This document shows positions 1-64,000 of a DNA stretch of 64,000 bases, piece by piece. A program made the translations under genes and the position numbers. Position 1 is the stretch's first letter; every line of letters starts with the position of its first letter. This DNA comes from Asterias rubens (taxonomy: Eukaryota). Location of the stretch: positions 13,950,001 to 14,014,000 of the forward strand of contig NC_047062.1 of NCBI RefSeq assembly GCF_902459465.1. Direction: 5' to 3'. The notes beneath the pieces were generated by a model, which was not told the origin of the DNA, searched no databases, and was given only the letters and a program-made list of their open reading frames with translations.

Positions 1-1058
1 TTTGCTAACAATTTTTAAAGTGCCTTTAATTCATGATAAAGAGGACGTGATCTAAAAACACACAGGAAAGTTTCTCATTAACATAAAGACAGCAACGGTA
101 TTAATTATTCTCAGTGAAGACAGGAGTAGTTTGAAACTGAGATGATATTATTATTAAGTACAATTATGTCAACATTGAGACTAAAATATATAACTACGTC
201 ATTTGTAATACTGGCAATGATGTTCTGTACAGGAATGAGGATATTGGTACAAATACAATTCCTTACTTAAAGTAACTTGGGGGGGGGTTCATAATTCCAT
301 GTACAGCCACGGCCTGCTTTGATCATGACAACACAGTCCCTTTAATAATGTTAGCAAATGGTTTATTAATGGGAGTCATTATATTGCTTTGAGCAAACTA
401 TGATACTGGTTAAGAGCTAGGCGTTTTGGGGGTGTTTTTAAGCACAAACACTCACAGTTTTCTAGATTGTCCTTATTACATACTTTCATTCGTACAGAAA
501 TGAACATCAATTTTTAAGGTTCTGAAACCTTGACCTTTTTAACTTTCATCAGAAAAAAAGTTTTAGTTAATCCTAAAACTTGTTCCTATTTTTTTGTCGA
601 AAAGAATGCATTTGCATTTTCCCCCTTCTTTTAAAAACCCCCCAACAAAACATTTGTCATGTCCACTATTCCTAATTAGCACCATTATCATTTGTTACAA
701 AGTGTACCTTGCCCATCCAGGGTGTAATTAGTTAACGATGTGGGCGGGTATCAACAACCGACAATTCATTAAAATTCTTCAATGCAGTTCTGAGAAAAGC
801 ACCATTATGGTTAATTGAATATTTCTGTCAGTGCTTAATTAATCATGTGCTTTTTATCTACCCTGATACTGCGAACATTCAACAAAATAACTTGTTGAAA
901 ACATCAGTATTTGATCTATTTTTATTTATACCTATTTCATTTCTCTTCCAAGAAGAAAGGCCAAGTGTTTTTTAATGAAAATAATCTTATCAATGGAGCC
1001 ATGGCATGCAACCCTTTCAGCTGATCCAACAATATTCTCCTTTTTCATCTCCTTTTAA

Positions 1059-1424
1059 AGCCATTGGACCCTTTCGGTAAACAGTATTGTCCAAGTCCCA
1101 CACTTCATGTATCACAACTTATATATAAAATAACAATCCTGTGGAAATTTAGGCTCAATCAGACATCGGAGTCGGGAGAAAATAACGGGAAAACCCACTC
1201 CTGTTTTCGCGCGTTTCGCCGTGTCATGACATGTGTTTATAACAAATCCGTAATTCTCGCTAACGAGAATTTATATTGTTTTACCGTTTTCTCAGAAAGT
1301 AAAGCATTTCATGGACTAATATTTCAAGAGAAGTCTTTCACCATTACCTTCTGTAAACCCTGTAAATTATTTGTAAATCTGTGAACTTTTTTTTTTCTTT
1401 CTGTACCGAAAGGGTCCAATGGCT
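1059..1424. mobile_element. Non-autonomous DNA transposon, family B (Kolobok-like)
   Basis: TIR AGCCATTGGACCCTTTCGGTA / TACCGAAAGGGTCCAATGGCT; TTAA on both sides (1055-1058, 1425-1428); AG..CT termini; second copy at 45216. Confidence 0.85.
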
Positions 1425-1428
1425 TTAA

Positions 1429-1627
1429 AGACACTGGACACTATTGGTAATTGTCAAAGACCAGTCTTCTCACTTGGTGTATCTCAACATATGCATAAAA
1501 TAACAAACCTGTGAAAATTTTAGCTCAATTGGTCATCGAAGTTGCAAGATAATAACGAAAGAAAAAAACACCCTTGTCACCGACACGAAGTTGTGTGCTT
1601 TTAGATGGTTGATTTCGAGACCTCAAA
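1429..1627. mobile_element. Truncated Kolobok-like MITE, family A
   Basis: Starts AGACACTGGACACTATTGGTAATT directly after TTAA; matches the full copies elsewhere in the window. Confidence 0.8.
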
Positions 1628-3940
1628 GTGCCACACAAAAAATGAAGAAGTTTGTGTGTGTGACAATTTCCTCTTTTATGTAGGGCAAAAACAAAAATGT
1701 ATATCTTTGAACTAAAATCACCAAGTTGCATTATTCGGATCACTTGTTTATCCACATTGTGAATGTTTTGGTAACACCGACCACGGCCAACCCATGGTTT
1801 CAACAAAACATGTTTTCTCATGACAGGAAGAGGGTTTGAATTCACAAGTACAAGTACATCCAATGCGAGACATCTTGGGAGACAAATTCCAGTATGCACT
1901 ACAGTCAGATGTTGTGTACGAGCAAGATCCAATCAGAGCCCTATTCCATAGAGCAGTTTACCCCAATTTCTGCAATTGCGATTATTATTCTTCACCTACA
2001 GGGAAGCACCGAATTTCTGCACTAAAGCGAAGGATAGTAACATGAAGTATGCACATGCACAGGCAAAAATTCCTTAATAACCTGTGAAATACACTTGACA
2101 CAAGCGCGTAATTCCCTGCTTCAATAAAGCGCCAAGTATTTGCTTTCGATAAGCATGACATTGGGCCCAGGTTTGATTGTGGGAAAAACTTGGGTGATAG
2201 TTGCTTGAAAGAAAGCTGGATTTTACATGCACTCTGACAAAAAAAACACCACAATACGGTCTTATAGAACTCATTAGACATGACACATGACATTAGAAAA
2301 ACTTTACACAAATTATAGGTGGCTTCAGTATCATGTTTTTTTTCTTCCAATTATTTATTAGAGGTTTAACCAAATAAGCAGTTAAAATAATATTAACTTG
2401 TATGACCAATCTTAAAATGCACTTGATCACCACATTATACAAATAGCAGCATATTGACGTTAACATCACATTTACATTACAAACATGAAACTTCACAAAA
2501 TACTCCTCAAATAGACCCCTTGCATAGGATGCCACAAACGCGAACAGCGCCCTCACTGAGGTCAATAAAGACCTACCATTGGTCGAGAGTTGAAAACCTC
2601 AGTGAAGGCAGCATATGAAATGGGTCTATCTGTCTTGACAGCCCTCTATAGTATAATTCCAAAGTTTGTTATGATACATAGCTCTGTACACATACAGCAG
2701 ACTTTTTTATCCAGCCTAACTGAGCCAACATTGCAGGTGTAATTTTTGCAGCACTTAAAAACAAAACAAAAAAACTATAAACAAAAAACAACTTCTTTGA
2801 CAATAAACACTATGGCTGATTTAGGGTCAAAATCAGTTAAAATGATGGTGGTCATGTGAGATGATCTAAAAAATATACAATGAGGTAATAATCACCCATC
2901 AGCATGAATACAAAACCATCCAATACTCAACCCTTTCTTCCTTAAAGAATAAATTAAATTTCAACAAAAATTTGATAGAAACTCAAATATATATATTTAT
3001 TTTAATATTTACATCACTGAAATGTTTGTTTTTAATCAATTTCATATATAAACCACAATTTAGCATTCTATCTATGCTCAACAATATTGTGCATAAAGTA
3101 TTACTGGTCTTTAGAATGTGACTTGTACCAGTTGGTTAGAACCAGTTTGAACTGGTTAAGGCTTGAAAGAACTGGTGGTTTGTTGCTAACTCTAGTAAAC
3201 TAATAACCAAAACACTCCATATAAGCACCGATTTGGTCCAAAATCTCAACCCATCCTTTTTACAACCAGTTTTAGTTAGACAGATAAGTTAAGCGACATT
3301 TTATTATAAAAATATCCATTTGTTGGATACAGAAAAATACAGAAAAATAGAGCAACTCTTATGGCTAGGTCATACTTAACACAAATGCAAAGCAACCATT
3401 TGACTTTTTAAAATGTGTTTACCAAAAACCTGATGCAATTATTACAACGTATAAAGTGATTCATAATTGTCTACATTATCAGACTGAAGCGTAGGCCTAC
3501 TAGCGACTGCAGGGTGACTGGAAAAAAAAAAACAGATTGTGATAATGCTTCTTTGAAACTGTTGTTTGTAACGCAGAAGGAAAAAAGCAGGAAATTAACA
3601 GAAAAGAAGAGGAGGAAAGAGTTGTTCCACCTTATCATACAGACAAGATTGGCCAGCCCAGTCTTTTTATTTTTTAAATCTTGAGTTAATAAGATGTTTT
3701 AGGATTTATTTGTTTGTTTACATTTGCATGAAGTATGAACCTGCCGTTAGTAAGAGTTGAGGCTACTATGCACCATTTTTGTTATGGCTTTGTTTTCTTC
3801 TTCTTTCGTTGCATTTAGTGGAAGACCAGTGCTTGTACAGGAAGGGCTACTGCTCAAGGTTATCGTCAAAAGTATCAATAGAATTCATTAAAAAGAAATT
3901 ATAAATAAGTCACAAGGGTTAGATGAGAACAATACCTGAT

Positions 3941-4131
3941 GGACCCAATTTCATAGAGCTGCTTAAGCAAAAAATATTTCTAAACAATTTCCTGCTAAGT
4001 AAAAATGAGCAGGATACCAGTCAGGAATGGTACATTTGACATGGTGTTTTAGCTGTTGACCTTAATCTGGTTAGCATTGTTTTGTGCTTAGCTGCTTTTG
4101 TGCTTTCAAGCAGCTCTATGAAATTGGGACC
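3941..4131. mobile_element. MITE family D1 (Harbinger-like termini)
   Basis: TIR GGACCCAATTTCATAGAGCTGCTT / AAGCAGCTCTATGAAATTGGGACC. Confidence 0.8.
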
Positions 4132-4536
4132 AGCTTGGAACGACCCAATAAAAAAAGACTTTTCTTTTCACACAAAATAAAACTTACTCCTTAAAATACC
4201 CTGGACAATTTTTGTCAACCAAAAATTTTGAATAGTACATACTTTCAGTGTTCACACAGAGTCTCTTAGTAATTGTCGAATAAGCTTTTATGGATAATTC
4301 TGTCTTTGTAACATAGCTTTAACTGCAATTGGTGCGTTGTTGTGAACTAAAATGGCATGAACTATAATTTATGCAGCATTTGTGAGACGCTAGTAGCTTA
4401 GCAGCAGTGTTTACTTAAGGTAGATTCATAATTTGTTAGCATCTTTATCTAAAATTGCTGCTTTCAAACAAATTTAATCTTAAAGAGCATGATTTGTGAT
4501 TGGTGCAGCAATTGTGAAACAGATAGCTTAGCAGAC

Positions 4537-5655
4537 AAGTTTGCTAGGAAAGTTTTTAAAATATCTTCTCTCCCTTTCTCTCTTTTACACCCCCTCTCTA
4601 ACTCTTACAAATTTAGTATCTTTTCTAATTGTTGTCCTCCTTGTTCTGTTTTCCTCCTGCATCACATAAAGACCTGGGATTTTCAAGTTTGCTTGGAAAG
4701 TTTTTAAAATATTCTGTGTCTATCCTTCTCTCCCACTCTCAATCACTCTAACAATTTAGTTTCTTATCTAATCCTTTCCAAGATTTGTTTTGTTCCTGTA
4801 TCACATGATAGAGGCATGGAATTACAAGCTTGCTTGGAAAGTTTTTAAAATGTCATGTCTCCCCCCTTCTCTCCAACGCTCTCTCACTCTTACATAATTA
4901 GTACCTTTTCTATTATATTTCCATAATTTGTTTCCCTCTTGTATCACATACAGGCCTGGAATTACAAGCTTGCTTTGAAAGTTTTTTAAATACCATGGCT
5001 CGCCCCTTCTCTCCAAATCGCACTCACTCTTACAAATTTAGTATCTTTTTAATTTATTTCCTTGACTCTGTTCTCTCCTGTATCACGGGTAGGCCTTGGG
5101 ATTTACAAGTGTGCTTGCAAAGTTTTTAAAGTCTCTCTCTGTTTCACTCTCTTGCTTACTTTTTCCACCATAGTATTATCTTTTAAATTCATTTCCTTGA
5201 TTTGCTTCCCTCTTGTATTACATAGAGGACTGGGATTACAAGTTTGCTTGGAAAGTTTTTAAAATGTCATGTCTCACCCTTCTCTCCCACTATAACTCAC
5301 TCGTACAAATTTAGTTTCTTATCTAATCCTTTCCAAGATTTGTTTTGTTCCTGTATCGCATAGAGGCCTGGAATTAGTTTGTTTGGAAAGTTTTTAAAAT
5401 ATCCTGTCTCCCCCCCCCCCTCTCTCCCACGCTCTCTCACTCTTACATAATTAGTATCTTTTCTATATATTTCCAAGATTTGTTTCCCTCTCGTTTCACA
5501 AAGAGGCATGGAATTACAAGTTTGCTTGGAAAGTTTTTGAAATATCCAGTCTCTCTCCTTCTCTCCCACTCTTGCTCACTCTTACAAATTAAGTATATTT
5601 TCAAAATCTTTCCTAATTGTTTTCCCTACTGTATCACGCGGAGGCCTGGAGTTGC
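4537..5655. repeat. Tandem array of about 140 bp, about 8 units
   Basis: GGAAAGTTTTT-like anchor at about 4547, 4695, 4836, 4976, 5117, 5250, 5385 and 5528. Confidence 0.92.
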
Positions 5656-6788
5656 ACTTTGGCCAAGAGGCCATAAGCCTACACTGGTTACATTTGTTTT
5701 GTGCTCCTGCAAATGCTCCCCGAAACTTTCTGGTTTTCTGATAAAGTGTCTTTTACTTAACCGGGAATTAAAGATGGTCTCACAATTCTGACATAGACAC
5801 TTCAAAATGTACTGCACAAAATATCATAATTGCACCGCTTTTTTTGTGTGCGTCCATGTAAAAAAAATTGCCTAACTCTATCCCAACCAAGTTTTACTTT
5901 GAAAAACTCCAAACTAAAAGTATAAATATAAGTGCCAGACGAATTGAATATCCTGCAGCTTGGTGATCCTTGGTCAGAAATCAAGCTTGAATGACCAAAT
6001 AAATTTTTGATTCATTATCTCCATTTTTATGAAGATGTTAAGAAAATGTAAGAACTCCATTCTTGTCAATTTTACTCGATTACCCCCAAATTAGATAAAT
6101 GCGTAAACTGGTTTCGAAGCAGATCATTTTATTTTTAGTTACGAATGCCTGAAGAATAATTTAGTAAAGGTTAATATTTCATTTAATTTCACTACAAGGT
6201 ATCTGGACATTTAAAAATTAATCATGTTGTAAATAGCTCTTCAAAATGTTTTGCTTGAGACGGAATGTTCACCTCAAACGTGTACAGTGTTTTATTTATT
6301 AAACCAACACAATTCATGAAGCGTTTTACTTTTAAATCTTATATTATTTGAGCACAGACCAGCTGTTAAACAATTGGTATAATACAGATTTATATACAGA
6401 ATCCTAGATACAAAAATGAGTTGGGGTGTAGACACGCCACAAACACACAGTACAGTATATAATTACACTGGGGAAAAAAAATGTCCCTTTACATTTCATA
6501 AATTTGATCACAACAAAAAATTATTGTAGTGTGCCAGCACAATAACAATAAGCTGCTTCTGTTATGTGACCGTTTGCATATGGACAAATTGGCAAATAGA
6601 ATTTTATGTTAAAATAAAAAATTAAAACTAAAAAAATTATCAGAGAAAAAGGAGCAGGCTCATTTAATTGTAAAATTATACGCAAGAGGAAGAAAAATCA
6701 TATGACTTGTTATCAAAGTACAGCCATTACATGGCTACGACCTCCCAACTCCCCAAAGACCTTATACATGTAGCACAAATACTTGTAT

Positions 6789-6893
6789 GCGCACCTTAGT
6801 AGTGTAATGAGGTGCATGCTGGTCTAGCTAGTGATTAAGTTTGATCCCTAGCTAGATCAGCATGCACCACATTCCACAGTTAGCACTTGCGCA
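6789..6893. repeat. Palindromic hairpin repeat, copy 1 (copy 2 at 42884-42984)
   Basis: 21-bp arms at 6811-6831 and 6848-6868 (GGTGCATGCTGGTCTAGCTAG / CTAGCTAGATCAGCATGCACC). Confidence 0.8.
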
Positions 6894-7269
6894 TGATTAA
6901 ATTTGACACTACTGATCAGCAAAGAGCCCTCTACTGTTGAGCAAAGGAGAGGCTGTGTGGCCACCTAAGATTTAGCCTGATCATCTGACTTCACACTACA
7001 AGGCTCGTAAATTATGCCAGAAAGCTTCTGCATGTTGGGCCCACTTCCATAATCACTTGACCCTGCATCATTTCACATGGCTTTCAGCATGGTTCTGGAG
7101 ATTCGCAGTTAAATCCGACACACATGTTTATACATAAACAAGTACCTGTACTTGTTCTTATGCTTATGGGATAAGCACGAGGACCAGTCTTCTTAAGATA
7201 CGGCTACAGTAGACTTTATCGTCCTCCTTCCAACCATGATGATGAATCCTTTACAATGTTGAGACTGCA

Positions 7270-7465
7270 ACGATGACTCAATTAACTTTGCTCTGGGGGC
7301 CTTAACATGGCAAAAGATCATAGAGGGCCTCCTGCAACAACATTTGTAGACACCCTGCACCGGGACTCTAGCATTAACTGCCGTGACTTTCAAGCGAAGA
7401 GACCAGTGGAGAGCCGTTGTCAAAGATGCCCGAGTTCGCTCGATATGATGATGACGATGATGCAA
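7270..7465 (+). mobile_element. 3' end of an RTE-clade LINE
   Basis: Degraded LLW.P.HG..RG.PATTFVDTL.RD and RDQWRAVVKDARVRSI* followed by a (TGA)n-like tail. Confidence 0.75.
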
Positions 7466-8198
7466 TGTTGTCAGGGGAGGGGTTGGTAAGCTGTACACAG
7501 GAATGCCTTGATGTTGTATTCGTGCAGACAGTGTGTTATAAACATTGCTATTACAATGTTGTGAAGCAGGTTTCATGCGATTTGCGTGCATGTGTTAAAA
7601 GGCGTATTCCTCTATCTCGTAAGCCGGTAGCATAAATTGTTTCCCTCAGTTTCTGATCTTTTTCCAATTTTATAGCACTCCTTACTACAGAACTCTTTAA
7701 ACGCAGAATTTCGCTGTAAGGAGTGCCATGCATTGGAGCCTGGGTAATGCTAGTTTGTCTCCAGAAACAACTGTAAATGTTGTTCAAAAGAACATATTTA
7801 AAGTTAGCTTTTTGTAATTTGGGAAGTAGACACTATGAGGTTTCTCTCGTGTAAGCAATCAACGAAAATTACTTTTCAGGTTCTCCTTTCAACATGACAA
7901 TGTCCACGTTCGCAGTCCCACACACTCCAGACCTCAAAATCATCCACAGCCAAAGATAGATGAAACATCCAGTTTTTCATCCCCCCATGACCTTTATGCA
8001 TCATACATTACAGGTTAATCCAACGGCACCATTTTGAAGTGATCACTAGATGGGGGTCGTTCACATTACATGTGTACCTTCGATGGTTAGTCTAATACAA
8101 TACCACAGCTGACTATCTGTGACTTTCAAAAAAATATCTGCGTCATGTATCAACAGTTTGGCATGACCATAGTCATAATACTTTTTGTCTATTTAAGC

Positions 8199-8785
8199 AC
8201 CACTGATGCACTGGGTTATATAAGTCTTATTTAACTCCTGCAGAAAGCACAGAAGCTTTGCTCGTATTTGTAAGCTGGGTTTGTGTCCCTTTGCGCACCA
8301 CTGATGCACTGGGTTATAATATAAGTCTAGTGCTCAACTCCTGCGGACAGAACTGAAGCTTTGCTCAAGTTTGTAAGAAGTGTGAGTTGCTGGATTTGTG
8401 TCCCCTTGCGCACCACTGATGCACTGGGTTATAATATAAGTCTTGTTCATCTCCTGCAGACATAACACTGAAGCTTTGCTCAAGTTTGTAAGAAGTCTGA
8501 GTTGCTGGGGGTTTTCTCCCTTTGTGCACCACTAATAAGTCTTACTCAACTCCTGCAGAAAGCACAGAAAAACTTTTGCTCATATTTGTAAGAAGTGTGA
8601 GCAACATCAGAAGCTTGCAGAGTTTTTCATCAGACTTGGGTATCTTTTGCCACTGTTGCACTGGGTAATAATAAGTCTTGTTCAACTCCTGCCGACATCA
8701 CAGAAAAGCTCCACTAGTATTTATAAAAATGTGAGTGGCATCAAAAGCTTGCAGAGCTATTCATCAGACTTGTGTATCTTTTTGT
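8199..8785. repeat. Degenerate tandem array of about 100-135 bp (5 units) in the proximal 3' UTR, overlapping the stop codon
   Basis: Recurrent CACCACTGATGCACTGGGTTATA..TAAGTCTT..CTCCTGCAGA..AGCTTTGCTC. Confidence 0.88.
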
Positions 8786-8934
8786 AGATGTAAGGTATCC
8801 ATCTGATCCAGAATGAAGGAAACAGTATGTCGTCTGATTAGCTCTAGGTGACTCTCAAGCATCTTATTCTTCTCCTGAATGCTCGTCACTTCGTGTTTCA
8901 AGCGAACATTCTCCATCTCCAGGAGTTCTCGTTC
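8764..8934 (-). CDS. RASGRP3: RasGRP last coding exon (coiled coil, ends KDTQV*)
   Basis: CCCTCAG acceptor; heptad pattern in [31 protein letters not shown]; tandem TGA TGA stops. Confidence 0.88.
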   Translation of the reverse strand, partial: ERELLEMENVRLKHEVTSIQEKNKMLESHLELIRRHTVSFILDQMDTLHLQKDTQV

Positions 8935-11900
8935 CTGAGGGACAGAAAGTTTGATTATTATTATTATTGGTTTATTAAAAATATTCAAGCCATCGCAGCC
9001 AAAGGTCAAAGTGTGTTTAAAACAAGAGTTACATACGAATAGATTTAAAAAAGCAGTGGATGAGATATAAAAATAGATTTAACAAACAATTTATGATAAA
9101 TAAAAATAGATTTGAAAAAAACAATGGCTGAGATATAAAAATGGATAAGATATAAAAATAGATTTAAAAAAACAATGGATAAGACATGAAAATAAACGAG
9201 CCTTATTAAGTAGGCCTATGACTATATTATATAAAATTGTTGTAAGGACTACTAGCAAGCTCAGATTAAAATATAAATAATAGAAATGGGGAGTAATAAG
9301 AAATAGGAACATTTCAAAAGTTATTAGTACAAAACAAAAACACATAGCAGGATATTCTATCCTTTTTACAAAGGGAAATAGTTAGACCAATCAAACCATA
9401 ATACAATAAAGAACAAAGAAAGCAACACAAAGATGACTTGAAATGAAGTACTTTTGTTGAGTGTTATGTACATGTAGATTCTTTCAGGCATGATATTTAG
9501 CCCTCGGAAACAATCAAGACAATTTGATCGAGTACAAGGGATAGTAAGCAATTTGATCGAGTACAAGGGATAAGTAAGCATGTATACATGGTATAGCATT
9601 TTATAGACTTTAATTTAATAAAAAGTTTACTGATGTTCCGGAGGGCCAACGAATTGGAAAACAGACTGAAGTAGAAAGAATATCATTGCCTGTTCTTCAA
9701 AACAAATAAAAGTGTAGAATTCCAAGCAAAGCATTTGATAAATAAGTACACATAATAGTGAAAATATAATGAGAGTATAAAACTTCAGAAACCAACAAGT
9801 ATTTTTTTGTTTGAGAAATCTCTGAGCCCAAATTCACAGAACAAAAAGGAACCACAACAAAATTAATCAATACGGTTACCAGCCAAAATACAGTGTCAAA
9901 TGTAACATCAGTGATTGATCATCTGCTCTTTTTCACTCAGCAGAAACTTTTTATGATAGTGCTTAAAAGTATTATTGGGTGATTGGGCATGAAGCTCTAC
10001 GAAATTAGGCCCTGTTAGTAGGCAGAAGCTCAAATCCCTTACCGGTACTTCCCTTCTTTTCCCACAAATGATTGAAGAAAAATACACGAATTATGTCTTT
10101 GCCCCCCCCCCCCACCCCCACCCCAAAATGAAAATGTCTGCAAACCACTGGTCATGAATTTGTGCTGCCGCAAATAATAAAATGTGATAAAAACACACAT
10201 TGAAGAGAAAACAATTTCTCAAACCTACTCTTTCTGCACTAATGAGCTTGTCCTTGAGTTCGTCACTCTTGGATGCAGTACTGCTCTTGAACACACTGGA
10301 ATCGCTTCCTGTCACGCTATTCTGGTCACCGAAACTACTATTGCTGTCGTCTTCGCTTAGTTCACTCAACCTCCGGCCGCTGCTGCAGATGATTCCTCCG
10401 TGTTCTTCACCCTCTTTGTCCGAGTCTTGGGACGATGTCTCTGGGTTGAGGGCGGTGTCCGTCTGTGTCGCTTGCTGGACTTGTCTCATCTGCTTCTGGC
10501 ACTGAGTAAAACGCTGCTGGTCCTCCCACACTATTTCCTTGGAGATTGAGACTGGTGGATGACAAAGGATAGAAAATAGAATTGGATAAATTTAAGGTCT
10601 ACTTCTTGATTTGTTTCAGGCAGGATTTCAGACTCCAAAGGAATACTTTCATTTAACAACTGTGTAAAGAACTGGAAAGATAAACACCCTAAGCATTTTT
10701 TTTTTGCAGTATGAGCTTACATTTTTTGCATTGATGTTGGAATTTTAAATAGCAATAAAAAAACAATCATATGTTTTCTGCTATTGTTTTTACCATTTTG
10801 CTGCTGTCTTTGTTTCTTGGTTCTATTCTGATGTATGATCAAGGTTCCCCATTTAGTGGGCCTGCCTGAGTGCCTGTTCTGGGTTTCCCTTTTACACTAA
10901 GTTGTATTTTGATGTTTGTGAAAGGTAATGAACTAAACAAAACTTAACATATTAACAGTGAAGAAAACTGTAAAGATGTACAGCACCCTAAGTGTTTTTT
11001 GTTATTCAATTTGTTGTTGATGCTGGAATTTTATCTTTCCACATGGTTAGAACAAATAAAACAACTCCTGTTTATTAACAACCGCATCCCAAGCAAATGA
11101 TGTTCAAACACTCACCTCTGTTTAGCTGACTAGTACTTTGGCTGTATCCCTTGATATCGTGACTGTTTTTCCTCCTGCTGACGACGACCCCGTTGGCGTT
11201 TCCGTTTGCCTTTGCCATATTGACCGGCCCGTCTAACGTATGCCTCCGCTGCATCGTCGACGTAATCCCGTTCGTTCCGTTTGCTTTCTTACTCCTGCAC
11301 TCGATGACCAGTCGATCTTTGCAGTGCTTGTGGGCATTGATGCCACACACCTTACACTTGACTCCCTGCTTGATGAGTCCCCACAAGAGCCCTGTACAGT
11401 GCTGGCAGAAGGTTGGCGTCAGGTAGGTGTGCACGCTGAAGTTGTGTTTGTAGCTGTAGCTAAGAGCCAGGCTGTGGGCCCGCATGAAGTAAGAGCACAT
11501 CTCGCTCCGACTGATCAGACCTTCCCTGTGTGTTGAAACAAGGCGAGTGAATTGATCAACTTAACGTTTCCTCAACTATATACCTCAGGAAGTGTTGAAC
11601 TTTGATTGATTTAAATGCTGATCCCTCAGATTGTTTTTCTTTCATTTGTAAATGTTTCCTGTCTTCACTACAGCAAGATGTATTTCTTATTAATGACATA
11701 ATTTGACAAATTCCTACTGCTACAAATAAGACACACTCATCAAGAAACATCGGATGACAATTAAGAAGTTTGAACATGCTTGACAGCTCATTATTGATCA
11801 TCATAATCAAAAGGAGGGGGATGTGTACATGCAAAATGGGATCCATCAATTAGCACAAGGAAAAATTTACTACAGTCCTACGATTAAATGAGAACAAAAT

Positions 11901-14900
11901 GAATCTCTCTGTACAGACCTGTCTGCATTAAGTACACAAAAAGACTCCATGAAAGGAAAGTTGGTGGCAATGCCCTGAAAGTCAGCACATGTAATGTAAC
12001 CATCTCTGTCTGTATCGTATATCTTGAACACTGTCTGTTAATAAATCAAAATACAAAATGAAATATTAATTCCAAAACATTGATACAAAATGTATCTACA
12101 TTTATACTTGTTTTGGCACAGCATAAAGAAGAGCCTGGCAACCCCGCAGTAGATTTAAACATCCAAGTGATTAAGAGGCCTGGTTCTTGATAATTTACCT
12201 CGACTTTGTCTCGGTAAAATTATCAAGAACCAGGCCTCGTTGGGATTAAACCACTAGTTGAAAACCTCTTCACCACACATTGATTCCCTAATAATAAATA
12301 TCTTTTTGAAATTGTCTGGTGGATTGAGTTCTTATTTTGTTATATTTTATGTTTTTGTTTTCCCCTTCATAAAAATGTACGTATTTTAGTATTACTATTT
12401 TTTTTATAGATTGAAGATTTAGTGTGTCTAGACTATAAAATCCTTATTTATTTGTTGTCCTTCCTTTATTTTTCTCCTTCCAAAAAAATACATCATTTTT
12501 TATGAAGCAGTAACTTCATTACTGCACAAATAAGAGGAAACAGGTGTAAAGAACAACACCTAAGGCCTTGTCAAATTAATGGATGCGGATTGATCACCGT
12601 GGAAGCAAGCATACTCATAGGACGCCTTAGCAAAACCCTACGCAACAGCTTCGGCCATAGCCTCAGCCACATCCACTAGCCACATCCACTATCCACATCC
12701 ACTATCCACATCCACTAGCTACAGCCATTGGCCACAGCCATTAACCACATCTATTAGCCACATCTATTAGCCACATCCATTAGCCACATCCACTATCCAC
12801 AGCCACTAGCTACAGCCACTAGCTACAGCCATTAGCCACATACACTATCCACAGCCACTAGCTACAGCAATCCCAGGTCGAAATTCCAGTTGAACCTGGT
12901 TAAACTTGGTTTAACTGGAACTAGTTGAAACCAGTTGATAAACTAGTTAAACACAGTTAAAACCAGTTGGTTTAAAGACAATGGACACTATTGGTAATTG
13001 TCAAAATACAGTCTTCTCACTTGGTGTATCTCAACATATGCATTAAAAAACAAACCTGTGAAAATTTGAGCTCGATTACATCGGAGTTGCGAGATAACTA
13101 TGAAAGTAAAAACACCATTGTCACACAAAGTTGTGTGCTTTCAGATGCTTGATTTCGAGACCTCAAATTCTAAACTTGAGGTCTCGAAATCAAATTTGTG
13201 GAAAATTACTTCTTTCTCGAAAACTAGGTCACTTCAGAGGGAGCCATTTCTCACAATGTTTTAAACTATCAACCTCTCCCCATTACTTGTTAACAAGTGT
13301 GGTTTTATGGCGATAATTTTGTTGAGTAATTACCAATAGTGTCCACTGCCTTTAATATGGAAAATGGACAGAAACCAACTGGTTTATAATTTCAACCTAG
13401 TTGAACACAGTTAAACCTAGTCCAAACCAGTTGGTTAATATGGAAAATGGACGAGTTTGGTCACAATCCAGTTGAACCAGTTGACACCAGTTAACTAGGT
13501 TCAACTGGAATTTTGACCTGGGATTAGCCACAGCCATTAACCACATCTACTAGCCACAGCCACCAGCCACAGCCAATACCACACCTGGGGCCAAACACTT
13601 GGGGGTTTTCAATTTGATACCTAATGCTGCTATAAACCTCTCTATCTAAAGCCAAGCCCTGAACGGCTACAGCACCAGCTAGATCGCGCGCGTGGCATCT
13701 GCTGATGTAGCGGAAGTTGGCGTTTTGGACACGGCCTATTACTTACCTCCACCATGGCGGCTACATGTTTAGTGATGGTCTCTTGGTCGGGATGAACGCA
13801 TACACCAGATGCCCAGTCTGCGTACACTGCTGGTTTGGTGGGAGTAGACGGCTGCTTCAAGCAAAAAATAATCAAGTTGTGTTACGGGAATGATAAAATA
13901 AAAGAGGAACTTTACATGCAGGTTGTGTGTTACTTCTGCCAACAAAACATTTTTCAACGGCAATTTTGTAACACAGCAACTTATAGTTTTTAGTGAAAGT
14001 CTTTTCAGTAAAGTCAGTAAAGGGCTTTTAATTTACCTTGCAGTATTTTTGGTGATGATTATGACTATTTTTATATATAAAATGATGAATTGGGTAGATG
14101 GCCTTAGCTTTCGATCCAATCCGGACCTTCTTCAGAGGCATAAAACAAGTACAAACAAATACATATCCATTTATAGAAAACGAGAGGGGGAAAGGGATTA
14201 AGGAAAGGATCCAGAAAGAAGCGGGAAAATAACAGCCAATCAAAGTTTCTATTTCAGAAACAATATTGGTGGCTAAGAACTAATAGGAGTGAAGTGGCGA
14301 GGACTATTTTTATATATATAATATATACTAATGAAGAAGGTCCGGTTTAGATGGAAAGCTAAGGCCATCTACCCTACTCATTACATTATATATACTAACT
14401 TACAAGAGATTTTGTTATGGTTCTATTGCTTAAAAACACAACCAAAAAAATAAAACAAGTATTAGTTTTAAAGAAATACAGTAATCTAATTTGAAAAACA
14501 GTTGAATAGTTTCAAATCCTAGAATGTTAATATATAATAATAAAACAGATTTGTAGAACAAACATTGTGCAGCCTGCTGGGCGCTTGAATACAAACAATA
14601 TCAATTACATTACAATGAAACCACAAAATAACAATGGAACTACAAATGTACATCAACTTTAAAGAAAAATTTACATAAGATAAGTTTTATTTAGTAAAAG
14701 CAGCAACTTAAATCTATCGGTGTTGTACAACATTTGAATTTAGTTGAAATGGAAGATGATTCCTGAAACTTGAATCAAAACAAACAAATCCCCAAGGTAT
14801 GTTGGAAACCAGTTCCATGTTTTTTTTTTGTTTTTTTTTTCAGTTTTGAATGATTTTTAGTCTTAAAACTTATTTGAAAAAAAGGTGACAAGTATCATTC

Positions 14901-17900
14901 CAGAAAAATTCTTCTGTCTGAAGTGTTATCACTTGTTCAGTTGAATTTGAACCAAGAAGCACTTTATAACGAACCGTATGTGGAATGTTATCGATAGATG
15001 CAAACAGATATAGTATTTCTGATGTTAGTTATTTGTGTACTTACTGCGCTCGTTGAATTCCTGGGTTCTCTTGCCAAAGATAGCTCATATATTTCATCTT
15101 CAGTATACTGGAGATCAAGTGATGCCTATACAGAACAAACAAGTCCAGTTACAATCTCTATTATAGGAATAGTCAAACTGTGAGGACCAGAAGGACAAAA
15201 CCTGTGGGTCACTACAAGGACCAATTTTATTTAATTTTGTTATTATTATTTCAAAACATTCATTAAATTAATGAAAATAAACAAATTTGGTAAGAAAAAA
15301 AAAACAGCAGCTGTCAATAGTTAAAAGCATTTTGATAAAACACTTAACTTTGAAGTTATGTGGTTATGTAAAAAATAAATAAGTTTTTATGCCTCAAAAA
15401 TTGAATCTCAGATTGTGTTTTCCGGCATGGACATATTCCCTACGGATTTTCGGTGATCTTTCAAAAACGTGACCAAGTGTTTCAAATGAAATTTTCACTA
15501 GTTAGTTTTATTACATTAATATAGGATTAAAACAAACAAACAAACAAACAGTACTAAAATACATTAATATAGGACTAAAACAAACAAACAAACAACCAAA
15601 CAAACGGTTCTAAAAACCAATGGTATACCCTGCCTTTTAACACTGGTAAGATGATTTAAGGATCTGCGGTAGGATCTGAGGAGCTTTGTAATTTAATCAA
15701 GATTGTGTCTTCTACTTGTTTTGATCCCAAAGAGTATGTGACATTTTGATCTAACTTGTTTCCAGTGAAATAAAAACCAAAATATAAACTCTACAACCAT
15801 AACCATTAAAACCATTAAAGGCAGTGGACACTATTGGTAACTACTCAAAATAATCATTAGCATGTAATGGGGAGAGGTTGATAGTATAAAACATTGAGAA
15901 ACTGCTCCCTCTGAAGTGACATAGTTTTCGAGAAAGAAGTAATTTTCCACGAATTTGATTTCAAGACCTCTACAGATTTAGAATTTGAGGTCTCGGAATC
16001 AAGCATCTGAACGCACACAACTTCGGGTGTTTTTTCTTTTATAGTTATCTCGCAACTTCGACGACCAATTGAGCTCAATTTTCACAGGTTTGTTATTTTA
16101 TGCATATGTTGAGAAGACACGAAGTGAGAAGACTGGTCTTTGACAATTACCAAAGTGTCCAGTGTCTTTAAGTGTCTTGTATTAGTATTATCACTATTGA
16201 TATTATTATTATTATTTAGTGCAAAAATCTTACCCTAAGCATATTGACCAGGTCCACATTGGTCTCAAGAGGAGGTTTGGTGTTCTGTAGTTGCATCAGC
16301 TCAGCAAAGATGACCGAGAGCTGACCCATCTTACGTAGGTTGAGTTGACCGTCGTCCGTACGATCAGGAAGTGCTGTGTGGAGCAGGATCAAATCCTTCA
16401 AGTGCACACCTAAGGAAAGGAGAGAGGTTGAAGAATTTCATTTTCAGAAATTGTGTAGGATGATATTCGTTGATCATTCTTTGAAAGAGGCAAGCTAGGC
16501 CTGGAAGGAACTAGTTCTTGGAAGTTAACTATTAAGAGACCATTAATTTCAACATAATCATCACCATTTTCCAAAACATGGCAAATATATTGTTGTTGTA
16601 TTTTCATTAAAAAACTGTATTGAAAAACAATAGCCTTTCAGAAAGACTCTGATAAAATTGAATTGTCAGGCCATTGACCATTTTTTGTGCAAAAACTAAA
16701 CCAATACAAAACAGACATTTGTTGTTAAAATTGTAGCTTCTATATTTTCTATATTAACATAGCAAGATAATGACAATTGTTGGCGAAATTTGTTAGTTGA
16801 AGGTAGGTGAAATATTTTGTGGCACCCAGTGGGCCCTAAAGGGGTAAACTAATAGAGACTAAACATATGGGCCTAATGTTACAAATCTTAAGTCTTTAGA
16901 ACAGTTGGAATATTCCTCAGGGAATCTTTAACAAAAAGTAACTTGGAAAAAATAACAGGATTCTTTGATTCTATGACTATCCCAAATTTCCTGTTTAACA
17001 AAGCTGCATCTTTTAATTTTTACGAATTCACAGAGGAAGGGTCTATCCAGCCACTCCTTTCAAAAAAAAGAAACAAAATAATGAAGTGATTTGATGAAGT
17101 TTTTAAAAAGTAATACAACAGGCGTCGGTTTCACAATGAGCCAAGACTGATCTTAAAGGGTCTATGTAACTTTTGTAGGACAAAAAACACAATGTCCACA
17201 GATTTACACTAAACTTACACAGTTTGAAGATAATGATAGTAGAAAGCTTCCCTGAAAATATTACTTGCTGAGGTGCTGTAGTTTTTGAGAAATGAGCAGA
17301 CAACGTCATGAAAATAATTTTCGTCTCAGTGATTATGAGACGAAAATTATTTCAGCATGTAAAAACGTTTTTTTCATGACATTGTTTTACTCATTTTTCA
17401 AAAACTACAGCACTTCAGCAACTTATATTTTGAGGTACGCTTTGTACTATCATTATCTTCAAACGGTGTTAGTTCAATGTAAATCTGCGGACATTGTGTT
17501 TTGTGTCGAAAAAAAAGTACCCAAATCCTTTAAAACAATGTACTATGGTATACTGACAACTTATTAAAGTTGAATTTAAGTGCTTTGTGAAATCAAGCCC
17601 AGATACTAATGACAACACATTCCTTTCAAAGGTGCGCTTATTGCTTTAGGCGAAAGTTCAACCAAACCCAAATGTTCTCTCTCTTCATTGTAAGAGAAGG
17701 CGGGTTAAATCACCCTTCAGATGAGAGTATTTATAGAATAATTGGGACAAGAACTGTTTTCAAAAGCAGAGTGGAAAAAGTAATTCACCAACAATTAACT
17801 TTATCACGCTATATGCCATGATTTAATTAGTGTGCGTGTGTTATGTGTCTGGTCCCATTTGGATAAATGGATTACTAGGAAGTCATTAGGGTCTACTGTC

Positions 17901-20900
17901 TCCCTTTGTGCTTAGACATGGGAAAAAAATATGCCCGGTTTGAAAGCAAAATATCTTTAAGATCTATGAAGGGTGGGCAGGTACTGGCACGCTAGACAAA
18001 TCACCGAAATCATAAACATCTGTATACATTAATTAACAACCATGCAGAGATGAGTAACCTTATGTGTTGTGTGGTGTCCCCCCCCCCCCCCCCCCCCATA
18101 AAACAAACAAATCTTTTACTGGTTCATTCTTCATGCAAGCTTAATTGCAATCTCAATGAAAAACTTGTCTAAAAAACTTCTTGCAACTAGAATTAAATTT
18201 TCAAAGGTTTTGTTTTTAACCATCATGCCGAGATGAGTAACCTAATGTGCCCCCCAATCTATAATTGGTTCATTCTTCATGCAAGCTTATTTCTAATCTC
18301 ATTTCAAAACTCTTGTGTAGAAAACTTCTTGCAACTTTAATTAAATTTTGCAAACGTTTTTTTTTTCATGAAAATTCTTTGGATTGCATCTTCATTCACC
18401 TGAAGAAAAGAAAAAAAACATTGGGGCAGTTCGATTTCAATGTGACCACATAAACATTTCCAGCAGTTTTTTTCTCCCCCCCCCCCTTTTTCCCCCCTCT
18501 AATCTTTTTATTCCAAATCTAACATGCAAAGTACACCAAAATATAGACAAATTTTACACACATGAATCAGGCATGCAACTGCAGTTTCAGAAGAAGACAA
18601 AATTGAAACCAAAATTGAGCAAACCAGCTGATCAGCTAAAAAGGTTGCAAATGTATGAAAGCAGGGTGTGGTGCCAGTGTTTTTCAAATTGACCATATCG
18701 CGCAATAAACCCTTCAACTTGTGCACCAGCAGAGCATTCCGAAGCATTTCATAGAAAAACATCTGCCATGCATAATTAGCTGTAAACAATTCTCAACAGT
18801 GAGGCAATCTCTAATGGGAATCGTCACGGTATGTTAATTTACTTAACACTGACTCTGACACTCGCTTGTCTTTCTCCGTAATTTTTCATGGACCAAAAAA
18901 AAAAAAGAGAGTTGCCATTTGACAGCACTCTGACTAAAACAAACAATGCAGTTTTACAAGTGTTTCCTCAATATACTCAGCACTGTTTACCCGCAAAAAA
19001 AGAAGGGGAAAAATGAAGGAAAAAAGAGGCAGCTGTCATTTGCATTCACTGACTCACAAAATAAGCCAAGCACAATTCACAACATTGGCAATCTATTTTG
19101 AGGCGGCGCAGAATTCCATGTAAAATGGTATATGACACATGGTTTTATTCACACAAGGTTCATAAAAAGCACTTCAGTCTGCGAGCAGGAGAGAGCGTGC
19201 TAGAGAGGGATGAAGAGGAGAGACAGCGCTGGTAGGAAATAAAAATGTCAAAGTGCATTCACCACAAAAAAAACAAATGCAAGCATCATGCGTTTTCCTG
19301 GAGAACACAAAAACGAACTCTGTCTATAAAAAGGAAGGGAAAGAGCACAATAGAGACAAGTGGACTGTGACATGTCATTTTTAACCACAAACACCTGTTT
19401 CTGAATATTATGAATGATTACAAACATGCAACAAAGAGGAGGAGGATTTCATGCACTAAAAATAAAAGATGAATAAATGTTCAGGCGTATCGACGGTCTA
19501 AAAAGTTGAGACTGCTTACCTCTTTAGATTAACAGCCACAAAGAAGAAGAAGAATGTAGGAAAAGAACAGTGGAGGAAACAATAGAGGGTTAGTTCATTA
19601 GGAAGAAATACAGATTTTTTTAAATGGAATTTTGAAGTCCTGGTCTTTTGCTGCCACCCCATGTACCCACTGCCCAATCAATCTATCTTCAACCATAGCC
19701 ATACTATATGACACGCAAACATCCATTGGAGTTTGAACACTAAATAGTGACCGAATCAATGCGCCAAGTATCATAATATGTTCTGAAAAATCTCTGTAAA
19801 TCACAAATTTTAAACTACTCTAAGGGAGTGTCAACAGAGGGTCCAATACTACACTTTGGGATTTTGACCCTCAACTTTCTTGGAGTTGCATCAAGCGACC
19901 GTGAGACTTGTTTGCACTACTAAACGATTTGAAAGGATTACTACGGCGCTTCTATCTTCGGTGAGGCACACCCATAGATAACACCTACGGTGATACTGAC
20001 ATTCCTTTCTGAAAGTCAAAACTAATATTCTCAATATAGCATGCATTCCGAGTCCTCTATCATTATATCCTTTGACCCTGACATGGGGCAGGAGAATTCT
20101 TTGAGAGATGGGTGGGATAGGGTTTGATTGCAAATAAAGTCAAAAGAAGTTGTGAACATTTTTGAAGCGTGTGGAGATAATTGACTATAAAAATAGTGCA
20201 ACTTTTCATGTATCTGAGGGGTAATCTTTACAGGGTCATAGTGCATCCAGGCACCGATCCACAAGTTCTACCTGCATGATAAATATTTGTTTTAAAGTAA
20301 GGATATTACATGGACGGCATAAGCTCTAATACAGATTTCAGGCTATTTAATCAAAACAGTTCAATTTTTTTCCAAAGACAAAAAAAATAAAATTGAAAAA
20401 TAGACAAAAGGAGGACGAATATCGCACCTGGTTCTAAAAGGGAAGAGTTTCCAGCCCCGCCTCCACCCCCCTCCCCCCCAAAATATATGTAAATAAGAAT
20501 AACTCAAAACCTGTCATTAATGATCACGTCCTCGGCAAAAAGCTAAGTGAGAATAATGCTTGTCCAAATAACGGTGGGGAAACCAAATACCAAACACAAA
20601 ACAAAAAAAACATACAAGAATTAAAAATCATCCACAAGGTTTATATTCCATCCTCATGGTTGTCCACGTATCGAAGAGGAAAAACAAAAAAGCAAATATT
20701 CAAGAATTGAAAGTCACCCACAGGGTTATATTCCATCCTCCATCCACTATAAACGTGAATAAAGATACAGAGAGATTAAGACACCGGGCAGCCGCAATCT
20801 CCATGGGAATCAACGAGTGGGCGGCAGAATATTGTAAGCTCATTGTCTAGGTTTGAGATAAGTATCAGTGAAGTGCATAGATTGACCCTGACTGAGAAAA

Positions 20901-23900
20901 CATGAAGATTACTCACAGGATTGGGATCTTGAAACCTCGTGCTTCCTGCAGCGCCTTGCGGTAGTTGCTGAAATTACATGCAGAGGAGAGCAACTCGGTC
21001 ATCTCTGATATCGTCTGTTTTACGATAAAAAAAAATGATAATGAAAAAAGTTGCTTTATGCTGAAAAAAGCAAGGCTATTTAATACTGACTACATCTGAA
21101 GTGGAGTGGTGATTTTCAGAGTAAGGAGTTTTGAGGTCAACTAATTAATTTGTCGATGACCAACAGAGTTGTTGAGAAAAATCCATAGCCTGTAGCTGCT
21201 GACAACCCAAACCTGCAAAACAGAATGACCTCTCTCTCTGTAACTTTTTATTTATTAATAAAATTGTCAAGAATCACGGTTAACAAAATAAAAAGACAGT
21301 TACAAAAAAATGAGGCATGCAATATGATTCTTTCCTTGGACTTAAAAAAAAGGGTAATAACAGGAGTAAACCTTTTCAGATATGTATTGGAAGGTTTGCA
21401 TGTTAACACAATGACTGTACCTCTTAAGGGCTACAGACATATTGGCTCATGGAATGGCAAAAATACAACACAACATTGTTTTAAGCAGTAGGGACCTATG
21501 CTCTAATTCTCACAAAATAAAAACCCACGTTATTCCGGAGGTCGTTGGTTCGAATCCCACTCTAGTCAATTCTTTGTTCAACCCCAAAAATCATTTCAAA
21601 ATTTACCCAGTCAGTTTCCCTTGTGGTTTCTATTGATAAAATATAAAAAACCCGTACAACTCTTTAATGGCACTGGACACCTTTGGCAACTTTCACTTGG
21701 TGTATCCCAACATGTGCATAAAATAACAAATCTGTGAAAATTTGCACTAAATTGTTGGTCATCAAAGTTGCAAGTGAATAATAAAAGACAAAACACCCTT
21801 GTTTCACAAATTTGTGTGCTTTCCAGACGCCTTAAAAAAGGCTTCAGGCCTGAAGTCTTTTAATGCTTGAGGGAAAATTTCCCTCTTTTCTCAAAAACTA
21901 CGTTACTTCAGCGGGATCTGTTACTCACAATGTTTTGTACTATCAACAGCTCTCCATTGCTCAGGACACCAAGTAAGTTGTTTTATGCTAACAATCATTT
22001 TGAATAATTACCAATAGTATCCAGTGCCTTTAACAGATGCTTTAACCAAAATCCCTCCCTAAATCAAATGGCCTCATAATTTGACAAATTTGAAATACCT
22101 TTTGAGTGTCCGATGAGACATAGGCGAGAGTTTGTCTGAGTCTCGCCAGTGAGCTGTGACTCAATCCTCCAACTACAGCCATCAAGGTGTTAAAGTTATT
22201 CAGCCGTTTTAATCTCTATAGGATAAGAGAGCAATTCCAGAAATAATGTCACCCCAACAAATGTTCGCTGGTTATGCATTAACATTTCTTAGATTGTACG
22301 AATGAGATGATAAAAAAACACTGTACACTGCCATGGCAATGCAAATAAAATTCAGGCCATATCCAAATTTGCGGCTATGTCTATGGCTCTTGCATTATGA
22401 CTTTGAGATCCAGCCATAGCCGTAACTGCCAATATATGGACACAGCCTTTACTGGAGGCTAGGAGATTTATAACAGAGATTTAAAACACACTTGGCAACA
22501 TTCAAGTACAATGATGCATCATGAATAAAACAGCCCAAAATCAATTTGAGACCTTGTTATATACATTATTTTTAAATGTTCAATGCTTACATCATATAAC
22601 CAGCAAAAAAGAGGTTTGAAAATGTGTTAATTAATTATTTTTTGGGTTTAGTAGAAATCAGGCAAAAACAGGAAGTTTCATCCTAAAAAACTTCCAATAG
22701 ACTATGTCAAACAAATTGGGCCATTTTGGGACCCCTTTGGTCCCATTTTCATTGCTTTAATGTGAAGAAAACAAACAAACTCATACAAATTAAGGGACCC
22801 ATTGTTTTAATATGCATGAGACTACACAGTCTATTCAAAAAGGGAGGGAGGGAACAGGAAAAGTAAGCATATGGGATAAATTGCAAGGACTAGAAATAGT
22901 GGGTTCACTGACCTTTGAGACTTCAACAAACTTGGTGATGACCTCTGCCCTCTGCTTGGGTGTATGTCTACTGAGAATCATACATTGTATCCATAGTGAT
23001 AGTCCATTAAATAGACCAATGGAACGTTCCAACTTGAGATTGTCCTTCAGCTGACCAGAGAGGGCGTAACTTTTCAAGTCTGCAAACTAAAAAAAAGAAG
23101 AAAACACAGCTGTTTACAAAGTCAAAGACAAGGTAACACATATACAAAATTTAAACAGACGCATACTATAGTTAATTGTCCATACTATAGTTAATTGTCC
23201 ATCTCTTTACTCTCAGACACACCACAACTCATGAGTCATATACCGTAGAGAGTTCTATGTAAATAACAAATTTCAATATAGATGATTAACTGTCAGAAAA
23301 TTGACATGTGGAAAAAATCCAAACAAACAAACAATTTGTGAAAACAACCATTGGTATACTTGTACCCATGCAAACTTAAATCCAAAGAAGCTTTTAGTTC
23401 TAACAGAGAAGTGTGGGGGGGGTGATAGAAATCATAAAAAAAAGGTAAGATTCTGTTCAAGACCCTGAAGCAGAGTCTATCCTTTGAATGTAATTTTGTA
23501 AAAAGTGGCAATTGCTAGCAGAGTCGTTGACCAATCTGTATGACGAAGCAGAGTCATTTGACCCCAATTAAGTCCTTTAAACCCAGTAAACCCTAGCCGA
23601 GTCGTTTGACCCCAGCAGAGTCATTTGACTGTAGCTGAATTGTTTGGTCATTGCAACTAAACAAATACAAATATATTAATGTAATTTTGTATGTAATAAA
23701 AATTCAGTTCAGCTCAACCACTTTTCTGAGCAGTTCCGCAGTTCAACAATGTAGCAAGCACACTTACATTTAGTCTTCTGAAGATTTTGTATTCAAGGAA
23801 TGTAAGATGATTGGCCAGTTCACCAGGTTCAAGGTGATTGAAGACCAGCGAGACTTTGCGATTGGTCCTCATGGAAGGATTCCGTACTGAAATGACCCGC

Positions 23901-26900
23901 ATCCAGTCGTAACTTGGTCTGCACCGGGGAGAGAAATAAACAAAGATTTTTATGACCTACAAGTACTTTGTCAGTTAATGTTTCCATGTAACATAAATGT
24001 TTATCACTTTGCGGACATTAAACATAATGTGAGCCTTTCAAGGCCATTTCCTTTATGCTGGAAGAACCATGATCTACTTATGACAGCCATTTATGAAAAG
24101 ACCTTTTCCAGTTAAGCTCTCCTTCTTTGCCAATCCAACGGGAAGTAAACAGAACGATAAAAGCCTGCTGAGACAGAAGTGACAAGCATAAAGTTGGATT
24201 ACCAACTTAACTGTCAATACACTCTTGGAAAAAGTAGGAACTTTTAATGAGTACCGTAATGAGTACTACTTTAACGCATGCGGTGTACGCTTTAAAAGAC
24301 TTTTCAAGCTATTTTAAAAAGGGCAAATAACAATCTGAAATGAGACTAGAGTAGTAAAAATATCATGCCTGTACAATATTCTCATTTTCTCCCCAATATT
24401 TCATGCATTGTTGTTCATGATATTATACGATGCCCTCTGCAGATGTGGAACATTTACAGTGTGATATAATAATAATACCAACAAATAAAAACTGTATATA
24501 AAATATGTAAAAAAGAAAAATAAGCACATTTTTGGATAAAGTATAAGAAGCAACGTGTTCATTTAGCATTTGGATACTGTAAAAATACAGGGAAAATGTC
24601 ATTTGAATTTTTATGTTATTCAGCCTTCATGCCTTAAGACCATATGGTATTTCAAGCATATTCTTTGACAGCATAAAATTTGCATGATGAAAGATGCCTT
24701 CAAAGAAAAGAAGAAAAAAAGTTGAGTACCACAGAGATTAGAGTACAAAGTGACAGATAGGAATAATCAAGATTGACGGTGGAGGGACAATTTTATCTGA
24801 GAAAAAATATACATAGCGTTGAATCAAGTCCAGGGTTTTCTTTTCTTTTTTTCTTGGTGTAGAAGGACAAATTAAATAAAGCTACAAAATTTCTGAAATA
24901 AGTATCCACATTCTCAGATGCTCATTGTATATTTTGGGGCCATGTATTAATGTATTAATGTAATTAATTGCTTGCACGGAATGAAGCCATTGTAAAACTC
25001 CCCCGAACAAAGATATTGACAAAACAGGGACACCGCCAATATAGGGCTAGATAGCTCAGTTGGTAGTCGGAGGTCGTTGGTTCGAATCCCACTCTAGTCA
25101 ATTCTTTGTTCAACGCAAAAAAAAAATTTGTATTCCTTAAACTTTTCAATAAACTATATGAAATTAACTGCAAATGTCAACAACAACTTAAACAGCCAAT
25201 AAAGGATGATCTGAATATTTCAACTATTACCTTTTTATGGCCAAATAGCCATCGTAGATACCGATAATAACCATTTTACTCTCAAAATTTGCATTTAATA
25301 ATAAATAACTCGAGTCAAAAATATACCCGGCCGTGCAGCTTTTTCATCCGAGAGTCAAAAACAGCTAATTTGTTAAAATGACCCCTTGATGCCAGTGACG
25401 ATTTTCCCCTAATTGAGTTTGAACACAGTTCTCCAGCTTTGGCAAACTGAGGTCGCTATTTTCCACATCAAATAGCCACCACTGACGTCACGATTCCTAT
25501 GGCGCGCGGGTTTGTTTGAGACTCATTGTATTTGTTTAATGTTTCCTATGGACTGCAGCTGTTAGAAAACTGTAGTATCTATATATTTGAGATCATCCTT
25601 TATTGGGACTGTCTGATTGATAAGAAAGAACACAAGTCATGATTAAGAAATATTTGCAGGCAAATAAAGACAGCACCCTGCACGCAATGTTTTCAGCATG
25701 AGGAACAAACAAGTACAAAGTTGATTAGAGATTTCAAAGGTACAGCTAATAGGGGTTGTGTTATAAATTAAACAGGTAGGCAGAAGCAATTACCCGATGA
25801 ACAGGGAAAACAAAAATAATGTCAGATGGGGGGGGGGGGGGGGGAGACAAGAAAGATTTCTCAGAGGACAAACAGAATACGTAAAGTCAGGTGAACAAGA
25901 TGAATGAAATCAGTGTTAGAATTGTGTAAAATCACAGCGTCTTTCCAATGCACACATAGAATACACATTGCCTCCGTCTGGATGTTGGACACAATACTCA
26001 AATTACCAGGGCCCAATTGGCTCTTCTTACTGCCGAATTCTGTGTTTACGATCATCATTTTCCGCTTGCGTGCAAGCTGTGTTAGCGTGGATAGCCTAGT
26101 AACATTGAGTACGCACGACCACACACCAGCCAAATTTCCCTGATTACCCATGAAATAAGCTTGAGGTAAGCACAGAATTTGATGCTTCCGTAAGTGCCGA
26201 ATCCACTTCGCTTAAATGGTAAGCAGAGCCATGAAATTGGTGCCTGCATGATGTAGTTGTTTTAGTGTGTGATAAATTACTTGTTCAAGTCCTACTTATA
26301 ACAAACAAAAACATAATTTACTCAATGTCCTTGTGGAAGTAAATTACTCAAATGACGGTTTTGTTGATCAGTTTATAAAGCACTGTCTTTTATAAGCCTA
26401 TTCACGGACACACGAGATGTAAAACCATTTGCACAACTCCATCAGTATAATAACGGACAAAAGAATTTGTTCATAATAAAAAATAGGTCCTTTGTTCAAG
26501 TATATATCCCTCAAGGTAAATTACGGACCTCAAAATCTGTTTCCGTTTCACAAGGTTTCACACAAGGAAGCAAAGAATGTCCAATAAAATTAATACAGGC
26601 TTGATATTTATATTTCCTTTTGTGGAACCGCCACAGTAACAAAAGTCCACTAATATTTTATGGTAAAATAACCAATTTTTGTAATATTTTTTTAGCTTGT
26701 TGTACACATTGGCCTATTATATTTTGTATTGGTTTTTGTTTTGATGTAAAAAGAGACATTATATTCCATTGAATAAGGCGAGAGACATATATTTTGACAA
26801 GTTATTTTTTTAATACTTTTTATGGAAGGGGGTGTGTTTTAATGGTCCCCTTAAAGCCAAGGGTTTACCTTTCTTTAGCTCAAAGTGAACAACTCTGAAA

Positions 26901-29251
26901 ATAATGGCATACAGATAAAAACCGGGAGTAAATAAAGTAGAAGAGTTTGATATTTAATTTAAGACAAAAATCTTTTTCATTGGATACATAATTGATGTTA
27001 TGCTGCACCATCTTAAAATGTTTTTTATAAAAATGGGGGAAAAAACAAAAACAAATGTTCTGCTCAAAGCCCAGCGTTTGCTTTCTTTAGCTCAAAAATG
27101 AACAAATGTTATCCACATTTATCTCAAATAGTTGCCATCCAAGCAAAAATACAGAGACAAATATAGTAACTATAGGTATATTTAAAATTGTGAAGACTTT
27201 GATAATTAATTTAAGACGTCATTTTGTCATCGAGTACTGCTGCACCATCTTAAAAATTAATACTTGACGGGCCTATAGGCTTTTTGTTATTACTGAGCAC
27301 AGTCTACAGCAGACACTGACGAGACGGATTCCCACCATGGCTCCCCAAACATACCCGCAACAATATCTTGCAGTTATTTTTCCCGCTCGATTTCATATCT
27401 GGGTTTGCGATTTGAGCCGCTCGGATGAAACATTTACCCATGTGCATTACAAGGCTTGGTAATAACGACTGGCTTGCAATCAACGGCCCTGGACGGACGG
27501 ACAGACAGTAGGCACCAGGGGAAGTGGAGTACCATCGTTTGGCAAACACGGACTCATAAAAAGAGAGAGGGGGGGGGGGGGTTGAAACCGAGTTGGGGGA
27601 GGAAGACTCTTCTAATCCATTGAATTATTATAAACCCTTGAGATATTCATTTCATCATCTAGTCTCTGTGGGATGGCAGATTTCTAAAATGCTTCCCCAA
27701 AACGAGACTCAAAGTTTGTACTTAATTTGCAATTCAGACAGAAATGTTTATGAATTAAGTAGCAAAGAGGCATCACACAAAAATCCCACATAGTTGTTCC
27801 TTGAAAATAAGGGTATAAAATACAAATAAGTTGTTGAATGTTCTCTCTGTCAGACCATAGATGAAAGATTCCACCCTTTGTACGAGTGGTTATATATACA
27901 GTAATACAAGCTCTATAGCTCTCCCCTTGTCCCTCCTTAAAGATGGCGGGTCGCTTGATGGAGAGATAGTCTTCAGCCCTCTAGGCCTGGCTGGTGACAT
28001 AACCCCCTTTCTAAACACTGAATGATATTTGCATTGGCTTCAGTTCAGGGCTCCCCTGCTCGGATAGTTGGTTCATATTCCCGGGTAAGAGATATTCATC
28101 AGTCGAGCCATCCGGTCATTTTGTCAACCCCCAACCCCCCCCCCCCCCCCTCCTTAACCAACCCCCCTCGCTTAAATGTTTTGCACTTTTCAGTCGTGCG
28201 CGAGCAAACATTTGCAGACACAAACCAAACGAAAGCTTGGCCACCGTGAGACAGTTTAGTGTTACTCATTAGAGTGAGAAGGGACACTCTGGACTCGTTG
28301 AGTAAACACTCCCACAAGGGCTGCACACAAAGGGATCCTGAGACTTCTATCTCAAGACAACTAAACAAAAAAAGGTGTGATAATGAGACTGGTATGTAGA
28401 GTCACGAGGACGGCTAGACAAATACTCAGGGGTTATACTCACACATTAGAGATGTCTATCACATGTTTGAGTTGGCTGTTGCCTTCTGCATGCATGATGC
28501 TTTGAAGTTGACCCATGACCTCCGAGAGACCCTGGTCGAGGTCAAAGTGCACAGGACAGTGTACAATCCAGTACCTACAATCGTATAACACATAGGGAGA
28601 ACAATTGAAATGGATAATTTGTTAACAAGAATATCAGCTGAATAAAATTAAACACACTAACTTAAAAAGACAAAATTCATATTATCAAACAACTTTGAAA
28701 AGGCAGTGGTGTGATTGATAAACCCATCCCAAAGAAGCAATATCTCATAATACCACGAGAAGAAAAAAAATCTGCATAAAAATCAAGTTTGAGTTAAAAG
28801 GGAAAATCAATTAAACATCTTTGTTCATATGAAATTAATACATGCATGTCATGTCTAAAGCAATATACAGAAGATGTTAATCAGCATTAGATGCTTCCAA
28901 TTTTCTGCAAGGCATTTCTGTCTAAAAGCATAATGGATGTCCATACATTAATTTTCAACAGGAATATTGTCTCTTGCAATCTGGGGCAATTAATTCTGGC
29001 AGCTATCATCTCACACAACCAGTGTTTCCACTGCAGCTGACCTGCATGTTAATGGTGATCCGCTTTTTTTTGTATGCTTTACAAAAAAAGAAGCAAAGCT
29101 TCAAAATGCTGTTGCAATGAAAATCAAGGTATTTAAGTGATATCGAATGGATTAACCAAAAACGAGGTACAAGAGTAAATATCATTGAACCATTGGACAT
29201 TGGCGTACCAGACTTTCCCCATATTTATTTATTTTATTATTATTTTTTAAA

Positions 29252-29282
<31 letters not shown>

Positions 29283-32200
29283 TTTTTTTTTTTTGGGGGG
29301 GGGGTCGGGATTTTGGAGGCAGTGGCTAGATATTGGTTGTGGGTGGGGATTGTTCAGTGTCATGCCATTCATTTGTGCATTTTGTATTATTTCTTGGGCA
29401 GAGGAGGGGGGATGAAAAGGTTCTTAGCGTGGTAACCATTTCCCTTGGAAGGTGAGATCATATAGTTTCGTGCTTAGCTTTATTTCCATTTATTTTAAGG
29501 CTTTCTAACCTGGGTACAATAGATACATCAATAAAATGCACTATAAATAAAAACCATTACAACTGGGCACATTATTCACTATTATTGTTGTGAACTCGGC
29601 CTGCATATTTACTGTAATTTTGTGTTGAACATCGATATAAATATGAAGGTGATCAATTTACTACAAAACACTCTTTACCGAGTGGGTAGGATGAATGTTG
29701 GACTGTATAATATAAATGCACCCACGTCAGTTTGACTTTCAAACGTATTTACTGATCAAGCAACGTACTACATTTTCGTGGGTGAAAAAAAAATAAGTAT
29801 ACTTTATTCTGGTGTTTGGGGTCAATAGAGATGTGATACGTGCCTGCGATCCGTTCATTTAAGAAGGGTTTTTATCTCATTACAATTCCATAAATAGAAG
29901 TCAAAAACATTTCATTGAGCATGAGTGACAATGAATCCTTCGACTGGAACAACTAATAATCTCTGTGCTTTCTGCTGTCCACCTGATCTGAGTTCTTTAC
30001 AGCGAATTGATGAATCGGATCCTAGATAACTTGTTGTGAAAGATGCAATAAAACTGCAATAACTGCTGCATCCTGGTGATATTTGGAGGTCATTGTTTGA
30101 GGGGGGGGGGTTCTTTGGCGCAATCTACAGTCTCATGTTTCTATCAATCTCCCTCTACAGCTCTCTCAGGCAAAAGAGTTGATACGACGACTCCGGCCTC
30201 GCGATGCATGATGATAAAAGGACAGCTTTTTTCCTCCGCTATGCTTGTTCACCCAATCCAACCAAGTTTACACTCACGGCTCATAAATACTAGCATGATC
30301 TACAAAGAGGGAGACTTGGAAGCGGAGCCCTTCATAGCGAGATGGAAAAGGTCACCAGGGAAGGAACAAATCAAGGCTGAGTGTAACGTAGAAAGCATTA
30401 TTGATTGTAGAAGTGGTTCATTATGATATACAGTATGCATACTTTTTGACGCAGGTTGATTTTGACAATTGTGTCTTGGTGCTGGTAAGCTAAAAGGTAA
30501 TTAGCAGGCCTGATACTTCACGGAGGCAACAAAACGATTTCCTCCATGCCCTTTGGTCATTGCCTTTGTGCCGCTGAAATGCTCCAGTAGAAATTTACAA
30601 CATTTCCTCATAGAGGTGCCCTTTGCCAAGGAGAAAATGCCTTGGTGCCCTTGCCCTTTCCTTTCAAAAACAAAGCATACAGGCCTGAATTAAATATATA
30701 TAAAAAAATAAAAAAATAAAAACAAAAAACACATAATGTAGGCTTTTATTCTGCAAAATCATATTTACACAATAATGCAAAGTATGAAGTCTCAATAATG
30801 TATGATGGATCATTAAGCAAGGGATTGCTGCAGCCGATATGGTTGGCAGCCATTTTGAGTACAGAGTCCAGAATGAAAGAGGACTCAGATAAGTTGAGCC
30901 ACTAACAGCTCTCTGTACAGGAAGGCTCAACTTTATCATAAAACAAGCCTACAAGCTGTATCCAAAAACATCAGAGAAGCAATAATAAACTGTAAGTTTG
31001 GTACAAACATGGAGGCAGAAAGAGAAGAAGAGGCTGATCAAAAGTCCAATGCCGAGGTTATAAGTACAACAATGGCCATAAGAAATTGTGTGATATGAAA
31101 TAACCTGCAAAATCCAGATATAAAGCTGTAATGGTCTGTGGACTTGCTTGCACATGTGCAAAGACAATGGAAAAATAAAAAGTATCTGCATGCAATTTGC
31201 ACAAATCGAACGGATACATTAGCTGGTGCAGTGGGAGAACTCAAGTGCCGGTTCCAGGTAATTAAGTGTAGAAAGCCGTCTCATAGCATTAGACTCTGCG
31301 CAGAAATGTCCATAAAATCCGCAGTGATCAGGGCCCAATTTCATGGCTTTTCTTACCACAGAGTTCTGGGCTTACGGAACCCTTGTAGCACACAATTCTA
31401 GGATACGTAAGCGCAGAACTCCACGGTAAGCAGAGCCATGAAATTGGGCCCTGCTGAGGGTTCAATTGGATTTGAAAATAGCATTCCCCAAATGCAAATG
31501 AGCTTAATTGGCTATGGTCTCTCAATATGTTTCCATGTACTAAACTGCGCCAATAAAGTATCTAAACACTTACACATGGTCAGATATATCGGAACCTGAA
31601 ACAGTATGCCACAAAATAATTATTCATTTCCAGTCACCGTTAATTTCTGCACATTTTGACACATCTTGTGTTGCGCTACGATGTTGTTTGGTGGATTTAC
31701 GGGCACTTGAGTGGCTTAAGGTCGAATTTCAAAAGTTGCAAAAGCCCCTATTCAAGCTAAATCGTTGTATTGTGACGAGTAAGATCGGCGTTTCTTTTGC
31801 TTGCCTTGTATAAATGATGTTTTTTTGGTCGCGTTTTGGATAAATCGGTTGCGATAAACATACTCACCAATAATTGTCAGTAACCAAGCAAAGGGGTCAA
31901 AGATGGGAGGCATACAACAATGGTAAGACAGGGAAAGGTGTTTCAAGATAACAGGAAAGATGGCTCAAACGACCAAACAGGAAAGAGGACGGATCGTTGG
32001 TTTGATAGAAGCCGGTACGTCGATGCGAGCTGCAGCTCATCAGGTAAAAACGTCACCAGCGACGGTCAGTAAATGGTGGAATCGCTACCAAGCTCAGGGA
32101 AATGTGGACGACCTGCCAAGGAGTGGCCGTCCGATGGTGACTTCTGCAGCAGAAGAAGAAAGTGAACAAGTCCATAAAGCCTGACACCACTCTCGAGGGG

Positions 32201-35200
32201 TTTGCGACGCATCCTGTTCAGGAAATGGCAGGGGATTGACCAGGGACAGATAAGAGGTCTCATTGTGAGTATGAGAAGACGACTCCTTGCCGTTCAGGAC
32301 AATGATGGAGGACACACCAAGAATGGAGGACAGGATAACAGCAGTTTTAGAGTTAAAGATACGGCAATTAATTTCATGGTCATGTAAACGAAACGAGTTT
32401 GTGTCTTTTGTCTTGATTTTGTCTGAGTGTGATGCTTATGTGAGTTCCCTTTTGGAATTGGGGTGAATAGGGGCTTTTGCAACTTTTGAAATTCGACCTT
32501 AAGCCACTCAAGTGTCCATAAATCCACCAAACAACATCGTAGCGCAACACAAGATGTGTCAAAACGTGCAGAAATTAACGGTGAATAGAAACGAACAATT
32601 AAATTTTTGTATGCTATTTCAGGTTCCGATAAATCTGACCATTTGTAAGTGTTTAGATACTTTATTGGCGCAGTTTACTACCTCCATGGTATAAATACTA
32701 TGTATAATAATCATCCCAAGAATGCATCTGCTGGAAATACTCTCTTTCAAAACTCAGTAGACAAGTAAATATGCAGCATGGTATTTTTATGAGAACATCA
32801 ATCATAACAAATACGTGACAGCAGGTCCTGAACACACCAGAATATAAATTTCTACCCTATAGTTTCCCATTACCCACTTAAATTTGTTACCAGATCGGAG
32901 AGTCCCGATTAGTCCTTTATAAAACAAGTTTTGCAGCTTGTATCCATCTTTTTTTAGCATTGCAGAATCTATGCTAAATGCTACAAGTAATTTTTTGTAC
33001 AAATATTCTCACATTTCCTGTTAAGAGATAATTAAATAATAGCACTATTAATTTACTGTAAAAATAAAAAAAGCAATACACACAGGCCTTCTCAATTATG
33101 TATCACCCAACATTCTGCGTATTGGCTTACGATGAATAACCCAGACTATGTAACGTATCCCGATTAATTCTTTTATGTACACTGTGCAGGGGCCTTTGTC
33201 TAACACCAGCAGACCTGACTGACGATACACCATAGAACCCATCTCATTACATTGTCATTAATTAAACAGTCAACCACTACCAGAGTGTGAATCATCACCA
33301 TGCGTAGTTGTGTATGTGGTCATCAATGACAGCTAGTCCACTCGTCAGTACCAGGTCTGCATATATTGAAATGAAATTGATGACGAGTAATCGGGCCCCT
33401 GGGATCTGCAAAAATGTAGTGTGCAGGTTCGTTGCAATCGCCGTGAAAGTGGAACGCTCACTGAGCATGTGAGCATCGTCTGCTTGTGATGCAGAGTACA
33501 AAACTTACTCTTAAAGGGAAGGTACACGTTTGGTAATTACTCAAAACAAATATTAACTTAAAAACGGACTTGGTAGTGAGCATGGGAGAGCTGTTGATAG
33601 TATAAAACATTGTGGGAAACGTCTCCCTCCGAAGAACGTAGTTTTTGAGAAAGAGGTAATTTCTCACTAAAATAATAAAAGTTTTCTAGCTAGAAGTCTT
33701 TTATTCCTATCTGAAAGCACACAAGTTCGTCCAACAAGGGTGTTTTTTCTTTCATCATTTTCTCGCAACTTCAATGACCAATTGAGCCCAAATTTTCACA
33801 GGCTTGTTATTTTATGCTTACAGTGGGATACACCAAGTGAGAACACTGGTCTTTCACAATTACCAAACGTGTACAGTGCCTTTAACAGAAACCATGTTGA
33901 TGATGTCTAGAAAGCCTGATATAAAACTGATTGTTTCTAGGCTTACACTAAGAATGTTCCAACCGTCTGCTCGTGAAGCAAAGTACGAAACTCACTCTTA
34001 ACGAAAACCATTCATACTTGTTGATGATGTCTAGAAAGTCGGATATTAAACTGATTATTTCTAGGCTTTCGTCGAGCATGTTCCAAGAGTTTGCTCATGA
34101 TGCAAAGTACAAAACTCGCTCTTAACAGAAACACTACATACTTGTTGATGATCGTGTAAAAAAGGTCGGATAAAATTGATTGTTTCTATAAAGAGCCTTT
34201 TTAGAGATGTTTTTATCATTAAGATATTTTTGCCAGACACTTTAATGGTGTTGTAAAATCTCTGTCTATTTTAAGACTGCCATACAAAAAAAACACACTC
34301 ATGATTTGACGAAATTGTGTGGCATGATAATTCCATGCTGGACAATTTTAAACTCTGTGGGTATTAGTATGTCAGTTAATGGGATTTTGCCTTTGATGAT
34401 AAAAGTATGGAATTTGACAAAAAGTCATAGTGTATCACAAGTAAGATTTTTGGCTACAGCGGGTCATAACAGATTTGAATCTTACAATAGACTAAAAAGA
34501 GGTAGAACAAGATGCAACAACAGCTATTTTGAACATTTTAAACACTGCTTGTTTTCTGCCAGAATTTTTTACAGAAATCAAATCTGCAATTGTCAATTGT
34601 TTTTGCTTAATCAAGGGGTGGTCGAGAGTCATTGCTGATAAAACAAGTCTTAAAACTAGGATTAAAATTTTAGTTGGTTTGCTGAAATGGTGGAAATTCC
34701 ACCTTTTGGTTATCCCTGGAATTATAGATGTCATCAAGGAGCTTTTAAGAATAGTGTTATCAGCACTGGAGAAGGTGGTTTTATAAATACCTTTTTTTCT
34801 CAATACAGACATCCGAGTTTTGATAAAAGTCTGAACAAATTTCTCATCCCTGTTAAGTTATTTGTCAGATGAAATAATCTCAATATATATTGGTCAGTCT
34901 TATATACAGCCAATTGAAGCAAAAAATCCAGTCTTTAATTATGCAAATGTTGCTTCCGAAGAATGAAAATACCCCCCCCCCCCCAATCACTTAAAAACAC
35001 AGCTACAGAAAGCAAGACAGGAACACCTGCTTAAGCCCAATAGTTGCATCTGCAAATCTTGAGGTTGCTGTAGCATCAGAGGGAAGGGGTCAAGTATGCG
35101 CAAGGACCTTTTTTCAACTACAGTGATTTTTGTGATGGCAACAAGGTTTGGTTCTTCTGAAAACACTCTGGTAAATGACCACCCGCATCCATGTCACACT

Positions 35201-38200
35201 CGGTGACTGTGCCATGGTCACCATTTTGGGAGTCAACAGGTAAGCCTGTTAAACACCAAATTGCCTAAAATTTGCTCAACATTGTATTAAACACACAGAG
35301 ACTATGACTCCAAAAATGGCACAACCAAGATAATTGTGCGGATGCCATCAGGTGAATCGAGTCAATACAAATTAAAGACGGGGATTGATAGCTAATAATC
35401 AATCATAAATATTGAATAACTTCAATTAATTTCAATCAGTTGACCATGGAGCTAAGGTTTTCACTTTTTTATTTCTGCAGTTGACAAGTCCACAAGTCCT
35501 CCTAACAAAAACCCTAAAATAATTCAAAAAGTAATATTTTTTTAAAGATCATCTTTTTGGATTGCAAATAGAAATCCAATTTTGCAGAAAGATATTCAAA
35601 TATATATTTGTATATTAAACTGGTAGGGGAGATGGCTTTATCTTTCAATCCACATTGGCCCTTTGTCAGAGGCATACAAATATATAAATACAGTATACAG
35701 TACTGACATACACATATTTCTGTGTATATTTCTTATCTGGATAAAATAACAAACGGATGCATAATGCTAGTTATTGGGCCCATGATATATTCAAATACTA
35801 AGTTGACATCACAAACCCAGCTGACAAATGCATTCTTCATATACAGCGAGTCTCCAGCGATAACCGATGACAAAATAACGAACCTCAGCCAACGGGCAAA
35901 ACTACATGGTTTATAACTCGACACACACAACCTGAGGTAACTGACCAAACGATGCCATACCCTATAGAATCGATGACTGAAAATCCCAGTCACTGGATGG
36001 ATGACGATGTTAGCCCTCGAGCAAGATAAAAAAATATCGCCACCACTTTGGCACTCACTGGTTTAACACTTCCATCTCGATCTTCAGCTTCTCCAGCCAT
36101 TGCAACCGGGACCCTGGAGGGATCATCTGTATCCCATGGTGAGGGAAAGAATCCAAGAGGGAATGAAGCCAAGACCCCGTGTCCCTATGGCTACTGATCC
36201 AATCGATGTAGAAGGGTAGCTGTTGGCACTGTTTAATCATCTTGTGGATCCATCCACACGTATAGTATGGTCATCGCACAGGATACAGTTTTCCATAATG
36301 AAGGGCTTGCAGTGTATAATACAGTGCCTGGTCTGAAGCAGGCACACGTAAGAGCATACTTTCAAGTCACGGGTGGGTGGATTGCGTCTTGGCTGTTTTA
36401 CAAAACCATGTGAGGACTCAAAGAAATTTCATCCTGCTGATCCACCATCTTCGACATGTCATGTTCCCCGTCTTCTGCACAAAGTTATCATAATAAATTG
36501 ACTGTTGATTGTTCTTCCACAAAAAGGGGCCAGAATATTTTTTCTTTCTTATAGCCTTGCTTTTGATAGGCCTACATTTATTGTAAAAGGGGATGAACAA
36601 AATGGCTGCCTCTAGAATTCTATGTACCGATCCATCTATAGATAAATTTTATTTGTCCTGTAAAGTGTTTTTTCCTTCTTTACTTGAACGTTTTTTATGT
36701 TTGTTAACGCACATGAATAAAAACATCCCTACCTACCCCGACACATATTTCCAAAAGTCTGAGCATCAATCTTTAAATAATTTCCCTATAGCTCTTGGCA
36801 AATATGACCATTTTTTTCAGGACCTGTTGCCAAAATGCCTCAAGTTGGAAGTCAACATCCTCCAGGTCACATTGGGGGAAATTTGCAGAATGTTCCTTTT
36901 TTATTTGGCTCTCAAAATAGTCTAAATGTAGAATATTTTGAGGTACAAAATATTCATGATGCTGACACCCTTTTTTCTCCCTATTGAGTGGTGTGCACCC
37001 TAAATAGACCATACTTGAGACCGGATAACACTTTGATTTAATGCTAGGTTGTACCCCGAGGCAAAGTTTGTTATGAAAAGATTCCAATTATTATTGCGAC
37101 GGAATAGACATTAATACATTGTTACATGCTGCAGTGCTACAGGGTCACTGAAGTCTATATACAATGTGATAAAATTACTTAATTAAAAGCAAATTAGTTG
37201 TCCGATATATTTCCCCACGGTAATAAATAAGTAGCGTGAGAGTATTAGACGTTCAAGCAGAACCATTGTCTGAATGAAATCTCATAAGGGTCTGGGTAAT
37301 TTTTGTACAACACAAAACACTACCATCCACAGATTTTCAGTAAACTTACATGGTTTAAAGATAATGGATGAAGAAAGCTTCCCTTAATATATAACATGCT
37401 GGGATGCTGTAGTTTTTGAGAAATGAGTAAAATAATTCATTGTATTTGGCTGAAACCTTTACTTGTGCCTTTTTTGTATCATTTATGATTTTCGCATCGG
37501 TATTTGGCTCTTCTTTTAAACTATGACCGTGCCCTTAAAATTAAAGGGGAATAATAATAAGAACAGTACAATTAAAATCACTTAAAAGTGAATGCAAAAA
37601 AAACTAACTACATGCTGTTGTGTTTCTTGGAGGAAACTCAAATTTACCCTCCAGAATAATTGTGACTATCGAAGCCGGCTGATTATGCAATGATTCTAGT
37701 TAACCCCAAATACGCGGTAAACTTAATTTCCCCGCTTCTAAAAGTAACCCCCATTGCTAAAAACAGCGGCCATTATCTTGCGCCGACCAATGAGCAGACA
37801 TGGCCTCCTTTTCACAATGAGATTACAGTTGGAAATGGTCCATTTAATTAGGTGCTCCTTTCCATCAGCAAGCAATTAATGCTAGCAACCGCCAGCTGAA
37901 CCATCCCGATAACAAGCATTCTACCCCCCCCCCCCCAATGTGGATTTGGAGGAGGGACAAACTTTATTTGGAAGGGGAGGGAATGAATAAAACTTCACCA
38001 AAAAAGAGGAAATTACAAAATTCCAACAGTTTTGTATAGTGCTTTTTGCAAGTTTGAATGGCACTGCAAAATTATGAGAATATAAAAAGAGGAATTCAGC
38101 TGATCCGAGGAAAAATTGCATTATAAAGGATTTCTTCTGGCTAAAAAAACTCAGCATTGCAATGCATTGGTTAAAAAAGAAATGATGTTAAGAAATCACT

Positions 38201-41200
38201 CAACCCTCATCTTGACATTAAGATCTGAGTATGTACACTCAGCGTTTCTTTCTAAACCCTTCACATCTGGAGTACCCACATTGTCGTTGATGGCTGCTTT
38301 GAACTTTTCACCCTGATTACAAAGTGATACCAACCCAGCCTGATGTATATTGGCAGGAAGGAACCGATAAATTTCCTGAGAAGTTTTAAAAATGAGTCAA
38401 GCTTTCTACCAAAAAAACCTAACAAACCATTCTGCATTGTCAAAACCTTGACAATCAATTTGATCAATAAAGAAAGGTAAACTTTAACTCAAAATGTCAT
38501 CTAAGTTAGTCATCCGTTTTTTGCAAACTAAACATAAAAGAAACAATGACCCTTTAAAAATTGAGTCTCCCCAAAAAAGCAACTACATTTTTCTTTGATT
38601 CCGTTAGATCAATTAAAGAAGTGAAAGTTTGTTCCGAGTTTGATTGAATGAATGTCAGCATCTTGTAAAATTAATTCTAATAATTTGGATTGCTAGTTCT
38701 ACAGACGGACGCGTCTTTCAATTTCAATTACAACATAATCTATTACATGTCAACACCAATCGATTTACATAATGTACATGATCTGCAGCGGTGTCAGTTA
38801 GTTGAGTTTTGTGAATACAGTTTCAGTTGCAAATGGCTTCCTTGTGTGCATTGCGGTAAGTACACGGTGTCTCAAGACAGGTTTGAGGGAAGGAAGCTGA
38901 TGACCGCATTATATTAATTGAAAGATAGGTGCGAAAAGTCTTATCCGAGAGGCTTCACGTCCTTAAAGGGTTTTGATACCTTTTGTAGATTAAGTTTATA
39001 GCCATGACATGAATCCCTACTCACTGCGAATAAAGATGTATGTAATGTAATCCACCTGTAGAAGTGTCAACCTCATCAGTTGTCAATTTTTGTGAGGAAA
39101 AAAAAAGTTAAAATCACAGAGCAATGTTTTCAGGAGACTCGCGTAAATCTGATTCATTGCTAAAACAATTTTCATTTCACTGTGGACAACATTTTGTGTG
39201 TGTGAAATGTTTTACTCATTTCTTGCAAAGTACAGAACCTCAGCATATAATATTTTAAGGGAAGCTTTCTACCATCATTATCTTTAAGCCCTGTGATTTT
39301 AATGTAAATCAGTGGACGTCTGTGTTTTGTGTCGTACAAAAAGGAACCCAAACACTTAAAACCATTCACCTCACAAACCCCTCCCTTGTAAATCTGTACA
39401 CTTTCAAAATTGAAACAGTTGAATAAAAATAATTCTAATCAACCTTGTTTAAGTGTAGTTTCAGTGAGGATGGATTTTTTTATGTTCAAACAAGTTTTGG
39501 GGAATTTTGTCTTTTTTTAATCCAGCCATTTTCCAGGTCCTTTTTTTAAGACTCCCTGCATGGACTCATGTCATAAACAATGCATCGGTGCCCTATAATC
39601 CTGCTTTCAAGGCCACAAAAAAACATGATACAAATTTTCAAAAAGGTTGAACTTTTATATCACATAAAACTTGAGTGCAAAGAGCTATTCCTATTTCCAT
39701 TCATCATTTTTGTCTCATCAGCAGGAGGAAGTCAGGAGATTGTGGAAGGATCAAACACTACCCTATACATCGCTCAGACCTACGTCGTAACGCAATTCCT
39801 TGAATAAGGCATTAACATTACGCAGATTGGTAGAATAACGTATTACGCACCGTAGTAGATTTCACTGAATGGCGTAGTCATCCCTCTTATATCTGATAAT
39901 TTCCGCCGAAAAAATGCAACCTTCAAAAGGTACACCTTGATCTCTTTGTCTGGGTCTTAGTGTGAATGAGATTGCCTTTCGGAGTGACATGCGCTCAGGA
40001 CGGTCCAGGGATTTACGCATGTCAAGAAGAAACTGGATCCCCGCTGGCTGAGCGTAGAGACACCGAGATACCGTCCCAAAGCCACTAAGCTGCTTTAACA
40101 GGAAATGACTTCCCAGACGATTGGAAACTCGACACACAAAATGAACTTCTATTACACACAGTGCGGCAGCAATGAGTTTTTCTCAAACTGCAAGGCTGGG
40201 CACAGCAAGTTACTTCCTCCCAGCCCCCCCCCCCCCAACAAAGTGAACACTTGATCAAGAGAGTGCTTTACTAAAAACAATGATTGGACTTTATTTTGGA
40301 GTAGCGTCTCAAGTTTCATGCTTAAGTCACTCTGTGATACAGTATTTATATTTTGACTAGTTGAAAAGAAACATTGGTGTGTACAGACAATTGACAGTAG
40401 TGTAGAATATGAGTTTAACAACATTAGAGCAAAGAATTCTAAAGTTGGTTATAATAGGCAGAAAAAGCAGCCAAATCCTACTCAAACAAAATTAAATGAT
40501 CTGTGAGAACTACCTTCATGGTGAGAAGCACAGTGGTGCTTTTCAAGTCCAGGTCATGGGGGTCAGGGGTCCGAATCCAATCCGTGTAACTTTTCTTTTT
40601 TTACACACAGCTGTAATGGAAAAACCCTGATCATATTGAAGATTTTACCCTTTGAGAAAGACTCTGCTAGGGTCGATGACTGCCACTAAGCATAAGTCTT
40701 TTTTTGGCAGTTAATAAAGTTCACGAATACAAAATTCACTAAGTAGTTCATGGACATAGACAAATTTCCATCAAGTACTCTTGGGTTCATCCACCACGTT
40801 GAGGACCAAAGTATTGCATGGGCCAAAAGTTTTTTAATGTTCAAAGGAATATTCCCCATTTGATTCCATTAAGTTTGATTGTACCTTCACAATGAAAATA
40901 GATATTCTGTTTTTTCCATCATTTTGACAGACTTCATTCAAACAATTTGGATCTCCAACAAACTGGGACGCTTTCGTGAACTTCAATCTAAGTAAACCAT
41001 ATGGACGTATAATTCATCATAAATGTAAGTCTCCCTGGGTTTACGAGCAAGTAATCACAAATGTTTCTCATGGGTATACAAAATATTTTGTCCAGAGAGT
41101 AGTTCTGTAACAGTGCCAAGTGAGCCCACGTACATGTACTGGTGCCATTAAAAAAGACATTTTTCAACACTGGAGGGCAAGCTGGAAGGGGGGGGGGGAA

Positions 41201-44200
41201 CAAAATCATTTGGAGTAGCTTTTGATGTGCCACACCCCTTATTTGTGCATTTTTTCATCTCATTTGAGAGGCAATGATTCTAAGTGGGGGGGGGTATGCT
41301 AGGTTTGCCACTTCTTACTAGACAAATCTGGTGCGAGGCAAAAAACCTCAGTTTAGATGGACACAATTAAGAAGAAACGGTTGTACCCTTAAAATCTGTA
41401 GAAGCCACTTTAAAGAACAGCGGAGAGGGTGATTGCTGACAAAAAGATCTAAAACCAGGATCCAAACTTTAGGAGGTGTGTTGAAATAGTGGCATTTCTA
41501 CATTAAGTTTAAGATTCCAAGGAGTTTGAGAACACTAGAGAAGTATATAAACGAGCAACATTTTGTAGTATCTGAAATAAAAAACAGCTGTGTTTTCCAC
41601 CAGGCACATATTAAAAAAGTCTTTAGTTTCTCATCAAGTAAAGAACTGGACAACAGCAGCTGGAAAGGCTGAGGGTCAGAATTTTAGCCATAATCTCAAA
41701 AACTTGCTGGAAATTGTGAAAAGTATGACTTTCAAAATCCTCATTTACAAAATGATCACACATAAATAAAAGATGAAGACTTTCTAAATTCAGAACAGAG
41801 ACAAGATACACCCAGGCGTCCATTTGGCTAACACCATGCTGAGGAGTGAAATTGTTAATGGCTTATCAGGTTATTAAAATAACATACTAGGAGTGTAATT
41901 TTACATGAGTGAACATTCTTAGAAAATGGTAGGAGGGTCAATGAGAAAAAGCACCCTGGAACCAACCTCATTCACAGGGGTTGACAATCTCGTTGTGCCG
42001 TTTGTTCCCAAAAAGCACTGCATGCTCCGAATTATAATACATATATATATATTCTTTTGTTATCCCCTTTAAATTTGTTTATCTTGTCTCATTTGTTGAC
42101 AGTAACTGTTTCCACCATTCAACAAATTAAGTAAATTCAATATTTATCAAAATATTTCCACAGAGAAAATTGTCTACATACCTGAGCCCATGGCATATTC
42201 TTCTCTTGTATTGATTGACTTGACAATTGGCTGAATCCGGTCTGTGTGAGCAGGACGATGTGGTACATATTGAGTTATTGCACTGTTTGTATGTAAGAAG
42301 TGAATTAAGGAGGCAAGTAATTATACACAGAAGATAAAAAGATGTTTCTCCATCACACTTCTAACTTTGTTTATATCACACATGTATACATGCTAGACCG
42401 GATGACCAGTCTTCCCCTGACCATATTCTTCCTCCATGCCCTGACTCCAAAAGGAGTAAACCAAAAGGGAGCAGTATGCCGAGTATGAAGAATTTCTCAT
42501 AATTGTGCTGTGCCATTTAAAAGTGTCCATCCTCTCGGCGAACCATCCAAATTGATAAGCCATCCTAGGAATTGCATTAAATGAAGAATTTAGTTTTTGA
42601 AGAGAAAGGATATAAGTCCAGAAACTGCCCGGAGAGTTCTTTGGACGAGGTGAACCACTTGTGCATCCGGAAAACCACTTTTGGGAAGGGCGCTGAATCT
42701 TCCAGAATGCCATTCTCATCTGCAATGAACACAATTAGATATAGAGATAATTAATAATATAAAACATACAATAGTAACACAGCTTCAAAACAAAAAGGTG
42801 GTAGGATTTTTTTTTTTTTTTTGCAGCCCTTATTTGTTTCTCAGTTGTGGCTTCATAGGCCTTATCGCAAATACTGGGTATGTGCGCAGTAGGCGTGGAA
42901 AGGTGTATGCTGGTCTAGCTAGTGACCCGACCCTATCGCTAGCTAGACCAGCTTGCACCTCATTCAACAGCTAGTGCTTGCGCAATGGGCATATTTTGTG
43001 AAAAGGTCTATGGATTCCAGATCTTTTTGTATATTGTTTTCAATACTCAGTTTTTAAAATTATTTTTGTTTTATTGAAAATAATAATAATAATTATAATA
43101 ATAATATAAAACTAAAAAAAAAACAAATAAAAGCAGGCAACTGGCCGAATTGCACAAAGCACAAAATTGGCAACTTATGGTGTAATTACATTCCTACAGC
43201 ACTCGTGCCCACTTTTACAAAGTAGGTCATCATGACGAGTTCAGTCAGGATCTAGGTCTGGTTCATTTTATTCCAAAAAAATCGGGGGGGAAAAGAGCAG
43301 GAAAATAAAATAGGGTCGGACACTTTATTTGAAGTGCTCTTACATGCGTACCTAATAGTTGTAGGACCCATTCAATCCCAACAACTCACTTGGAAGACGA
43401 TAGCCTGATTGTAATGTTTACCTCAAAAACAAAACCGTTCGTCAATTAACTCCCTACCCCCATGGATGTCGACTAGGTTAAAACAACAACCGAGTGACGT
43501 CATTGGTGAATTATATTACAGCGCTGGCAAATATTTGTGTTCAATTTGGAGGAGATTGATCTCATTTGTCTTTATGGGTAAAGTCCTTTACTCCAAAGAG
43601 TTGAACAGTCATTTATCAGTATCAAGGTCAATAGTTTCAAGGTTAGGACCACATTATTTAATAAAATAGTCAGACATCAAGGCCCCCTACTCTGGAATAA
43701 GCTTTAAGGGGAATGTAGTACATTATTTTCTCTACCAGCCAGGCTCCAAGTGGATGATACCCATGTCTACATCCTTATGAACTGTGAAGGTAACATTATG
43801 TTTCAGCCCCAGGGGTGCGTAGGTGGCAACCTGCCCCCCTGGTGACAGTTGATTTTGGTTGACAGCCCAAATCATTTAAGTGTAGCCCTCACCTTAAAGT
43901 GGCTGTACTTGGCCTTGTGATTTAAAGCGACATCTCATAAATCTTTTTAAAAAGAAACCTAAGCCCTTTTTTTTTTTAAACTAAGTTAAATTCAAGCCAT
44001 GATGATCTCTGGTAAAGTTATCTTATCTACTTTGATTATCTTTGGTTTTTAGGCACTGTATATTTATTATTTCCATTTTATTTATTCATGACTCCATAAT
44101 TGGAATTGAGCCATAGCCAACAATCATGTTGTACATCAACACCAAGCTATGTTACTTCATGGTTATCATTGCTACCATTCTATCAACAGATAGATGCGGC

Positions 44201-46052
44201 TATGACTGCACACTTGACAACCAACCATCCAATGATTGATGGCATACCCAAAGTCACAGAGCACTCACAGAGGAGATTGCCTAAATTTCCTCTATGGACT
44301 AAAAGTAGCAAAATGAGGAGAAATGTTTCCTGCAATATGGGTATAAATACACCGATTGCGTGCAGTTTTCTTTCCAATGCCTATGTTTTGATTATTTTTC
44401 CTGCAGCGCCAAGGATTCAGCCGCGTTGGAGCCAATCGAATCATCAGAAATCCCCCGTTTCAAGGATTTCAACAGGTTCTCTTTTAGCTAATAATGGTTT
44501 TACCCAAGCGTACCGCAAAAAAAAAAAATCACAAACTCTTCATAACATTCTTTAAAATCTTCAAAAATATTTGCCGACATACATTAATTATCCCCAGAAA
44601 CTAGCAAATGATGAGATGTACCTGTGGTACTGCTCCTACGTATAGCGTGAGCTTTACGAACCTAATTTGACCCAATTTTTTGACATTTTGAGTTGAAACT
44701 CTCAATATTAAAAAATGCTCCATTTGAAAGATAACACACTGTATGTCAGCCTAAAAAGTACAAAGTTTGTGTCTTAATTTCACAAAAACGGTGTATGCCA
44801 CACTTAAATGGTGTTTGAAGCTTTGCATGGTGTGGAGAATAACAAATAGAATCTACATTCTCCTGAAGACGAGCAGAGTATACTGTTGGAAACGTCGAGA
44901 CCAAACAGGCTCTTTTCAGAGCCACCACTCCCTCAAAAGAGTTTTTACCCATGGTTGTACCCGCAAGTTTACTATTAATATTTATGTTTATAGTTGCTCT
45001 TATGCCACACTTAAATTTATTTCCACTTGATATCAAGACATTCTACCACTTGTCAGTTGACATATAAGACTTGTCACCAATTCAGTTGATATAAAGACTT
45101 GTCACCAATTGTCACTTGATATCAAGACCTGCCACCACTTGTCAATTGACATTAAGACTTGTCACAAAGTTTCATGATTTATCAAGACTTGCCACCACTT
45201 GTCAGTTGACATTAAAGCCATTGGACCCTTTTGGTAAACAGTATTGTCCAAGGCCCAAACTTCGTGTATCACAACTTCTATATAAAATAACAAACCTGTG
45301 AAAATTTAGGCTCAATCGGTCATCGGAGTGGGGAGAAAATAACGGGAAAACCCACCCTTGTATCCGCACGTTTCGCCGTGCCATGACATGTGTCTAAAAC
45401 AAATCCATAATTCTCGATATCGAGAATTGATATTGTTTGAATGTTTTCTCAAAAAGTAAAGCATTTCATGGAATAATATTTCAAGAGAAGTCTTTCACCG
45501 CTACCTTCTGTAAACCCGGTAAGTTATTTGTAAATCTGTAAACTTTTTTTTTTCCTGTACCGAAAGGGTCCAATGGCTTTTAGACTTATCACCAATTTTC
45601 ATGATTTATCAAGACCTTCCACCACTTGTCAGTTGATATTAAGACTTGTCACCAATTTCCACCTGATATCTCTGCATGTTACCTAGTGTCAGTTGTTATC
45701 AAGGTTTGCCATCACTTGTCAACTGACACCAAGAACTTCCACCAAGAAGTAAAATGATATCAAGACTTGTCACCAGCTTTGCCAATTGATATGAAGAATC
45801 ACCATCGATTGTCAGTTGAAATAAAACAAAATCACCAAATGTCAGTTTACATCAAGAATTGTCACCAGTTGTCAGTTGATATCCCTAAAAATTATAAGAA
45901 AAACCAATGACACTGTACTCACCAAAGCATTCCACTATTAACTCGGCAAGTCTATCAAGCGGCACAGCTTTAATGGACCCTTTTTCATCATCCAATGGCT
46001 CCGAAGTTGATCCCAACTTCTTCCGTCTTGGGCTACTTGATTCTTGATTCAT
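8764..46052 (-). CDS. RASGRP3: Ras guanyl-releasing protein (RasGRP/CalDAG-GEF family; RASGRP3/1-like, probably co-orthologous to vertebrate RASGRP1-4). Spliced CDS: join(46052-45923, 42719-42614, 42292-42182, 28574-28443, 23918-23768, 23086-22913, 22215-22099, 21014-20917, 19521-19520, 16409-16234, 15125-15045, 13854-13747, 12034-11919, 11525-11116, 10551-10229, 8934-8764); 801 aa
   Basis: Exons translated by hand with consistent splice phases. Family motifs appear in the expected order: REM ([23 protein letters not shown]; RYWI), [111 protein letters not shown], an EF-hand pair, a C1 domain and a coiled coil. The total of 2406 nt is divisible by 3 only when the 2-nt exon is included. The paralog-level symbol is approximate. 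Confidence 0.95.
9822..10014. mobile_element. Degenerate family D1 MITE
   Basis: GAGCCCAAATTCACAGA ... GCTCTACGAAATTAGGCCCTG. Confidence 0.6.
10229..10551 (-). CDS. RASGRP3: RasGRP Ser-rich tail exon containing QATQT
   Basis: CCACCAG acceptor (phase 1); AGA|GTAGGT donor (phase 0); open frame. Confidence 0.85.
11116..11525 (-). CDS. RASGRP3: RasGRP exon with the rest of EF2 and the C1 (DAG/phorbol-binding type) domain
   Basis: [50 protein letters not shown] has the full H/C zinc ligand set and the P, W, G, L, Q, G residues of typical C1 domains; ACAG acceptor; G|GTGAGT donor. Confidence 0.96.
11919..12034 (-). CDS. RASGRP3: RasGRP EF-hand exon ([19 protein letters not shown]...NADR)
   Basis: AACAG acceptor; AG|GTCTGT donor; EF-hand loop. 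Confidence 0.93.
12175..12238. repeat. Inverted repeat of about 25 bp (hairpin)
   Basis: GAGGCCTGGTTCTTGATAATTTACC ... GGTAAAATTATCAAGAACCAGGCCTC. Confidence 0.85.
12872..13522. mobile_element. Non-autonomous TIR element, CACTA/EnSpm-like (contains a nested family A MITE)
   Basis: TIR CCCAGGTCGAAATTCCAGTTGAACC / GGTTCAACTGGAATTTTGACCTGGG; 2-bp AT duplication; many subterminal CCAGTT/AACTGG repeats. Confidence 0.72.
12976..13351. mobile_element. Kolobok-like MITE, family A
   Basis: TIR AG(A/G)CA(C/G)TGGACACTATTGGTAATT; TTAA at 12972-12975 and 13352-13355. Confidence 0.88.
13747..13854 (-). CDS. RASGRP3: RasGRP exon ([17 protein letters not shown]...AAMVE)
   Basis: Tandem acceptor AAG|CAG|; GAG|GTAAGT donor; PTPxKP..DWASG motif. 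Confidence 0.93.
14101..14139 (-). ncRNA. Minimal type I hammerhead ribozyme (Penelope-like element terminus), all core bases present
   Basis: GCCU-CUGAAGA-A-GGUCC(GGAUU)GGAUC-GAAA-G-CUA^AGGC: stem I GCCU/AGGC, 5-bp stem II, palindromic AGCU stem III. Confidence 0.8.
14332..14385 (+). mobile_element. Inverted, degenerate copy of the same Penelope-like hammerhead terminus
   Basis: TGAAGAAGGTCCGGTTTAGATGGAAAGCTAAGGCCATCTACCC; core C lost and stem II broken. Confidence 0.75.
15045..15125 (-). CDS. RASGRP3: RasGRP end of the CDC25 domain ([27 protein letters not shown])
   Basis: TATAG acceptor; GCA|GTAAGT donor. Confidence 0.95.
15819..16167. mobile_element. Kolobok-like MITE, family A
   Basis: TTAA|AGGCAGTGGACAC...GTGTCCAGTGTCT|TTAA. 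Confidence 0.88.
16234..16409 (-). CDS. RASGRP3: RasGRP CDC25 exon ([16 protein letters not shown]...VNMLR)
   Basis: CCTTTCCTTAG acceptor (phase 1); AGG|GTAAGA donor. Confidence 0.93.
17157..17529. mobile_element. Kolobok-like MITE, family C
   Basis: TTAA|AGGGTCTATGTAACTTTT ... AAAAGTACCCAAATCCT|TTAA; related sequences at 37284, 38967 and 46868. Confidence 0.75.
18039..18350. repeat. Local tandem duplication of about 180 bp
   Basis: CATGC(A/C)GAGATGAGTAACCT and GGTTCATTCTTCATGCAAGCTTA each occur twice. Confidence 0.8.
19520..19521 (-). CDS. RASGRP3: Candidate 2-nt microexon (AG) supplying the missing bases of Leu-Gly in [11 protein letters not shown]
   Basis: Minus strand reads ACTAAC..long pyrimidine tract..CTAAAG|AG|GTAAGC; CT+AG+GT gives CTA GGT; the flanking exons are otherwise phase-incompatible (2 versus 1). 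Confidence 0.65.
20917..21014 (-). CDS. RASGRP3: RasGRP CDC25 exon ([11 protein letters not shown]...GFKIPI-CT)
   Basis: AACAG acceptor; CT|GTGAGT donor (phase 2). Confidence 0.95.
21526..21637 (+). mobile_element. 5'-truncated tRNA-derived SINE
   Basis: CCGGAGGTCGTTGGTTCGAATCCCACTCTAGTCAATTCTTTGTTCAAC, largely identical to the 25043 copy. Confidence 0.78.
21668..22029. mobile_element. Kolobok-like MITE, family A variant
   Basis: TTAA flanks; TIR similar to family A; internal palindrome CTTCAGGCCTGAAG. Confidence 0.8.
22099..22215 (-). CDS. RASGRP3: RasGRP CDC25 exon ([29 protein letters not shown]...)
   Basis: TATAG acceptor; AAG|GTATTT donor; hallmark NF..LMA RasGEF motif. Confidence 0.95.
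22913..23086 (-). CDS. RASGRP3: RasGRP CDC25 exon (FADLKSY...FVEVSK)
   Basis: T-rich TAG acceptor; AAG|GTCAGT donor; 58 codons. Confidence 0.95.
23768..23918 (-). CDS. RASGRP3: RasGRP linker and start of the CDC25 domain ([11 protein letters not shown]...FRRLN)
   Basis: TGCAG acceptor; AAT|GTAAGT donor; contains the Ser aligned with the RasGRP PKC-site Thr and the His of ELANH. Confidence 0.95.
25043..25117 (+). mobile_element. tRNA-derived SINE head (anticodon arm deleted)
   Basis: A box TAGCTCAGTTGG and B box GGTTCGAATCC; the tail CACTCTAGTCAATTCTTTGTTCAAC is shared with 21526. Confidence 0.8.
26007..26246. mobile_element. MITE family D2
   Basis: CAGGGCCCAATT ... GGTAAGCAGAGCCATGAAATTGGTGCCTG; reverse-complement homolog at 62130-62382. 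Confidence 0.75.
28443..28574 (-). CDS. RASGRP3: RasGRP REM exon ([13 protein letters not shown]...VIDISNV)
   Basis: TTGTAG acceptor; GT|GTGAGT donor; phase 2/2; RYWI motif. Confidence 0.93.
30505..30687. mobile_element. Short TIR element with CAGGCCTG ends and an approximate 6-bp target duplication
   Basis: Flanks AATTAG / AATTAA; internal GTGCCCTT repeats; related to 60968-61125. Confidence 0.6.
31329..31453. mobile_element. Short, internally deleted MITE of family D2
   Basis: Near-perfect TIR CAGGGCCCAATTTCATGGCT / AGCCATGAAATTGGGCCCTG. Confidence 0.8.
31540..32678 (+). mobile_element. Internally deleted Tc1/mariner transposon with TIRs of about 215 bp
   Basis: TIRs at 31540-31754 and 32464-32678; TA flanks; N-terminal HTH plus GRP motif (31960-32160) fused to the C-terminal W..I....[11 protein letters not shown]....GGHTK motif; DDE core missing. 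Confidence 0.92.
31960..32322 (+). pseudogene. Tc1 transposase remnant (DNA-binding domain plus C-terminal tip)
   Basis: [58 protein letters not shown]; frameshifted C-terminal fragment. Confidence 0.88.
33460..34190. repeat. Tandem repeat of about 123 bp, interrupted by a MITE
   Basis: TTGATGAT(G/C) anchor at about 33897, 34022 and 34145; a unit end lies left of the MITE at 33476-33514. Confidence 0.82.
33515..33881. mobile_element. Kolobok-like MITE, family A subfamily
   Basis: TTAA|AGGGAAGGTACACGTTTGGTAATT ... AATTACCAAACGTGTACAGTGCCT|TTAA. Confidence 0.85.
36059..36240 (-). CDS. Candidate alternative first coding exon ([14 protein letters not shown]...[13 protein letters not shown]), in frame with exon 28574
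   Basis: ATG with an upstream in-frame stop; 60 codons plus 2 nt ending at CA|GTGAGT; the phase-2 donor matches the phase-2 acceptor. Confidence 0.5.
37284..37430. mobile_element. Partial family C MITE
   Basis: Similarity to 17157-17300 (AGAAAGCTTCCC...GCTGTAGTTTTTGAGAAATGAG). Confidence 0.6.
38967..39355. mobile_element. Kolobok-like MITE, family C
   Basis: TTAA|AGGGTTTTGATACCTTTTGT ... AAAAGGAACCCAAACAC|TTAA. Confidence 0.7.
42182..42292 (-). CDS. RASGRP3: RasGRP REM exon ([37 protein letters not shown])
   Basis: Follows the AC acceptor; donor AG|GTATGT; ICHGLR corresponds to ICYFVR of vertebrate RasGRP1. Confidence 0.9.
42293..42613 (-). other. U12-type (minor spliceosome) AT-AC intron, 321 nt
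   Basis: 5' ATATCCTTT; branch site CTCCTTAAT (42312-42304) about 12 nt before the terminal AC (42294-42293); joining gives in-frame L-Y-K. Confidence 0.93.
42614..42719 (-). CDS. RASGRP3: RasGRP REM exon ([36 protein letters not shown])
   Basis: TTGCAG acceptor; ends at the U12 donor TT|ATATCCTTT. Confidence 0.92.
42884..42984. repeat. Palindromic hairpin repeat, copy 2
   Basis: Arms at 42901-42922 and 42939-42960, with a different loop. Confidence 0.8.
44859..44985 (+). mobile_element. Penelope-like terminal fragment with a hammerhead motif (second family)
   Basis: TCTC-CTGAAGA-C-GAGCAG(AGTATA)CTGTTG-GAAA-C-GTC-GAGA; the stem II closing pair is a G.G mismatch; the tail is homologous to 59141-59260. 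Confidence 0.7.
45024..45885. repeat. Degenerate tandem repeat of about 30 bp (TTGTCAGTTGACATTAAGACTTGTCACCA), interrupted by a MITE
   Basis: Many units on both sides of 45216-45578. Confidence 0.85.
45216..45578. mobile_element. Kolobok-like MITE, family B
   Basis: Same TIRs as 1059-1424; left TTAA, right TTTA. Confidence 0.85.
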
Positions 46053-46057
46053 TGTTT
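45923..46057 (-). CDS. RASGRP3: RasGRP exon with the main ATG (46052), [12 protein letters not shown]...IVECF
   Basis: Pyrimidine tract (TC)nTTTTAG acceptor; ATG 5 nt into the exon; donor G|GTGAGT; start of the REM domain. Confidence 0.9.
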
Positions 46058-46867
46058 CTAAAAGAGAGAGAGAGAGAAGAAAGAGAGGAGTTTAAGAAAA
46101 TGTTTTCTCTGATGACATAACTGCGTTAAGAAGATAAGGAGCACCATTGGAGTATTCCGTCCATCTGCTCACCAATAAAAACAATTACCTGACAACTGTT
46201 TGAAGGACAAGCTCATTGCGTTGACTTCTCACAGTCATATCGACTCCTCCGTAATTGTATTTAAGAGGAGGACAACGATGTCCGTTTTTAATTTTGTTGT
46301 TATAGAACATTTTGTTTGTTTTTCTTACTATAAATATGGAGGTTGTGTGCCGAACTTAATTAGCAATGAATAAATGTACACAATGGCCTTCAATTTTGTT
46401 GTTGAAACATGGCGAGAACAAACAATAGAGCTCTCAATTGGTCACTTGTTATGATACATAGAAATGGGGAACAAACATTTTGCTGTCAATGAAATGATAA
46501 TAAATCACAAACAGTAACCTACTATATACTGTGTGCCAAGAAGCAACAAAATAGAGTTTGTGAGAATCTAATGATAAACTGCTGGGGAAATAAATTAGTC
46601 ATGGATATGGCTGTTAATCAATTAAACTTTTCAAAGAATAGTGTTTATAAAAGTAGAGGTCATAATTTGGAAAAAAATTATAATAACGTGTGATATTTTT
46701 CATTAGGAGTTAGTGTACCCGCACCAGATATTAATCGCTGCAGAACAATGGCATTTACGAGTAGAAGTAAATGTCGTCTATACATCTTCAAGTTCAACGA
46801 CAGTTGTTGATTCTGCGAATGTGATGCATTTACAAAAACAAAATAATTTTTTAGCCATGACATGAGT

Positions 46868-47216
46868 CCCTATGCATTGTGAATGAAGATGTAGGCCCTA
46901 TGTAATATAATTCACCAGTAGAAGTTTAAGCTTCATTAGTCATCAAGTTTTTGAGACGAAAAAATAAATAAAATCACAGAGCAATATTTCAGGACAGTCA
47001 TGTACATCCAATGCACATGCTAAACAAATTCTTCTCACTAAGACCAACATTATTTTTGTGACATGTTTTACTCAATTCTCAAAAACTACAGCACCACATC
47101 AGCAAGTAGAAGTTCCATAATAATAAAATAATAAGTCTTCCACCATCGTTATTTTTGTAAAGCTGTGTAAATCTGTTGAGGTTTGTGCTTTGTGTTGTAC
47201 AAAAAGTACCAAAACT
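46868..47216. mobile_element. Degenerate family C MITE
   Basis: Similarity to 38990-39355 (AAAATCACAGAGCAAT; TGTACAAAAAGTACCAAAAC); boundaries approximate. Confidence 0.55.
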
Positions 47217-47523
47217 GAACTTTACACAGAAACCTACATCCCTGACCTGGAATTACAAGCAGCCTCACACATGAAATCCTGATGGTTGTGAAAGTTCAGG
47301 GTTCCATCAGATTGCCAGGCTTTTTCGGAAAAAAAAAATCCTTAATTTCGGTGACATATAAGATAACTGACCAGCAACTCTCATAAGTAAAATCACTATA
47401 TATATGGGCCTATACTTGAAAACAGGCAATGTTCTGCAAGTGAAGGTATTCCAAATACGGTAGGTTTTTAATGAGTGGTCACATTTGAGTGATCATCACA
47501 CAAAAAAAGGGAGACCGCCTAAA

Positions 47524-47620
47524 AGGGCTAGGTAGCTCGATTGGTAGAGCACCAGCTCCTTTCTCAAGAGGTCATTAGTTCAAATCCCACTGTATAGGAA
47601 TTTCTTTTTTATTTAACCCC
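47524..47620 (+). mobile_element. Degenerate tRNA-derived SINE
   Basis: AGGGCTAGGTAGCTCGATTGGTAGAGC...AGTTCAAATCCCAC. Confidence 0.65.
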
Positions 47621-47823
47621 AAATAAAAAAAGCAGGTCCCATCTTAAGTTAAGACAAATCTGAGTGCTTTGGAAAATTGATGTTTTTGTGCCGTAGACTA
47701 TTGCCAAAGAAAGATAATCATACTAAGGCAGCAGCACTAGATCTAGAGCAGACATTCCAAAACAGTGCCAAAAATAGTATATTAAAAAAGCATTGTTAGG
47801 TTAAATTACAAATATCACTTAAC

Positions 47824-48060
47824 AGGAAAACCCACCCTTGTATCCGCACGTTCTGCATGTCATGGCATGTGTTTAAAAAAAATTTGTAATTCTCGATATC
47901 GAGAATTGATATTGTTTTACTGTTTTCTCACAAAGTAAAACATTTCATGGCATAATATTTCAAGAGAAGTCTTTCACCACTACCTTCTGTAAACCCTGTA
48001 AGTTTATGTAAATGTGTGAACTTTTATTTATTTTTTCTGTACCGAAAGGGTCCAGTGGCT
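47824..48060. mobile_element. 5'-truncated family B MITE
   Basis: Matches the right two-thirds of 45216-45578, ending ACCGAAAGGGTCCAGTGGCT. Confidence 0.8.
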
Positions 48061-49058
48061 GTAAGAGTCAAAGACTGCATTGGAAAATTGTGGTAAGCTT
48101 CAGAAGCAGTGCTTTGCCTAAACTCAGCACTACTCGCCAGTGGTTTGAAGGGGACAATTCATCATGCTTCTTATGGTACTCTATTTATACACCTATAGGT
48201 GAATTGTGTCACGATTAACAACAGAAGGATTTGTTGTACTTGACTTGAGTTCAAATTTAATACACACACTACGCACATCACACTGATAAGTTGTGAGATA
48301 TGTCATCTACATTTAGTAACAAGTGGGTAGATGGCATCAAATGTCCTTACATGAGGTACAATGAATGACACATCATGGTCATGCTCTAATTGACTCCCTA
48401 AAACAAGTCCTGACGAAGAAGATTTAAGGGAAAGTACCACACTGGTTTCAGGTCGTCACGAGACCCTCAAACGTCTGGTGCATTCATGGATCAAACGTTT
48501 CACAAAATCCACAGGTTTTAGTTTTCTGTTTTCCTTTTCACATTTGACACAAACACTCTTTTTCAATGTGCATTAATTCTCACAGATAGAGGCCTATGAA
48601 ATGAAAACCAAATTGTTGACAGGAAATTTTGTGCCAATGAGTTTTGCCAACTGAAATTTACAATCAATTTGCCAATAAATTTGGCCATTAAAATCTGCAA
48701 ATTAATTTTGCAAATCAATTCTGCCAATCCATTTTCACAATCAGTTTTGACAAGGGCTTAAGACTGAAAGTGAAAGTCATAAAAAAAAACCTAAAGGCCA
48801 GCTAAGGATTCCAAAAGAATATTTTAATTGTCAGAATATTTTAATTGTCTTAATGATCAAGAAACACTTCCTTGTTTATTTACTGGGAAGCACTATTCTT
48901 TTGTTCCACAATAAAGCATTCTCCCTGCATTTTGTCTGCGATTATACCGTTTATTCACAGGAATCTTGTGGCAAACAATGATGGAGCAATATTTGTGCAC
49001 ATGCGATCTGGCTGAACGACAAGTGATTTATCCTGGAATTATCTCTTTTCTACAACGC

Positions 49059-49243
49059 CTGGACCCAATTTCATAGAGCCTGTATAAGCACAAAAACTTG
49101 CTAAGCAAAGAAAAGTTTTGCTCAACAGAAACAGGTTACCAGCATAAATTACACTGTAACTGGTGCTCCACTCCATTTTTGCTTAGCAAAAAGAAAACGT
49201 CAAGCAGTATTTTCTGCTGAACAGCTTATGAAATTTGACCCTG
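49059..49243. mobile_element. MITE family D1
   Basis: CTGGACCCAATTTCATAGAG ... CTTATGAAATTTGACCCTG. Confidence 0.72.
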
Positions 49244-49442
49244 ATCTTTGTTAAAGTTAAGTGCAATTTTTACAGCTGCTTACAAACCATAAATTAAACA
49301 AGGCTTAGACAATCATACAATAAAAAAAAACCTAGATCACAAATTAATTTTGAAAATGGTACTGGTGATGTTCTGCCAGAATTTACTCTTTTTTTTGTGG
49401 TAATTGTGTTTCCAATAATCCAATTTATGACTCCACCTTTAA

Positions 49443-49832
49443 AGGCAGTGGACACTATTGGTAATTACTCAAAATACTTTTTAGCATAAAAACTTGCTTG
49501 GTTACAAGTAATGGAGAGCTGTTGATAGTATAAAACATTGTGAGAAACGGCTCCCTCTGAAGTAGCATATAGTTTTTTGAGAAAGTAGTAATTTTCCACG
49601 AATTCGATTTCAAGACCTCAGATTATTAGAGTTTGAGGTCTCAAACTCAAGCATCTGAAAGCACACGACTTTGTGTAACAAGGGTGTTTTTTTTCCTTTC
49701 ATTATTATCTCGCAACTTCGACGACCAATTGAGCTCAAATTGTCACAGGTTTGTTATTTTATGCATATGTTGAGATCCATTAAGTGAGAAGACTGGTCTT
49801 TGACAATTACCAATAGTGTCCAGCCAGTGTCT
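49443..49832. mobile_element. Kolobok-like MITE, family A
   Basis: TTAA flanks, TIRs, near-identical to other copies. Confidence 0.88.
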
Positions 49833-49904
49833 TTAACTTAAAACAGTCTATTTGTCAAGGGAATTAAATGCTAATTTTGTAAAAGGCACTATATAAGTAT
49901 TATA

Positions 49905-49937
<33 letters not shown>

Positions 49938-49996
49938 AACAAAATAACCAAAACTGTTGAAGTTATATGAACAAAATTGTTTTACTCTGCACTCAC

Positions 49997-50039
49997 CTTT
50001 CTCTCTATGCATACAAGAATATACTTCCCTCCCTGGCAT
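49997..50039 (-). CDS. Candidate alternative first exon, coding part (MPGREVYSCMHREK-E), in frame with exon 46057
   Basis: AAG|GTGAGT donor, phase 1; G+AA ACA ATG continues into MNQES; CpG-richer DNA upstream. Confidence 0.5.
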
Positions 50040-52342
50040 TTAGGTGCAGCTTCCACAAAACAACCAGGTATATGGATGAAGTGATCAGAATAATAACCTT
50101 AGCTAGTTGAAGTGATGCAGATCAACACTAGCTCTGAGCATCACACCTGCCCAAATCATCATCTCCGAAACACCACAAACAATGTAATAACACCGATCAC
50201 TCTCTCCACGCTCCACTAACAAGTGTCAATCCACGCAGAAAATTTAATGTTAAGGCAGAACCCTATTTTTATCACCAGGGGCTCTGTTTCCACTAAACTG
50301 CAGCTCCCTGGATGTCCATGTACCAGCAAACATCTCATGCTGAATCACCACATGGCCCTGCGAGTTGTACAAACACATCCCTCATTGCTGCAGACTCTCG
50401 AGTGCTTGATGCTGGCTTGTTGCAGTGTGCGCTATAAAGCTAGCCATCGTCCGTCGTCGTGAGACTGTAGGTTCACATTGGCACAGAGCCAGGATGTCTC
50501 TATACGGTTAACTGACGCAGAGGACCAACCAAAGTAATGCATCAAACACAAACAAATGTGACTCGTCTCACGGGGGATGAAAACACGTTCATTCAACAGA
50601 CGATACTTATGCAGCCCACCAACATCATCCTGACCACTTAGGTTAGTTGACCTACCTTCAATGCGTGTGTTTTCATGGGTAGTCGACATCAGAATGCAGT
50701 CTTAATGATCCAACTCATAGCTTACAAACACTTGGCAAGTGCAGGTCTGTGCCAAAGCTAGTTTCCTCGGGGTACATCCCCGCCTACATACGTCACTAAC
50801 CTTCCCTTTTTCATAACAGGTCAGATACAGCCGAGTCCATCAGATTCTAAAGTAGCCGCAGTAATCTACACACGGGTCCCTCAGTGGCCGACACAACAGA
50901 ACTGTTTAAAGACAGATCCGTGAGACACTGAGCCCCTAGCTCTTTCAATGCCCGTGTACATAAACCAAACCTATTAGTTTTAATTTCCTCCCAAAGGATC
51001 TGAAAATTACCCAGAATTATTGTCGGTCATCGCCACCCAGTACTACACGGCAAAGAAAGTAGTATGGTACATATAATTCAGCCAAAGTAATCTAACAGTT
51101 ACAGGGTGAAATCAACGTTAGATTTCTTTTCCAGGAATCGCATCCAAATGACATTATCATACTGTTCAACAAAATGAATCTTTCGAAAACGCATAATTTC
51201 TTTTTTAATACACATTTGTTTATAAAATTATGTAATTAGTACTTTTTATTAAATAAATATTGAGGCTCCAAAACGAACACCAGTTGTAGACAAACTATTT
51301 CTTTCTACATTAGCTAAAGTTCACTAGCGGGCCGAGAGATAAATTAGCTACATCAATGATAGCCATTGCCAGTGATTCATAATTGATGAAGTTTAGTTAA
51401 ATGTCTTTAAACTGTTCATTGGGGCTTGTGTAAAGGTATTCATTACACAAGCTCTTACATCAAGAGTCCAAACCACTTGGGTGATGAGGATGGCCAAGTC
51501 TTAATTGGCGACTGGGACTGGATCCCGTCCTTAAAGACACATGCATAAATACCTAAGACACTTTATCCATTCTGATTGGTTGAGAGTGTATCTTGTGGCC
51601 ATTTTAAGTGTTTAAACCTGGCTTGAGGAAACTTAGTCAACAGAAGGCACTACCAGATAATTGCGTGGATCAAGCATATTTTACACCCCAGTTTAAGTTT
51701 GTAGTAACATATTTGGCACGTAAAAATACAAAATTTGCATTCGTAAGTTTGAAACTTCAAGTTAGAAATTTGCCCGTACAAGCCAATTCTTTGCGTAATG
51801 CACTTTCATAAAGATTTTATTTTTATTTTATTCATATATGATATAAATTAATTGTTGTTATTTGAACAAGTAAAGTTTATGAGTCAGCCACAAAACCCAT
51901 ACTGTTATGGCCCACACAACTTGAATTACCGAAGCCCACATACTCTAAAGTGTGGGTTTATTAATTAAACAGCTTCTTGGGGCTGAATATTTCTTCTTTC
52001 CATTACCGTAACCAGATTGATGATTGGTTGATTAAACAAGTTGTCCTAATACAAGTAAGCAAATCATATCCAGTGGGAAAGACTGTTTCATAACATGTTC
52101 TAAAGGTCACAATAAGCGCAAATGTTTTGCGTGTGTAAGTGTGTAAAACGTGCACAGACACAAACAGCACATCATTATTTTTAGTGCTTCTCATGTTCCG
52201 CTACGGTAAAATAGACAACATCTTGAGCGAGGGTGTTATTCAAAACACGACATAGCCCTGGGTACTGGATCCTGTTTACCCTCCCAAGTCTGAAATTAAT
52301 CCTAAGATATAATTCTCTCCCATTAATTTCATCAGCACTCAC

Positions 52343-52373
52343 CTGAGACCAGTTGAGAAGGGCGACCATGCAT
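52343..52373 (-). CDS. Candidate alternative first exon, coding part (MHGRPSQLVS-E), in frame with exon 46057
   Basis: CAG|GTGAGT donor, phase 1; upstream in-frame stop; TCAGT initiator-like motif near 52535. Confidence 0.5.
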
Positions 52374-53997
52374 ACCAAATCAGCATTTAATATAACTGTT
52401 TGACACATTTAATAAAGACTCTGTGTTGTAGGCTGGGGCCCCTCGGATTGTCCCAAGTCCCAAGTCCCAGCCACCTAATCACCAAGTCACACGCATGAGT
52501 AGAATCTTAGTCTCAGTGATGAGCGATGCACACTGAGCTACTAGCTACATGAATATGTAACTCCAGAATATATCCTTCATATTATATGGAAGCAGGGAAT
52601 TAACCAACTTCATCAGTTGTCCTTCTGACCCTGCATTGTATTAAGATGTAATAATGGAACAGGACTACCAGCACAAAGGGTGGAAATCATTCATTAGTCC
52701 CTACTACAGGCCAGGCCGCCTTGAGGTAATGGAGAGACATAAAGAGGCAAACACTTAACAAGGTCCAATTAGATACATTTATGGCAATGAAAACTCCACA
52801 TGGTCTGAACACATGCCGAGCACAAAAGAGTCATTTAACACGTACACATGTGTCTATACAAAACAGGGAAGTCAAAACTTATACACAATGGAAACAGTGT
52901 CGAGCACACATTTCAGAAGCTCTATTCAATATTCATACTTTAGGAAGCATATGTCTATATACACAATATTACATATAGAACATGGCTTGCAAAAAACCTA
53001 AGAAGTAAAAAAAAAACAGTCCTAGTATATAATTATTCCATCAACTTATTCATTTTCTTTTCTTGTGCCACCACAGGACAGCTGCTAGAAATAAGATATT
53101 AATTTCTAAAATTGTAATTCACCTTTCACCAAGAATTAGGTGTAATATTTAAAGACTGCAGAAAGAAAAGAAAAAATGATAATAGAAGCAAGGGGGCACT
53201 GATTGCTTTGTTATGTATTTATTTTCAAACTTATGACGTTCACATGACCTGTTTGCTGAAATGGAATGCCCAATTCTCGCCCACCTTTGACAACAAATTT
53301 AGTCACTGTGATGCACAGATCAGACTGCTGACGTAGCCTGAACGTCCCTCTGTGTATATTTTTTTCGGAATTAATTAACTGCACTGACTGTCTAGGGTCC
53401 AGTGACCAGCAGGATTTCAACTATCACCAACGGCACAAAATTGAGACGCTTCCTCGCAAAAAAAAGGATTATCAATTACAAACACGTCACTCCAACGATA
53501 TAAAATTCGCAGAAACTCTGGAAACTGTTTTTGTCAATTATAACTGTTTGTATACAATGAAGACTTTGTATCTAAATAAAGATATACTGACAAAAATCTG
53601 TCAAAGGTTGACATGAAAACATATTCTATTTTGAGGAAAACACAACAAATACAATGATACCCTTCCACAACAGAACGAATGCGTATTTTAACTAGAAATT
53701 TATGCTAATGCATAAGAACTGTCTATGGGTGTATGTATTAATATTGAGGAATGCCATTTATTTTGAGAACACTGGCTGGCATTAAAGATTAATAGTTGAA
53801 ACAGCATTCTACAAATTCTGTCTTGCATGTTATCTTAGAAATGGAATTCCATTGAGTTCAATTGCACAGTTCCTCACCACTATCGAGTCAATTAGGGGGC
53901 GGGTTGTCATGTACAGTTGTTTGCAAATCTTGTTCTTGGAATTTCAAAATTTGAGAGGGCACTTCTAATGAAAAATCTCTATTAGAAACTTACTTAA

Positions 53998-54374
53998 AGG
54001 CAGTGGACACTATTGGTAATTACTCAAAATAATTGTTAGTGTAAACACTTACTTGGTAACGAGCAATTAAGAGCTGTTGATAGTATAAAACATTGTGAGA
54101 AACAGCTCCCTCTGAAGTAACGTAGTTTTCGAGAAAGAAGTAATTTTTACCAAATTTGATTCGAGACCTCAGAATTAGATTTTGAGGTCCCGAAATCAAG
54201 CATCTAATAGCGCACAACTTTGTGTGACAAGGGTGTTTTTTCCCCCATTATTATCTCGTAACTTCAAGGACCAATTGAGTTCAAATTTTCACAGGTTTGT
54301 TATTTTGTGCATATGTTGAGATACACCAAGTGAGAAGACTGGTCTTTGACAATTACCAAAGGTGTCCAGTGTCT
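53998..54374. mobile_element. Kolobok-like MITE, family A
   Basis: TTAA flanks, TIRs, near-identical to other copies. Confidence 0.88.
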
Positions 54375-57300
54375 TTAACACACATTTGGAAAGGTTGTCC
54401 CGACATATTGTCAAACATGAGAAGAAAATAGAAGCAGTTGTAATTGTTAGGCTGGTGCTCCATTTTTTTAAGGTTTTTTTTTAATAGATTGAGCACAAAC
54501 CACCTTCCCTAACATTTTTACTGTGATTGAGGAGAAAGTGGTTTGATGTGATCTTTTCATTTTTAAAAAAGTATAGATGTATTTATGCCACCAATCTCAA
54601 CAATGGTACATAATGGCCAGACTCCAGCCAGACTCCAGCACATACGTTTTACATATATGGTGCACAGTAACAAGGGCCCAGATTTCAAAAAGCCTGTATA
54701 AACACAAACTTGCTAAGCACATCAGACAAATCTTGCTTATTTTTTTAGTAGAAACTGTTTACCAGCAAAAATTCAATAAATTTTACACTGTCGTGAATGA
54801 TGCAACGTTCATTTCTTCTCAAACCTATCAGACTTCATATTTTCAAATTACAAAACTCTTTAATAAAGTGTGCACAATTAAGTGTACACTCACATTCTGT
54901 CATAATTAGCAGTTTTTTCAGTGTTGTATGTGTTTTTAAAGTATCTGAAACCACCCAAAACTATTTCCAACATGTAAATGGATGCTCATACTGAAAATAA
55001 TTTAAAGTGATTCACTTGATGTAATTTTTTCTTTTCTACATCACCCTCAAAATGGACGGAAAACATGCCCTAAAATTTGAGGGTAATGCTAAATAAATGA
55101 CACTTGAATAAAAAACAAATTGAAAACCATTGGCGATAACTGCTAGCATCACTGATGCAAAGTGGTACCATTTTAATTGCACTGCCTGTCATATAGCAGG
55201 TTTAGTAAATGTTTCCCGTCATCCGATGACCTGTACACCCTACCTTCAAAACAGTTTAAAATCTATTTTCCCCCTTTCCCCTTCCTGTGATTTGTAGCCA
55301 TGTTTAGGCAAATATTCACGCAAAAACAGAAACAAAATACCCGCTCTTATTTCCGAGCCTTTTACACAACGACGCCTCAATACCAAAGAAACTGATTGCC
55401 TTGACCAACGTCGGGCAGGCAATTCATCGGCAAGCAAGGGCCTTAATGATAAAAGCCAATGTCACGTGAACTGCCCAATCCGATTTCCATGCACTGTGCA
55501 GTGATGTTGACCCAACTCGCAATTCTCCCATAATGTTAAGTAAACACACATCACCGTCAAGCCTTATTACACAAAACCGATTGCAAAATGTAATTTGCGT
55601 CGATCGGAATGTTTCGGGTTTGTAGTTTTCGATTTCAGTGAGAAGTACATTCTCTCCTTCTGTCAGGTTGAATAGGGAAAAAAAGAGCACAATGATTTTG
55701 TAATTGCAGTGGCTTCGCATAATTTTTAATTTTTAACACATTCAGTGTTTCTTTCCAAGCTTATGGTATTTGATGAGCAAAATTGGGTAGTTTTAATGGT
55801 GGGCGTACATTATACAAACTGATGATTTAACACTAATTTAGTTTAATTATAATCATCGATAAATGAAAAGAAAATCCTTTAAGTTAATTAAAACTATCTT
55901 ATTCTTTCCTGCAGGCATTTAGTTGTAACCTCACATGTACATTATACATGTACTAACATGACTAGAAAACATGGAAATAGATACTCAATTTATAAGGTTT
56001 TTCATAATCTACTGATTCATGAGAGTGGTGAACTGTAAGAATTCTCTAGAAAGCTAATTACCAAAGACGTATAATCTCCATAGAGTGATCTTTTGAAAGA
56101 TCAGTTAGGATTGGCAAGTTTTTTTAAAAGGTGATCCATAAATAATCACAGCATCACAAAGAGTCTTGAAGAAGAAAATAACTACTTGACAATAGATTTT
56201 GAATATTAAAGATGCATGTAAGTTTCAGTGGTGGTACAACATCGGTCATTTTAAAGATTACATTAACCAAACTCGTCTCACCAGAAAAAGTATCCTACAA
56301 GTATCAAGTGGAAACTTCAACAAAATAGGACGTTGTGTTTTGTAGTAACAGCATTTAATGTTGACATGCAGGGTTCTCCCAAGGTTTTGTCAAACTGAAT
56401 GGGGGCACTCTGGGCTTACGTTTGGCTGAAGCTAGCCAAATTAATACAAGGTCTTTGGAATGTTTTCTACTTTTTCTATTCTTATCTTGGTTTAAGTCCG
56501 ACTGTGCAATCTGAATCATTCTACATGTTTTTTTATCAGGGAAGAGCCCTGATATGTTTGGTAAGGTTTCAAACTCTTCAAATGAGTAGTGAGGTCAATG
56601 AGCATTAACAGTCACTGATGTTCTTTTCGTCTCTTGTATCCTTCACAGCCATATTTTTAAAAAGTTATTTATGAAAAAACAATTGTAAATAAGCTGCTAA
56701 TCTGCAGTGATTTGAAACCGATTCAAAAAGCGCTTCATGAATTATATTAAATCATTGAGATTAATTCAATTTACAAGCCTTAAAACCAAGTAAGTTACTA
56801 TACATGTACAATGTACACAAACATTGAAAACCAGCAATATTTTTCTTCTTCATATTTTTATACTTTGTAACAATAATTTTTTTCAGCAGCAAGAGATGCT
56901 GCCTTTGCGTCATTGGTATCGACCCATTGCACATTTCTTTTCTTTAATTCCCAGTTCAATTGATACACCACAGCACAAAGCGAAAGGGTATTCATTGTTT
57001 ACACATATTGTTCCAACGACTAAGAGATGCATCGTCAAAATTGCAAGCCCCAGATCGTTTTCCCCTTCCAGAATGATTCGGGTTATGAAAAAGTGAAATC
57101 AGATCTTGCTAAATTGAAGACTTTTCTTGAGCCTTCCCACGGATTTGGGTAATTCAATATCCAGGGATCAAAGAACCTTCAGAAAACTACCCGCTGAATG
57201 TTCTGTACTTTTAATGCAAAGAATCGTACAGCTATGAAGGAGAAAAAAAGGTGGAGACAAAAATTGAGAGGGTGAGAAGAGAAGATCAGCAGGAAGGACT

Positions 57301-59140
57301 TGCTACTTATCAAAACAGATGTAAACAGTTTAACTCTGCCCTGAAGTCTGCCTCTAGAGTGAGTGAAAGCTCTAAGGCTGTAGTTTACTATCAGTAAAAG
57401 GTCACCAGATTCACGGATCTGCCTGCAAGCATGAAGTCTTCATCACACTTTGAGTCATCCTACATGGAATAGTATCCATAATGTTGCAAATTCAAGTCCC
57501 ATAAATCATAACCCAACTCCTATGCAACTCTATGAAAGGGACGACTAAATTTATGTCAGTGCACAGATCAAGGCTTTTGCGTGTTCAACTGTCACCCTTG
57601 AAGTAAATTTACCATGTAATTTGATTAGTACAAATAGGTATCATTATTTGTCATTACTGTCAGAGCTTCAGGAGGTGAAGTGAATCCCATTTTGTGCGAC
57701 CTCCTACTTTCTTCATTGTGCCTGTATTGTGACCAATAGATGTTTCTTACGTGTGCGACACTTTGTCCACAAATCGTTCCCTCCTGAGTGTGTGCTCCAC
57801 ATTATAACTACCCTGGATCTAAGCTGCTGACCTTGATATGAGTGTGCCTTCATGAAAAAAGAGCAAAAGTACCCAAACACTGAAAACATGTCAAAGTTTG
57901 ACAAGTGTCACTTTTCAACATGTTCAAGCGCAATTTCTGCAGAGGTGTTCCATACCACTGGGGAAGCTACTTTCTTAACAAAGCAAAAATTTAGCTCTGT
58001 TTTTAGTCACAAAAACAGAAAATCACATTGTGAATAACAGTACATAGAAGAATCACCCTATTCACTTGCAAGGAACACCCAATGAAATTTAGATTTTTTT
58101 ATTTTTACATTTGATTTACACTAAACGATGTTTTTGTGCAATAAAGTAATTTTCACTGGGAAAAAAACCCAGCCCCTTCACAAAAACAAATTATTGATCA
58201 TTGAACATCAAGTGAGATTTAAAATAAAATAAAAAAATAATCATAATAAGAAAAGTTAAGCCTAAGAGCCTAGAGAAGTAGAGGGAGTTCAATGTCCGCA
58301 GAAGGTCAATCTGTATCCTGGCATGCTTTCATCTCATTATAAGCAATAGGGTTGACTTGGGATGATTACGATACAAGACTATCCCCAAATGGTCAGCATT
58401 AAAACAGGTTGCTAGAGCAGGCATACAGAATGCATAATATCCACAAGTATTGATAAACACATGCTTTGTAGAACTGTGTACAGACAGGGTTTGTTATAAT
58501 ACCCTCCAGCAACAATCATTAATCAAATTAAATGGTTTATAATTTCTGAGACAAATAAAAAACACATCTGAAAACCAGTAGAGTTGGATTTGATTTGTCT
58601 TTTGCAAATGTAAACCAACAGTTGCAACAATAGAAACATGTGGGATCGATGGTGAACATTCGGCTGCTAGTATGTTTTGTTTGCTTTAACTAACATTAGG
58701 TTTCACAACTTTACGAGGAAAAAAACCCATAGAGCTCAGCTCAAGTTGTTGATGCATATGTTTTTTGAAAGGTATATAGTAAACTGGTTATGCGTCTGCT
58801 TGTGAGAGTTCATGTTAGTCAAACTAATTAGAGATGCAAATGTTTTTGAGAGTTCATGTTAATAGTCGAACTAGTGATGCGCTATGTTTGTTAAACAAGT
58901 TGTAAATGTGTTTTTGAGAGTTCATGTTTGTCAAGCAAGCGGTGCGTCTGTTTTTTTGAGTTTATATTCACCTTCAAAAGGGAAGTTTAATTTATCATGT
59001 TGGTAATACCACATGTCAAATTAAGATAAGACGTGAGGCTATATGCATGGTGGAAATTACAAAACAAGTAAGGTTTGCAGTAACACCGTGTAAACTCTCT
59101 CTGTGAGTAGTGTGGCGGGGGTGTGGTCAGTTTTATTTTA

Positions 59141-59260
59141 CAGAAGACGGTCAGAGCACAGCGACCGAAATGTCGGGCAGTACAAACCGGCTCTAATCAG
59201 AGCCACCACTACTTACAAAAAGAATTTTACATGGTGTCACCGCAAACCTTACTTACATTA
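59141..59260 (+). mobile_element. Degenerate Penelope-like hammerhead fragment (same family as 44859)
   Basis: CAGAAGA-C-GGTC...GACC-GAAA-TGTC followed by the shared tail GGCTCT..CAGAGCCACCACT. Confidence 0.6.
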
Positions 59261-60967
59261 TGTCAAATTAAAATGCTTTGACAATATGTCATCCCTCAAG
59301 TGTAATTGGTTCAGCGCAATTAAAAACAAAAAGTCCCTAAATTTGTGTAAACAAGCGTGTTAGAGTAATTAACATTTGCTTTGCCAGAAGTCTCGAGACA
59401 TCATGTATAATGTTGTTTTGATCGATTGTGTTTTCCCTCAATGGGGAAGTTTAGACTAGGGAATAATTCATCATGTTTCTAACGACCAAACCTGATTCTA
59501 GGAAAAGTTAATAGGCCTACAAACCGTTAGGCTCATTAAGTTCATATCCATTAATTGAGTAACCATTTATTGTCTTATATCATTACAGACATGGGGACAA
59601 CATTTGTAAGAGTATGAACTCATAAATCAAACTAACATTTCGGAATGTAAAGGTGCCATTTACCGTGAGCAAAGCTTTGCATTTGGGGAAAGCATAAATG
59701 TTTACTAAATTGCCAAAGTCATAAATCTGGGGGGGGGGGCAGGTCCTTCATACAAATCAAACATGTAATAGAAAAACAGATATGTTAATGTCAGTTATGA
59801 TGAAAATTACATACTAAAGTTCTTTTTGTGCAATATAATTTTTTTGGAAACTACTTGAAAGGATAAACATTTCCTTCTCTAACCCCCCCCCCAGTCCATA
59901 TTTCATATTTTTAAGCAGCAATGCTTTTCAACACTTCAATAGCCAGCTGAACCACTGTGACAAAGACAAGCTGTCTTCGAAAAAACAGGGAGATCACATA
60001 AACCTGCGTAAGTGGCGAAGCCAGGAGACCTTTTCCAACTTGATTTATTATTTTTTTATTTTTTATTTTTTTATGATTCATTAAGATTTCAAAAATAGAT
60101 CATTGAAAAAAATTATGAAAATAAGTATAGTGCTAAAAGGTTTACCAATCACAATACATTATTTTTAATGTCTGCTTACCCGGGAGAACAGCAATTCTGC
60201 TTACTCGGGAGAACAGCAATAACATTTATTTAAAAAAAAAAACGTTTCAAGTTCCTGCCATGTCGGGAAAATGTCTTTGTAGTGCTTCACTAATCTCATG
60301 TAAGGGTCTCCGCTTCCACATCTGTCCCTGCAAAGAAGGCCTTGACAAAAGACTAGGGAAAATGTTGTACAAGATACAAATCACCGAGTCTTGTTTTTGT
60401 CTTTCATGTTTCTCATTCTATATGAATCCACAGACAGAAAGTAGTAACACTCACTTTCCGTATCAATTAAATAGACACAATACGTTAATGCCAATCAGCA
60501 CAGTAGCTATACAACTTACATACAACGCAGCCACAGAATAAACAAAACACAATTACACACACCAGTATTGAGCCTTGTGGTATGATAAGCATACAACCAC
60601 TATGGATGAAGATGATAATAAAAAAAACATAATTTTAATAGGCAGTAATTTGGTGCTTTTAAACCCATTGTACGGTTGTACCAAATCACTTTAGACTATT
60701 TATTACTATTCCTGTTCAGTAAGGGGACAAAAGCATTCCTTTAACATTTCCTTTGGATGAAGCAGCTCCAGCAGCCAAATGGTCACTCGGGTCGGCGATG
60801 GGAAGCAATTATAATTAAATGTCCTGCCCAAGGACGACAAAGTCACTTTGAATGTGCATTTTGATAACTCTGTGATCAAAACTTGAGTCCGATATGCTAA
60901 GCTATATTGGCTGCCACGAGGTACAACAAGAATAAGTCTCGTACAGAGAATGCATAATGCACAAACG

Positions 60968-61125
60968 CAGGCCTGGAATTTCATCTTTGAGAGGGCAAGG
61001 CCATTTTCATTCTGCACAGGGCACTTCCATTGGCAAATCCTAAATTCAATGGGAAACTTTTGAAGGGACACCAAGGCCTTGACCAGGCGGGGCAACAAAG
61101 GCCATGGCTTGTAATTCCAGACCTG
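60968..61125. mobile_element. Short TIR element CAGGCCTGGAATT...AATTCCAGACCTG with an approximate 6-bp target duplication
   Basis: Flanks CAAACG / CAAATG (differ at a CpG position). Confidence 0.65.
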
Positions 61126-61149
61126 CAAATGATGCTGAGCCGAGATAGA

Positions 61150-61313
61150 GCTGCTTAAGCAGAACAAATTACTCAACAATTTTCTGCTAAGCACAACTGA
61201 GCAGAATACCAGTCAAAAATGGTACATGTGTGACATTTTAATTTGGCTGGTAACCATTTTTTGTGGGGCAAAATTTTGTTGCCTATAAAGCAGTTCTACG
61301 AATTTGGCCCCTG
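61150..61313. mobile_element. Partial family D1 MITE
   Basis: GCTGCTTAAGC...AGCAGTTCTACGAATTTGGCCCCTG; internal similarity to 3941-4131. Confidence 0.6.
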
Positions 61314-62129
61314 GTTACCAGCAAATTTACATTCATTCATTAATTACCACTTGATTAAATGCATTAAAGTGGCAGTATAATTTCTACAATTAAATTTCTA
61401 CAATTCATCAGATAAAAAATTCCATCAACAACTTATTAAACTGCAGAGAGTCAGATGCTCATCACCGACAACTGTCTCATTAAAAATGCAAGTCACTGTT
61501 GTTTTTTCTGGTTTTCTTACTGACTTCTCGCCTTCAACTCTTTCAATAACGCAGATTGATTTTCAGGTGAACTCTCTTGATTAAAATGTCTGACCAATGA
61601 ATCATTGATACAAGCCTTTCCCCGACTGATCACTTTGGCCAAAAGTCCTTGAACTATTGACCGTTCCTCCTGATGACCATTGACACTTAAAGACAGAGCA
61701 ATCTCCGACGGCAATTAGTTGATAAATTAAGAAACATGTTAGACCTTGACTGGGGCATCAAAGGCTTTCGGACAGAGTCATTTCTGCTCCATTGTATTTC
61801 TTATACTTTAAGAATGTCTTCAGTACATTCAAGATTAAATTTATCACAGAAAAACAAACTTGTGAAATTTTACACCAAATAAAATAGTGGCAATGCATTT
61901 ACCAACCAGTCTGAAACAGCTCCAGCTATGTCATTATCAATATTTTAATACCTTGTTGTTAAAATTATTATTGTTCACAACTTTATGTTGCTAATTGTTG
62001 AAATAAATTATGAATTTTCTATACAAAAAATAAAACGATAAGTATCTATGAGTGCGGTATATAAAACAAATATCAGATGCATGGTAATTACTCTCAGCAT
62101 ATAGCAGAGTAAAATTACACGTTGAAATC

Positions 62130-62382
62130 TTGGCCCAACTTCATGGCTCTGCTCACCGTAAGCAAAGAATTTGTGCAGGGATTTCCGCACTCACGCCAAG
62201 TGTATTTCACAAATTACCAGGGAGTTTATGCTTACATGTGCGAGCGTGTACTCCAAGGTAATAATAGGCTTTCTTTGCCTACACGGGTAGCGCATAAATT
62301 TAGCTTGTACAGTAAGCAGAGAATGTTGATCATAAAAAAAGGGCAGAATTCAGGGGTAAATAGAGCAATGAAATTGGGTCCG
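62130..62382. mobile_element. MITE family D2
   Basis: TGGCCCAACTTCATGGCTCTGCT ... AGAGCAATGAAATTGGGTCC. Confidence 0.72.
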
Positions 62383-62496
62383 GGACTCTTCCATTTAACT
62401 TCTGACATGAAACAGTCCAGATTTCACCTCATAATTATATTCTGTCATATTGTTCGCATATGCTAGGCATCCAATATTTGGATAAAATGCAGAAGA

Positions 62497-62800
62497 TACA
62501 TGCATAATTTCATGAGCAACCACTCCACTGTATCTGCCTAAGTAGATATTTATCAGTCCGAATTGTATTTTGTAATATTGTTCTCATATGAATCCAAAAA
62601 ATTGATAACAAGCAGAAATAACTCAAAATAATTTCATGAGCAACCACTGCACTGTGGTATCTTTAAAAAAGCATTTGCCAAAGTAGATATTTATCAGTCT
62701 GAATTCAGTTATATTGTTCTCAAATGAATCAAAATAATTGATAACATGGAGAAATAACTCAAATAATTTCACGAGCAACCATTGCACTGTGGTCTTTAAA
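62497..62800. repeat. Tandem repeat of about 125-133 bp, about 2.5 units
   Basis: TAATTTCA(T/C)GAGCAACCA at about 62506, 62631 and 62764. Confidence 0.85.
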
Positions 62801-64000
62801 AAATTTTTTTTTAAAGCAACAAAATAGATGATCAATACTCTGCCTATAACAAAAGAGACCGTCACGCAACAGGTTTCACTGGTTCTGTCCTTTCACGAAC
62901 ACCCTGACATTCTCTGTTCAAATATATACTGGTACCCATTCAACATCATTCCTTTGGAACAACCGGCTTGACAAATTAACTATTTCAAATAAGCCGCATT
63001 CTGCCCGATCGTATAGAAAAATTATAATTGTTAATGGGCAGCAAAGTACAGTGTCATCTAGGGAAACTGGCAATTCGGGTAGTGGTTGGATGAAGAGAAA
63101 TATTTACATTCTAATTGTGCTACACATCCAGGTGGTTGACAATGCAAGCAATTTGATAAAAACCCTGCAGATCGCGAGCGGTAGTTACACATAGCGCATT
63201 GATGTGCGTTTTAAATCATGATTTTTTTTCATGCAGTATTTACGCATAAGGAAGTATTTCCGCACAGAGCAGAGTTGTGTATTAAAAAAAACTATTTTGT
63301 TCACACAGTATTTACACTAGCACATGGTTGTTTGTATAAAATAGAAAAAATTAATGGTTTATTTCCCCAAAAAGATGACCGACTTTAAACTGTGTGACGT
63401 CAACCAAAATATTTTTGCACAGGGGGAATGACACTTGAACAAGTGATAAATATAAGTACTGTAAAAAGCCATTAAGTTATCCCCAATTTATTGGATGTTT
63501 TATTTAAAAAACATAATACTTTAGGAACTTAAAGTTTACTAATTACATGATGAATTGCGTCAATAACGTCAATAAAAATTGTCATAACGAACGAAAAATT
63601 CATAAAAGATTGCCTGCTTTTCCCCCAGAAAATTACATAATGTATGAAAATGTGTTTATTATGATTGCCCCCAGCAGAACTTCTTCAGGGGGACTCTTTA
63701 GAGTTAAAGACGTAGATTATCAATTTCCGAGTTAAAACACAGACATGGCCAGAAAACCAAAGTTAAATCAGTAGAAATTATGTTAATGAAACGACCGTCA
63801 CTTTACAGTTTTGCAGAAAGTCCCATAAACAAATGGGAGAAAAACAACTTTATGATAAAAGTAGAAAACTAGGAAATCTCATTTTGTGTAGAAAAAAAAC
63901 CTGTTCTACAAAAAAGTCTTGTAAAACTTACGAGAGGCAAGAAATTGTCCTCAAAGAGAACCCAGAGCATTCAGAGCTCTCATCAGAAATTCAAGTCCTA

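Follow-up and report, generated by a model that had tools for sequence, protein, structure and literature searches.

The RasGRP3-like gene and its exon 9/exon 10 junction

The minus strand of the window, the 64,000-nucleotide stretch of Asterias rubens DNA analysed here, carries a RasGRP3-like gene whose RefSeq protein, XP_033624518.1, matches the exons of the window at ~100% by tblastn. A Pfam scan of this protein (P0159) places RasGEF_N at residues 43-148, RasGEF at 209-384, EF-hands at 477-530 and C1 at 544-595; the order that marks the RasGRP (CalDAG-GEF) family, REM (RasGEF_N), Cdc25-type RasGEF, EF-hand pair and C1, is thus present. The junction between exons 9 and 10 falls at residues 356/357, within the RasGEF domain, and exon 10 matches the solved structures of RasGRP1, RasGRP4 and RasGRP2 (E 2e-12 to 4e-8). 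When the 14 other junctions of the gene were tested against the RefSeq protein, 13 proved to be canonical GT-AG and one AT-AC.

The exon 9/exon 10 junction does not fit this pattern. Exon 9 ends with ...AAG ATC CCA ATC CT/GTGAGT (slashes mark exon boundaries), its last base being 20917, and the sole possible start of exon 10 lies behind the acceptor cctttccttAG at 16411-16410, which is followed by GTGTGCAC. The frame that encodes GVHLKDL begins on the G of this acceptor AG. The original prediction had drawn attention to the resulting phase mismatch, and the mismatch is real; every letter and coordinate on which it was based is present in the sequence. Direct joining of the two exons leads to an in-frame stop 15 codons downstream. 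In a systematic test, no direct GT-AG, GC-AG or AT-AC join at this junction reproduced XP_033624518.1, and the five direct joins that are consistent with the protein are all non-canonical. An upstream donor, CGAG/GTTTCA, can be joined in frame to GTGTGCAC, yet this join loses FKIPIL(G), a motif retained in the annotated protein and in every orthologue, and the donor was rejected on these grounds.

The frame is restored by an AG dinucleotide within the interval between the two exons (Table 1), as had been predicted: a 17-exon model that includes this AG as an exon gives a translation identical to the 817-aa RefSeq protein. The AG is directly preceded by AATCTAAAG and directly followed by GTAAGCAGTC. 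Among the 12 AG-NN-GT sites of the 4507-nt intron it is the only AG-NG-GT; the remaining 11 do not supply N-G and were discarded. The AG-free tract in front of it ranks second in length among the gene's 15 GT-AG acceptors and belongs to the longest 0.15% of AG-to-AG gaps on the minus strand.

Table 1. Features at the exon 9/exon 10 junction of the RasGRP3-like gene (positions in the window, in order along the minus strand)
Feature	Position	Strand	Description
Exon 9	20917..21014	-	98 nt; 32 residues + CT; ends in phase 2 before GTGAGT
Intron A	19522..20916	-	1395 nt; GTGAGT...ctaaAG; position common to protostomes
AG-free pyrimidine-rich tract	19524..19639	-	118 nt AG-free; 68% C+T; precedes micro-exon acceptor
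ACTAAC, candidate distal branch point	19589..19594	-	branch A 68 nt upstream of acceptor G
Conserved island	19512..19567	-	56 nt, 75%, E 3.6e-4; Asterias vs Acanthaster introns
Acceptor AG of intron A	19522..19523	-	site reads ctaaAG/AG/GTAAGC
Predicted 2-nt exon, AG	19521-19520	-	completes the Leu356 codon (CT-A) and opens the Gly357 codon (G-GT)
Donor GTAAGC of intron B	19514..19519	-	with the exon, AG/GTAAGC, a near-consensus U1 site
TGCATG, RBFOX-type hexamer	19450..19455	-	66 nt downstream of micro-exon; position not conserved
Second TGCATG	19425..19430	-	91 nt downstream of micro-exon
Intron B	16410..19519	-	3110 nt; GTAAGC...ccttAG; among sampled taxa, deuterostome invertebrates only
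Exon 10	16234..16409	-	176 nt; starts GT GTG CAC; encodes part of RasGEF domain
TGA	16366-16364	-	in frame once the 2-nt exon is omitted (direct joining)

Conservation of the site and alternatives to a two-base exon

We compared six genomes from three phyla: Asterias, Acanthaster, Diadema (sea urchin), Antedon (feather star), Ptychodera (acorn worm) and Branchiostoma (amphioxus). The combination of a phase-2 donor with a phase-1 acceptor is repeated in the other five species, and each of the six orthologous introns contains one AGAGGTRAG, behind an AG-free tract of 38-118 nt. Because this motif has just three further matches in ~604 kb, with both strands counted, its recurrence in all six introns has a joint chance of ~1.7e-11. 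In the six-species alignment AGAGGT.AG is invariant, and distal branch-point-like motifs lie 41-69 nt upstream of the site in the five species other than Asterias. With a micro-exon taken as an internal exon of <=30 nt, canonical signals were found on both sides of the two bases in Asterias and in the five other species. The first base of the micro-exon is A in all six split genes, at a position that is synonymous in five of them, whereas unsplit genes carry G, A or T there, which points to a constraint imposed by splicing. Absence of the intronic site from relatives had been named beforehand as grounds for rejecting the two-base exon; these six deuterostome invertebrate genomes instead share both the site and the mismatch in phase. 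Five further contigs from relatives (L001-L004 and L011) have the same acceptor and are too short to span the micro-exon.

A comparison of the introns of Asterias and Acanthaster, which belong to two starfish orders, gives a single significant match, and this is the site. The conserved island that surrounds it was rejected as a repeat, having no second copy in the window, and as a non-coding RNA, having no Rfam match near threshold and no stable fold (z = +1.36).

An error in the assembly could in principle account for the mismatch, if an AGAG had collapsed at the acceptor (16410) and the gene in fact had the phase-2 acceptor ttAG/AGGTGTG. With an AG put back there, the reading frame would be right and its letters the same, and unsplit protostome genes do read AG/N GGN. 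However, six independent assemblies and five unrelated metagenome contigs share the acceptor seen in Asterias and all show YAG/G, the Gly codon beginning on the G of the AG, and a collapse would leave the conserved intronic AGAGGTRAG island unexplained. A collapsed dinucleotide, which had also been put forward as a way to overturn the two-base exon, is barely credible on this evidence.

The same mRNA letters and protein would also arise from one non-canonical intron, in which the donor at 20916 is joined two bases before the usual cut (GT...TT) and the acceptor AG is retained in the mRNA. Such a join belongs to the five direct joins that agree with the protein, and the CT-AG-GT letters are the same if the AG at 16411-16410 is retained, so that mature mRNA and protein do not separate the two routes. 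The genomes do bear on them, since the 3' intron ends needed across the six species are TT, CC, GC, GC, CC and CC, and we know of no spliceosome class that uses TT, CC or GC as a 3' end. By contrast, the true AT-AC intron of this gene has the full U12 consensus. Nor would a GT...TT intron account for the make-up of the intron's sole conserved stretch, in which a 3' site and a 5' site adjoin and enclose the exact dinucleotide needed. We consider such an intron very improbable, and the direct non-canonical joins as a group (GT..TT, TG..CT and three more) were rejected, their ends being neither conserved nor within any known class.

Alternatively, the conserved site might serve only for two-step removal of the intron, as a zero-length recursive splice site (ratchet point) or as a decoy, the frame being restored otherwise. 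The signature of ratchet points is (Y)n-AG/GTAAGT, and the site fits it, with the 3' and 5' splice site consensus juxtaposed in ctaaAGAG/GTAAGC. Yet a zero-length site needs one AG, whereas two consecutive AGs are invariant in the six species, the second with a disfavoured G at -3. Moreover, the whole exon 9-exon 10 interval, at 1.6-7.6 kb across the six species, is far below the length of introns known to use ratchet points. A ratchet point retains nothing in the mRNA, whereas the frame and the exact protein identity here need two retained bases, and we found no alternative path to the annotated protein. A zero-length site or decoy with the frame restored otherwise thus seems highly improbable.

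The 11-residue motif that spans the junction is kept in the annotated proteins of all these species and in P0004 and P0155, two transcript-derived proteins assembled from RNA runs, and no isoform annotated in these species is without the exon 9/exon 10 junction. Exons of <3 nt are usually ignored by aligners and gene finders. Gene models are damaged at this exact junction in Saccoglossus (LOW QUALITY PROTEIN) and in Branchiostoma belcheri (KAI8479180.1, truncated), where the two-base exon appears to have been missed.

We conclude, with a probability of roughly 0.9, that the AG at 19521-19520 is a real, most likely constitutive, 2-nt internal exon of the A. rubens RasGRP3-like gene. Since the same exon and splice signals are found in sea urchin, feather star, acorn worm and amphioxus, the sequences indicate that the exon is real and ancient and not an assembly error. 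We infer its inclusion in the mRNA from the proteins and from conservation, and the simplest reading would be that inclusion is constitutive.

Proposed splicing, regulation and origin of the two-base exon

In the proposed mechanism, two ordinary GT-AG introns, A and B, would be removed around the AG exon. Their removal would join ...ATC CT + AG + GT GTG CAC..., encoding Ile-Leu-Gly-Val-His in the RasGEF domain, and the finished mRNA is predicted to read ...CCAATCCT + AG + GTGTGCAC. As the 3' AG and the 5' GT lie two bases apart and cannot both be bound at once, the two introns are probably excised sequentially, in the manner of recursive splicing. Such ordered splicing may be aided by three features that are conserved: an almost perfect U1 site (AG/GTAAGY), a distal branch point together with a long AG-free tract rich in pyrimidines, and a competing acceptor at the second AG that would be poor because of its G at -3.

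The original prediction went further and proposed that inclusion of the two bases is a tissue-specific on/off switch regulated via RBFOX sites, with skipping leading to nonsense-mediated decay. Two TGCATG hexamers lie downstream of the micro-exon in Asterias, and within 300 nt downstream there is one in Acanthaster and two in Diadema; skipping would bring in the early stop described above. In human brain, RBFOX sites downstream of micro-exons promote inclusion (PMC4317164). However, the enrichment of TGCATG within 300 nt downstream is weak (5 observed vs 1.7 expected in the six species, P ~0.03), its positions are not aligned between species, and none was found in that interval in Ptychodera, Branchiostoma or Antedon, three of the six. 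The isoforms annotated in these species all retain the junction, and in any tissue in which the protein acts, its canonical catalytic domain depends on the 2-nt exon. A tissue-specific RBFOX switch is therefore not supported, and we regard regulated inclusion as unlikely. The conserved close upstream UGC that characterizes SRRM4/eMIC-type neural micro-exons is also absent; in the alignment, inspected by eye, the last 40 nt before the acceptor hold no TGC in Asterias or Ptychodera, and only Acanthaster and Diadema have one.

A further possibility is that AGAG/GTAAG acts as a conserved frame switch, in which use of the first AG would keep the two bases and give active RasGRP, and use of the second AG, or skipping, would result in a zero-length recursive splice, a frameshift and decay. 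We think this quite unlikely. If it were true, RasGRP dosage would be set by the choice between two acceptors 2 nt apart, splicing of two introns with physically overlapping splice sites would be obligatorily ordered, and the exon, at >500 Myr of age, would have no smaller counterpart, constitutive or regulated, among the documented nuclear exons of animals.

The preferred reading, a constitutive two-base exon, also has a plausible history. In Priapulus and in annelid-like contigs there is one intron at this place, followed by an exon that begins N-GGN, and in protostome genes the same two bases (N-G) are the first two of the counterpart of exon 10. Vertebrate genomic fragments have no intron here; ~40 ORF fragments run through IPIL/GVHLKDL, with intron-like ends on both sides. 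Mollusc and rotifer fragments have S before GVH, which fits AG/T GGN or tcAG/GN alike. For the direction of change, the outgroups comprise one priapulid and the annelid-like contigs, with peptide-level inference for other protostomes and vertebrates. The single intron with N-GGN in Priapulus and the annelid-like contigs, together with the intronless vertebrate fragments, suggests that the two bases were originally the first two of exon 10, a state that would persist in Priapulus and the annelid-like contigs, that a second intron was inserted at AG/GT, probably in an early deuterostome, and that vertebrates later lost both introns. The constitutive 2-nt exon is thus most likely >500 Myr old and arose when the additional intron separated two bases from the rest of exon 10. 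An origin from a ratchet site, which had been suggested at first, is less likely than such a division of exon 10 by a gained intron, given that protostome genes have N-G at the start of this exon.

Relation to known ultra-short exons

Our literature search returned nothing relevant on a RasGRP micro-exon or on 2-nt/2-bp exons. Constitutive exons of a single nucleotide have been described in Arabidopsis APC11 (PMC4674806) and Fusarium CYP621A (PMC12940212), and exons of 2-5 bp were computationally reported in Drosophila and human (Volfovsky et al. 2003, as cited in PMC12940212). The authors of the APC11 study propose a stepwise, recursive-like removal of both introns (PMC4674806). As in these two genes, the RasGRP exon is an ultra-short exon in a conserved protein motif, is needed for the frame, has canonical introns on either side and is easily missed by annotation. 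Unlike them, it is 2 nt long instead of 1, occurs in animals and is predicted from sequence, and it is conserved across three phyla as opposed to one plant or fungal lineage.

An RNA-seq survey of micro-exons had a floor of 3 nt or 6 nt (PMC4317164), and the RasGRP exon falls below it. Like the animal micro-exons (3-27 nt, neural), it is bordered by strong splice sites and by conserved intron sequence, and it lies in a folded domain. It differs from them in being probably constitutive, not neural-specific, and in having a length that is not a multiple of three, so that it cannot be an in-frame optional insert. Zero-nucleotide recursive splice sites are said to have been reported by Duff and by Sibley in 2015 (both cited in PMC4674806), in Drosophila and in long vertebrate genes. 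Like such ratchet points, the RasGRP site has a 3' site that directly abuts a consensus 5' site, the same few bases serving both, a likeness that would imply ordered two-step splicing. Unlike them, it would keep two bases in the mRNA, lies between short introns (1.4 + 3.1 kb) and is needed for coding and not for intron removal alone. The two AGs in a row also recall NAGNAG-type tandem acceptors, in that the choice of AG alters the product; the AGs are, however, 2 nt apart and not 3, with a 5' splice site directly after the second, and an alternative choice would shift the frame where NAGNAG adds or removes one residue. We view the RasGRP 2-nt exon as an extreme new member of the known micro-exon class.

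No medical or applied consequence is apparent. The 3' and 5' splice sites of the exon fall within the footprint of a single snRNP, and their faithful use in a catalytic domain for >500 Myr would make the exon well suited to studies of the order in which the spliceosome carries out two overlapping reactions, of the sequence features that are enough for this and of the ways in which exons of this kind originate. Candidate features that are conserved include the distal branch point, the long AG-free tract, the near-perfect U1 site and the weak competing AG. The site would explain the damaged Saccoglossus and Branchiostoma belcheri models, and it could also serve as a benchmark for aligners and gene finders. 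For intron evolution, it offers a clean case of an intron that lies 2 nt from an older one and varies between lineages, both having apparently been lost together in vertebrates.

The exon 9/10 junction of the RasGRP gene

The gene under study encodes the Asterias rubens RefSeq protein XP_033624518.1 (P0159, 817 aa), which matches exons of the window at ~100% by tblastn, identifying the window as A. rubens, and carries RasGEF_N, RasGEF (209-384), EF-hand and C1 domains in Pfam. The junction Leu356/Gly357 falls within the catalytic RasGEF domain, and the exon 10 translation matches solved structures of RasGRP1, RasGRP4 and RasGRP2. Echinoderm RasGRP3-like proteins were reached through a protein-representative search followed by a homologue search.

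Window coordinates of the features discussed (a slash within a sequence marks a splice boundary)
Feature	Position	Strand	Detail
RasGRP gene	~50039 to 8764	minus	
U12-type AT-AC intron	42293-42613	minus	exon terminus ...GGACTT at 42614, then /ATATCCTTTCTC; next exon begins 42292
74-aa ORF	31960-32184	plus	helix-turn-helix, HTH_28, E 1.4e-9
Exon 9, final base	20917	minus	...ATC CCA ATC CT/GTGAGT, phase 2
Intron A	20916-19522	minus	
Asterias-Acanthaster match	19567-19512	minus	E 3.6e-4
TGTGG(C/T) or TGCGGT motif	~19533-19538	minus	
Micro-exon	19521-19520	minus	AG
Intron B	19519-16410	minus	
Hairpin-like stretch	17258-17429	both	45 bits (cut-off 200)
TGA in model without AG exon	16366-16364	minus	

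Exon 10 follows the acceptor cctttccttAG, and the family frame opens at 16410, the G of this acceptor; therefore, the exon proper begins GT GTG CAC at 16409 and one upstream base is required. We compared every junction of the gene with P0159, such that the split point had to preserve the protein and leave legal intron ends. GT-AG solutions were obtained at 13 junctions and an AT-AC solution at one, and no legal solution exists at exon 9/10, where direct joins consistent with the protein end, for example, in GT..TT or TG..CT. The 4507-nt interval has 12 AG-NN-GT sites, and N-G is supplied by the micro-exon site alone. Inclusion of this AG gives a model of 17 exons, with 15 GT-AG introns and one AT-AC intron, whose translation is exactly the 817-aa RefSeq protein, while its omission leaves a frameshifted tail. 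This supports the original prediction that a 2-nt AG exon is needed to hold the frame, every letter and coordinate of which proved correct when checked against the sequence.

That the RefSeq proteins are correct suggests that the annotation pipeline may already cope with a 2-nt exon. The Saccoglossus kowalevskii protein XP_077870593.1 (P0204) is flagged LOW QUALITY PROTEIN and its junction reads IPIFSNYNSTKPGTPGVHLKDL, and a GenBank model from Branchiostoma belcheri, KAI8479180.1 (P0276), begins just past the junction; in both, the damage looks like the result of a missed 2-nt exon.

Two further elements lie in introns of the gene. The short plus-strand ORF, whose helix-turn-helix is of transposase type, is likely a Tc1/mariner-like remnant within a 13.6-kb intron, and the hairpin-like stretch in intron B, with weak plant-type miRNA precursor matches, is probably an inverted-repeat element and not a miRNA.

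Conservation and proposed splicing of the micro-exon

We added five annotated loci, from Acanthaster planci (L005), Diadema antillarum (L006), Ptychodera flava (L007), Branchiostoma belcheri (L008) and Antedon mediterranea (L009). In all five, the upstream exon ends in CT/ or TT/ followed by GTRAGT, and the downstream exon follows a YAG whose G opens the Gly codon; the same acceptor type occurs in short contigs of related animals (tccAG/GTGTC, ccacAG/GAGTT, gtacAG/GGGTG). Each of the six intervals contains exactly one AGAGGTRAG, which sits behind a pyrimidine-rich tract that is free of AG for 38-118 nt; a branch-point-like motif is found 41-69 nt upstream. For every interval to have one match by chance, the joint probability is ~1.7e-11. 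Outside these intervals, the motif has only three occurrences in ~604 kb (both strands of 302 kb from the window and loci), behind AG-free tracts of 2-8 nt. The micro-exon element is the only significant match between the Asterias and Acanthaster introns, and AGAGGT.AG is invariant in the six-species alignment. The recurrence of acceptor and AGAGGTRAG in five more species rules out the phase mismatch as an artefact. The element has no second copy in the window, no Rfam family near threshold and no stable fold.

The finished mRNA would carry the same letters, CT-AG-GT, if a single intron ended two bases early and its acceptor's own AG were retained. In the six species, such an intron would have to have the 3' ends TT, CC, GC, GC, CC and CC, which match no spliceosome class, and it leaves the conserved AGAGGTRAG element without explanation. 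The truly odd intron of this gene, in contrast, has the full, textbook U12 signature (/ATATCCTTT...CCTTAAT...AC/, with CCTTAAT ~12 nt before the end). For these reasons, we consider a retained AG very improbable. The U12 5' signature CT/ATATCCTT occurs at least once in the Acanthaster, Diadema, Ptychodera, Branchiostoma and Antedon loci and is absent from the Priapulus locus. In the B. belcheri locus, exon terminus and U12 5' site (GTTTATCAACCT/atatccttatct) occur twice, at 11840 and 12476, 636 nt apart, which suggests that the sequence was duplicated, either locally or in the assembly.

As a micro-exon, the AG comprises two bases between two canonical introns, with a near-perfect 5' site (AG/GTAAGY). 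All six split genes have A as its first base, even though five of them could take other bases there without a change of codon meaning, and in unsplit genes this position is G, A or T; the pattern indicates that selection here acts on splicing, not coding. The second AG, which would yield a zero-length exon, carries a disfavoured G at -3. Among the gene's 15 GT-AG acceptors, that of the micro-exon has the second longest AG-free tract, which ranks within the top 0.15% of the strand's AG-to-AG gaps. Since the U1 footprint on the 5' site would cover the AG of the 3' site, introns A and B would be removed one after another, and the distal branch point may keep U2 at a good distance from the 5' site. 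A like model of stepwise removal was proposed for an Arabidopsis exon of one nucleotide (PMC4674806).

The original prediction also raised the idea that inclusion could act as a tissue-specific switch, with downstream RBFOX motifs promoting it. The TGCATG pair is indeed present downstream, yet cross-species enrichment is weak (5 observed within 300 nt versus 1.7 expected over six species, P ~0.03), with the motif not found in three of the six and its positions not conserved. All annotated isoforms retain the micro-exon junction. Constitutive use is our default reading, and a regulated switch appears unlikely. All four echinoderms of the alignment have a separate short motif, TGTGG(C/T) or TGCGGT, 12-20 nt upstream of the micro-exon acceptor. 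Ptychodera and Branchiostoma lack this motif, which might be a splicing element specific to the lineage.

Relation to known exons and phylogenetic distribution

Micro-exons are a known class, to which the 2-nt RasGRP exon is an extreme addition. One-nucleotide exons occur in Arabidopsis (PMC4674806) and Fusarium (PMC12940212), the latter paper citing a computational report of 2-5 bp exons in Drosophila and human. An RNA-seq survey excluded exons <6 nt from later analysis, since such short inserts map ambiguously (PMC4317164). Our literature search turned up no report of a micro-exon in RasGRP, or of any conserved animal exon of 2 nt.

The species in which we observed the split state are a crinoid, starfish of two orders, a sea urchin, an acorn worm and amphioxus. 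Priapulus (L010) has a single intron with an ordinary phase-2 acceptor (aacAG/G GGT GTC), ~40 metagenome contigs whose exon is nearest annelid proteins read yAG/(G/A/T) GGN, and arthropod-like fragments, in which R precedes GVH, are compatible with yAG/N GGN. Another ~40 vertebrate-type genomic ORF fragments cross IPIL/GVHLKDL with intron-like sequence on either end, so that vertebrates would have one fused exon here. On these comparisons, the simplest history would be that intron A is old, that an early deuterostome gained intron B at AG/GT, two bases inside exon 10, and that vertebrates lost both introns together; the opposite course, loss of intron B in protostomes, is possible. A group of four genomic ORF fragments from one animal (P0092, P0124, P0129 and P0146), only 43-49% identical to the full-length RasGRPs compared, have T, L or P before GVH, compatible with a split-type acceptor (acAG/G, ttAG/G, ccAG/G), and may represent a further lineage with the micro-exon, possibly tunicates.
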